Below are positions 1-64,000 of a stretch of 64,000 bases of DNA, in pieces (the stretch's first letter is position 1; each line of letters begins with the position of its first letter). Origin of the DNA: an uncultured Solirubrobacterales bacterium (GTDB lineage: Bacteria; Actinomycetota; Thermoleophilia; Solirubrobacterales; 70-9); contig CAVZEV010000003.1 in assembly GCA_963774405.1 (NCBI GenBank), positions 6,386 to 70,385 of the forward strand. The letters run 5' to 3'. The translations under genes and the position numbers were made by a program. The notes under the pieces were generated by a model that was given only the letters and a program-made list of their open reading frames with translations, did no database searches and had not been told where the DNA came from.

Positions 1-543
1 CCTTGGTGATGCCGACCCGCGGGCCGGTCAGCACCTCGGGGGCGTCCCCCTCGGGCGGCTGAATCAGGAAGGGGGCGCGGCTGAGGTCGGCCCGGTTCTG
101 CTCGAGGCCGATCCCCAGCGCCTCGGTCAGCTTGCCGGGCCCCGAGCAGAGATCGCGGTCGGGCCGTTCGCCCCGGCGCTCCCTCATCTGCGCCAGGCCT
201 GCGGTCGGCTCCAGCGCCCGAATCAGCACCGCCGCCGCCTCACCCTCGGGTTCGGCGACGAAATTGAGCAGCGAGTGGATGCCGTAGGAGAGGTAGACGT
301 AGGCGCGGCCGGGCGGCCCGAAGAGGGCCTCGGTGCGGTCGGTGAGGCCGACGTAGGCGTGGCAGGCGGGGTCGTCGCGCTCGTAGCTCTCGGTCTCGAC
401 GATCATGCCGCCGCAGCCGGCGAAGAAGAGCTGGCAGCCGATCAACTCGCGGGCGACGAGGTGGACAGAGCGATCGAAGAAGTTAGCCCCCAACCGCCCT
501 GCGAGCGGTTGGGCCCGGCCCTCAGACCCTGCCGCCCGGCTAT

Positions 544-547
<4 letters not shown>
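1..547 (-). CDS. mpg: DNA-3-methyladenine glycosylase (Mpg/AAG family); C-terminus cut by window edge
   Basis: Absent from the ORF track because it runs off the edge. My minus-strand translation reads ...GANFFDRSVHLVARELIGCQLFFAGCGGMIVETESYERDDPACHAYVGLTDRTEALFGPPGRAYVYLSYGIHSLLNFV..., typical of methylpurine glycosylases. The GTG at 547 overlaps the argH stop as GTGA. Confidence 0.72.
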
Positions 548-1935
<1,388 letters not shown>

Positions 1936-1945
1936 GAGCGGGCGA

Positions 1946-3100
1946 TTATTCCCTGATTTCGCCCTGACCGACCGCCCTCGCCAGCTGCTGACAGACGCGG
2001 TCCACCTGCGCCTCGCTGAGCGAGGGGAAGAAGGGCAGCGCCAGCGAGTGCGCCGAGGCGGCTTCGGCGACCGGGAACTGGCCCTCGCCGTAGCCGAGCT
2101 CGCGCAGGTGCGGGAAGAGGTGGATGCAGGGCAGGTAGGCCTTGCTCGCAACACCGCGCTCGGCCAAGCGGGCGATCGTCGCGTCGCGGTCGATCTCCTC
2201 GTCGAGCCGGACGACGTAGACGAACCAGCTGCGCCGCTCGGACCCGCGGACGGCGATCGGTGCTTCAACGCCCTCGATGTCCTCCAGCCGCTCGGCGTAC
2301 ATCGCCGCGACCCGCTCGCGGGCGGCCAACATCTCGGTCAGCTTCTCGACCTGGGCGACACCGAGCGCGGCGGCGAGGTCGGAGAGCCGGTAGTTGAAGC
2401 CGAGGCCGCCGTGGTCGAGCCAGCCCATGTCGGCGGCGCGTCCCTGGTTGCGCTCGCTGCGCAGGCGGGCCGCCACGGTCGCATCGCCGGGGACGATCAT
2501 CCCCCCCTCCCCCGTCGTCATCTGCTTGTTGGCGTAGAAGGCGAAGGTGGCGAGGTGGCCCCTGGCGCCGACCCTGCGGCCCTCGCAGTCGACCGCGCCG
2601 AGCGCCTCGCAGGCGTCCTCGAGCAGGCCGAGGTCGTGCTTGGCCGCCAGCGCCTCCAGCTCGGGCATCGCCGCCGGCCAGCCGAAGATGTGGACCGGCA
2701 GGATCCCGGCCGTGCGCTCGCCGACCGCGGCCGCGACGGCCTCCGGGTCGAGATTGAGCGTGAGCGGGTCGACGTCGCAGAAGACCGGCCGCGCGCCCTC
2801 ATACAGCAGGCAGTTGGCCGAGGCGACGAAGCTGAAGGGGCTGGTCAGCACCTCGTCGCCCTCTCCCCAGCCGAGCGCTCGCACCCCCAGATGCAAACCG
2901 GTCGTGCCACTGGAGACGGCGACCGCGTCCTCGACCCCGAGCCACTCGGCGAAAGCGCGCTCGAAGCGCTCACCCATCGGCCCCAACGAGAGCCGCCCCG
3001 AGCGCAACACCTCCAGCACCAACTCCTCCTCCCGCCCCCCCAGCTCAGGCCGCGCCAGCGGAATATCCGCCGACGGGCCGGTTTCGTGACGTATCGTCAC
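1946..3100 (-). CDS. DegT/DnrJ/EryC1/StrS-family PLP-dependent aminotransferase
   Basis: ORF 1946..3208. The body (IPLARPELGGREEELVLEVLRSGRLSLGP...FYANKQMTTGEGGMIV...) is typical of sugar-type aminotransferases. I chose the GTG at 3100 because it overlaps the cimA stop as GTGA. Confidence 0.8.
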   Translation of the reverse strand: MTIRHETGPSADIPLARPELGGREEELVLEVLRSGRLSLGPMGERFERAFAEWLGVEDAVAVSSGTTGLHLGVRALGWGEGDEVLTSPFSFVASANCLLYEGARPVFCDVDPLTLNLDPEAVAAAVGERTAGILPVHIFGWPAAMPELEALAAKHDLGLLEDACEALGAVDCEGRRVGARGHLATFAFYANKQMTTGEGGMIVPGDATVAARLRSERNQGRAADMGWLDHGGLGFNYRLSDLAAALGVAQVEKLTEMLAARERVAAMYAERLEDIEGVEAPIAVRGSERRSWFVYVVRLDEEIDRDATIARLAERGVASKAYLPCIHLFPHLRELGYGEGQFPVAEAASAHSLALPFFPSLSEAQVDRVCQQLARAVGQGEIRE

Positions 3101-4677
3101 GCTTCCGGCCCGTCGGCCCCGGGGGGCTGGAAGGGGTAGGCGAGTGAGTCGACAAGGGCCTCCCAGGAGGCCTCGATTATGTTCTCGGAGACGCCGATCG
3201 TGCCCCACTCGCGCTTGCCGTCGGTCGAGTCGAGCAGGACGCGGGTGACCGCCCCGGTGCCGTGGTTCTCGTCGAGGATGCGCACCTTGTAGTTGGTCAG
3301 CTCGACCTCGGCGAGGTGCGGGTGACGGGCGCCAATCGCGGCGCGCAGGGCCTTGTCGAGCGCGTTGACCGGGCCGTTGCCCTCGGCCACCTCGACGTAG
3401 CGCTCGCCGTCGACGACGACCTTGATCGTCGCCTCGGTTTCGACTCGGCTGCCCTCGCGCTTCTCGGTGGTGACGCGGAAGCTCTCCAGCTCGAAGAGCG
3501 GCTCATAGACCCCGGCCTCGCGCCGCAGCAGCAGCTCGAAGGAGGCCTGTGCCGCCTCGTAGTGGTAGCCGCGGTGCTCGCGCTGCTTGAGTCGCTCGAC
3601 CGCTCCAGTGGCGGCCTCGTCGTCGAGCTCGAGCCCGGCGCGCGCGGCGGCGCTGCGGATCGTCGCCTTGCCGGAGAGCTCGGAGGCGAGGATCTCGCGC
3701 TCGTTGCCAACGACGGCGGGGTCGAGGTGCTCGAAGGTGCCGGCGTCGGTCGCGACCCCGGCCGCGTGCATGCCGGCCTTGTGGGCGAAGGCGTTGCGGC
3801 CGACGTAGGCCCGGTCGGGGTTCGGCGTCATGTTGCAGAGCTCGTCGAGGTAGTGCGAGGTCGGGGTCAGGCTCGCCAGCTGCTCGGGGGCGACCACCTC
3901 GAAGCCCATCTTCAGCTGCAGCGCCGGCAGGATCGAGGCGAGGTTGGCATTGCCGCAGCGCTCGCCGTAGCCGTTGACGCAGCCCTGGACGAGGCGGGCG
4001 CCGGCTTCGACCGCGGCGAGCGAGTTGGCGACCGCGCACTCGGAGTCGTTGTGGGTGTGGATGCCGACCTCGCAGCGGTCGGCCAGGTCGGCGACCACGG
4101 CCGCCGTGGCCGCGGCGACGAAGGCCGGCAGGCTGCCGCCGTTGGTGTCGCAGAGGGTGACGTTCTCGGCCCCCGCCTCGGCGGCGGCGCGCACGCACTC
4201 GAGCGCGTAGGCGGAATCGTCGGCGTAGCCGTCGAAGAAGTGCTCGGCGTCGAAGACCGGCCGCTTTCCCTGGGCTCGCAGGAAGGCGATCGAGTCGGCG
4301 ATCATCGCCAGGTTCTCCTCGGGCGTCACCTTGATCACCTTGTCGACGTGCAGACGCCAGCTCTTGCCGACCAGGCAGACCACGGGCGCGAAGCTCTCGA
4401 CCAGCACCCGCAGGGCCGCGTCGTCCTCGGCGGCAACGTCGCGGCGCCGGGTCATGCCGAAGGCGGCGATCGTCGCCTGCTGCAGCCGCAGGTCGGCGAG
4501 CCGCTCGAAGAGCTCCGCCTCCTTCGGGTTGGAGCTGGGGAAGCCGGCCTCGATGAAGTGGACGCCAAGGCCGTCGAGGGCCTCGACGACCTTGAGCTTC
4601 TCGCCCACGGAGAGCGACATTCCCTGACCGCCCATGCCGTCCCGCAGGGTGGTGTCGTAGAGCTTTACCTGTTCCAT
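3097..4677 (-). CDS. cimA: (R)-citramalate synthase (LeuA/CimA family, CimA-like)
   Basis: 526 aa: MEQVKLYDTTLRDGMGGQGMSLSVGEKLKVVEALDGLGVHFIEAGFPSSNPKEAELF... with a C-terminal LeuA-dimer-type regulatory domain. It is distinct from the bona fide leuA at 13093. Confidence 0.8.
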   Translation of the reverse strand: MEQVKLYDTTLRDGMGGQGMSLSVGEKLKVVEALDGLGVHFIEAGFPSSNPKEAELFERLADLRLQQATIAAFGMTRRRDVAAEDDAALRVLVESFAPVVCLVGKSWRLHVDKVIKVTPEENLAMIADSIAFLRAQGKRPVFDAEHFFDGYADDSAYALECVRAAAEAGAENVTLCDTNGGSLPAFVAAATAAVVADLADRCEVGIHTHNDSECAVANSLAAVEAGARLVQGCVNGYGERCGNANLASILPALQLKMGFEVVAPEQLASLTPTSHYLDELCNMTPNPDRAYVGRNAFAHKAGMHAAGVATDAGTFEHLDPAVVGNEREILASELSGKATIRSAAARAGLELDDEAATGAVERLKQREHRGYHYEAAQASFELLLRREAGVYEPLFELESFRVTTEKREGSRVETEATIKVVVDGERYVEVAEGNGPVNALDKALRAAIGARHPHLAEVELTNYKVRILDENHGTGAVTRVLLDSTDGKREWGTIGVSENIIEASWEALVDSLAYPFQPPGADGPEA

Positions 4678-4694
4678 CTGATGCCTTTCGAGTC

Positions 4695-4722
4695 GAAAAT
4701 CGGGGGCGCCCCAGGGAGGCGC
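4695..4722 (-). terminator. hairpin plus short U-run between ilvE and cimA (terminator or attenuator candidate)
   Basis: The minus-strand RNA reads GCGCCUC-ccu-GGGGCGC followed by CCCCGAUUUUC, about 25 nt before the cimA ATG. Confidence 0.3.
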
Positions 4723-4802
4723 GTCGCGCGCGGGTGGTGTGAGCCGCGCCAGCCGCTAGGCGGCTGCGGTAATTCGCCCGATCGAGTCGAAACGCGTGTG
4801 CA

Positions 4803-5753
4803 TCAGGAACTGACCTTACTCGGTTGGTCAGCCCCGGCCGGGGCCTCGACGAAGTCGAGCCACTCAAGGTACTCCTCGGCGCGGCCGTGCAGGGCGTCGT
4901 CAAGCTTCTTCTGGATCACCCGCGTGATCTCGCCGGGCTCGCCGATCGGGTGGTCATCGATCTCCCGCACGGGCACCAGCTCGGCGGCGGTTCCGGTGAG
5001 GAAGACCTCGTCGGCGAGATAGAGCTCGGCGCGGGCGATGTCGCGCTCTTCGACCGCGTAGCCGAGGTCGCGCGCGATCTGCACCACCGAGGCCCGCGTG
5101 ATCCCGTCGAGGATCGCGTTTGTGTGACCGGGCGTGACCAGCACGCCGTCGCGGATGACGAAGACGTTCTCGCCTGAGCCCTCCGAGACGTGGCCGTGCT
5201 GGTCGAGCAGGATCGCCTCTTCGTAGCCGGCCTTCTGCGCCTCGGTCTTGGCCAGGATCGAGTTGAGGTATTGCCCAGAGGCCTTGGCGTGCGGGATCAG
5301 GCTCTCGCCGGAGATCGCCCGCCAGGAGGAGACGGTGGTGCGAATGCCGTGCCTGGCGCCGTCCTCGCCGAGGTAGACGCCCCAGGGGAAGGCGGCGACG
5401 ATCACGTCGACCGGGGCGTCAGTCGCGTAGAGGCCGAGGCTGCCGTAGCCACGGAAGGCGAGCGGGCGGATATAGCAGGAGCCAAGCTCGTTGCGACGCA
5501 CCAGCTCACGCGTGGCGGCGGCGATCTCCTCTGGCGCGTAGGGCAGCTCCAGGTAGTAGAGCTCGGCCGACTTGGCGAGGCGGTCGAGGTGGTCGGCGTG
5601 GCGGAAGATCGCCGGGCCGCGCTCGGTCTCGTAGCAGCGCACGCCCTCGAAGACCCCGGTGCCGTAGTGCAGGGCATGGCTGAGGACGTGGACCTTGGCG
5701 TCCTCCCAGGGCACGAACTCGCCGTTGTGCCAAATCAACTCGGCCGTATCCAT
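4803..5753 (-). CDS. ilvE: branched-chain amino acid aminotransferase
   Basis: 316 aa class-IV aminotransferase: MDTAELIWHNGEFVPWEDAKVHVLSHALHYGTGVFEGVRCYE... Confidence 0.93.
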   Translation of the reverse strand: MDTAELIWHNGEFVPWEDAKVHVLSHALHYGTGVFEGVRCYETERGPAIFRHADHLDRLAKSAELYYLELPYAPEEIAAATRELVRRNELGSCYIRPLAFRGYGSLGLYATDAPVDVIVAAFPWGVYLGEDGARHGIRTTVSSWRAISGESLIPHAKASGQYLNSILAKTEAQKAGYEEAILLDQHGHVSEGSGENVFVIRDGVLVTPGHTNAILDGITRASVVQIARDLGYAVEERDIARAELYLADEVFLTGTAAELVPVREIDDHPIGEPGEITRVIQKKLDDALHGRAEEYLEWLDFVEAPAGADQPSKVSS

Positions 5754-5837
5754 GTTCGGGGAAGTATGCCCGATCGCGCAAGGTCATTCGAGCCGAGCCG
5801 AGAAAAGGATCGGGTCAACCGCAAAGGAGACCACTTC

Positions 5838-6626
5838 ATGCTCACCGCAGTTCGCCAGAGACTCACCTACTCGAACGTGATCGCCACGATGGCGCTCTTC
5901 CTCGCTCTCGGCGGTGTAGCCGTCGCCGCCGGCCTGCCCCGCAACAGCGTCGGGCCCAAGCAGCTCAAGCGCGGCGCCGTGACCGCGGCCAAGCTGCGCA
6001 AGCACGCCGTCACCAGCGCCAAGCTGGCGACCGGGGCGGTGACGATCGGCAAGCTCGGGCCCAACGCGATCGCGCCTCGCAACATCGGCAACGGCGCCGT
6101 CACGACACCGAAGCTTGGCAGCGGCTCGGTGATCGCCTCGACGATCAAGAACGGCGTCGTCACCACCAACAAGCTGAAGAACGAAAACGTGACGACGCCG
6201 AAGCTGGCCAACGAATCGGTAACCACCGCCAAGCTGGGCAAAGGCTCGGTGACGGCAGCCAAGCTGAGTGACGAAATCGGGCCGATCCTGGCAACGCTGA
6301 AATCGGGGCAGACCCTGCGCGGGATGTTCGACGTGGGCGGGATGGAAGTGGCCCGCGGCGGCGTCAGTTACCAGTTCCCGCTGCTCAACCCCCCGACGGT
6401 GACGATGCTCAAACCGGGAGAAACGAACGCCAACTGCGCCGGGCTCGGCGGCGGCAACCAGCAGACCCCCCAAGCCACCCCTGGCAACCTCTGTGTCTAC
6501 GTGACTGAAGAAGTTGGCACGCCCGGGATGGCGGTCGAGCACAGCAGCCGCCTCGGCTTCGGACTAAAAACCTCAGGGTCCGGGGACGTCGCAATCTCCG
6601 GCCAGTGGGCCGTAACCGCCCCCTGA
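5838..6626 (+). CDS. membrane-anchored or secreted protein with 11 tandem decapeptide repeats
   Basis: The ATG at 5838 is preceded by AAGGAG. An N-terminal hydrophobic helix (IATMALFLALGGVAVAAG) is followed by xAVTxxKLxx repeats and a ~115-aa C-terminal domain. I recognise no family. Confidence 0.65.
   Translation: MLTAVRQRLTYSNVIATMALFLALGGVAVAAGLPRNSVGPKQLKRGAVTAAKLRKHAVTSAKLATGAVTIGKLGPNAIAPRNIGNGAVTTPKLGSGSVIASTIKNGVVTTNKLKNENVTTPKLANESVTTAKLGKGSVTAAKLSDEIGPILATLKSGQTLRGMFDVGGMEVARGGVSYQFPLLNPPTVTMLKPGETNANCAGLGGGNQQTPQATPGNLCVYVTEEVGTPGMAVEHSSRLGFGLKTSGSGDVAISGQWAVTAP
5943..6272 (+). repeat. 11 degenerate 30-bp (10-aa) tandem repeats inside the CDS
   Basis: NSVGPKQLKR GAVTAAKLRK HAVTSAKLAT GAVTIGKLGP NAIAPRNIGN GAVTTPKLGS GSVIASTIKN GVVTTNKLKN ENVTTPKLAN ESVTTAKLGK GSVTAAKLSD. 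Confidence 0.85.
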
Positions 6627-6632
6627 CCACCG

Positions 6633-6679
6633 TTCCGGTGCGCCTTATGTGGCTCCGGGCCACATAAGGCGCACCGGAA
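6633..6679. repeat. REP-like perfect hairpin with 21-bp stem (CCGGTGCGCCTT family, copy 1)
   Basis: TTCCGGTGCGCCTTATGTGGC-tccgg-GCCACATAAGGCGCACCGGAA, located between two convergent stop codons (6626 and 6690). Confidence 0.9.
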
Positions 6680-6689
6680 GCCCAGGGGC

Positions 6690-7760
6690 TCAGGCCAGCT
6701 CGGCCAGTACGGCCTCGGTGACCTCGTCGGTGCCGACCGCGGTCTCCCCCGCACCCGCCAGGTCGGGGGTGCGCAGGCCGCGGTCGAGGACGGCGTCGAC
6801 GGCCGTCTCGATCCTTGCCGCCTCGTCGGGCCGGTCGAGGCCGTGGCGCAGCATCATTGCCGCCGAGAGAAAGGTGGCGAGCGGATTGGCGATGCCCTGG
6901 CCGGCGATGTCGGGGGCGGAGCCATGGACCGGCTCGAAGAGACCGGGCTCGCCGTCGGCGCCGAGGCTGGCCGAGGGCAGCATGCCGAGCGAGCCGGTGA
7001 GCATCGCCGACTCGTCGCTGAGGATGTCGCCGAAGAGGTTCTCGGTGACGATCACGTCGAAATCGGCCGGGCGTGAGACCAGCTGCATCGCCGCGTTGTC
7101 GACCAGCAGATGGTCGAGGGTCACGTCCGGGTAATCGGGCGCGACGCGGCCGACCACCTCGCGCCAGAGGCGGGAGGTCTCGAGCACGTTGGCCTTGTCG
7201 ACCGAGGTGACCCGGGGCTCGCGGTCGGTGCCGGCGGCGCGGCGCCGGGCGGCCTCGAAGCCGACTCGGGCGATGCGCTCGATTTCAGCGGCGGAGTACT
7301 CGCAGGTGTCATGGGCCACGTCGCCCTCGCGGCCGGAATCGCCGAAGTAGATGCCGCCGGTCAGCTCGCGGACGACGAGCAGGTCGGTGTCGGCGATGAG
7401 CTCAGGACGCAGCGGGCTGGCGCCGACCAGTGCCGGGCTCGGGCGCACCGGGCGCAGGTTGGCGTAGAGGCCCATGCCCTTGCGCAGGCCGAGCAGGCCC
7501 TGCTCGGGCCGCGGCGCGTCGGGGTCGGTGGTGTCCCACTTGGGACCGCCGACGGCGCCGAGGAGAACGGCGTCGGCAGCGCGGCAGGCAGCCAGCACCT
7601 CGTCGGTGAGCGCGGTGCCGTGCTCGTCAATCGAGCAGCCGCCCATCAGCTGATCCTCGAACTCGAACTCGCCAAGCGCCTCAAGCAGACGGCGGGCGGC
7701 GGCGACGATTTCGGGGCCGATCCCATCGCCGGCCAACAGGACTATGCGGGGGGCGCTCAT
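6690..7760 (-). CDS. leuB: 3-isopropylmalate dehydrogenase
   Basis: 356 aa: [19 protein letters not shown]...; matches the isocitrate/isopropylmalate dehydrogenase family throughout. Confidence 0.95.
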
Positions 7761-7798
7761 CGCTGCGGCACTCTAGTCGCGCAGGAGCCCGAGTGGAC

Positions 7799-8560
7799 TC
7801 AAGCAGCGGCGCGGGCTTCGATGTTGAGCCGCACGTAGTCCATCGCCAGGGGATCGGGTTCAGCGGCCAGAACATCGGCGACGAAGGGCTCGCGCAGGGG
7901 CTCCGGCAGCCGGTCCATGTGCGGGCCGAGGCAGACCGTGGCGAGGAACTCGGCGGGACTTGGCGGCACGATCCGCCATGGCTGCAGCCACGCTCGCGCC
8001 TCGGCGAAGCCCGCACGCGCCAGGCGTTCCTCGGTCTCCTCGGCACCCGCGTAGTTCCAGGGCTCCTCGAAGCCGACGAAGTGAGCCGCGTAGGGCTCGC
8101 GCTCCTGCAGCCTCCGCGTCACCTCGCGCAGGCGGTCGATGTTGCCGGCGCCGCCGCATTGGGCGGCAAATCTCCCACCCGGGCGCAGCACGCCGTGCAG
8201 AGCGCTGAAGAGCGCATCGTGGTCGAGCACCCAGTGAAAGACGGCGCTGGAGAAGATCGCGTCGACCTCCTCGTCAAGCCGCAGCTCGACCAGATCCGAG
8301 ACATGTGCCTCGTCCTGCGGTCGCAGCACCTCGCGCACCTTCTCGACCATCGAGGGCGAGCCATCGATGGCGACCACGCGTCCCGCGGGCAGGCGCTCGA
8401 TCAGCAATGAGGTGACACGGCCGCTGCCGCAGCCGGCGTCGAGGACCGTCTCGTCTCCGCCCAACTCAAGGCGGTCGAGGATCGACCTCGCCCACTCCTC
8501 GTGCGGGACCGAGACGCGCTGGTAGCTCGCCGCGTCCCAGTCCCGCGTCGCCGAGGCCAT
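7799..8560 (-). CDS. SAM-dependent methyltransferase, trans-aconitate methyltransferase (Tam)-like
   Basis: The ATG at 8560 (MASATRDWDAASYQRVSVPHEEW...VLDAGCGSGRVT...VVAIDGSPSMV...AIFSSAVFHWVLDHDALF...LRPGGRFAAQ) parallels the E. coli Tam layout. The start overlaps the leuD stop (TGATG). Confidence 0.75.
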   Translation of the reverse strand: MASATRDWDAASYQRVSVPHEEWARSILDRLELGGDETVLDAGCGSGRVTSLLIERLPAGRVVAIDGSPSMVEKVREVLRPQDEAHVSDLVELRLDEEVDAIFSSAVFHWVLDHDALFSALHGVLRPGGRFAAQCGGAGNIDRLREVTRRLQEREPYAAHFVGFEEPWNYAGAEETEERLARAGFAEARAWLQPWRIVPPSPAEFLATVCLGPHMDRLPEPLREPFVADVLAAEPDPLAMDYVRLNIEARAAA

Positions 8561-9123
8561 CAGAGCGCTGTCGTGACCGGCCCGCGCTCGGCGCCGCCGG
8601 CCTGCTCGAAGCTGTCGATCGCGGCGGCGTTCTCGAGCGTGATGCCGATGTCGTCGAGGCCGTTGAGCAGGCGGTGCTTGACGTCGGGCTCGACCGCGAA
8701 CTCGAAGACGCCCGCGGCGCAGGTGATCGTCTCGTCGTCGACGTCGATCCGCGCCTCGCCGGCCTCGGCGACCGCGCGGCAATGCTGCTCGTCGAGGATC
8801 GCCGGCAGCAGCCCGATCTTGGTGCAGTTGGAGTAGAAGATGTCGGCGAAGGACGGCGCCACGATCGCCTGGAAGCCGAAGTCCTCCAGCGCCCAGGGGG
8901 CGTGCTCGCGCGAGGAGCCGCAGCCGAAGTTGGCCCCGGTGACGAGGATCGGGTTCGGCTCCAGCTCGATCTCACCGTCGCGGATCCAGTCGTAGAAGAG
9001 GAACTCGCCGAAGCCGGTCCGCTCGACCCGCTTGAGGAACTGCTTGGGGATGATCTGGTCGGTATCGACGTCGGCCCGGTCCAACACCGAGACCTTGCCC
9101 TCGATCACGTCTATCGGTCTCAT
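8560..9123 (-). CDS. leuD: 3-isopropylmalate dehydratase small subunit
   Basis: MRPIDVIEGKVSVLDRADVDTDQIIPKQFLKRVERTGFGEFLFYDW... with ATG at 9123. The longer ORF to 9324 is LeuC coding sequence read in another frame. Confidence 0.92.
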   Translation of the reverse strand: MRPIDVIEGKVSVLDRADVDTDQIIPKQFLKRVERTGFGEFLFYDWIRDGEIELEPNPILVTGANFGCGSSREHAPWALEDFGFQAIVAPSFADIFYSNCTKIGLLPAILDEQHCRAVAEAGEARIDVDDETITCAAGVFEFAVEPDVKHRLLNGLDDIGITLENAAAIDSFEQAGGAERGPVTTAL

Positions 9124-9125
9124 CT

Positions 9126-10512
9126 TCAGCTCCAGTCTCTGATGTCGACGAAATGTCCCTCGATCGCCGCCGCCGCGGCCATCTTCGGGCTGACCAGGTG
9201 GGTGCGCCCGCCCTTGCCCTGGCGCCCCTCGAAGTTGCGGTTCGAGGTCGAGGCGCAGCGCTCGCCCTCGATCAGGGTGTCGGGGTTCATGCCGAGGCAC
9301 ATCGAGCAGCCCGCCTCGCGCCATTCGAAGCCGGCCGAGCGGAAGACGTCGTGCAGCCCCTCGGCTTCGGCGTTGGCCTTGACCTGCTGGGAGCCGGGCA
9401 CGACCATCGCCCGCACCGAGCCGGCGACCTTGCGGCCGTCGACGATCGCGGCGGCCTCACGCAGGCTCCTCGATCCGCGAGTTGGTGCAGGAGCCGATGA
9501 AGACCCGTTCGGGAGCGACCTCGGTCATCGGCGTGCCGGCCTCCAGGCCCATGTAGGCGAGGGCGCGTTCGGCCGATTCGCGGTCCGCCGGCGAGTCCAT
9601 CGCGGCCGGGTCGGGGACGCTGTCGGTGACCTCGCAGACCATGCCGGGGTTGGTCCCCCAGGTGACCATCGGCGAGATCGCCGAGGCGTCGACGGCGACC
9701 TCGGTGTCGAAGGCGGCACCGTCGTCGCTCGGCAGCTGCCGCCAGCGCTCGGCGGCAGCCTCGAAGTCGGCCGGGGCACCGGGGCGACCGCGGACCCACT
9801 CGATCGTCTTCTCGTCGGGGGCGACCATGCCGGCCCGGCCGCCGCCCTCGATCGTCATGTTGCAGATCGTCATCCGGCCGGGCATCTCCAGGGCCTCGAT
9901 CGCCGGCCCGGCGTACTCGACCGCGTAGCCGGTCATGCCGCCGGTGCCGAGGCGTCCGATCGTCGCCAGGATCAGGTCCTTGGGCGTGACCCCCGAGCCG
10001 AGCTCGCCCGAGTAGGAGATCCGCATCGTCTTCGGCCGCTTCTGCACCAGGCACTGGGTCGCCAGCACGTGCTCGACCTCGGAGGTGCCGATGCCGAAGG
10101 CCAGCGAGCCGAAAGCGCCGTGAGTCGAGGTGTGGCTGTCGCCGCAGACGATCGTCATGCCCGGCTGGGTCACGCCCAGCTCCGGGCCGATCACGTGGAC
10201 GATGCCCTGGCGGTCGGAGCCCAGCGAGTAGACGGGGATGCCGAACTCCTCGCAGTTGCGCTCCAGCGTTTCGACCTGGACCCGCGAAAGCTCGTCGGCG
10301 ATCAGGCGCGCCGCCATCGTGCCGTCGGTGGGGGTGTTGTGGTCGGCGGTGGCCAGGGTCTTGTCGGTGCGGCGCACCGGGCGGCCGGCCAGGCGCAGGC
10401 CGTCGAAGGCCTGGGGCGAGGTGACCTCGTGGACCAGGTGCAGGTCGATGTAGATCAGCCCGTCGGAGACCTCGTGGGCCTCCCAGAGCTTGTCGAACAT
10501 GGTTTGGGGCAT
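9126..10512 (-). pseudogene. leuC: 3-isopropylmalate dehydratase large subunit, single apparent 1-nt insertion frameshift
   Basis: The N-terminal ORF 9457..10512 ends ...[12 protein letters not shown]. The C-terminal ORF 9126..9416 carries ...MVVPGSQQV...[10 protein letters not shown].... Removing one base from GAGGAGCCTGCG (about 9460-9471) restores [28 protein letters not shown]. Confidence 0.9.
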
Positions 10513-10525
10513 CGCTCGCCTCCTC

Positions 10526-11065
10526 TCAGCCGCGCCTCAGGCCCGCGGCGATCACGGCGAAGAAGCGGGTCGGCTCCTCGCCTTCGTTCTCGAAATGGTG
10601 CGGCAAGTCGGCATCGAAGGTGACGCTGTCGCCCTCGCTCAACTCATGGCGGGTGCCGTCGACGACCAGCACCAGCGTGCCGGCAAGGACGACCGCGGTC
10701 TCGCGGCTGCCGGGCTCGTGCATCGGCGGGTCGTCGCGGCCGCCGGTCGTCGCGCCGGCCTCCAGCGTGTGCAGCGAGACATCGGCGCGCTGACCCGGCA
10801 GCGGCGGGGTCAGCTCCTCGAAGCGGTGGCCGCCGCGCTCCAACGTGCGCCGCTCGCCGGCGCGGCTGACCGCGACGTGCTCGCCCTCGTCGAGGCGCAG
10901 CAGCTGCGACAGCGTCAGCTCCAGCCCGGCGGCGATCTTCGCCGCCACGGCCAGGGTCGGGCTGGTCTCGCCGCGCTCGACCTGCGAGAGCATCGGCGCG
11001 CTGACCCCGGAGCGCTCGCCCAGGTCACGCAGCGAGAATCCCATCGCCTCGCGCAGCGCCCGCAC
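10526..11065 (-). CDS. XRE-family HTH plus cupin-domain transcriptional regulator
   Basis: 179 aa: [27 protein letters not shown]... plus a C-terminal cupin ([18 protein letters not shown]). Its stop is followed by GAGGAGG and the leuC ATG. The HTH helix 1 (IGDRV) extends just upstream of the GTG start. Confidence 0.8.
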
Positions 11066-11133
11066 GCGGTCGCCGATCGCGGAGGTCTCCGCGACGGCGG
11101 GCGAAGCGGTGCGCTTGTCGGTCGCTGTGGCGA

Positions 11134-11613
11134 TTGGCGTACGCTATCACATACGTTTGTATATCCGCCGATGTCCTCGCCATCATCGGGGAGGTGAGCG
11201 AGGAGTCGCAGCCGCTGGAGGCCCTGGCGACCGTCCTGCGCGGCAGCGCGGTCCCCTACGGCTACACGCTCACCGTGCTCTCCAGCCACAGCATCGTCTC
11301 CCACAGCCACGGACCGCCCGACACCGTCGACATCCTCCTCTTCGTCGTCGGGGCGATCGCCGCCTTCTCGGTGCTGGCGCTGCTCTCCCAGCGCTTCTCG
11401 CCCCGCCCGCTGCCGACCAAGCGGGGCGACATGATCCGAGCCGGCACGATGCAGGTCTTCGCGATCGGCGCCGCCTTCGGCGCCACCGTCCTGATCGGCC
11501 TGATCCCCGGCGTCGCCGCCTGGCCCCTCGCCGCCTTCATCGCGACGGCCCTCTACCTCTCAATAGCAAGCCTTGAGATCGAGGTCGCCCACCGCATGGA
11601 CGACCGAGCGTGA
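11134..11613 (+). CDS. hypothetical membrane protein (start uncertain)
   Basis: The ORF has about 3 hydrophobic helices (ILLFVVGAIAAFSVLALL, MQVFAIGAAFGATVLIGLIPGV, WPLAAFIATALYLSIASL). The TTG at 11134 is only the first possible start. The stop TGA lies inside a 21-bp inverted repeat. Confidence 0.4.
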   Translation: MAYAITYVCISADVLAIIGEVSEESQPLEALATVLRGSAVPYGYTLTVLSSHSIVSHSHGPPDTVDILLFVVGAIAAFSVLALLSQRFSPRPLPTKRGDMIRAGTMQVFAIGAAFGATVLIGLIPGVAAWPLAAFIATALYLSIASLEIEVAHRMDDRA

Positions 11614-13095
11614 GCCGATCCCGGCAGGGGTGGAGCGTCTTGCACTTTTTCGGCAATTCCTTGCGGCGCCAGCCCCAGCGTCTCCACCGAAAAAGTTGGG
11701 TCTTGCAAAACAAGCGGGGATGAGACCCGGATAGAAGACATCCGCTGCCCTCAGAAGGCTCTGCGTGGTTCTAAAACGCGGAGTCAAGGAGGAACAGCGG
11801 ATGCAAGATCAAGTTAGCCGTCTCGTCGGCTTGGACGGCTTCAGGGTGAGAGGCGTCATCGAGAGGGGCGACCAGCTCGACCTCGAGGTCGAGCTGGTCG
11901 CGCGAGCGGCATCGTGCCCCCACTGCTCAGGTGTGGAGCTGGAGGTCCACGAGCGGCCGGTGGTCACCCTCAGGGACCTGCCGCTGTGTGGCCGCCGGGC
12001 CACCCTGCGCTGGCGCAAGCGCCGCTACCGCTGCAAGGCATGCCGGCGCACCCACACCGAGAGCTGTGAGCAGGGCCGCCCGCGTCAGCGGCTCACATCC
12101 CGTTTCCGGGCCCGGCTGATCGAGCGGGCCGGCTCGGGCGGCGCCCACGCAGAGATTGCCCGCGAGGAGGGCGACCTCGCGCTACCAGGTCACCCGCGCG
12201 TTGAGGGTTGCCGCAAGGGAGGCGATCGGCTCCCGCCCGGCGCTGCCGCGACGGCTCTCCTTCGATGAGGCCGCCCACCGCAAGGGCTACGGCAACCTGG
12301 CCACGGTCGTCTCAGACCTCGATCGCCGCCGCGTGCACGAGGTGCTCGACGGGCGCTCAAGGGCAGTGGTGGAGCGCTACCTCGGCTCCCTGAGCGAGGC
12401 CGAGCGCGATGCCGTAGAGGTGGTCTGCATCGATCCCTATGACCCCTACCGAAATGCGGTGCGAGCAAAGCTCCCCCAAGCCAAGATCGTCGCCGACCCC
12501 TTCCACATCGTGCGCGGCGCCGGGGAGGCGCTTGACAGCGTACGGCGCATCCGCCAGCGCCGGCTGCGGGCAAAGGAGCAGGGTCGGAAGACCCTGCGCG
12601 CCACTTGGAACCCGCGCTTTTACCGCGCCCGCCATTTGCTCTTGCGCGGCAGGGAGCGACTCACCGAGTCCCAGCGCCGGCGCCTTTGCGAGCTCTTTGC
12701 CCACGATCCGGTGATCGCCGAGGCCTGGTGGCTGAAGGAGCTGCTGCGCTCGGTCTATGCCGCCACCGACCGTGCCCAGGCCACGCAGCGGCTCGACCGC
12801 TTCTTCGCCGCTGTGACTCGCAGCGGCCACCAGCCCTTTGAGGCATACGTCAATGGAATCGGGTCTTGGCGCGAGGAGATCCTCGCCTACTTCGATAAGC
12901 CTGCCTCAAACGGCTACGCGGAGGGAGTGATCAACAAGGTGAAGGTGATCAAGCGCCGCGCCTACGGCCTGCCGAGCTTTGAGAGCTTTCGGGAGCGGGT
13001 GCTCGTAGCATGTGGCTGAAGGGACCATGCTGTGCCTCCCCGCTTAATTTGCAAGAACCAAAAAGTTAAGCGAAACCCCTGCCGGGATCGGCTCA
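11611..13095 (+). mobile_element. ISL3-family insertion sequence (core about 11632..13074) sitting between a perfect 21-bp inverted repeat
   Basis: The transposase ORFs are flanked by TGAGCCGATCCCGGCAGGGGT (11611-11631) and its exact complement (13075-13095). The inner ends share imperfect GCGxCTTxACTTTTTxGG-type inverted repeats. No target duplication was found. Confidence 0.75.
11801..13019 (+). pseudogene. ISL3-family transposase, frameshifted near 12172-12178
   Basis: The ATG at 11801 follows AAGGAGG. The N-terminal zf-ISL3 part (CPHCSG...YRCKAC) is in ORF 11765..12268. The DDE part (RLSFDEAAHRKGYGNLATVVSDL...ADPFHIVR...NGYAEGVINKVKVIKRRAYG) is in ORF 12156..13019. Confidence 0.85.
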
Positions 13096-14679
13096 GGGCC
13101 CTGGGGTTCGTTCGACGGCGGCCTCGGCCGTGGCCGCCTCGGCCTCGCGGATCGCGGCGCCCTCCAGGGCGTTGGACAGCGCTCGCACGTAGGCGATCGC
13201 AGAGGCCTCCAGGATGTCGGTGGCGACGCCCTGGCCGGTCGCCAGGCGGCCGGCGGCGCGCAGCATCACCGTCACCTGGCCCAGGGCGTCCTCCCCCCCG
13301 GTCACGGCCTCGACCGTGTACTGGCGCAGCTCGCACTCGGTGTCGGCGGCCCTCTGGATCGCGCGGAAGATCGCGTCGACCGGGCCGTCGCCGCCGGACT
13401 CGCCGACCGACTCCTCGCCGGAGGGCATCTTGACCGCGACGCGGGCCAGCGGCTCGCGCCGCGAGCCGGCCTCGACCTCGAACCAGGCCAGCTCGTGCGA
13501 GTCGTCCTTCTCGCGCATCTCGTCGGAGACGATCGCCTCCAGGTCCAGCGCGGTCACCTGCTTCTTGCGGTCGGCGACCTCCTTGAAGCGCTTGAAGGCG
13601 GCGTTCAGGGCGTTGCCCTCGACCTTGAAGCCCAGCTGGTCCAGGGCGTCGCGCAGGGCGTGGCGGCCGGAGTGCTTGCCCAGCACGATCGAGTTCGACT
13701 CCAGGCCGACCTCGGTCGCGTCCATGATCTCGTAGGTGGTGCGCTCCTTCAGCACGCCGTCTTGGTGGATGCCGGACTCGTGGGCGAAGGCGTTGCGGCC
13801 GACGATCGCCTTGTTGGGCTGGATCGCGTAGCCGGTCAGGCGCGAGACCATGCGGCTGGTGCGGGCCAGCTCACGCGTATTGATTCCGGTGTTCAGGCCG
13901 TGCGCGTCCTCGCGCACCCGGATCAGCATCGCGATCTCCTCCAGCGAGCAGTTGCCGGCGCGCTCGCCGATGCCGTTGACGGCGCACTCGACCTGCCGCG
14001 CCCCCGCCAGCACGCCGGCGTAGGAGTTGGCGACGGCCAGGCCCAGGTCGTCGTGGCAGTGGACCGAGGTCTCGACCGCGTCCAGCCCCGGCACCAGCTC
14101 GTACAGGCGCCGCCAGTACTCGGCGTACTCCTCGGGCGTCGTGTAGCCGACCGTGTCGGGCACGTTGATCACGGTGGCGCCCTCGGCGACCGCGATCGCG
14201 CAGACCTCGGCGGTGAACTCGATGTCGGCGCGGGTCGCGTCCATCGGCGAGAACTCGACGTCCTCGCAGTAGGACTTGGCCAGGGCGACGGCCGCCTTGG
14301 CCTGACCCTTGACGTCCTCGCGGTCGGTCTGCAGCTGGTGCTCGATGTGAATGTCGGAGGTCGAGATGAAGGTGTGGATGCGCGGCCGGGCGGCGTCCCT
14401 GATCGCCCCCCAGGCGGCGTCGATGTCGGCCTTGTGGGTGCGGGCCAGGCCACAGATCGTCGGGCCCTCGACCCCGCGGGCGATCGCCTCGACCGCTTCG
14501 AAGTCGCCGGGCGAGGTGATCGGGAAGCCGGCCTCGATCACGTCGACCCCCAGCCGTGCCAGCTGCTGGGCGATCTCGACCTTCTCGGCCGTGTTCAGCG
14601 AGATTCCGGGCGACTGCTCGCCGTCGCGCAGTGTCGTGTCGAAGATGTGGACGCGGTTTGCGTCGTCTGCTGGTGCCAC
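13093..14679 (-). CDS. leuA: 2-isopropylmalate synthase
   Basis: 528 aa: ...RVHIFDTTLRDGEQSPGISLNTAEKVEIAQQLARLGVDVIEAGFPITSPGDFEAV... The GTG at 14679 follows GAAGGAGGAGG. Confidence 0.95.
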   Translation of the reverse strand: MAPADDANRVHIFDTTLRDGEQSPGISLNTAEKVEIAQQLARLGVDVIEAGFPITSPGDFEAVEAIARGVEGPTICGLARTHKADIDAAWGAIRDAARPRIHTFISTSDIHIEHQLQTDREDVKGQAKAAVALAKSYCEDVEFSPMDATRADIEFTAEVCAIAVAEGATVINVPDTVGYTTPEEYAEYWRRLYELVPGLDAVETSVHCHDDLGLAVANSYAGVLAGARQVECAVNGIGERAGNCSLEEIAMLIRVREDAHGLNTGINTRELARTSRMVSRLTGYAIQPNKAIVGRNAFAHESGIHQDGVLKERTTYEIMDATEVGLESNSIVLGKHSGRHALRDALDQLGFKVEGNALNAAFKRFKEVADRKKQVTALDLEAIVSDEMREKDDSHELAWFEVEAGSRREPLARVAVKMPSGEESVGESGGDGPVDAIFRAIQRAADTECELRQYTVEAVTGGEDALGQVTVMLRAAGRLATGQGVATDILEASAIAYVRALSNALEGAAIREAEAATAEAAVERTPGP

Positions 14680-14746
14680 TGGATCCTCCTCCTTCTCTGC
14701 TGCTTTCGAATGACCTTTTCTCTCGCGGCTATCGCGCCGCCCAGCG

Positions 14747-14806
14747 CTATTCCCCCCGCAGGGGGAGGAGAAGGAGAAGCGCGAGGCTGTCGGGCCGGGG
14801 CATCAT
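14747..14806 (-). promoter_or_regulatory. Leu-rich leader peptide ORF (MMPRPDSLALLLLLPLRGE) in the leuA 5' leader
   Basis: My reading of the minus strand: ATG ATG CCC CGG CCC GAC AGC CTC GCG CTT CTC CTT CTC CTC CCC CTG CGG GGG GAA TAG. There are 7 Leu codons within 9 positions, about 70 nt upstream of the leuA SD. Confidence 0.6.
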
Positions 14807-14898
14807 TCGGTCGCCCCAGCTTAGCGTAGGCTGGGCGCATCGCAAGCGAGGTTTCCCCCAGCACGATCCCCCGCTCGACCTGGTTCGCCCTCTTCGCG

Positions 14899-16248
14899 AT
14901 GGGGATCGCCGTGGTGGTGATCGCCAACGACTTCTCCGCCGTCAACGTCGCCCTGCCGACGATGGAGAAGGACTTCGGCACCAACATCAACACGATCCAG
15001 TGGGTGGTCAACGCCTACGCGCTGACCTTTGGCGTGATGATCGTCACCGGTGGCCGGCTCGCCGACATGTTCGGCCGCCGCAACGCCTTCTTCCTCGGCA
15101 GCGCGATCTTCGCCTCGATGTCGGCGCTCGGCGGCGCCGCGCAGACGGAGACCTGGCTGATCGTGACGCGGACGGTGATGGGCGTCGGGGGGGCGCTGAT
15201 GTGGCCGGCGATCCTCGGCATGACCTACGCCCTGCTGCCCGAAGACAAGGCCGGGCTGGCGGGCGGGATCATCATCGGCGCCGCCGGGCTCGGCAACGCG
15301 ATCGGGCCGTTGATCGGCGGGGTGCTGACCGACGCGCTGAGCTGGCGCTGGATCTTCTTCCTCAACGTGCCGGTCTCGATCTTCGCCGTGTTGGTCACCT
15401 ACCGGCTGGTCAAGGTCGCCGAGCCCGACCAGGGCGCGCAGCGGATCGACTACCCGGGGATCGCGGCGATCTCGGTCGGGCTGGTCTCGCTGCTGGTCGC
15501 CCTCGACCAGATCGACGACTGGGGAATCACTGACCCGCGCGTGCTCGGCATGTTCGCCCTGGCCGCGGTCCTGCTGGTCGCCTTCGTGCCGATCGAGCGC
15601 CGCGCCGGCGCCCACGCACTGGTGCCGCGCTCGGTGATGGCCAACGAGAGCTTCCGCGCCTCCTGCCTGGCGATCCTGCTGATGTCGGCGACCTTCTTCG
15701 CCGCCCTGCTCTACCTGCCGCAGTTCATGCAGCACCAGCTCGGCTACTCGCCGCTACAGGCCGGGGTGGGCCTGCTGCCCTTCCTCGCCGTCTTCGCCGG
15801 CGTCTCCTTCGTCGCCGGGCCGCTGTATGAGCGTCTGGGGGCGAAGCTGCTGGCGAGCGTCGGCGCGGGCTGCATCACGATCGCGCCCTTTGTCTTCTCA
15901 CTCGTCGCCTCGGGGTCGAGCTACGCCTCGCTGATCCCCGGCATGGTCGTGCTCGGGATCGGCATCGGCAGCTTCTACCCGACCGCGACCACCGCCGGGG
16001 TCACCTCGGTCGACGAATCGCAGACCAGCCTCGCCGGCGGCATCGTCTACATGTTTCAGATCGCCGGTGGCTCGATCGGCCTGGGCTTGACCACGACGGT
16101 CTTCTCCTCCCAGGCTTCCTTCGTCGACGGAATCGAGGCGGCCTTTCGCCTCGACGCGGCCCTCTCCCTGGTCGGCTTCCTGATCGCCCTCTTCTTCGTC
16201 GGCGGCCGCCTGCTCCAGCGGCGGCCGGTCGAGGGCGCCTCGGCCTGA
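14899..16248 (+). CDS. MFS transporter, DHA2 (EmrB/QacA-like) subfamily
   Basis: 449 aa: ...NDFSAVNVALPTMEKDFGTNINTIQWVVNAYALTFGVMIVTGGRLADMFGRRN.... TM1 homology (STWFALFA) continues upstream of the first ATG with no canonical start before the in-frame TAG, so the true start is unclear. Confidence 0.82.
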   Translation: MGIAVVVIANDFSAVNVALPTMEKDFGTNINTIQWVVNAYALTFGVMIVTGGRLADMFGRRNAFFLGSAIFASMSALGGAAQTETWLIVTRTVMGVGGALMWPAILGMTYALLPEDKAGLAGGIIIGAAGLGNAIGPLIGGVLTDALSWRWIFFLNVPVSIFAVLVTYRLVKVAEPDQGAQRIDYPGIAAISVGLVSLLVALDQIDDWGITDPRVLGMFALAAVLLVAFVPIERRAGAHALVPRSVMANESFRASCLAILLMSATFFAALLYLPQFMQHQLGYSPLQAGVGLLPFLAVFAGVSFVAGPLYERLGAKLLASVGAGCITIAPFVFSLVASGSSYASLIPGMVVLGIGIGSFYPTATTAGVTSVDESQTSLAGGIVYMFQIAGGSIGLGLTTTVFSSQASFVDGIEAAFRLDAALSLVGFLIALFFVGGRLLQRRPVEGASA

Positions 16249-16260
16249 GCTCGCGAGCCC

Positions 16261-16830
16261 TCAGGCGGAGGGCTTGACGAAGTTGTTGCGGATCAGCGTG
16301 TTGTGGCCGCTGCCACCGCGCATCACGTCGCTGCTGCCACCGCGCAGAACATCGTTGCCGGAGCCACCGAGGAGGATGTCGTTGCCAGGCCCGCCGACCA
16401 GCAGATCGCCGCCGCCGCGGCCGACGAGCTTGTCGTTGCCTTCGCCGCCGATCAGCTTGTCCGCGCCGCCGCCGCCGATCAGGACGTCATTGCCGGGACC
16501 ACCGCGCATCGTCGCCGGCACCTTGATCGCGCCGGAGATCGAGACGGTGTCGTCGCCTTCCCCGGCGTTGACTTCGAAGCCCGCCACGAGCGGGGCTTTG
16601 CAGACCAGCTCGGTCGAGACTCCGGGCGTGTTTTCGCAGACGTTGCCGCCGACTTCCAGCGGCACGACCGAGTCGATCACGTAGCTGCGACCGTCCGAGG
16701 AGAGCCAGATGTGGATCGAGTTCTGCGCCGCACCGCCGGCGAGGACGACCGTGTAGGTCGTTTCGGCATGGGCCAGCGGCGCGGTCTGCGCCGCGGCCAT
16801 GGCGAGCAGGATCAGGATCGCCTTCTTCAT
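16261..16830 (-). CDS. secreted protein with hemolysin-type (RTX) calcium-binding repeats
   Basis: It has a signal peptide (MKKAILILLAMAAAQTAPLAHA) and C-terminal GGxGxDxL nonapeptide repeats (GGPGNDVLIGGGGADKLIGGEGNDKLVGRGGGDLLVGGPGNDILLGGSGNDVL). Confidence 0.7.
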   Translation of the reverse strand: MKKAILILLAMAAAQTAPLAHAETTYTVVLAGGAAQNSIHIWLSSDGRSYVIDSVVPLEVGGNVCENTPGVSTELVCKAPLVAGFEVNAGEGDDTVSISGAIKVPATMRGGPGNDVLIGGGGADKLIGGEGNDKLVGRGGGDLLVGGPGNDILLGGSGNDVLRGGSSDVMRGGSGHNTLIRNNFVKPSA

Positions 16831-16856
16831 AGGAAAAGCACCCGCCGAGCCGGGTA

Positions 16857-17891
16857 CTAGTTAGGGAACAGCACAACCTTGCCGACGTTGCGGCGCTGGG
16901 CGATGAATTCATGCGCCTCGCCGGCCCGCTCGAAGGGGAAGGCCTCGGCGACGACCGGCTCCAGGCGGCCCGCCTCGAGATCCGCCATCAGCGGCTCGGT
17001 GACCCGGTCGAGACTGCCCTCGCGGTCCCACCAGGTGAGCATGTTGAGGCCGAAGACGCCCTTGTTCTCGTTCATCAGGGCCAGGCTCTTCCACCATGGA
17101 ATCGTCGCCAGCGGCATCTTCGCCAGGCTCTTCAGCGCCGCCGGGATGTCGCGACCGCCTTCCTTGGTCACCTCGGAGAGCCCGTACATGACCAGGCGCC
17201 CGCCGGAGCGCAGCAGCCGGTAGTCCTTGCGAAAGGAGGTCGGGCCGAGCGCGTCGATGACCAGGTCAACGCCCTCGCCACCACTGATCCGCATCGTCTC
17301 CGCGGCGAAGTCCTGGCTGCGGTAGTCGATCGCGTGGGTGACGCCCTGGGCGCGGATCGCGTCGTGCTTGGCGGGCGAGGCGGTGCCGAAGATCTCGGCC
17401 CCGACGTTGCGGGCGATCTGGGTGGCGGCGATGCCGACCCCGCCGGCGGCGGCGTGGATCAGCACGCGGTCGCCCTCGCGCAGGCTGCCCATGATGACCA
17501 GCGCCGCGTAGGCGGTGCCGTAGTTGACCGGGAAGGCGGCGCCCTGCTCGAAGCTGAGTCGCTCGGGCAGCGGCAGGACCTGGTCGGCGGGGACCGAGAT
17601 CAACTCGACCTGACCGCCGAAGCGGGTGCCGGCCATGACCCGATCGCCAACCGCGAAGTCGCTCACGCCCTCGCCGAGGCTCTCGACCTCGCCGGCGACC
17701 TCGTAGCCCATCACGCAGGGGGGCTTGGGCGCGTCCGGATAGAGGCCGACGCGCGCCATCGTGTCGGCGAAGTTGATGCCGGCGGCCTTGACCGCGATCC
17801 GCACCTCACCCGGGCCGACCGGCGGGTCGGGCCGTTCCTGCACCCGCAGCACCTCGGGCCCACCATTCCCCGTCTGGACGAGCGCCTTCAC
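16857..17891 (-). CDS. zinc-type alcohol dehydrogenase / quinone oxidoreductase (MDR superfamily)
   Basis: 344 aa: MKALVQTGNGGPEVLRVQERPDPPVGPGEVRIAVKAAGINFAD...AAAGGVGIAATQIA... Confidence 0.85.
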   Translation of the reverse strand: MKALVQTGNGGPEVLRVQERPDPPVGPGEVRIAVKAAGINFADTMARVGLYPDAPKPPCVMGYEVAGEVESLGEGVSDFAVGDRVMAGTRFGGQVELISVPADQVLPLPERLSFEQGAAFPVNYGTAYAALVIMGSLREGDRVLIHAAAGGVGIAATQIARNVGAEIFGTASPAKHDAIRAQGVTHAIDYRSQDFAAETMRISGGEGVDLVIDALGPTSFRKDYRLLRSGGRLVMYGLSEVTKEGGRDIPAALKSLAKMPLATIPWWKSLALMNENKGVFGLNMLTWWDREGSLDRVTEPLMADLEAGRLEPVVAEAFPFERAGEAHEFIAQRRNVGKVVLFPN

Positions 17892-17919
17892 CGAGCCAGC
17901 CTACTCGACAGCTTGTGAG

Positions 17920-21192
<3,273 letters not shown>

Positions 21193-21214
21193 GCGAGGGA
21201 CAGCGGGGCGCCAG

Positions 21215-22108
21215 ATGCCGCCAGATGAGAGCGGACCTCCCGAGCAGGGCAAGCTCGGTGAGCTGATCGCCGACTGCTTCGCCAGGCATGGATTCGCGGA
21301 GCGCGACTACGGCCCGCTGAGCACATACGCAGGCCTCGGCGACCAGTGGGTTTCGAAGACGATCAAGCGCAAAGCCTCCACGGCCCGGCGCGGCACGCTT
21401 CTGAAGATCGCCGCCGCCCTGGATCTCTCGCCGCAGGAGCGAGCCGAGATGGAGCAGGTCGCCGGCTTGCCGCGCAACAGCCTCAGGGCGACAAAAGCGG
21501 AGGAGGTTTGCGAAAGAGACGGAATCTCGATGCGGCGAGCGATCATCCTGCTCACCGCCCCGACCGATCCCCATCTCTCGCCGCTGCGCGTGAAAATGCC
21601 CGGGGTCGCCCTTCGCACCGGCGTGATCTTCGGCTGGCACGACGTGGTCACCCGGGTAACGACCCCGGACAACGCCACCGTTTTCGACTACGCCGAACGC
21701 CTGTTCAACGGCAAGAAGCTGCGCAGCATCGAGACGATTCCGATACGCGACGACCTGCCGACCTTCATCGACCGCGAGTTCGACGAAAGAGGACTGGAGG
21801 ACAGCGACGACTACTGGTGGGCCGTGATTTTCGTGCAGACGCTCGGGACCCCGACAAAACCGGAAATCCGCAACATCTTCCACCAGGTCTCACAGGGGAG
21901 TGAATTCAAAGGGGGAATCCACCTGCTGACGGCCGCCGTCGCGGTGGGACAGTTCGACACCGTTATCGAGGTGCTGGCGGGCAATTTGGGGCGTCTGCAG
22001 AAGTACGTGCGCGTCGCGCAGAGCCTCGCCAAGGAAGCCGGCTGGGACGTCCACACGGTCACCTACTTCTCACAGCATTGGCAGCGGGTTAGCGAAGGCT
22101 GCTTCTGA
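21215..22108 (+). CDS. putative regulator: XRE-like HTH followed by two Lrp/AsnC-type RAM-like domains
   Basis: ATG at 21215. The N-terminus resembles an HTH (...WVSKTIKRKASTARRGTLLKIAAALDLSPQERAEM). Two beta-alpha-beta-beta-alpha-beta-looking units follow (AIILLTAP...IETIPIRD and WWAVIFVQ...HTVTYFS). The local sequence is visibly less GC-rich. Confidence 0.6.
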   Translation: MPPDESGPPEQGKLGELIADCFARHGFAERDYGPLSTYAGLGDQWVSKTIKRKASTARRGTLLKIAAALDLSPQERAEMEQVAGLPRNSLRATKAEEVCERDGISMRRAIILLTAPTDPHLSPLRVKMPGVALRTGVIFGWHDVVTRVTTPDNATVFDYAERLFNGKKLRSIETIPIRDDLPTFIDREFDERGLEDSDDYWWAVIFVQTLGTPTKPEIRNIFHQVSQGSEFKGGIHLLTAAVAVGQFDTVIEVLAGNLGRLQKYVRVAQSLAKEAGWDVHTVTYFSQHWQRVSEGCF

Positions 22109-22217
22109 GCATTCGCCCAAAACCCGGGCATACCCCCGTTTAGACGCCAATCGCTTGCGCCCCCGCGCTCGAGCTTTCTAAATGCTCGAATCGGTTGACG
22201 CTCGAAAGGAGAAGCGC

Positions 22218-22397
22218 GTGAACATTGCTACCCATCCCGGCAAGCCCCCGCAAGCGGACCAAGGGGAGACGGCCGATGTCGGTCCCTTCGATGACCCGAT
22301 CCCGGCGGAGGGATCGGCCCCAAAGGACGGCGATCCGCCGCAGGCCCTCGATGTGGACCTGACCGAGGAGCAGCTGATGTGGCTCGGGCGGAGCTGA
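22218..22397 (+). CDS. small acidic hypothetical protein (59 aa)
   Basis: The GTG follows GAAAGGAGAAG. VNIATHPGKPPQADQGETADVGPFDDPIPAEGSAPKDGDPPQALDVDLTEEQLMWLGRS. The stop sits in a hairpin. Confidence 0.35.
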   Translation: MNIATHPGKPPQADQGETADVGPFDDPIPAEGSAPKDGDPPQALDVDLTEEQLMWLGRS

Positions 22398-22421
22398 CGG
22401 CGTGGCGCGTCCGTCGGCTCC
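22390..22421. terminator. 11-bp hairpin between convergent genes (small ORF and ilvC)
   Basis: GGAGCTGACGG-N10-CCGTCGGCTCC (one G-U pair). No clear U-tract. Confidence 0.35.
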
Positions 22422-22429
22422 GGCGGAGC

Positions 22430-23443
<1,014 letters not shown>

Positions 23444-23453
23444 GGCGAGCAGG

Positions 23454-24779
23454 CTATCGGAGCGCTCTGCGCATCAGCTTGCCCGAGGGCGTGCGCGGCA
23501 GCGCCGCCGCCAGCTCGACCCGCTTCGGCACCTTGAAGCCCGCCAGCGACTCGGCGCAGTGGCGGCGCAGCTCGTCGGGGCTGACCTCGGAACCGTCGCG
23601 CAGGACCACGATTGCGGTGACGGCCTGCTGCCACTCCGGGTCCTCGCGGCCGACCACGGCGGCGTCCGCCACCTCGGGGTGGCGCAGCAGCACCTTCTCG
23701 ACTTCGGCCGGCACGACGTTCTCGCCGCCGCTGACGATCAGGTCGTCCATCCGGTCCTCGACGTAGAGGAAGCCCTCCTCGTCGATGCGGCCGAGGTCGC
23801 CGGTGTGCAGCCAGCCGTCGGCGTCGGCCCGGCCCGGCGCTACGGTCGGGCCCTGGACGAGGATCTCACCGTCCTGGATGCGCAGGTGGGCGCTCAACAG
23901 GGGACGCCCGGCGGAGCCGAGCTTGCGGCGGGCGTCAGCCGGGGCCAGCGTCGTCACCTGCGAGCAGGTCTCGGTGAGGCCGTAGGTCTGCACGACCGTG
24001 GCGCCGCGCCCGAGGGCCTCCTCGAGCGCCTCCTCGGGCACCGGGCCGCCGCCGATCAAGAGCGCCCGCGGGCCGGAGAGATCGGCGCCGGCCCCGAGCA
24101 GGCGAGCGAGCTGCGTCGCCACCAGCGAGACGACGCTGATCCGGTCGCGCTCGAGCGACGCTGCGACGCGGTCGACGTCGAAGCCGTCGTGGAGCACCGC
24201 GGTGGTGCCGTAGATAACCGAACGCATGACGATGCCGAGACCGGCGATGTGGCTGAGTGGCAGGCAGCAGAGCCAGCGGTCCTCGGGCTCGACGCCGATG
24301 TTGAAGGCGGAGGCGACGGCGCTCCAGAGGAAGTTGCCGTAGGTGAGGCCGATCGGCTCGGGCGTGCCGGTGCTGCCACTGGTCATCACGTGGCAGGCGA
24401 CGGCGTCCATGTCGTGCTCGCCGAGCAGCGGCAGGTCGGCCTCGGTCTGGGTCAGCTCGCCGGCGTCGTCGAGATCGACGGCAGGTTTCTCGTTGGCGAT
24501 CACCGCGGCGCGCTCCTCGGGCGAGAGGCGCGGGCCTAGCGGCAAGAGGATCGCCCCGACCTTCAACAGCGCGTGGACCATCACCACCTGCTCGCGGCGG
24601 GGGTGCATCGTCATCGCCACGGTCGAGCCCCGGCGCACCCCGTGGGCGATAAGCCGGCGCGCCACCCAGGTCGCCTCGGCCTCGAGCTCGGCGTAGGTGA
24701 CCTCGGAGCCGTCCGCGATCAGGGCGGTGCGCTCGGGGCAGCTCTGCGATCTCTGGGCCAGCCAGTCGTCGAGTTTCAT
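23454..24779 (-). CDS. menE: o-succinylbenzoate-CoA ligase (AMP-binding family)
   Basis: [11 protein letters not shown]...[20 protein letters not shown]...QTYGLTET...GWLHTGDLG...PRTPSGKL, combined with the men gene context. I chose the ATG at 24779. Confidence 0.82.
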
Positions 24780-24808
24780 TAGTGCCCCTTCTCGCAACGT
24801 CTGACCGC

Positions 24809-24922
24809 AAATGACGGCCCCAGATCGCCGCCATACTGCGTCCTCAGTCGTCCGAATAGATGAACTATTCGGACTCCCTGCGTCCTTGCCTGGCGTCGCC
24901 TGGACCTCGTCATTCCCAGGCC
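24809..24922 (+). ncRNA. candidate structured cis-regulatory RNA in the menB leader (men-leader motif, copy 1)
   Basis: AAATGACGGCCCCAGA...GTCCGAATAG-atgaa-CTATTCGGAC...GGACCTCGTCATT. It is about 80% identical to the reverse complement of 31048..31160, and two helices are supported by compensatory changes. Confidence 0.5.
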
Positions 24923-24961
24923 AACGTTACGAGAAAGGGCACCCGGGATATCGTGCCCATC

Positions 24962-25830
24962 ATGCCCAAACGCCACAAGGAAGCGCCAACGGACGAGACT
25001 CTCTACGCCGCGATCGAGTGGAGGAGCGAAGGTGAGTACGAGGACATCGACTACGAGGTCGGCGACGGGATCGCCAAGATCTCGATCGACCGGCCCGACT
25101 GGCCCTCAACGCCTTTCGGCCGCAGACCCTGATCGAGATCTCGGCGGCGATGGAGCTGGCGCGGGAGGACCCCGGCGTCGGCGTGATCGTCCTCACCGGC
25201 AAGGGGACGAAGGCGTTTTGCGCCGGCGGCGACCAGCAGGTCCGCGGCGACACCGGCTACGTCGAGGAGGGCGCCTCGCTCGGCCGCTTCCACGTCACCG
25301 ACCTCCAGGTGCAGATGCGCCGGCTGCCCAAGCCGGTGGTGGCGATGGTTGCCGGCTACGCGATCGGCGGCGGCCACATCCTGCACGTCTGCTGCGACAT
25401 GACGATCGCCGCCGACAACGCCTGGTTCGGCCAGACCGGCCCGCGGGTCGGCTCCTGGGACGGCGGCTTCGGCGCCTCGCTGCTGCGCGACCTGGTCGGC
25501 ACCAAGAAGGCGAAGGAGTTCTGGCTGCTCTGCCGCCAGTACGACGCCGAGGAGGCGCGCGAGATGGGCCTGGTCAACGAGGTTGTGCCGCTCGAGCGGC
25601 TCGAGGCGGAGACGGTCGCCCGTTGCCGCGAGATGCTCGCCCTCTCCCCCTTCGCCCTGCGCTTGGTCAAGGCCGGCTTCAACGCGCACGAGGACGGCTA
25701 CGCCGGCATTCAGCAGCTCGCCCACGACGCCAACCTGCTCTTCTACGGCAACGAGGAGGCGGCCGAGGGCCGCGAGGCCTTCAAGCAGAAGCGGGCGCCC
25801 GACTTCTCGCAGTTCCCGAGGCGAGCATGA
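24962..25830 (+). pseudogene. menB: 1,4-dihydroxy-2-naphthoyl-CoA synthase, single apparent 1-nt deletion near 25100
   Basis: ORF 24860..25132 ends ...[21 protein letters not shown]. In the next frame [35 protein letters not shown]...AFCAGGDQ continues into ORF 25150..25830. Confidence 0.88.
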
Positions 25831-26708
25831 GGATCTGGCTGATGGCGGCGCGTCCGCGGACGCTGCCGGCGGCGATCGCGCCGGTCCTGGTCGGCACCGC
25901 GGCCGCGGTCGAAGCGGCCGGACATCTACCGCGGCTCGGCGCATTCCTCGCCGCCCTGGTCGGCTCGATCTTCATCCAGATTGGGACGAACCTCGCCAAC
26001 GACTACTCCGACGCGAGGCGCGGGGCCGACACCGCGGACAGACTCGGGCCCGTGCGGGTCACCTCGGCCGGACTGGTGACGCCGCGGCGCGTGCTCAACG
26101 CGACCTGGATCGCCTTCGGGGTCGCGGTCGCCTGCGGCGTCTACCTGGCCGCGGTCGCGGGCATCGTGATCATCCTGATCGGCGCCCTCTCGATCGCCGC
26201 CGGCGTGCTCTACACCGGCGGGCCGCGCCCCTACGGCTACGCGGGGCTGGGCGAGGTATTCGTCTTCCTCTTCTTCGGCTTGGTCGCCGTCAACGGCTCC
26301 TACTACGTGCAGCTCGAGCGGCTCGAAGCGCTGCCGCTGGGGCTCTCAATCGCGATCGGCTTCATCGCCACCGCGATCCTCGTCGTCAACAACGTGCGCG
26401 ACCTGGAGACCGACCGCCGGGCGGGCAAGATGACCCTGGCGGTGCGGATGGGTCGCCACAACGCCGTCGTCCTCTACCGCGTGCTGGTGCTCGGCGCCTT
26501 CGTCGTCTTGCCGCTGGCGCTGCTCGCGGGCGGCGGAAGCGCCTGGCCGCTGATCGGCCTGCTGGCGCTGCCGATGGCGTTCAAACCGATGCGGGCGATG
26601 ACCAACCACACCGACGGCCCGGCCCTCAACGGCGCCCTGGCCGGCACGGGCGCCCTCCTCGGCGCCTTCAGCCTCCTGGTCTCCATTGGCCTCCTGCTGG
26701 GCAGCTGA
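25827..26708 (+). CDS. menA: 1,4-dihydroxy-2-naphthoate polyprenyltransferase (UbiA family)
   Basis: [23 protein letters not shown]...[14 protein letters not shown]...[19 protein letters not shown]. An ATGA overlap joins it to the menB stop. Confidence 0.9.
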
Positions 26709-27762
26709 TGCGCCTCGCCTCGGTCGAGGTCATCCCCTACGCACTGCCCTTCAGAGACCCATACGTCACGGCTCGCGGGCGGCTGGAGCAGCGCGAGATG
26801 GTGTTGTTGCGGCTGGGATCGGACGATGGCCTGGTCGGCCTCGGCGAAGCGGTACCGCTATCGCTGCGGGGTGGCGCGCCGCTGGCCCAGGTCGTCGCCG
26901 AGCTAAAGGGGCTGGCAGGGCGCGATGAGGTGGACGAGGAGGCCTTGAGCAGCGGCGCCTCCGCGCTCTCGCCACCGGCGCGCAGCGCTGCACTGACCGC
27001 GCTGCTGGACCTGCGCGGACGCAGAGCGGCCGCCGAAGCGGCGCCTGCCGAGGCGAAGTCGGAGCCGATCGAGTGCAATGCGACACTGGTCGCCGGCGAG
27101 CCCGCCGCGGTGGCGGCAGATGCCGAACAGTGGGCAAGCGAGGGCTTCTCGATCTTCAAGCTGAAGCTCGGGGTCGGCGACGATGTCGGCCAGGTACGCG
27201 CCGTGCGCGAGGCGCTGGGACCGAGGCGCGGATCCGGGTCGATGCGAACGCCGCCTGGGACGTCGGGACCGCGCGGCGCATGCTGGCAGAGATCGAGGCG
27301 TTTGACGTGGAGCTCGCCGAGCAGCCAGTCGCAACGCTGGAGGAAGCGGCGCAGGTGTCGGCCTCGACCTCGATCCCGCTTGCCGGTGACGAGAGCATCG
27401 AAAGTCGCAGCGACGCCGTACGCGCGGTGAGGCTCGGTGCCTGCAAGCTGGCCGGGCTGAAGTTGTCCAAGGTCGGCGGACCGGAGGAAGCGATCACGAT
27501 CGCGGAGGTGCTGCCCTCCTTCGTCTCCAGCGCGCTCGACGGGCCGGTCGGGATCGCCGCCGCTGCCCAGGTCGCCCAGACGTTGGACCAGGCGGCGCTG
27601 GGTATTCCGCACTTCGCCCATGGTCTCGCGACCCAGCGACTCTTCTCCTCGACGATCGCCTCAGTCGAGTGCGAGCTGCGGGGCGGCATGCTCCATCCAC
27701 CCGAGGGCCCCGGCCTCGGGGTCGAAATCGACGAGGCAGCACTGGAGGCGCACCGCCTCTAG
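26708..27762 (+). pseudogene. menC: o-succinylbenzoate synthase (enolase superfamily), single apparent 1-nt deletion near 27223
   Basis: The N-terminal part is [24 protein letters not shown]...FKLKLGVGDDVGQVRAVREALGP. The frame then changes to ...ARIRVDANAAWDVGTARRMLAEIEAFDVELAEQP... (ORF 27073..27762). Confidence 0.82.
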
Positions 27763-27772
27763 CCGAACGCCT

Positions 27773-27809
27773 GGCGACTTACCCCCCCTCTAAGGGAGGG
27801 AAAGTCGCC
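27773..27809. other. intercistronic hairpin between menC and menD
   Basis: GGCGACTT-ACCCCCCC-tctaa-GGGAGGGA-AAGTCGCC, about 15 bp with one mismatch. Confidence 0.6.
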
Positions 27810-27822
27810 ATAGGCTTCATTC

Positions 27823-29571
27823 ATGGACACGACCAACGCCAACACAGCCCTCGCCTCGGCCTTCGCCGAGGAGCTTGCGCGCGGCGGTCTGCGGCACGCG
27901 GTGGTCTCCCCCGGCTCGCGCTCGACCCCGCTGGCGGTGGCGCTCTGGCGCCAGCCGGAGATCGAGCTGAACGTGATCGTCGACGAGCGCTCAGCGGCGT
28001 TCTTCGCCCTCGGCGCCGCGCAGGCGACGCGGACGCCGGTTGCCCTGCTCTGCACGTCGGGGACCGCGGCGGCCAATTACCACCCGGCGATCTGCGAGGC
28101 CGACGAATCGGCCGTGCCGCTGGTGGTGCTGACCGCTGACCGCCCGCCCGAGCTGCGTGGCATCGGCGCCGGGCAGACGATCGACCAGGTAAAGCTCTAC
28201 GGCGAATCGGTGCGCTGGTTCTGCGAAGTCGGCACCCACGAGGCCGACGACGACGGGCTGCTGCACTACCGCTCGGTCGCCTGCCGGGCGCTTGCGGCGG
28301 CGCACGGCGAGACCCGTCCCGGCCCCGTTCACCTCAACCTGCCCTGGCGTGAGCCGCTGGCGCCGCTGCCGGTCGAGGGTGCCGTGACCGCGACCGACCC
28401 GCTCGCCCTTGAGGGCCGCGAGGGCCGACCCCTGACGGCCGTGACCTCGATCGACCGCGAGCCCTCGGCCTTCCTGCTCGACGAGATGGCCGGCCACATC
28501 GGCGACGCGCTCGCCGGGGTGATCATCGCCGGCCGCCAACTCGACCCGGAGCTGCGCGAGCCGCTCGCCCACCTAGCCCGGGCCTCGGGCTTCCCGATCC
28601 TCGCCGAGCCCACCTCGCAGCTACGCTGCGGCCCCCACGACCGCTCCTACGTCGTCGCGACCTACGATCTGCTGCTGCGCGACGAGCACTTCGCCCGCTC
28701 GGTCGTGCCCGACCTGGTGCTGCGCTTCGGCGAGATGCCGACCAGCAAGCCGCTGCGCGCCTGGCTGTCGGCGAGCGGAGCCGACCAGATCGCGATCGAC
28801 CCCTACGGCGGCTGGAACGAGCCGACCAATCGCGCCGCGGCGATCCTGCGCGCCGACCCGACCGAGCTTGCGGCAGGCTGGGCGACGCGCCTGGAGAAGG
28901 AAGAGCGCCCGGCGCCAAAGCGCTGGCTCGACGCCGAGCGCGCCGCCCGCGCGGCGCTCGACTCGGCGCTCGGCGGCGAGGAGATCAGCGAGCCCGCCCT
29001 TCACCATGCCCTAGGTCACGCCCACCGCGACGGCGACCTCGTCTACACCGCCTCGAGCATGCCGATCCGCGACCAGGAGACCTTCCTGCCGCCGAGCGAG
29101 GCCGATGCCTTCTTCCTCTGCAACCGCGGCGCCAACGGCATCGACGGCCTGATCTCCTCCGGCATCGGCGCCGCCCACGCCAGCGGCCGCCCGACCACGA
29201 TCGTCACCGGCGACCTCGGGTTGCTGCACGATCTCGGTGGGCTCGCCGCCCTCCGCGACGTCTCAACGCCGGTCCGCATCGTCGTCATCGACAACGACGG
29301 TGGTGGGATCTTCGGCTTCCTGCCTCAGGCCGACGCGCTCGACGCCGACGAGTTCGAAGCCCTGCTCGGCACTCCTCGCGGCGTTGACGTCGCCAAGGCG
29401 GCGGCCCTATTCGACCTCCCCCACCGCCAGCTCAAATCCCTCGCCGATCTCCCCGACGCCCTAGCCGCCGACACCGGCCTGATTGAGGTCAAAACCAACC
29501 GCCGTACCAACGTAGACGCTCATCGCCGGCTAACTCAAAGCGTTCACGCCGCTCTGACCGACTTGGCGTGA
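27823..29571 (+). CDS. menD: SEPHCHC synthase (ThDP-dependent)
   Basis: 582 aa: ...LRHAVVSPGSRSTPLAVALW...LLCTSGTAAANYHPAICEADESAVPLVVLTADRPPELRGIGAGQTIDQ... Confidence 0.92.
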   Translation: MDTTNANTALASAFAEELARGGLRHAVVSPGSRSTPLAVALWRQPEIELNVIVDERSAAFFALGAAQATRTPVALLCTSGTAAANYHPAICEADESAVPLVVLTADRPPELRGIGAGQTIDQVKLYGESVRWFCEVGTHEADDDGLLHYRSVACRALAAAHGETRPGPVHLNLPWREPLAPLPVEGAVTATDPLALEGREGRPLTAVTSIDREPSAFLLDEMAGHIGDALAGVIIAGRQLDPELREPLAHLARASGFPILAEPTSQLRCGPHDRSYVVATYDLLLRDEHFARSVVPDLVLRFGEMPTSKPLRAWLSASGADQIAIDPYGGWNEPTNRAAAILRADPTELAAGWATRLEKEERPAPKRWLDAERAARAALDSALGGEEISEPALHHALGHAHRDGDLVYTASSMPIRDQETFLPPSEADAFFLCNRGANGIDGLISSGIGAAHASGRPTTIVTGDLGLLHDLGGLAALRDVSTPVRIVVIDNDGGGIFGFLPQADALDADEFEALLGTPRGVDVAKAAALFDLPHRQLKSLADLPDALAADTGLIEVKTNRRTNVDAHRRLTQSVHAALTDLA

Positions 29572-29574
29572 GCC

Positions 29575-29678
29575 AAGGGGTCCGGTGCCCCTCTCCATGA
29601 AGCTTGGCGACCACGCATCGAAGCACCGGGACGATCCAGCTGCGCGACGGCTTCAGGGAGAGGGGCACCGGACCCCTT
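29575..29678. repeat. 104-bp element with perfect 22-bp terminal inverted repeats (MITE/REP-like)
   Basis: AAGGGGTCCGGTGCCCCTCTCC-N60-GGAGAGGGGCACCGGACCCCTT. It fills the gap between the convergent menD and menF stops. Confidence 0.9.
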
Positions 29679-29689
29679 CCCTCACCGCT

Positions 29690-31084
29690 TTACTCGGCCA
29701 GCAGCGGCAGCAGCGCCCCCAGCTTGATCTCCGTCTCCGCCAACTCCGCCGCCGGGTCGGAGCCCGACACCACGCCGACGCCGGCGTAGAGGTGTGCCTC
29801 GCGGTCGCGCAGCAGGGCGCTGCGCAGGGCGACGCAGAACTCGCCGTCCTCGGTGGAGTCCATCCAGCCGACCGGGCCGGCGTACCAGCCGCGGTCCATC
29901 TGCTCGAGCTCGGGGATCGCGGCGAGCGCGGCGGCCCCGGGCTCGCCGCCAACGGCGGGCGTCGGGTGCAGCATGCCAGCCAGCTCGACCGCCGATCGCG
30001 GCTCCGCCAGCTGGGCGACGATCGGCGTCGCCAGGTGCTGGATGTTCGCCACCTTGACGATCTCGGGTTCCTCGCCGGTCTGGACCCAGACGGCGTGCCG
30101 GCGCAGCGAACCGGCGATCCGCTCGGCGACGATCGCGTGCTCGCGGCGGTCCTTGTCGCTGCGCAGCAACTGCTCGCCGAGGTGGTCGTCAACGGCCGGG
30201 TCGGAGCTGCGCCGGGTCGAGCCCGCCAGGGCGACGGTCGAGACGCTCGCGCCTGAGCGGCGCAGCAGCAGCTCGGGACTGGCGCCGATGAAGGCCACCT
30301 CTGGAGTGCCACAGCAGAAGCAGAAGCAAGATGGGAACTGCTCGCGCATCGCGCCGAAGACGGCGGCGGGGTCGTGGGCGGCGCCGGCCGAGACCAGCAC
30401 CTCGCGGGCGAGCACGATCTTCGACATCTCCCCCGCCATGATCCGCTCGGTCGCGGCGCCGATCATCCGCTCGAACTCGCCCGGCGGGCGCACGCTGGCG
30501 ATCTCGATCCGCGAGGTCGGATGGGGATCGAGCAGCGGCAGCGGATCGTCGCGCAGGCTGGAGATCCGGGTTTCGAGCGCGCCCGCCTTGGCATCCGGAT
30601 CGTCGCCGGGACGGACCGCCGTATTGACGGTCAGAAATGTGTCGCTGCCGCTGCGACAGATGGAGACCTCAGGCAGGACCAGCGAGGCGGGCGCGAGCGA
30701 TGACCAGGTAGAGGAGCCACCCCCTTCGGGATCGAACGCGAAACCACCAACCCATACGGCCCCGGCGCCCGGCGGAAGGCCCGATGGCTCGTCCACGACC
30801 CTTTCGCCACCAAGGCATTCGCGCGCTACATCCTTGAATCTGCCCGGCCCGCGCGAGGCCGCCTCGTGGGCAACCCCAAGCGCGGCGAGGGCAAACTCGC
30901 GATCGGGCTCCTCCCAACAGAACCACCGATCAGAGGCCAGCCTCGAGGCGAAAACCGCGGCGCAAGGATCAACGCCCTCGACCGGCACCGTGAGACTTAC
31001 AAAAGCTTTCCTACCCCGGGCGAGAGCGCGCTCGACCGTCGGTCGGAGGCTGGTAAATGACGAGGTCCGGAGGTTGTCAGGCAA
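29690..31084 (-). CDS. menF: isochorismate synthase (start uncertain)
   Basis: ...ALAGSTRR...REHAIV...LHPTPAVGGEP...RGWYAGPVGW.... The TTG at 31084 lies inside the conserved RNA-like element. The next canonical start is the GTG at 30988. Confidence 0.85.
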   Translation of the reverse strand: MPDNLRTSSFTSLRPTVERALARGRKAFVSLTVPVEGVDPCAAVFASRLASDRWFCWEEPDREFALAALGVAHEAASRGPGRFKDVARECLGGERVVDEPSGLPPGAGAVWVGGFAFDPEGGGSSTWSSLAPASLVLPEVSICRSGSDTFLTVNTAVRPGDDPDAKAGALETRISSLRDDPLPLLDPHPTSRIEIASVRPPGEFERMIGAATERIMAGEMSKIVLAREVLVSAGAAHDPAAVFGAMREQFPSCFCFCCGTPEVAFIGASPELLLRRSGASVSTVALAGSTRRSSDPAVDDHLGEQLLRSDKDRREHAIVAERIAGSLRRHAVWVQTGEEPEIVKVANIQHLATPIVAQLAEPRSAVELAGMLHPTPAVGGEPGAAALAAIPELEQMDRGWYAGPVGWMDSTEDGEFCVALRSALLRDREAHLYAGVGVVSGSDPAAELAETEIKLGALLPLLAE

Positions 31085-31160
31085 GGACGCAGGGAGCCCG
31101 AATAGCAGCGCTATTCGGGCGACTGAGGACGCCGCATGGCGACGTCCGGGGCCGTCATTT
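31048..31160 (-). ncRNA. candidate structured cis-regulatory RNA in the menF leader (men-leader motif, copy 2)
   Basis: The minus strand reads AAATGACGGCCCCGGA...GCCCGAATAG-cgctg-CTATTCGGGC...GGACCTCGTCATT. It begins 1 nt after the ilvN stop. Confidence 0.5.
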
Positions 31161-31706
31161 TCAGTCTCCGCCGCGGGCGATCGCGATCTCGCCCGTCCGG
31201 ACCATCTCTATGAGACCGTGGGGGCGGATCATCCGCTCGAAGGCCTCGATCTTGTCGGCGGAGCCGGTGACCTCGATCGTCATCGTGCGGCGGGCGACAT
31301 CGATGATCTTGGCGCGGAAGATCTCGGCGAACTGGATGATCTCGGCGCGGTTCTCGACCGCAGCGGAGACTTTGAACATCGCCATCTCGCGGGCGACCGT
31401 CTCGTCGGGCTCCATGTCGCGGATCTTCAGCACGTTGACCAGCTTGTGCAGCTGCTTGGTCACCTGATCGATCGGGTGCACGGCGCCGTCAAGGGTGAGG
31501 GTGATGCGCGAGATGCTCTCGTCGTCGGTGGGCCCGACGGCGAGCGTGTCGATGTTGAAGCCGCGGCGCGAGAAGAGGCCGGCGACGCGCGCCAGCACGC
31601 CCGGCTTGTTCTCGACCAGGATCGAGAGGATGTGTTTGCGGCCGCTGAGCTGCCCCGGAACGCGCAACTCCTCCAGCTTGACGATCTGCGGGGTGCCGGC
31701 CTCCAT
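31161..31706 (-). CDS. ilvN: acetolactate synthase small (regulatory) subunit
   Basis: ...HILSILVENKPGVLARVAGLFSRRGFNIDTLAVGPTDD... (ACT domain). The start overlaps the ilvB stop. Confidence 0.9.
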   Translation of the reverse strand: MEAGTPQIVKLEELRVPGQLSGRKHILSILVENKPGVLARVAGLFSRRGFNIDTLAVGPTDDESISRITLTLDGAVHPIDQVTKQLHKLVNVLKIRDMEPDETVAREMAMFKVSAAVENRAEIIQFAEIFRAKIIDVARRTMTIEVTGSADKIEAFERMIRPHGLIEMVRTGEIAIARGGD

Positions 31707-33385
31707 CAGCCCACCATGTCCCTGGCGGCGGCTCCGGCCGGGATCATCGGGAAGCAGTTCTCCTCGGGAGAGACGCGCACGTCGAGCAGCACCGGGCCCT
31801 CGGCTTCAAGCGCCTTGGCCATCGTGCCCTCGAGCTCGCCGGCGTCCTCACAGCGCAGCCCGGTCGCGCCGAAGGCCTCGGCCAGCTTGACCCAGTCGGG
31901 GCTCGGGCCCATCTCGACCGAGCTGTAGCGGCGGTCCCAGAAGAGCTCCTGCCACTGGCGGACCATGCCCATGTAGCCGTTGTTCATCAGGAAGACCTTG
32001 ACCGGGATCTCTTCGGCGACGCAGGTGGCGAACTCCTGGACGTTCATGATCAGGCTGCCGTCGCCAGCGAGGCAGACCACCGTGTCGTCCGGGCAGGCGA
32101 TCTTGGCGCCGACCGCCGCAGGCAGGCCGAAGCCCATCGTGCCCAGGCCGCCGGAGTTGATCCAGCGGCGCGGCCTGTCGAAGCCGTAGTACTGGGCCGC
32201 CCACATCTGGTGCTGGCCGACGTCGGAGGTGATGATCGCGTCGCCCCCGGTCGCCCGGTGCATCGCCTCGATCATGAACTGCGGCTTAATCTCGCCGTCC
32301 TTGCCCTCCTCGTAGCCGAGCGGATATTTGTCCTGCCAGGCCTTGATCTGATTCCACCAGGCATCGAGCCGCGAGGGATCGGTCTGCAGCGCCCGGTACT
32401 CGCGGGTCAGCTCGGGCAGGACCAGCTTGGCGTCGCCGACGATCGGGATGTGCGCCGGGACGTTCTTGGAGATCTCCGCCGGGTCGATGTCGATGTGGAT
32501 GAACTTGGCGTGGGGAGCGAACTCGGAGAGCTTGCCGGTGATGCGGTCGTCGAAGCGCGAGCCGATCGCGACGATCAGGTCGGCCTCGTCCATCGCGTAG
32601 TTGGCGGCGCGGGTGCCGTGCATGCCGAGCATGCCCAGCCACTGCTCGCCGGAGGCCGGATAGGCGCCGAGGCCCATCACGGTCGAGGTGACCGGGAAGC
32701 GGTCGGCGGCGGCGAGCTCGCGCAGCTCGTCGGAGGCGTTGGCGTTGATCACGCCACCCCCCGTGTAGAGGATCGGCTTGCGGGCGTTGGCAAGCGCCTT
32801 GGCGGCGATCCGAATCTGCTTGATGTTGCCGCCGTGGGGCGGCTTGTAGCCGGGCAGCTCGACCGGCTCGCTGCGCGGCGCGTAGTCGATCTCGGCGCGC
32901 GAGAGGTCCTGCGGGATGTCGAGCAGCACCGGGCCCGGGCGGCCGGTCGAGGCGACGTGGAAGGCCTCGTGCACGTACTCGGGGATCTGGCGCGGGTCGG
33001 TGACCGCGAAGGAGTGCTTGACGAAGGGCAGCGTGGCGCCGAGGATGTCGGCCTCCTGGAAGCCGTCGGTGCCGATCAGCTCGGTGCGCACCTGGCCGGT
33101 GATGAAGACGGTCGGGACCGAGTCGAGCATCGCGTCGGCGATCGCGGTGACCAGGTTGGTCGCGCCGGGGCCGGAGGTGGCGAAGGCGACGCCGACTTTG
33201 CCTGAGGCCTTGGCGTACCCCTCGGCCGCGTGGCCGCCGCCCTGCTCGTGGCGCACCTGGATGTGGCGGAACTCGGCATCGACCAGGGCGTCGTAGGTGG
33301 GCAGGTTGGCGCCGCCGGGGATGCCGAAGACGTGCTCCACGCCCTCGGCCTTGAGGCTCTGCATCAGTGCGTCCGCTGCTCTCAT
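31706..33385 (-). CDS. ilvB: acetolactate synthase large subunit
   Basis: 559 aa: MRAADALMQSLKAEGVEHVFGIPGGANLPTYDAL...GGLGTMGFGLPAAVGAK... Confidence 0.95.
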   Translation of the reverse strand: MRAADALMQSLKAEGVEHVFGIPGGANLPTYDALVDAEFRHIQVRHEQGGGHAAEGYAKASGKVGVAFATSGPGATNLVTAIADAMLDSVPTVFITGQVRTELIGTDGFQEADILGATLPFVKHSFAVTDPRQIPEYVHEAFHVASTGRPGPVLLDIPQDLSRAEIDYAPRSEPVELPGYKPPHGGNIKQIRIAAKALANARKPILYTGGGVINANASDELRELAAADRFPVTSTVMGLGAYPASGEQWLGMLGMHGTRAANYAMDEADLIVAIGSRFDDRITGKLSEFAPHAKFIHIDIDPAEISKNVPAHIPIVGDAKLVLPELTREYRALQTDPSRLDAWWNQIKAWQDKYPLGYEEGKDGEIKPQFMIEAMHRATGGDAIITSDVGQHQMWAAQYYGFDRPRRWINSGGLGTMGFGLPAAVGAKIACPDDTVVCLAGDGSLIMNVQEFATCVAEEIPVKVFLMNNGYMGMVRQWQELFWDRRYSSVEMGPSPDWVKLAEAFGATGLRCEDAGELEGTMAKALEAEGPVLLDVRVSPEENCFPMIPAGAAARDMVG

Positions 33386-33432
33386 CTGAAGGGCGATGCT
33401 ACCAGCGGCCCGCTGGCTGCAATGCAGGCGAT

Positions 33433-34602
33433 TTAGAGCTGGACGGGCTCGCCTGGGTTCCAGCGGGTGCGGGGATCGATCGAGGACTCGATCACGCGGT
33501 CCTTGTAGCGCTCGATCGTGTGGATCATCGACTCAACCAGCTCCTCGCCGAGCAGGGTCGGCTCGAGGCCGAGGTCGAGCAGCTTGGTGTGGATCGCGTT
33601 GTAGTAGTGGTGCTCCTTCTCGACCCGGGGGTTCTCGTAGTGCTGGACCTCCACCGAGTAGCCGAGGTGCTCGCCGGCGTGCTTGACCAGGTGCGCCAGC
33701 TCGATCACCGAGAACTGCTCGGTGAACTGGTTGAAGACGCGGAACTCGCCCGCCTCGGCCGGATTGAGCGCGGCCAGTTCGACGCAGGCGAGGGTGTCGC
33801 GGATGTTGAGGAAGCCGCGGGTCTGGGTGCCCTCGCCGTAGACGGTCAGCGGGTGACCGATCACCGCCTGCAGGCAGAAGCGGTTGAGCACGGTGCCGAA
33901 GATCTCGTCGTAGTCGAAGCGGGTGAGCAGGCGCTCGTCGCGGGCGGTCTCCTCGGTCTGGATCCCGTAGACGACGCCCTGGTTGAGGTCGGTGGCGCGC
34001 AGGCCCCAGGTGCGGCAGGCGAAGTGGATGTTGGTCGAGTCGTGGACCTTGGAGCAGTGATAGAGCGAGGCCGGCAGCTTCGGGAAGGGCAGGGTGTCCC
34101 TGCGGCCCTTGTGCTCGATCTCGATGTAGCCCTCCTCGATGTCGATGTCGGGCTGGCCGTACTCCCCCATCGTGCCGAGCTTGACCAGGTGGCAGTCGGG
34201 GACGTGGTCGCGGATCGCGAAGAGCAGGTTGAGGTTGCCGATCACGTTGGCGTACTGGGTCTCGACCGCCTTCTCGCGCGAGGCCATCGAGTAGGGCGCC
34301 GAGGCCTGCTGGCCGTAGTGGACGACTGCCTCGGGCCGGACCTCGGCGACGACGGCTTCGAGGAAGTCGCCGTCCTGGACCGAGCCCTGGAAGCTGCGGA
34401 TCTCCTCGCCGGAGATCTCCTTCCAGGCGGCGATGCGCCGATCGAGGTCGACGATCGGCGTCAGCGAGCCGCTGCCGGCGTCTTCGTGCCAGCGGCGGCG
34501 AGAGAAGTCGTCGACGACTGAGACCTCGTGACCGCGGGCCGAGAACCTCATAGCCGTCGGCCAGCCCAGGTAGCCGTCGCCCCCAAGAATGAGAACGCGC
34601 AT
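33433..34602 (-). CDS. sqdB: UDP-sulfoquinovose synthase (SQD1/SqdB-like NAD-dependent SDR)
   Basis: MRVLILGGDGYLGWPTAM...SAPYSM...HLVKLGTMGEYGQPDIDIEEGYIEIEH...LYHCSKVHDS...ATDLNQGVVYG...GEFRVFNQFTEQFSV matches my recollection of plant SQD1 almost block by block. Confidence 0.82.
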   Translation of the reverse strand: MRVLILGGDGYLGWPTAMRFSARGHEVSVVDDFSRRRWHEDAGSGSLTPIVDLDRRIAAWKEISGEEIRSFQGSVQDGDFLEAVVAEVRPEAVVHYGQQASAPYSMASREKAVETQYANVIGNLNLLFAIRDHVPDCHLVKLGTMGEYGQPDIDIEEGYIEIEHKGRRDTLPFPKLPASLYHCSKVHDSTNIHFACRTWGLRATDLNQGVVYGIQTEETARDERLLTRFDYDEIFGTVLNRFCLQAVIGHPLTVYGEGTQTRGFLNIRDTLACVELAALNPAEAGEFRVFNQFTEQFSVIELAHLVKHAGEHLGYSVEVQHYENPRVEKEHHYYNAIHTKLLDLGLEPTLLGEELVESMIHTIERYKDRVIESSIDPRTRWNPGEPVQL

Positions 34603-34646
34603 AGGTCGCGGCAGCGTAGCGGACAGGCGGGACATAGCATCGCGCT

Positions 34647-36001
34647 GTGAAGCGGACGGTGGCGCTGGTCGCGATCCTGCTGCTCGGGCTGGGGCTGCGG
34701 GCGAATGAGGCATGGGACGGGCGTTCGCCCGTCTTCGACGCCGCCGCCTACGCGACGATCGCGGCGAACCTCGATCGCGGCGACGGGTTCACGCTTGGCC
34801 GCGGCGCAACCCAGCCGGCGAGCAACTACTCCCCCGGCCTGCCGCTCTTCGTCGCCGGGGTCTACGAGGTGGCCGGTGGCGTGCACGAACGCACGGCGCG
34901 GCTCCTGCTCGCGTTGCTCGGGACGCTGTCGGTGCTCTTCACATACCTGATCGGGCGACGCCTGTCTGGACCTGCGGCCGGCCTGATTGGTGCCACGGCC
35001 ATCGCCATCTACCCCGCCCTGCTCGAGTACCAGGGGATGCTGATGGGCGAGCCGCTTGCGGCGACGCTGTTGTCTGGGGCAGTCCTGGCAATGCTCTGGG
35101 CAGACGGTGCAAGACAGACGGATCCGGCGAGCGGGCCTGTCGTGGGGCAGGGGGGCCTGCGGGCAGTCCACGGGCTGTCCTCGACCCCCCTACCCCACGC
35201 CACCCGCTCGTCAGATGGGTGCTGCCAGGCACCCTGCTCGGGGCGCTGGCGCTAGTCCGACCGGAGTACATCGGGGTCGCCTTGCTCGTCAGCTCGGTGG
35301 TTCTTCTAAGGCAGGGGTGGCGCAGCAGCTCGCATACGTGGGTTCAGGCGCTGTTGCTGCTCGCGGGGGTAGTGGTGGTCGTGGCGCCTTGGACGGTGCG
35401 CAATGCGGTAGCGCTGGATCGGTTCGTGCCGGTCTCGACGGGCGGAGGTCAGGTGCTGTTCGCGGGGACGTACCTGCCATCGAATGGCGACCCGGAAAAG
35501 GTCGGGGCCGAGGTGGTCAAACATCACCCGGGATTGTTCGGGCAGCACGCGGTGCAGCGATTGCGGCTGGAGCAGATCCTGGCGCGGTTGGCGCAGCAGC
35601 GCTATCCAAGGATGGAAAGCGACAGGGCGCTCTCGAAGATGGGCAAGGAACAGCTCTGGGACGACCTCAGCGAAGAGCCGCTCGAATACGTCGGCTTCGT
35701 GGCAAAGAAGGTGGCGCGGATCTGGTCGCACGGGCCGCGCGACGTGATGCGCGAGCCGGGCTGGGAGCTGCTGCACTGGCTGCTGCTCGCCTTCGGGCTG
35801 GTCGGCCTGATTGTCCTCGCTGCTCAGCGGCGCTGGGAGGCGCTGCTGATCGCGACGATCTTCGTTGCGATCACCGCGATCAGCACCCTGCTGGTGGCCT
35901 CGCCGCGGCGGGTGCTGGTGATGATGCCGCTGGTCGCGGCCCTGGCCGGCGTCGGGGCGATGGCCTGTCGGGATAGCCTCGCGCGGCGATGGCAAAGTTG
36001 A
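34647..36001 (+). pseudogene. GT-C fold glycosyltransferase (PMT_2/ArnT-like), reading frame interrupted by an 83-bp element
   Basis: The N-terminal ORF 34647..35255 (...FDAAAYATIAANLDRGDGF...SPGLPLFVAG...) and the C-terminal part of ORF 34712..36001 (...VRWVLPGTLLGALALVRPEYIG...) join in frame if 35128..35210 is removed. Confidence 0.75.
35128..35210 (+). repeat. 83-bp quasi-palindromic insertion element (copy A)
   Basis: CGAGCGGGCCTGTCGTGGGGCAGGGGGG...CCCCCCTACCCCACGCCACCCGCTCG. It is about 94% identical to the reverse complement of 36515..36597. Confidence 0.85.
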
Positions 36002-37394
36002 AGGCCTGGCTGCGCGGGCTCCCGGAGCGCCACGGGCGCAGGACGCTGATCGTGCTGGCGGCGATCCTGCTGCTCGGCTTCGGCCTGCGCGCCTATCGCG
36101 TGGTCGAGCCGCTGCCGGTGCCCGGCGACGATGCTCATGCCTATTACGCGCTCTCGAAGTCGCTCTACACCGAAGGCAGCTTCGGCGGGCCGACCTTCCA
36201 CAACCCCAGCGACTGGTCCCCCGGCGCCCCGCTCCTCTACGCGGCGAGCTTCTACGCGACCGCCGGCGCCCGCGAAGGCACCGCCCGCATCGTCGAGATG
36301 CTCCTCGGCCTCGCGACCATCCTCGTCACCTACCTACTCGGCCGCCGCATCTCCTGCCGCCCCGCCGGCCTCCTCGCCGCTCTCGCGGTAGCCGTCTACC
36401 CCCCCTTCATCCACTCCGTCGGCGCTCTCTACTCGGAGCCCCCGGCGATGTTCACGCTCCCCGCCGCGGTCCTCGCTTTCCTCTGGGCCTCCGACGGCCT
36501 GAGCCGCGGCACCTCGAGCGGGTGGCGTGTGGCAGGGGGGTCGAGGACAGCCCGTGGACTGCCCGCAGACCCCCCTGCCACACGACAGGCCCGCTCGCCA
36601 GGTGGCTCGTCCCTGGCTTTTTGTTCGGCCTGACAGCAATGTTCAGGCCCGAGTACCTCCTGGTGGGCGTGGCCTTTGCGGTGCTGGCCCTGATCAGAGT
36701 CGGCCGCGCCCGTGGCTGGAAGCCGGGCCTTGCCGGCGCCGCGCTGCTGGTCGCTGCCCTGCTGCTGCCGATCGTCCCCTGGGCGATCCGCAACCAGATA
36801 GTCCTGCACCGCACGGTGCCGATCTCGACCGGCGGCGGCAAGGCGCTCTACGTCGGCACCTTCCTGCCGGCCGACGGCGAATACCAGCGGGTCAAGGCGA
36901 TCCTCGCCAAGCGCTACCTGCACCGCGAATACGACCCGCACTCCCAAGCCCTGGAAGAAGTCGACCCCGTGCCGCTCTTCAACCGGGTCGCCAAGCGCTA
37001 CCCGGACCTGCCACGCGACTCGGCGCTGGGCAAGATCGGCAAACAGAACTTCTCCCACTGGTTCGGCGAAGACCCGCTCGAATACCTGGCGATGACCGTG
37101 CGCAAGGCCTGGCGGATGTGGAGCGCCGGGATCGGCGAAGCGATGGAAAGCACCGCCGGAAGGGTGATCCAGACCCTGATCGTCGCGCTCGCCCTCGCCG
37201 GTCTCGCCGTGCTCGCCTGGCGGCGTTGGTGGTGGGAGCTGGTCGCGATGGCGACGCCGATCGCGCTCGTCACCGCCGTCGGCGCGATCTCGCTGGCCGC
37301 GCCGCGCCGCAACGAGGTGCTGATGACCTTGATCTTTCCGCTTGCCGCGGCGGCCCTCTCGCGGGGGACGGCGGCCGTATTGTCCAGGCGGTAA
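35989..37394 (+). pseudogene. GT-C fold glycosyltransferase paralog (PMT_2/ArnT-like), interrupted by the same 83-bp element in inverted orientation
   Basis: The N-terminal ORF 35989..36633 (...GDDAHAYYALSKSLY...SPGAPLLYAAS...) and the C-terminal ORF 36522..37394 (...RWLVPGFLFGLTAMFRPEYLL...) join in frame if 36515..36597 is removed. Confidence 0.75.
36515..36597 (-). repeat. 83-bp quasi-palindromic insertion element (copy B, inverted)
   Basis: CGAGCGGGTGGCGTGTGGCAGGGGGG...CCCCCCTGCCACACGACAGGCCCGCTCG. Confidence 0.85.
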
Positions 37395-38461
37395 TGGCTC
37401 TCTATGCAGGCATCTTTCCGGCCGAACTGACGGCGCTGCGCAGCGTCGGACTGATCGGCGGGATCGCCCTGATCGCCTACGCCGTGGCCCGGCGCCGCTC
37501 GCTGCGCAACGCCGAGGTGCTGATCCTGCTCGCCGCCGGGATCGGCCTGCTGCTCGTCTCCGGCACCGAAATCACCGACAAGCTGCTCTCCGCCTTCTCC
37601 TTCGAAAAGGGCAACGGGGGGCGCATCCTCGGCCTCGCCGTCTTCGCGATCTTCATCCTCTTCGGGCTGATCCTGCGGGCGCTCTCCCAGGGAGCGCGCA
37701 ACGCCCGCCAGCTCTCGGCCGCACTTGAGGGACTTGCCTGGGAGGAGTTCCGCCAGGCCAAGCTGCCGGAACGCTTCCGCGGCAAGGTCGCGGTCCTCGT
37801 CCCGGCCTACAACGAGGCCGAGAACATCGGCCACGTGCTGGACCTGATGCCGAAGGAGGTATGCGGCGTCGAGACCGCGGTGCTCGTCGTCGACGACGGC
37901 TCGCGCGACGGAACCGGTGACGTCGCCGCCGAGCACGGTGCCGCCGTCGCCCGCCACGTCACCAACCGCGGCGGCGGCGCGGCGCTGCGCACCGGCTACC
38001 GGCTGATGGTCGAATCGGGAGCCGAGATCGTCGTCACCCTCGACGCCGACGGCCAGCACCTGCCTGCGGAGATGGAGCGCCTGGTCAAACCGGTGCTCGA
38101 CGGCAAGGTCGATGTCGCTCACGGCTCGCGCGTGCTCGGCCAGGCCGACCGCAGCCACTTCGCCCGCGAGCTCGGCATCGTCTTCTTCAACCGGCTCGTC
38201 TCGGCGATCACCCGCACCCACGTCACCGACTGCTCCAACGGCTACCGCGCCGTGCGCACCACGGTGCTGCCCCAGCTCGTCCTGCGCCAGGAGCAGTTCC
38301 ACACCTCCGAGTTCATGATCGAGGCGATCAAGCGCGAAATCCCCGCCCGCGAGGTGCCGATCACAGTCGAGCAGCGCCTGCACGGCCACTCCAAGAAGCC
38401 GGCCGTCTTCCGCTACGGCATGGGCTTCGCCAACGCGATCGTCCGCACCTGGCTGCGCTGA
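37394..38461 (+). CDS. GT2-family glycosyltransferase (polyprenyl-phosphate glycosyltransferase-like) with an N-terminal 3-TM extension
   Basis: TAATG overlap with the upstream gene. ...VAVLVPAYNEAENIGHVLDLM...VLVVDDGSRDGT...VTLDADGQH... Confidence 0.82.
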   Translation: MALYAGIFPAELTALRSVGLIGGIALIAYAVARRRSLRNAEVLILLAAGIGLLLVSGTEITDKLLSAFSFEKGNGGRILGLAVFAIFILFGLILRALSQGARNARQLSAALEGLAWEEFRQAKLPERFRGKVAVLVPAYNEAENIGHVLDLMPKEVCGVETAVLVVDDGSRDGTGDVAAEHGAAVARHVTNRGGGAALRTGYRLMVESGAEIVVTLDADGQHLPAEMERLVKPVLDGKVDVAHGSRVLGQADRSHFARELGIVFFNRLVSAITRTHVTDCSNGYRAVRTTVLPQLVLRQEQFHTSEFMIEAIKREIPAREVPITVEQRLHGHSKKPAVFRYGMGFANAIVRTWLR

Positions 38462-38465
38462 GACC

Positions 38466-38750
38466 TCAGCGGACGCCGGGGTGCCGGACGGCGGCCGGGT
38501 CGGGCAGGTACAGATCGGTGCCGCAGCGCGGGCAGACCTGGACGTAGAGCTTCAGCGCCTTGCGGCAGTTGGGGCACTGGCGTTCGGGTTCGTCCTTCTC
38601 GCGGCGGTAGAGGATCGCCGCGATCAGGCCGAGTATCAGCAGCACGCTCCCGATCACCAGCCAGAGCCAGAAGGAGCTGCCCTTGGCCTTGCCGATGATC
38701 GCGGTGGCTAGTCCGAAGGAGAAGGCGATGAAGAGGTACTCGAATCCCAT
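38466..38750 (-). CDS. small membrane protein with C-terminal zinc ribbon
   Basis: MGFEYLFIAFSFGLATAIIGKAKGSSFWLWLVIGSVLLILGLIAAILY...CPNCRKALKLYVQVCPRCG. Its start lies 43 nt inside the ndh 3' end. Confidence 0.5.
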   Translation of the reverse strand: MGFEYLFIAFSFGLATAIIGKAKGSSFWLWLVIGSVLLILGLIAAILYRREKDEPERQCPNCRKALKLYVQVCPRCGTDLYLPDPAAVRHPGVR

Positions 38751-40033
38751 GGCCCTATTGTCGCCTCCAGCGCCTTCGGGTGCCCGATCGAGCCGACCTC
38801 GGAGGTGTCCCGGCGGAAGGGCAGGCTGGCGGTCCAGTCGATCACGGCGCGGGTCTTGCGGGCGGCGCCCGGGATCTGGCTCATGTGGTAGGTCCGCGCC
38901 ATCCACCAGGCCGGAAAGCCGCGGAAGGTGCGGTCGCCGATCTTGCCGACCGCCTTGTAGCGACCGAGGTTGACGAACGCCGCGTTGCTCTTGTAGGTGA
39001 AGGGGCCGGCGCTGCCGATCCCTAGCTCGGCGGCGATGTTGCGAGCCGCGACCGGGCCCTGGCGGACCGCGTGCTGGGCGGTCGGCGGGCAGAGGCCGCC
39101 GCGGGGATCGGGCGCGGCGGCGCAGTCGCCGATCGCCCAGACCGAGTCGAGGCCCCTGACCCGCAGGTGGTCGTCAACCGGGACGCGGCCGCGCTCGTCG
39201 AGCGGCAGCGAGAGCCCGCGCAGGCTCGGGTGCGGGGCGACGCCGGCGGTCCAGACGACGGTGCGGGTCGGCAGCGTCTCGCCTGTGGCGATCCGAGCGC
39301 TGTCGGCTCGCACCTCCTCCAGGGTGGTGCCGAGGCGGACGTCGATACCGCGGCCGCGCAGCTCGCGCAGGGCGTAGTCGGCGAGCTCGGCGTCGATCTC
39401 GGGCAGAACGCGATCGGAGGCCTCGACCAGCACCCAGCGCATGCCATGCAGGCGCGCCCGCGGGTAGCGCTCGATCGCGTCGGCGGCGAAATCCTGCAGC
39501 TCGGCCAGCGCCTCGAGGCCGGCGTAGCCGCCGCCGACGAAGACGTAGGTGAGCAGCTCGTCGCGCCGCGCCGCGTCGTCGGTCGCGTTGGCGGCCTCGA
39601 GCGTCTCGATCACGTGATTGCGCAGCCAGATCGCGTCGGCCAGGCTCTTGAACCCGATCGCGTGCTCGGAGAGCCCCGGCACCGGCAGCACCCGCGAGAC
39701 CGAGCCGAGCGCCAGCAGCAGCTGGTCGTAGGGCAGCTGCTCGACATCGCCCTCGCGCGTGCGCAGCTCGACCGTCTTGGCGACCGAATCGTGCCCGGCG
39801 ATCGATCCCAGCCTCAGGTAGGTGCGCTTGAGGATCTCGCGCAGCGGCGTCACCACGTGCCGCGGCTCGAGCGTCCCCGCGGCCGCCTCCGGCAGGAACG
39901 GCGTGTAGAGCATGAAGTTGGCGTCGTTGACCAGCACCAGCCGGGTCGACTGCCGCGGCATGATCCGCTCCAGCTCCCGCGCCGCCATCGCGCCCCCGAA
40001 TCCACCTCCGGCGATGACAACGTTCCAGGCCAT
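38708..40033 (-). CDS. ndh: type II NADH dehydrogenase (NDH-2)
   Basis: MAWNVVIAGGGFGGAMAARELE...LVNDANFMLYTPFLPEAAAGTLEPRHV...FVGGGYAGLEALAEL.... ATG at 40033. Confidence 0.88.
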   Translation of the reverse strand: MAWNVVIAGGGFGGAMAARELERIMPRQSTRLVLVNDANFMLYTPFLPEAAAGTLEPRHVVTPLREILKRTYLRLGSIAGHDSVAKTVELRTREGDVEQLPYDQLLLALGSVSRVLPVPGLSEHAIGFKSLADAIWLRNHVIETLEAANATDDAARRDELLTYVFVGGGYAGLEALAELQDFAADAIERYPRARLHGMRWVLVEASDRVLPEIDAELADYALRELRGRGIDVRLGTTLEEVRADSARIATGETLPTRTVVWTAGVAPHPSLRGLSLPLDERGRVPVDDHLRVRGLDSVWAIGDCAAAPDPRGGLCPPTAQHAVRQGPVAARNIAAELGIGSAGPFTYKSNAAFVNLGRYKAVGKIGDRTFRGFPAWWMARTYHMSQIPGAARKTRAVIDWTASLPFRRDTSEVGSIGHPKALEATIGPWDSSTSSSPSPSD

Positions 40034-40040
40034 TGGCTGC

Positions 40041-40072
40041 AACTTAGCACTTTGTAACAACTTGTTACAAAG
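40041..40072 (-). promoter_or_regulatory. 23-bp perfect palindrome overlapping a putative leaderless ndh promoter
   Basis: CTTTGTAACAA-C-TTGTTACAAAG (40050-40072). On the minus strand the order is TTGTAA, 18 nt, TAAGTT, 7 nt, ATG. It is AT-rich within GC-rich DNA. Confidence 0.4.
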
Positions 40073-40161
40073 TATCGGAAGATACATATCCGCCAGCCCC
40101 GGGGCGCCGACAGACGTGCAGCGCTAACATTTCAGTACTTCGTGACGTGTTCACAGAGCTG

Positions 40162-40198
40162 AACGGCCCCGGGCGTGTACCCGGGGCCGTTTCTTTTT
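40162..40198 (+). terminator. canonical intrinsic terminator oriented on the plus strand
   Basis: AACGGCCCCGGG-cgtgta-CCCGGGGCCGTT (12 bp) followed by TCTTTTT. No annotated plus-strand gene ends here. Confidence 0.6.
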
Positions 40199-40345
40199 GG
40201 CGGTTGCCCCTACCGATCTGCGAGCTTCGAAGCGAGCGCGATCAGCGCCCTCATCACGCCGGCAAATGCCAGGAGAACCGCCGCTTCTGGCGTGTTCACG
40301 ACCTCCTAAGTGTTGGGACACAAGCGCCTCGCCCCGGCGACCTGT

Positions 40346-41782
40346 CTACCGCCGGAGCTTCTCCTGGATTAGCCGGTTGACCTCGCCGCCGTCAGCGCGG
40401 CCCTTGGTCTGCTTCATCACGGCGCCGACGATGGCGCCGATCGCCTTGCCGTTGCCCGCCTTGATCTGCTCAGCGGCATCCGGGTTGGCCTCGATCGCGG
40501 CGGCGACGATCGACTCGAGCTCACCGCTGTCGGAGATCTGGGCGAGTCCCTCGCGCTCGACGATCTCGGCTGGGTCCCCGCCCTCAGCGACCAGGGTGGC
40601 GAGGACGGTCTTACCGCTGCCGTGGGAGATCTTCTTCTCGTGGACCATGGCAACCAGAGCCGCCAGTGTCTCGGGCTCGACCTTGGACTCGGCGGCGCTC
40701 GCTTCGCCCTCCTGGCGCAAGGCGGCGGCAAGCTCCCCGGTTACCCAGTTGGCAACGACGCGGGGCTCGACGCCCTCCGCGTGCTTCGAGGCCTCCTCGA
40801 AGTAGGCCGCGGTCTCCGGATCGGCGCTCAGCAGCGCCGCCACGTCGTCGGGCAGACCGAGCTGCTCGCGGTAGCGCTCGGCCCGCGCCGCAGGCAGCTC
40901 CGGCAGCGACTCGCGGGCCTCGCGCAGCATCGCCTCGGTCGGCGCGATCGCGACCAGGTCCGGCTCGGGGAAGTAGCGGTAGTCGTGCGCCTCCTCCTTG
41001 GAGCGCAGCGGGTGCAGGCTGTCGTCCTCGGGATGGAAGTGGAGCGTCTCCTGCTCGACCGTCCCCCCCGCTTCGATCAGCTCGCGCTGGCGGGCCAGCT
41101 CGGCTTCGATCCCGCGCTCGAGGAAGCGGAAGCTGTTCATGTTCTTCAGCTCGGTCTTCGTCCCCAACTCCTCGCTGCCGGCGGGCCGCACCGAGATGTT
41201 GCCGTCGACGCGCAGGCTGCCCTCCTCCATGTTGACGTCGGAGACGCCGAGCTGGCGCACCGTCTCACGCAGCAGGCGAGCCCATGACGCGGCCTCGGCG
41301 GCGCTGCGCAGATCGGGCTCGGTGACGATCTCGACCAGCGGCGTGCCGCCACGGTTGAAGTCGACCAGCGAGGCGCCCGAGCCGTGAATCCGGCCCGACT
41401 CGCCGACGTGGATCATCTTCGCCGCGTCCTCCTCGAGATGGGCGCGGTGAATTCGGATGTCTCCCAGGCGGCCGGCGCCGGCGATCGGAATGTCGTACTG
41501 ACTGATCTGGTAGGCCTTCGGCGAGTCGGGATAGAAGTAGTTCTTGCGGTGGAAGATCGAGCGCGGCGCCACCTCGCACTCCAGCGCCGCGGCGATCTGC
41601 AGGGCGAAGCGGACCGCCTGCTCGTTGACCACCGGCAGCACCCCTGGATGGGCGAGGCAGACCGGACAGGTATGCACGTTGGGCTCGTCGCCAAAGGAGA
41701 GCTCACACCCGCAGAACATCTTCGTCCTCGTCGCCAGCTGCACGTGAATCTCCAGCCCAATCACCGCCTCCAGCTCAGCCAC
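40346..41782 (-). CDS. gatB: Asp/Glu-tRNA amidotransferase subunit B (start uncertain: 41782, 41791 or 41830)
   Basis: ...[30 protein letters not shown].... The GTG at 41782 has a G-run about 9 nt upstream and overlaps the gatA stop. Confidence 0.9.
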
Positions 41783-43268
41783 CCTCTTCACCCCCTGTTC
41801 CGGTGCGCCTTTTGCTCTCTCCAGGTGCATAAGGCGCACCGGAGGGGCTGGCGTCGAAGCCGAGGCCCTGCTCGAGGGCGTAGGCGGCGTCGAGGAGCCG
41901 GCGCTCGGCGAAGGCGGGGGCGGCGATTTGGAAGCCGACCGGCAGCTCGGGGCCGCCGGCGGTGGGCCGGGCGAGGCCGGCCGGGATCGAGATCGCCGGG
42001 ATGCCCGCGAGGCTCATCGGCACGGTGAAGAAGTCGTTGAGGTACATCGAGAGCGGGTCGGCGGTCTTCTCGCCAAGTTCGAAGGCGACCGAGGGCGAGG
42101 TCGGGGTTACGACGAAGTCGACCCGGTCGAAGGCGCTCTTGAAGTCGCCGGCGATCTTCGTCCGCACCTTTTGCGCCTGGCCGTAGTAGGCGTCGTAGTA
42201 GCCGGAGGAGAGCGCGTAGGTGCCGAGCATGATCCGCCGCTTGACCTCGGCACCGAAGCCCTGCGCCCGGGTCTGCTCGTACATCTCGATCACGTCGCCG
42301 CTGGAGGGAGCGCGCATCCCGTAGCGGACGCCGTCGTAGCGAGCGAGGTTCGATGAGGCCTCGGCCGGCGCGATCACGTAGTAGGCGGAGATGCCGTGCT
42401 CGGCGTGCGGCAGGGAGACGGTGTCGACCGTGCCGCCGAGGCTCTCAATCTTCTCCAGGGTCGCCTCGAAGACCGTGCGGACCCCGGCGTCGAAGTCCTG
42501 GCTGATCAGGTCGTCTGGAACTCCGAAGCGCAGGCCGGAGAGATCCTCGCGGTCGGGCAGGCCGGGCGATTTGGGCAGGCCGACCGAGGTCGAGTCGCGG
42601 GGGTCCTGCCCCTGCAGGATCACCAGCAGCAGGGCGGCATCGCTGACATCGCGGGTGAAGGGGCCGCACTGGTCCAGCGAGGAGGCGAAGGCGATCATGC
42701 CGTAGCGCGAGATCGCCCCGTAGGTGGGCTTGAGCCCGACGATGCCGCAGAGCGCCGCGGGCTGGCGGATCGAGCCGCCGGTGTCGGTGCCGATCGCCCA
42801 CGGCGCGAGGCCGCCGGCGACCGCCGCGGCCGAGCCGCCCGAGGAGCCGCCGGGAACTCGCTCGCGGTCCCAGGGGTTGAGCACCGGGCCGTAGGCCGAG
42901 TTCTCGTTGGAGGAGCCCATCGCGAACTCGTCCATGTTGGTCTTGCCGAGGATCGGCGCCCCGGCCTCGATCAGCTTGCGCACGGCCGTGGCCGTGTAGG
43001 GGGGCTCGTAGCCCTCGAGGATGCGCGAGCCGGCCGTGGTCGGCACGCCCTCGGTGCAGAAGATGTCCTTGACCGCGATCGGGGCGATGCTCGGCCGCTC
43101 GACCGCGATCGGGCTCGCGCCGCCGTCCTCGTCGCGCCAGAGGTAGGCATTGAGCTCGTCGCCGGCGGCGGCCCGCCGCCAGGCGTCGGCGTACTCGCCC
43201 GCGTCGAGATCGCCCGCGGCCATCGCCCGATGGGCCTCGAGGGCCGTCAGCGTCAGCAGCTCGGTCAT
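41775..43268 (-). CDS. gatA: Glu-tRNA(Gln) amidotransferase subunit A
   Basis: 497 aa with the amidase signature ...[14 protein letters not shown]... Confidence 0.93.
41799..41843. repeat. REP-like hairpin with 13-bp arms (CCGGTGCGCCTT family, copy 3) at the gatA/gatB junction
   Basis: TCCGGTGCGCCTT-N19-AAGGCGCACCGGA. It is translated as part of the GatA C-terminal tail ([18 protein letters not shown]). Confidence 0.85.
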
Positions 43269-43559
43269 CTATTCCTCGGCCTGGGGCGAGGGAACGCGGA
43301 AGGCGCCCTCGGCGGGATCGGGTGCCGAGGCGAGCGCCACCTCGGGCGGCAGGCTCTGGTGAGGCACGTCGGCGCGCAGGACGTTCTCCAGCTCGACCAC
43401 GTGCGAGGTCGGCTCGACGCCATCGAGGTCGAGCTCGGCGATCCGGTCGACGTGCTCGAGGATGCCCGAGAGCTCGCCGGCCATCCGCTCGACCTCCTTC
43501 TCGGAGAGGCCGAGGCGGGCCAGCTTCGCCACGTGCAGTACCTGCTCTCGCTCGATCAC
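43269..43559 (-). CDS. gatC: Asp/Glu-tRNA amidotransferase subunit C
   Basis: 96 aa: MIEREQVLHVAKLARLGLSEKEVERMAGELSGILEHVDRIAELDLDGVEPTSH... Confidence 0.9.
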   Translation of the reverse strand: MIEREQVLHVAKLARLGLSEKEVERMAGELSGILEHVDRIAELDLDGVEPTSHVVELENVLRADVPHQSLPPEVALASAPDPAEGAFRVPSPQAEE

Positions 43560-43603
43560 GGCGGCCGATTCTAGGCGGCTCGCCAGTTAGAGTCAGCGCC
43601 GGG

Positions 43604-44047
43604 ATGAGAGGCGAGCGCGCAGAGAAGTTCGTGGTCTTGAGCCTGCGGCTGTTGGCGGTCTCCTTCGCCGTCGTCGGAATCCTCTTCATCGCCGTCCCCA
43701 GCGGCGTCCTCGACGTGATCTCCGATGTCGGCGAATGGTTCGGCAACAGCACCAGGGCCCCGCACACCCAGGAGGACCTCTGGCTGGCGCTCGCCTTCGC
43801 CTACATGGTCGTGATCACCGGCATCTGTCTGGTTGCGCAGATGGACGTGGTCCGCTACCGCCCGCTGCTGCTCATTCTCGCCGCCGGCAAGACCACCTCC
43901 TCGCTCGGCTCGCTCGCCTTCTTCCTGGTCGACGAACACGTCTTCATCTACCTGCTCAACTTCCTCGTCGACGGCTTCCTCGCCCTGCTCTCGCTCTGGC
44001 TCTTCTCCCTGGCCGGCCGCATCGGTCGGCCCGCGGCGCCCGGCTGA
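43604..44047 (+). CDS. hypothetical membrane protein (about 4 TM)
   Basis: ATG at 43604. Hydrophobic segments include LRLLAVSFAVVGILFIAV, LALAFAYMVVITGICLVA, LLLILAAGKTTSSLGSLAFFLV and FLVDGFLALLSLWLFSLA. Confidence 0.5.
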   Translation: MRGERAEKFVVLSLRLLAVSFAVVGILFIAVPSGVLDVISDVGEWFGNSTRAPHTQEDLWLALAFAYMVVITGICLVAQMDVVRYRPLLLILAAGKTTSSLGSLAFFLVDEHVFIYLLNFLVDGFLALLSLWLFSLAGRIGRPAAPG

Positions 44048-44107
44048 CAGCGCCCGCCGGGGCTCTCCGCCGCCGAGCAGCGCACCCTGAGCGCGATCTG
44101 CGCGGCG

Positions 44108-46000
44108 ATGGCACCGGGCCTCGACGGCCTGCCCGCGGCCGAGCGCGAGCTCGACGTCTCCGGCCCGGTCGCCGAGTTCCTGCGCTCGGTCTCACCGCGG
44201 GCGCTGACCCGGATCAGGCTCGGCCTGCGCGCCTTCGAGTGGCTGCCCTTCCCCTGGCGCTTCAGCCGTCTCGACCCGGCCGGCCGCGAGGACTTCCTGC
44301 GCGGCATGGAGACGGCGCGGTTCGGCCTCTACCACGAGCTGCTGCTGATGGCCAAGGTCTTCGCCACGCTGGGCAGCGCCGTCGCGCCGGAGGTCGAGCG
44401 GCGGATCGGATTCAACGTGAGCTGCCGGCTGGCCGACGGCTCCCGGCCCGAGCCCGCCGCCCCGCTGGGCGCGACTGAGCCGGCGGGCGACGAAGAGGAA
44501 TGCGACGTGATCGTCGTCGGCTCCGGCGCCGGCGGCGCGGTCGCCGCCGCGACCCTCGCCGAGGCCGGGCTCGACGTGATCGTGCTCGAGGCGGGCGAGA
44601 GCTTCAACCGGGAGAGCTACCCGGAGGAACCGCTGGACGCGATCGCCGCCCTCTACCGCGACGGCGGCCTGACGATTGCCGAGGGGCGACCGCCGATCCC
44701 GGTGCCGGTGGCGCGCACCGTCGGCGGCACCACGGTGGTCAACTCGGGAACATGCTTCCGCGCTCCCGATCCGCTGCTCGAGGAGTGGAGCCGGCGCTTC
44801 GGCATCGAGTGGGCAACCGACCTCGACCACGAGTTCAGCGAGGCCGAGGATTTCCTCCGGGTCACCCGACTCGACCCCGAGCGAATGGGACGCAATGGGC
44901 AACTCGCGATGGAGGGAGCAGGCGCGCTCGGTGCTTCCGGCGGCCCGATCTCCCGCAACGCCGGCAGCTGCGTGCAGTGCAGCTCCTGTCCCTTCGGCTG
45001 CGAGATCGACGCCAAGCGCGGCATGCACGTCAGCTACCTGCCGCGCGCCGTGGCGGCAGGCGCACGGCTGCGCACGGGCGTGGAGGCACAGCGGGTCCTG
45101 ATCGAGAACGGCCGCGCGGTCGGGATTCGGCGTGGCGCTTTCTTCCCCCACGTCAGGGAAGAACGCCACACCCAGCAGCCGCATCCCTTTGCCGTGCGGG
45201 CGCGAGTCGCCACCATCGTCGCCGGGGGAGCGCTTGGCACGCCCGAGCTGCTGCTGCGCTCAGGCCTCGGCGGCCGTCGGGTCGGGCGCAACCTCCACAT
45301 CCACCCCGCCTGCTGGGTCGGCGCCCGCTACGAGGAGGAGGTGCGCGGCTGGGACGGCGTGATGCAGAGCTATTACATTGACCAGTGGGAGCCCCAGCGC
45401 CTCCTGCTCGAGGCCACCTTCACCCCGCTTGCCTTCGGTGGCGCCTGGCTCCCCGGCGTCGGCCACGCCCACCAACGCTCGATGCTCGAATTCGGCCACA
45501 TCGGCTCGATCGGCGTCCACCTCTCAGACCAGTCCAGCGGCCAAGTGGGCCTCGCCGGCGACGGCTCCCTCCGAGCCCGCTTCAAGCTGACGAAAGACGA
45601 CGCCGACCGCCTCACCTTCGGCATCGCCCGCGCCGCCGAAATCCACTTCGCCGCCGGCGCCACCGAGGTCTACCCCAACATCGCTCGCGTCGGCACGCTA
45701 ACTCCCGACAGGCTCGCCACCTTCGAGTCGACCCGCTTCAAGCCCTCGGAGTTGCGTCTCGAGGCATTCCACCCGATGGGCACCGCCCGGATAGCTGGCG
45801 AGGGCGACGGGGTCTGCGCCCCCGACGGCTCGGTCCACGGCACTACCGACCTCTACGTCGCCGACGCCTCCCTCTTCCCCACCTCCGTCGGCGTCAATCC
45901 GATGATGACGGTCATCGCCTTCTCCGCCCGTATAGCGGGTGAGCTCGCACAGAGGCGCCGGGTGACCCCTCCCAAAACGAGCGGCAGGAGCCGCTCTTGA
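44108..46000 (+). CDS. GMC-family FAD oxidoreductase (long-chain alcohol oxidase-like)
   Basis: ...CDVIVVGSGAGGAVAAATLAEAGLDVIVLEAG...HPMGTARI...LYVADASLFPTSVGVNPMMT.... Protein-like sequence (LSAAEQRTLSAICAA) continues upstream of the ATG as far as the upstream gene's TGA. Confidence 0.8.
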   Translation: MAPGLDGLPAAERELDVSGPVAEFLRSVSPRALTRIRLGLRAFEWLPFPWRFSRLDPAGREDFLRGMETARFGLYHELLLMAKVFATLGSAVAPEVERRIGFNVSCRLADGSRPEPAAPLGATEPAGDEEECDVIVVGSGAGGAVAAATLAEAGLDVIVLEAGESFNRESYPEEPLDAIAALYRDGGLTIAEGRPPIPVPVARTVGGTTVVNSGTCFRAPDPLLEEWSRRFGIEWATDLDHEFSEAEDFLRVTRLDPERMGRNGQLAMEGAGALGASGGPISRNAGSCVQCSSCPFGCEIDAKRGMHVSYLPRAVAAGARLRTGVEAQRVLIENGRAVGIRRGAFFPHVREERHTQQPHPFAVRARVATIVAGGALGTPELLLRSGLGGRRVGRNLHIHPACWVGARYEEEVRGWDGVMQSYYIDQWEPQRLLLEATFTPLAFGGAWLPGVGHAHQRSMLEFGHIGSIGVHLSDQSSGQVGLAGDGSLRARFKLTKDDADRLTFGIARAAEIHFAAGATEVYPNIARVGTLTPDRLATFESTRFKPSELRLEAFHPMGTARIAGEGDGVCAPDGSVHGTTDLYVADASLFPTSVGVNPMMTVIAFSARIAGELAQRRRVTPPKTSGRSRS

Positions 46001-46023
46001 CTGTTTTGGGAGGGGTCACCCGG
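45958..46023. repeat. compound hairpin with 21-bp outer arms and a 7-bp inner stem
   Basis: CCGGGTGACCCCTCCCAAAAC-GAGCGGC-agga-GCCGCTC-ttgact-GTTTTGGGAGGGGTCACCCGG. It encodes the last ~14 codons and the stop of the GMC gene. Confidence 0.9.
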
Positions 46024-46032
46024 CGCCCCTCC

Positions 46033-46674
46033 CTACGGACACTCAGCTACTTGGCGGTGGAGGAGGTGGAGGCGAGCTGGGAGGTGGAGGCGGCGGAGCC
46101 GAGGACGCGGGGGGTGGCGGAGGCGGTGTCGATGCGGAGGCGGAGGCGTCGTCGTCGTGTGCTGCTGCGGCGGCGTCGACCCCCCACCGGACAGCCGATC
46201 GGCCGCGTCGCCGAAGGTGATTCCTTCTTCTTTCATCGTGCTGTACCCGCCATATGCGATGCCGCCTGCAGCGATGAGGCCCAGGAAGATGCCAACACTG
46301 AGCGTGGCATCGACCGAGACGCCGCCATAACTGCCAAAGCTAGGCGGATCGATGATGCGGAAGAGGATCAGCAGGACGGAGATCACGCCGAGGACGGTGA
46401 CGATCGTGCTCATCGGGACCGATGGCTCATACGGCGAGTCGGCGAGGCGCAGGCCGGCCATCACCAGCGCGGCGACGATCGCGACAACGAGAACGATCGG
46501 GATGAAGTCGAGCGCGTCCCAGGCGCTGCCTCCGCTGCCCGGAACGCTGCCCGAGAAGCCGCCGACACCGGAAACTTCGACGCCGAACCAGTCGAAGAAC
46601 ATGAAGATGAAGAGCAGGATCGCCGAGCCGCCCGCGATCTTCTCCCCTGGACTGAGCTTGTCTAGATGTTCCAT
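46033..46674 (-). CDS. hypothetical membrane protein with a low-complexity C-terminal tail
   Basis: MEHLDKLSPGEKIAGGSAILLFIFMFFDWFG... has 4 hydrophobic segments. The tail frame is uncertain; an alternative frame gives an S/T/A-rich end. Confidence 0.5.
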   Translation of the reverse strand: MEHLDKLSPGEKIAGGSAILLFIFMFFDWFGVEVSGVGGFSGSVPGSGGSAWDALDFIPIVLVVAIVAALVMAGLRLADSPYEPSVPMSTIVTVLGVISVLLILFRIIDPPSFGSYGGVSVDATLSVGIFLGLIAAGGIAYGGYSTMKEEGITFGDAADRLSGGGSTPPQQHTTTTPPPPHRHRLRHPPRPRLRRLHLPARLHLLHRQVAECP

Positions 46675-46708
46675 CGATCCTCCGGTTGAGCTAGGGGTCG
46701 GGCCGACA

Positions 46709-47558
46709 CTACACCCGGGCTCGCGCGGCAGCCAACGTATTTACGAGCAGCATCGCGATTGTCATCGGGCCGACACCGCCGGGCACCGGAGTGATCGCGG
46801 CGGCGACCTCGGCGGCCGCTGCGAAGTCGACATCGCCGACCAGGCCGTCGTCGGTTCGGTTGACGCCGACGTCGATCACGACAGCGCCCGGCTTGATCGC
46901 GTCGGCGCCGAGCAGCCGCGGCGAGCCGACCGCCGCGACCAGCACGTCGGCGCGACGACAGGTCGCCGCCAGGTCGCGCGTGCGGGAATGGCAGACGGTC
47001 ACCGTCGCGTTAGCGGCGAGCAGCAGGCGCGAGACCGGAACGCCGACCAGCTTCGAGCGTCCCACGACGACCGCCTCGGCACCTTCGAGATCGACTCCCT
47101 CGTGCCGCAGCAGCTCCATCACGCCCGCCGGCGTGCAGGGCACGAGGCCGGGCATGCCATGCGCCAGTAGCCCGGCATTGACCGGCGTAAGGCCGTCGAC
47201 GTCCTTGGCCGGATCGATCGCGGCGACGACCCGGTCGGGGTCGATGTGATTGGGCACCGGCAGCTGCACGAGGACGCCGTCGACGTCATCGTCAGCGCCA
47301 AGCTCGGCGACCAGGCCAAGCAGCTCGCGCTCGCTGGTCTCGGCGGGAAGCCCGTGGTGCGCGGATCGCATCCCGGCCTCCTCGCAGGCCCGGTGCTTGT
47401 TGCGAACGTAGACCTCGGAGGCGGGATCGTCGCCGACGATCACGGTGACGAGCAGCCGGGGCGCGGCCCTGCTCGCCCGCGAAGGTCGCCACCTCCCCGG
47501 CCACCCGCTCGCGTACCGAGACCGCCACCGCTTTGCCGTCGATGATTCGCGCTGACAT
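46709..47558 (-). pseudogene. folD: bifunctional methylene-THF dehydrogenase/cyclohydrolase, frameshift near 47455-47461
   Basis: The N-terminus [34 protein letters not shown] is in ORF 47292..47558. The remainder (LLVTV)[23 protein letters not shown]... is in ORF 46709..47443. Confidence 0.88.
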
Positions 47559-47563
47559 CTTTC

Positions 47564-49830
47564 CTATCTCCTCCGGATCGGTGCGTAATCGGCCATCAGC
47601 TTGCGCTCGGTGCCGTCAGCGGAGAAGCGCACGACGACGACGCCCCCCGGCTCGACCGCCGTCACCACGCCGTCGCCGAAGCCGGCGTGGACGACGTCGT
47701 CGCCGGTCTGCAGCTCCAGGGTCGGGCCGGGATCGATCGGCGCCGCGGCTTCGCCCGAGTCCCAGCCGATGCCGGCGGCCGAGCCCGGCGCGCTGGAGTG
47801 GCGCTCGGTCAGCTCAGCAGGGAGCTCGTCGATGAAACGCGAGGGCAGGTTGCGCTCGGAGCGGCCGAAGAGGCTGCGTTCGCGCGCCCAGGTCATGTAA
47901 AGGCGCCGGCGGGCGCGGGTGATGCCGACGTAACAGAGCCGCCGCTCCTCCTCCTCTCCCCCTCTTCCAGGGCCCGCATGTGGGGGAAGGCGCCGTCCTC
48001 GCAGCCGAGGATGAAGACCGTGTCGTACTCGAGCCCCTTGGCGTTGTGCAGAGTCATCAGCGTCACCAGCGACTCCCGCTCGCCGTCGAGCAGGTCGTCC
48101 TGCTGGCTGTAGAGGGAGATCTGCTGCAGGTACTCCTCCAGGGGCGTCAAATCGGCGTTCTCGCCCTCCTGCTCGCGCTCGATGTCGAACTCGGCGGCGC
48201 CGGCGATCAGCGCCTCGAGGTTCTCGGCCCGGCCCTCGGCCTCGACCGTGCGCTCGGCCGAGAGCGCTTCCAGGTAGCCGCTCTCGTTCAGCACCGCCTC
48301 GAGCAGCCCCGCCACCGGACCTTCCTCCTCGGCCCGTTCGCGCAGGCCCGCCATCGTCTCGTAGAAGCGGCCGACCGCCTTGATCGCGCCGCCATTGAGG
48401 CCCGGAACCTCCTCGACCGCCTCGATCACCTCCCAGATCGTCTTGCCTGTGGTGTTGGCGTGCGAGGCGATCCGACCCTGGGTCGTGTTGCCGATTCCCC
48501 GCCGGGGCGAGTTGACGATGCGGGCGAAGGAGACCTGGTCGGCCGGGTTGGCGAGCAGGCTGAGGTAGCCGACCGCGTCCTTGATCTCGGCCCGTTCGTA
48601 GAACTTGGTGCCGCCGATGACCTGGTAGGCGACGTCGAAGCGGTTGAGCGTGTCCTCCAGCACCCGGCTCATCGCGTTGGTGCGGTAGAAGACGGCGACG
48701 TCCTCGCGCTCGACCCCCTCCTCCTCGGCGAGGCGCTCGATCTCCCCCGCCACCCAGCGCGCCTCCTCGTGCTCGTCGGAGAGCTCGGAGAGATGCACCG
48801 GCTCACCGCCGGCGATCTCAGTCCAGATCTCCTTCGGGCTGGCGCTCGCGGTTGTTCGACCACCGCGTTGGCGGCGGAGAGGATCGTCTGGGTCGAGCGA
48901 TAGTTCTGCTCGAGCTTGACCACTTCGGCTTCGGGAAAGTCCTGCTCGAAGTCAAGGATGTTGCGGATATCGGCGTGCCGGAAGCCGTAAATCGACTGGT
49001 CCTCGTCGCCGACCACCATCAGGTTGCCGTGCTCCTCGGTGAGCAACTGCAGCAAGCGGTACTGGGCGTGGTTGGTGTCCTGGTACTCGTCGACGAGGAC
49101 GTGGCGGAAGGTGCGGCGCCAGCGCTTGCGCGCCTCGTCGGAGACCTCCAGCGCGTTGACCGTGCGGACCAGCAGGTCGTCGAAGTCCATCGCGTTGGCC
49201 TCGAGCATGCGCTTCTCGTAGAGCTCGTAGGCCGCGGCGGCGGTTTCCTCGAAGACGCTGCCCTGCGCCTGCGGCGTAGGCGGCGGCGTCGACGAGCTTG
49301 TTCTTGGCGCCGGAGATCTGCGAGCGGATCGCCCGCGGCGGGTAGCGTTTCGGGTCGATCCCGAGCTCGTTCATGCAGCGCTTGAGCATGCGCAGCGAGT
49401 CGGACTCGTCGTAGATGGTGAAGCCGTGCGGGAGTAGCCGAGCCTCTCGGCGTCGGCGCGCAGCATCCGCGCGCAGGCGGAGTGGAAGGTGGTGACCCAC
49501 ATCGCCCGCACCGAGCGGCCGACCAGCGCCCCGACCCGCTCGCGCATCTCGCTCGCCGCCTTGTTGGTGAAGGTGATCGCGAGGATCTCGCCCGGCCGCG
49601 CCGCGCCCGGTCGCCAGCAGATAGGCGATGCGGTGGGTCAGCACCCGGGTCTTGCCCGAGCCCGCGCCGGCGAGGACCAGCAGCGGGCCCTCGCCGTGGA
49701 GCACCGCCTTGCGCTGCGGCTCGTTGAGCCCGGCGAGCAGGCGCTCGGCGCGGTCGGCGCCGGCTTCGATCGGGGCGGCGCCGCCAGGCTCGGGCCCTCC
49801 GGTGGTCTCGGGCTCGCTCTGCAGCGTCAC
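47564..49830 (-). pseudogene. pcrA: PcrA/UvrD-family ATP-dependent DNA helicase, at least 5 frame changes
   Basis: The pieces are [52 protein letters not shown]...[14 protein letters not shown]...NYRST, HLSELSDEHEEARWVAGEI...LMTLHNAKGLEYDTVF, and EEERRLCYVGITRA/MTWARERS. Shifts occur near 49603, 49437, 49268, 48850 and 47955. Confidence 0.88.
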
Positions 49831-50490
49831 CGGCCGAGCATAGCCCGCGAGCGCGGCGGTGAGGCGGCCACCGAGTCAGGCGCAGGCTTCGGCGCTTCTT
49901 CCACGCCTTCGGCGGTGCCGCCGAGCAACAGTTCTTCGACTTCGCTCTTCGCCGCCTTCTTGAAGGCTTCGACGAAGCAGCCGGCGAATTTCGGGGTCGA
50001 CTTTGCCCGCGCCGTTTTCGAGTTCCCGTTCGAGGCCTTCGATCAGCTTCGCCCTGTCGAACTTGGTGAACTTGACGATTTCGTCCAGCTTCCACTGGTC
50101 GCCGTCCTTGACCAGCGCCACTTCCAGCGTCTGTCCGTCGAGGCTGCCGCCCTTCAGGGCGACCTCGGCTGTCGCCTCGGAGCCGTTCGACTTCGACCGC
50201 GACGTCGACCGAGCCCCCTTTGCTCCTTCTCTTTCTCGGCTTCTTCTTCGCACTCGCTTGACTGCCGCCGCGCCCTTTCCTGCGTCGTCTGTTCGATGAA
50301 GTGCTGGGTGTTGAGCTTCTCGCAGTCGGCCGGATCGGTGGTCGTCGCCGAGGTTTCGATCGCTTCTTCGACTTCGTCTTCTGTCGCCCCCGCCGCTGCC
50401 GCAGGCGGCGAGCGCGAGGGCGGAGAGGATCAGGATGCAGGCGGAGGCAGCAGGAGACGCTTGCGCAAGCGGGTCCTTTCGAGTACGCAC
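49827..50490 (-). pseudogene. putative lipoprotein, at least 3 frame changes
   Basis: The GTG at 50490 is followed by the lipobox ILILSALALAAC|GSGGG. Plausible text appears alternately in different frames (EDEVEEAIETSATTTDPADCEKLNTQHFIE; ATAEVALKGGSLDGQTLEVALVKDGDQWKLDEIVKF; AGCFVEAFKKAAKSEVEELL). The last frame ends in a TGA that overlaps the pcrA GTG. Confidence 0.5.
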
Positions 50491-50512
50491 GGACGAGTGG
50501 GCGCAGGCTACT

Positions 50513-51247
50513 TCAGCCACCGGCCGTTGAGCGACCGGTGCGCTCGCGCAGCTCGCTCGTCGCGGCGCCGTCGGCGGGCGTCTCGGCACCGTCGAGCTCG
50601 GCCAGCCGCCGCTCCAGCTCGGCGATCCGCTGGGAGAGCGACTTGATCGCCTCGGCGATCGGGTCGGGCAGGTGGATCCAGTCGGCGTCGGGCCCCTCGA
50701 CCCGCTTGCCGTCGACCTTGACCGGGTGGCCGGGATTGCCGACCACGGTGGCGCCCGGCGGCACGTCCTCGATCACGACCGTGTTGGCGCCGATCTTGGC
50801 GCCGTCGCCGACCGCGATCGGGCCGAGCAGCTTGGCGCCGGAGCCGACGGTGACGTTGTCGCCCAGGGTCGGGTGGCGCTTGCCACGCTGAAAGCCGGTG
50901 CCACCCAGGGTCACCCCCTGGTAGAGCGTCACCCGCTCGCCGATCTCGGCCGTCTCGCCGATCACGACGCCCGAGCCGTGGTCGATGAAGAACTCGCGGC
51001 CGACGCTGGCCGCGGGATGGATCTCGACCCCGGTCACCGATCGGGTCAGGTAGGCAAGCACCCGCGGCACGATCGGCACCCGGGCCTCGAGCAGAGCGTG
51101 GGCGAGGCGGTGGGCGAGCAGCGCCTGCACGCCGCCCCAGCTGAGCAGGATCTCCAGGCTGGAGACTCCCTGGGCGGCGGGATCGCGATCACGGGCCGCG
51201 GCGACATCGGCGCGCACCTCGATCACCAGCCTCTTCCAGCGATTCAT
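50513..51247 (-). CDS. cysE: serine O-acetyltransferase
   Basis: 244 aa with hexapeptide repeats: ...[33 protein letters not shown]... Confidence 0.9.
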
Positions 51248-52169
51248 GGTGAGAAGAAGGGTAGGGACACGTAGCGCTCGCCCGAGTCGCAGACGATCGT
51301 CACCACCCGCTTGCCCTCCATCTCGGGCCGCGCCGCCACCTCCAGCGCCGCCCTGACGTTGGCGCCGGCCGAGATGCCGGCGAGCACGCCCTCACGCTGA
51401 GCGACCAGGCGCGCCGTCTCCAGCGCCTCCTCGTCGCCGACCGAGACGATCTCGTCGATCACGTCGCGATCCAGCACCGAGGGCACGAAGCCGGCGCCGA
51501 TCCCCTGGATCTTGTGCGGCCCGGGCCTGCCACCCGAGAGGACAGGCGATGTCGCCGGCTCGACCGCGACGATCAGCGTCTCCGGGCTGCGCTCACGCAG
51601 AACCCCGCCGACGCCGGTGATCGTCCCGCCGGTGCCAACGCCGGCGACGAAGGCGCCGATCTCGCCGTCGGTGTCGCGCCAGATCTCCTCGGCGGTGGTG
51701 CGCCGGTGCGCCTCCGGGTTGGCCGGGTTGGAGAACTGCTGCGGCATGAACCCCTTGCGCTGCTCCGGATCTCCTCGGCCAGCTCGACCGCCTCGGTCAT
51801 GCCGCCGAGCGAGGGCGTCTCGCGCACTTCGGCCCCGTAGGCGCGCAGCAGCTTGCTGCGCTCGCGGCTCATCCCCTCCGGCAGGGTGAGGATCAGCTCG
51901 TAGCCGCGCGCCGCGCAGACCATCGCCAGGGCGATCCCGGTGTTGCCGCTGGTCGGCTCGACGATCACCGACTTCCCCGGCTCGATCAGCCCCTCCGCCT
52001 CGGCCGCGTCGATCATCGCCACCCCGATCCGGTCCTTGACCGACCCGCCCGGATTGAGCTGCTCGAGCTTGACGCAGACCTCGCCAGGCAGCCCCTCGCC
52101 GAGCCGCGAGAGCGTGACCATCGGCGTCTCGCCGACAACCGCGGCGGCGGTCAATCCAATCCGACTCAT
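51244..52169 (-). pseudogene. cysK: cysteine synthase A (O-acetylserine sulfhydrylase), frameshift near 51765-51775
   Basis: The N-terminal ORF 51573..52169 carries ...[16 protein letters not shown]...[10 protein letters not shown].... The C-terminal part of ORF 51244..52239 carries ...[15 protein letters not shown]...[10 protein letters not shown].... An ATGA overlap is present at both ends. Confidence 0.88.
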
Positions 52170-52582
52170 GATCGACCGGCCCCAATGAGACGGACAGGAC
52201 AGCCAAGGCCTTTCGCCTTCGCGACGTCGAGATCGCCACTCACCAAGAGTTCGATTTCGCCGTTAATCTGAGCCGTGGCTGCAATCAACGCGTCCGGCAT
52301 AGCCAACGCTGCGCTCTCGGCCCGCAGTCGAGCGGCGCAATCTCCAATCTCGATGTCGACCGGGACTATGGTGGAGATGAGGTCGGCGAAGAAGCCCACG
52401 ACCCGCTCCTCGTCGTGATGACCGAGCCGCGCGCCCGTGAGCACCTCCGCATAGGTGATGACCGAGACGAAAAGGCGATGGGAGGCGAGGATCTCGCGAA
52501 CCGCTTCGTCTGCGGCGTCATGCAGCTCGTCGGAGCGATCGAGAAACCCGACGACCACGCTCGAGTCGAGGACTACCGCCAC
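52166..52582 (-). CDS. vapC: PIN-domain toxin VapC
   Basis: 138 aa: [21 protein letters not shown]...ITYAEVLTG...DALIAATA.... The stop overlaps the cysK ATG (ATGA). Confidence 0.8.

Positions 52583-64000: not shown

Follow-up and report, generated by a model that had tools for sequence, protein, structure and literature searches.

Two adjacent glycosyltransferase genes carrying a hairpin repeat

The 64,000-nt window analysed here, from the genome assembly of an uncultured Solirubrobacterales bacterium, contains two neighbouring GT-C glycosyltransferase genes, each of which holds one copy of the same hairpin repeat (gene 1 with copy A, gene 2 with copy B; Table 1). Both genes match the Pfam family PMT_2 (36 and 43 bits, against a gathering cut-off of 26.1), and their homologs carry source names such as 'glycosyltransferase family 39' or 'ArnT-like'. 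The two proteins are 36% identical. In both paralogs the insertion point directly precedes an invariant RW(L/V)xPG motif, and in the alignment of the two proteins A and B lie within one codon of each other, in agreement with the homologous insertion site proposed in the initial annotation of this DNA.

Table 1. Coordinates of the two GT-C genes, their inserts and associated sites within the window
Feature	Position	Strand	Remarks
GT-C (PMT_2 / GT39-like) glycosyltransferase gene 1	34647..36001	+	Frame of GTG 34647 to 35135, then -1-shifted frame from 35136 to stop 35999-36001
GT-C (PMT_2/PMT) glycosyltransferase gene 2	35989..37394	+	Frame of ATG 35989 to 36589, then shifted frame from 36590 to stop 37392-37394
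Copy A of the hairpin repeat	35126..35212	+	Core 35128-35210, sense in gene 1; cmsearch 88.2 bits, E 4.6e-17, single deletion at model position 11
Copy B of the hairpin repeat	36513..36599	-	Core 36515-36597, antisense in gene 2; cmsearch 96.5 bits, E 6.8e-19, same deletion at model position 11
Site of missing T in copy A	35135..35136	+	Family GCGGG-T-CCTGTC; sole frame-shifting lesion of gene 1; seen in alignment to L002
Site of missing A (complement of the family T) in copy B	36589..36590	+	Orthologs CAGG-A-CCCGCTCG; sole frame-shifting lesion of gene 2
G GGG GGC heptamer	35150..35156	+	In phase with the upstream frame of gene 1; formal -1 slippery pattern
C CCC CCT heptamer	36570..36576	+	In phase with the upstream frame of gene 2

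The cores of both copies are 83 nt long, and copy A differs from the reverse complement of copy B at four positions; the pair had been described as 83-nt reverse complements with about five mismatches, of which only the mismatch number needs correction. A repeat search of the window returned them as an 85-nt inverted pair with 95% identity, for which the chance expectation in shuffled sequence is zero, and a covariance-model scan with filters off recovered only A and B, the next match scoring 24 bits. Each copy is predicted to fold into one long hairpin (-70 to -79 kcal/mol, z from -4.9 to -7.7; copy A at -69.5). Conservation in the wider family reaches 2 nt past each end (GG...AG), which gives an 88-nt unit in the model. 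As noted initially, an insert of 83 nt breaks the reading frame in both genes, and its excision restores ORFs of 423 and 440 aa.

The insert is read in frame in related genomes

We found the same two genes filled in frame, with 28 extra residues, in more than 20 other genomes or metagenome contigs. Single-frame tblastn HSPs span the element in L001, L002, L008, L013, L023, L042, L063, L064, L067, L076, L097, L109 and L115, and single-frame read-through was also observed in L123, L140, L143, L169, L179, L180, L195, L197, L201 and L224. Gene 1 orthologs are filled in frame in L002, L008, L042, L076, L097, L143, L179 and others, and in homologs of gene 2 with 468-485 aa the translated element reads SRGWRVAGGSRTARGLPAGPPATRQDPRA. 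In L076, L143 and L179, two of which are Illumina contigs, both genes are filled in the orientations seen in the window and both are in frame.

Empty sites, which the initial annotation had proposed to look for in orthologs, were also found: the gene 1 ortholog of L001 is empty and encodes 421 aa, and among the best 120 gene 2 homologs about 94 are empty and 15 are filled, all 15 without interruption. The exact insertion borders are ambiguous in comparisons of empty with filled alleles, as loop length varies between species (78 and 90 nt net). The initial suggestion that the insert might be removed at the level of RNA or translation finds no support, given the family length of 84 nt (a multiple of three), the in-frame coding in these more than 20 assemblies and the presence of copies at many loci.

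The element is also found in frame in genes for RecG, a UvrD-like helicase and further GT-C-like membrane proteins, all with uninterrupted ORFs; one 837-aa ORF for a GT-C-like membrane protein holds two copies. Its orientation differs between orthologous sites: gene 1 carries it in antisense in L063, gene 2 carries it in sense in L109, and the RecG copies of L068 and L012 differ in the same way. Since orientation varies among orthologs of a single gene, the opposite orientations of A and B need not mean two independent insertions. Translation occurs in either orientation and in different frames (yielding, for example, GSRTARG, VEDSPW or GSPRAV), so the peptide is not the conserved feature. In L063 the copies in the two paralogs share one orientation and are 1 nt apart, which makes gene conversion between paralog copies, one of the options raised initially, plausible. 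In an AlphaFold2 prediction for the filled ortholog P0019 (a weak model, mean pLDDT 58), the pLDDT of residues 173-200 stays below 50, and the insert appears as an unstructured stretch that separates two helices.

One base is missing from each window copy

In A and B alike the T of the family motif GGGTCC is missing, and neither has the canonical 84-nt core with T at model position 11. At this position T is present in 109 of 115 copies and substituted in four, which leaves A and B as the only two in which the base is deleted; none of the other 113 copies has the T-less form. In JGI metagenomes the T-less pattern gave no match, whereas the pattern that includes T gave at least 120. When the T is put back into gene 1 an ORF of 451 aa results, and when the A is put back into gene 2 the ORF has 468 aa, the length of P0019, P0021, P0065 and other gene 2 homologs. 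Beyond these lesions neither gene shows decay, and both are 82-92% identical to intact orthologs. Apart from the missing T, copy B differs from the copy in the Illumina contig L179 by a single substitution.

Frameshifts are not confined to the inserts. Compared with two syntenic JGI contigs in which the genes are intact, the window has at least nine specific indels of 1-2 nt in cysK, pcrA, folD and menC. For PcrA/UvrD, CysK and FolD, parts of a single Pfam model are distributed over successive fragments that lie in different frames, the menC break shows in the ORF translations, and the anticodon loop of one predicted tRNA has 8 nt. The window's assembly should be handled as indel-prone. The remaining indels look random and cluster at 46-52 kb, while the 6.5 kb around the GT-C genes contain, besides the two element lesions, a single intergenic indel. 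We also considered a tie of the indels to a GGWCC (methylation-type) motif, which occurs at the menC site and in the element, and rejected it, since there are 135 of these sites and none is near any of the other frame switches.

A dispersed hairpin-repeat family in Solirubrobacterales

More than 230 copies of the repeat were retrieved in all. In species-representative genomes a 20-mer from the loop core matches more than 114 stretches, which come almost entirely from Solirubrobacterales, and it matches at least 120 further stretches in JGI metagenomes. The element is 84-90 nt long overall, with about 77% GC, and occurs in soil Actinomycetota; its length distribution has modes at 84 nt (67 of 115 copies) and 87 nt (21 of 115). 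We built a covariance model from 42 copies of other genomes, comprising the conserved loops and a 34-pair hairpin, and kept the window copies outside the training set; these scored 96.5 and 88.2 bits and are thus members of the family.

Stem pairs (n = 30) are 97% canonical, and 14 of them show compensatory double changes, a value that was reached in none of 300 shuffles. The apical loop and an asymmetric internal loop stay constant while the stem sequences covary, although the conservation of the loop is partly an effect of ascertainment, as copies were retrieved by the loop 20-mer. The terminal 8-9 bp are inverted repeats whose sequence also covaries (CGCGCGGG, CCCGCGGG, CCAGCGGG and others). 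On the target side, conservation is limited to the GG/AG next to the element and a weakly conserved AG..GCG on its right. Among 83 non-redundant copies, direct repeats of at least 3 nt flank two and repeats of at least 4 nt flank none; the lack of target duplication that had been noted for the two window inserts thus holds family-wide.

At least 26 of the 115 copies lie in frame inside genes by an ORF-plus-codon-bias test. Most copies appear to be intergenic according to a codon-bias HMM, which is coarse and under-calls membrane-protein genes, so that these fractions are approximate. Placement is mixed, with copies found between tandem, divergent and convergent genes as well as within genes, and orientation relative to neighbours is inconsistent; a terminator-like placement was rejected on these grounds. 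Rfam 15 has no family for the element (region searched at E up to 10), with generic miRNA-precursor hairpins scoring far below threshold, and a scan of the whole window at gathering score gave only a tRNA. We found no description of this repeat family in the literature searched, and it is apparently undescribed.

A probable ordinary translated insert with a missing base

Very probably, the two inserts are copies of a widespread 84-nt hairpin repeat that relatives translate in frame, and the break in each gene is due to one missing base. What appeared to be a pair of gene-splitting, bypass-like inserts would then be an ordinary translated insert that has lost one base per copy. We propose that this GC-rich repeat of 84 nt (88 nt with its GG/AG flanks) has been scattered through Solirubrobacterales genomes without target-site duplication, with a sizeable minority of copies in genes, where a length that is a multiple of three would allow translation as a Gly/Pro/Arg/Ala-rich loop of 28-29 residues. 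The tolerated site in the GT-C genes would be the loop between two transmembrane helices before RW(L/V)xPG, filled in some lineages and empty in others. Inversion of the element by recombination between its own arms would best explain the differences in orientation, and copies residing in two paralogs may homogenise each other. In the window, loss of the T that closes the outer helix would alone suffice to break both frames; if this loss is a consensus error, both genes would be intact in the organism and the insert simply translated.

The family picture that emerges is of a structure-conserved, presumably mobile hairpin that recurs in loops of membrane glycosyltransferases and DNA helicases, may flip in place and may be homogenised between paralogs. 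Such a repeat offers a potential natural experiment for learning which loops in proteins accept 28-residue insertions and how hairpin repeats move in Actinomycetota.

Origin of the lesion and alternative readings

The missing base is probably a context-dependent consensus error, arising at a very stable hairpin in an indel-prone assembly; nanopore reads are known to skip and miscall bases at inverted repeats (PMC7229812). The GT-C region is otherwise clean and the indels elsewhere look random and clustered, so that two independent random errors at one homologous base are not credible, and an error could only be one that recurs systematically in this hairpin context. Other MAGs built from long reads (MFD bins) have the T correctly in dozens of copies, so an error of this kind would have to be tied to the platform or coverage behind the present assembly. 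The same observations lend some weight to a real one-base deletion that arose in one copy and was moved to the other by short-tract gene conversion, leaving both genes as recent pseudogenes or split genes: an identical base is missing from both copies, which random error cannot explain, the surrounding region is otherwise without coding indels, and the L063 paralog copies do appear homogenised. We nevertheless consider a real deletion possible but doubtful. A conversion tract between inverted copies 1.3 kb apart must cover position 9 and stop before a copy-specific difference at position 18, and, the deletion aside, copy B is nearer to the L001 and L179 orthologs than to copy A. The absence of further decay in either gene, of a T-less copy among more than 230 others, and the many frameshifts in housekeeping genes of this assembly also argue against it.

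If the 83-nt copies were real, both proteins could in principle still be made by recoding, either through -1 frameshifting on heptamers or through hopping between matched codons. The X XXY YYZ heptamers at 35150 and 36570 are in phase, matched codons flank the gap (CCG...CCG in gene 1, GGC...GGC in gene 2), the hairpin is very stable, and a shift at this point would alter few residues of a disordered loop while keeping RW(L/V)xPG in frame. Were recoding to operate here, the repeat would be a recoding cassette, and a bacterial chromosomal insert tolerated through recoding. We regard this as extremely improbable: no homolog shares the frame change, a length that is not a multiple of three is not conserved, and all other copies residing in these genes keep the frame and so need no recoding. 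The phase of the gene 1 heptamer follows automatically from a one-base deletion upstream of a codon-aligned G6 run and is therefore not evidence of recoding, while the gene 2 heptamer has the same phase in intact orthologs (L001), where slipping by -1 would do damage. In bacteria, heptamers of G or C alone make poor sites for shifting, and short matches between GC-rich codons are expected by chance in a palindrome. We also think it quite improbable that the hairpin serves chiefly as a cis-acting RNA or DNA signal (for instance to terminate transcription, to direct processing or stability, or to bind a protein), kept by selection at each site instead of being a selfish repeat and, in the genic copies, regulating the GT-C genes. 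Its conserved structure with compensatory changes and constant loops, the conserved AG..GCG positions past the hairpin and the retention of copies at orthologous sites across species are consistent with such a role, but a mobile hairpin would be just as likely to covary if it is recognised as folded single-stranded DNA. Moreover, the repeat occupies every context without consistent orientation relative to its neighbours, is polymorphic for presence at orthologous sites, works in either orientation inside the same gene and has no Rfam match.

Comparison with known elements

The closest functional analogues of the repeat are the Rickettsia palindromic elements (RPEs), dispersed palindromic repeats of which many lie in frame in unrelated genes, the host protein tolerating the added peptide (PMC10969869). 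The Solirubrobacterales repeat is likewise palindromic and in frame in unrelated genes (GT-C, RecG and UvrD-like) with the ORF kept, and may be viewed as a GC-rich, free-living counterpart of the RPEs. By description the two are set apart: RPEs are about 100-150 bp, AT-rich, found in obligate intracellular alpha-proteobacteria and encode a conserved peptide per family, whereas the present repeat is shorter and GC-rich, belongs to soil Actinomycetota and has no conserved peptide. No sequence relationship between them is expected.

Bacterial MITEs such as ERIC, Correia/NEMIS and BOX are small non-autonomous elements that form RNA hairpins and occasionally give in-frame ORF fusions (PMC10969869), and the repeat shares their small size, copy number, hairpin fold and in-frame fusions. 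Classical MITEs, in contrast, have sequence-conserved terminal inverted repeats bound by transposase, and target-site duplications, whereas in the present family the inverted repeats at the ends covary in sequence and copies lack a duplication. The initial proposal of a site-specific MITE is supported in so far as the element is a MITE-like, multi-copy dispersed palindrome; the site specificity does not stand, given the many other loci, nor is there a target duplication. REP/REPIN sequences (RAYT, IS200/IS605-like) resemble the repeat as short, GC-rich, imperfect palindromes in many copies, mostly intergenic, without target duplication and with compensatory changes. REPs differ in measuring 20-40 nt, lying as a rule outside genes and often forming pairs (REPINs) that have a linked RAYT gene, while the present repeat is one long 30-bp interrupted hairpin with a substantial genic in-frame fraction.

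Programmed bypass, as in phage T4 gene 60 and the byp elements of Magnusiomyces mitochondria, also involves a non-triplet structured insert in an ORF with matched flanking codons. There the gap is conserved and required, whereas here it is found only in this assembly and the homologous inserts are in-frame coding sequence; in T4 gene 60, moreover, a stop codon stands right after the take-off codon, and none follows the putative take-off codon in either window copy. As to the differences in orientation, independent re-insertion at the same tolerant loop could also account for them. Small hairpin-associated inversions, in which the loop flip-flops between inverted-repeat arms, are well known in plastid DNA, and the alleles compared here show a similar pattern: the asymmetric inner part is inverted between orthologous sites while the flanks are unchanged, as recombination between the arms would produce.

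The repeat within the window's GT-C genes

The same hairpin repeat lies within two adjacent paralogous GT-C (PMT_2 / GT39-like) glycosyltransferase genes, gene 1 and gene 2, whose products both match Pfam PMT_2 and share 36% identity. Repeat search and alignment confirmed what the initial annotation had described: copy A (in gene 1) and copy B (in gene 2) are 83 bp long, are reverse complements with four mismatches (about five in the initial annotation), split the frame of their hosts and occupy a homologous site, the insertion points being at most one codon apart and immediately upstream of an invariant RW(L/V)xPG motif. Deletion of the 83 bp does, as claimed, restore a continuous ORF in both genes (423 aa and 440 aa, respectively). 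Each copy folds as a single long interrupted hairpin (-70 to -79 kcal/mol). The element pattern had no matches in shuffled sequence, and when the entire window was scanned with the covariance model and filters off, copies A and B were recovered and no others. Coordinates are collected in the table.

A structured repeat family

The element belongs to a large repeat family, which we retrieved by searching species-representative genomes for the 20-nt loop core and JGI metagenomes for a second pattern. The core occurs in more than 114 stretches of the former, often (among the matches listed) at several loci per genome, and the second pattern in at least 120 further stretches. All matches listed for the core come from Solirubrobacterales, Conexibacteraceae or unclassified Actinomycetota MAGs, except two unrelated chance matches (L066 and L114). 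The consensus of the aligned copies is GG CGCGCGGGTCCTGTCGTGGGGCAGGGGGGCCTGCGGGCAGTCCACGGGCTGTCCTCGACCCCCCTGCCCCACGCCACCCGCGCG AG; of 115 copies, 67 have a core of 84 nt and 21 one of 87 nt. Among 62 distinct 84-nt copies, 97% of the cells in a 30-pair hairpin are canonical pairs, and compensatory double changes affect 14 of the 30 pairs, a value reached by none of the column shuffles. Two loops are constant, one apical and one internal and asymmetric (TCCTGT opposite CCA), although loop constancy is partly an effect of retrieval.

The flanks conserve two bases on each side, GG on the left and AG on the right, plus a weak AG..GCG on the right. None of 83 non-redundant copies has a target-site duplication, which extends the same observation made earlier for the window. 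No Rfam family matched, and the literature searched yielded no description of such a repeat in Solirubrobacterales. Two gene 2 homologs indicate that the family is broader than the retrieval 20-mer: P0076 has an insert with a different loop sequence and the family's end (..PRDRTRA), and in P0117 the element is translated partly in one frame and partly in another (SRGWRG/VRGVEDGPWPARSAP/LTPRQDPRA), a pattern that implies a pair of compensating indels within the element. The right flanks of some intergenic copies share AGAC..(N about 10)..TTGACG or CTGACG, 15-20 nt past the hairpin; these copies may sit at orthologous loci or belong to a longer composite element that includes a -35-like box.

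Translation in frame in relatives

At the insertion site, the best 120 gene 2 homologs (81-92% identity) have a short loop in about 94 cases and a loop of 35-42 residues in 15. All 15 long-loop proteins, which come from several sources, are uninterrupted (468-485 aa), and their extra residues, SRGWRVAGGSRTARGLPAGPPATRQDPRA, are those obtained when copy B is translated in the frame that leads into it in the window's gene 2. At the DNA level, one relative (L001) carries an in-frame 84-nt copy in gene 2 and none in gene 1, and another (L002) shows the reverse. Both genes are filled, in frame and in the window's orientations, in L076, L143 and L179, the last two being JGI metagenome contigs that we assume to be short-read assemblies. 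With the window proteins as tblastn queries, a single HSP in a single frame crosses the element in 13 genome loci and 10 metagenome loci. The element in relatives is ordinary coding sequence, the outcome that the initial annotation had set against its own reading. AlphaFold2 modelled a filled ortholog with low confidence; there the insert is an unstructured stretch between two helices (pLDDT <50).

A conservative test that combines ORF and codon bias assigns at least 26 of 115 copies to in-frame positions within genes. Hosts beyond the two GT-C paralogs include RecG, a UvrD/AddA-like helicase and other GT-C-like membrane proteins; an 837-aa ORF of the last kind holds two oppositely oriented copies, 572 nt apart, with partial element-end repeats after the second.

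The missing base

The T of GCGGG-T-CCTGTC, which in the family pairs with A and closes the outer helix, is missing from both window copies. Among 115 copies this T is present in 109, substituted in four and deleted in copies A and B alone; in metagenomes, a scan for the T-less variant found none, against at least 120 for the T-bearing variant. With one base restored per copy, both ORFs are uninterrupted, at 451 aa for gene 1 and 468 aa for gene 2, the latter being the exact length of filled gene 2 orthologs. The missing T and one substitution are the only differences between copy B and the copy in L179.

The assembly is indel-prone, mainly in a 6-kb patch at 46700-52250. Successive fragments of PcrA/UvrD, CysK and FolD, in differing frames, match successive parts of the same Pfam models, and comparison with two syntenic JGI contigs with intact genes revealed at least nine private 1-2-nt insertions or deletions in cysK, pcrA and folD, in varied sequence contexts. 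In the syntenic JGI contigs L117 and L118, pcrA/uvrD, folD, cysK, menC and a lipoprotein gene are intact; the window's lipoprotein gene (49.9-50.5 kb) is probably affected by an indel too. The 8-nt loop of a tRNA gene is probably another such error, as removal of one T from AGTGCG would restore the canonical anticodon stem. Lesions in cysK, pcrA, folD, menC and the tRNA without other decay are the signature of consensus error.

Random errors are not a credible cause of the loss of the same homologous base twice, so the loss must be either a systematic error at this hairpin or a real deletion. At inverted repeats, nanopore reads are prone to skipped and miscalled bases (PMC7229812), which, with the identical context of copies A and B, makes systematic error plausible, and we lean towards an assembly artefact as the source of the missing T. 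A real deletion in both copies, spread by gene conversion between them, seems a good deal less likely. Conversion, which the initial annotation had listed as one option for the shared element, is possible in this family, given two copies in L063 that differ by 1 nt; the 6.5 kb around the GT-C genes contain one intergenic indel besides the two element deletions, and other long-read MAGs read the T correctly. However, the tract in the window would need to end within 9 nt, and the two conserved genes would have lost function with no further decay.

It is highly improbable that the 83-nt copies are real and both proteins are rescued by a -1 shift or hop. Such an event would alter few loop residues, codons match on both sides of the gap, and X XXY YYZ heptamers are in phase (G GGG GGC at 35150, C CCC CCT at 36570). 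Yet deletion of one base ahead of a codon-aligned G6 run automatically yields the phase seen in gene 1, intact orthologs share the phase of the gene 2 heptamer, the take-off codon is not followed by a stop codon and no homolog needs recoding; the bypass or removal at translation level suggested earlier is thus unsupported. The two interrupted genes probably represent a translated repeat insert seen through a one-base assembly error. Isolated frameshifts also occur in L002 and L038, both of which look like long-read assemblies from contig naming.

Orientation and possible exchange between paralogs

Opposite orientations had been cited against simple duplication of an already interrupted gene. 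Orientation differs between orthologs of the same gene: the gene 1 copy is antisense in L063 and sense elsewhere, the gene 2 copy is sense in L109 and antisense elsewhere, and at one site in RecG the L068 copy is antisense, whereas L012 and its relatives have it in sense orientation. Two targeted insertions are therefore not needed; recombination between the hairpin arms could have inverted the asymmetric interior in place. Both genes are polymorphic for presence or absence of the element, which shows that it was gained or lost after the paralogs diverged. The shared site may be a loop in which 28 extra residues are tolerated, and copies could pass between paralogs. In L063 the single difference between the copies falls at the T position (T vs C), which suggests recent copying or gene conversion.

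Relation to known elements

Among known systems, the family comes nearest to the Rickettsia palindromic element, a palindromic repeat that many genes carry in frame (PMC10969869), but the two differ in size, composition, host and peptide; the Solirubrobacterales peptide is not conserved because the repeat is read in either orientation and several frames. REP/REPIN sequences resemble it in structure-level conservation and lack of target duplication, whereas the present repeat is longer and often genic. Of the site-specific MITE first suggested, the repeated, mobile-type character stands, but the target duplication of classical MITEs is absent. The repeat is not a bypass element.

Other structures in the window

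Two 96-nt copies of a separate, structured-looking sequence, each intergenic and just upstream of a same-orientation gene, had no Rfam match and are candidates for a leader or cis-regulatory RNA. Several GC-rich hairpins look like terminators unrelated to the 84-nt family.

Positions of features in the window and in stretches from relatives
Feature	Stretch	Position	Details
Copy A, hairpin repeat	window	35128-35210	83 nt, within gene 1
Copy B, hairpin repeat	window	36515-36597	83 nt, within gene 2
Gene 1 start	window	34647	GTG; frame changes past element
Gene 2 start	window	35989	ATG; frame changes past element
menC break	window	about 27217	
folD break	window	about 47455	
pcrA/uvrD	window	47955-49593	five frame switches
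cysK break	window	about 51765	
tRNA gene	window	58125-58200 (-)	ARAGORN: 4-base anticodon, 8-nt loop; Rfam: normal tRNA, 54.8 bits
96-nt copy pair	window	24819-24914 (+), 31056-31151 (-)	80% identical, structured-looking; ..CGTCCTCAGTCGYCCGAATAG....CTATTCGGRCTCCCTGCGTCCTTGCC..
63-nt inverted repeat	window	59185-59247 / 59429-59491	89%; within ~500 nt, non-coding-looking
GC-rich intergenic hairpins	window	20693-20743, 41797-41847, 29568-29685, 45953-46028	GGTGCGCCTTT..AAGGCGCACC and others
Stretch without coding signal	window	52574-54215	1.6 kb; codon-bias HMM
GT-C paralog copies	L063	4698 and 6570	same orientation
Epimerase gene	L002	about 1378-2232	284 aa vs 389 aa in relatives
GT-C gene 1 split	L038	about 2141-2146	about residue 204, away from element site
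RecG, in-frame repeat	L068; L012	about 5062; about 4793	
UvrD/AddA-like helicase, in-frame repeat	L110; L018	about 4523; about 2892	
GT-C-like membrane protein ORF	L009	4726-7239	837 aa, two in-frame copies; orthologous in L049, L061
Copies with AGAC..TTGACG/CTGACG flank (examples)	L009; L049; L061; L078; L104	5681; 6803; 6133; 5731; 4018
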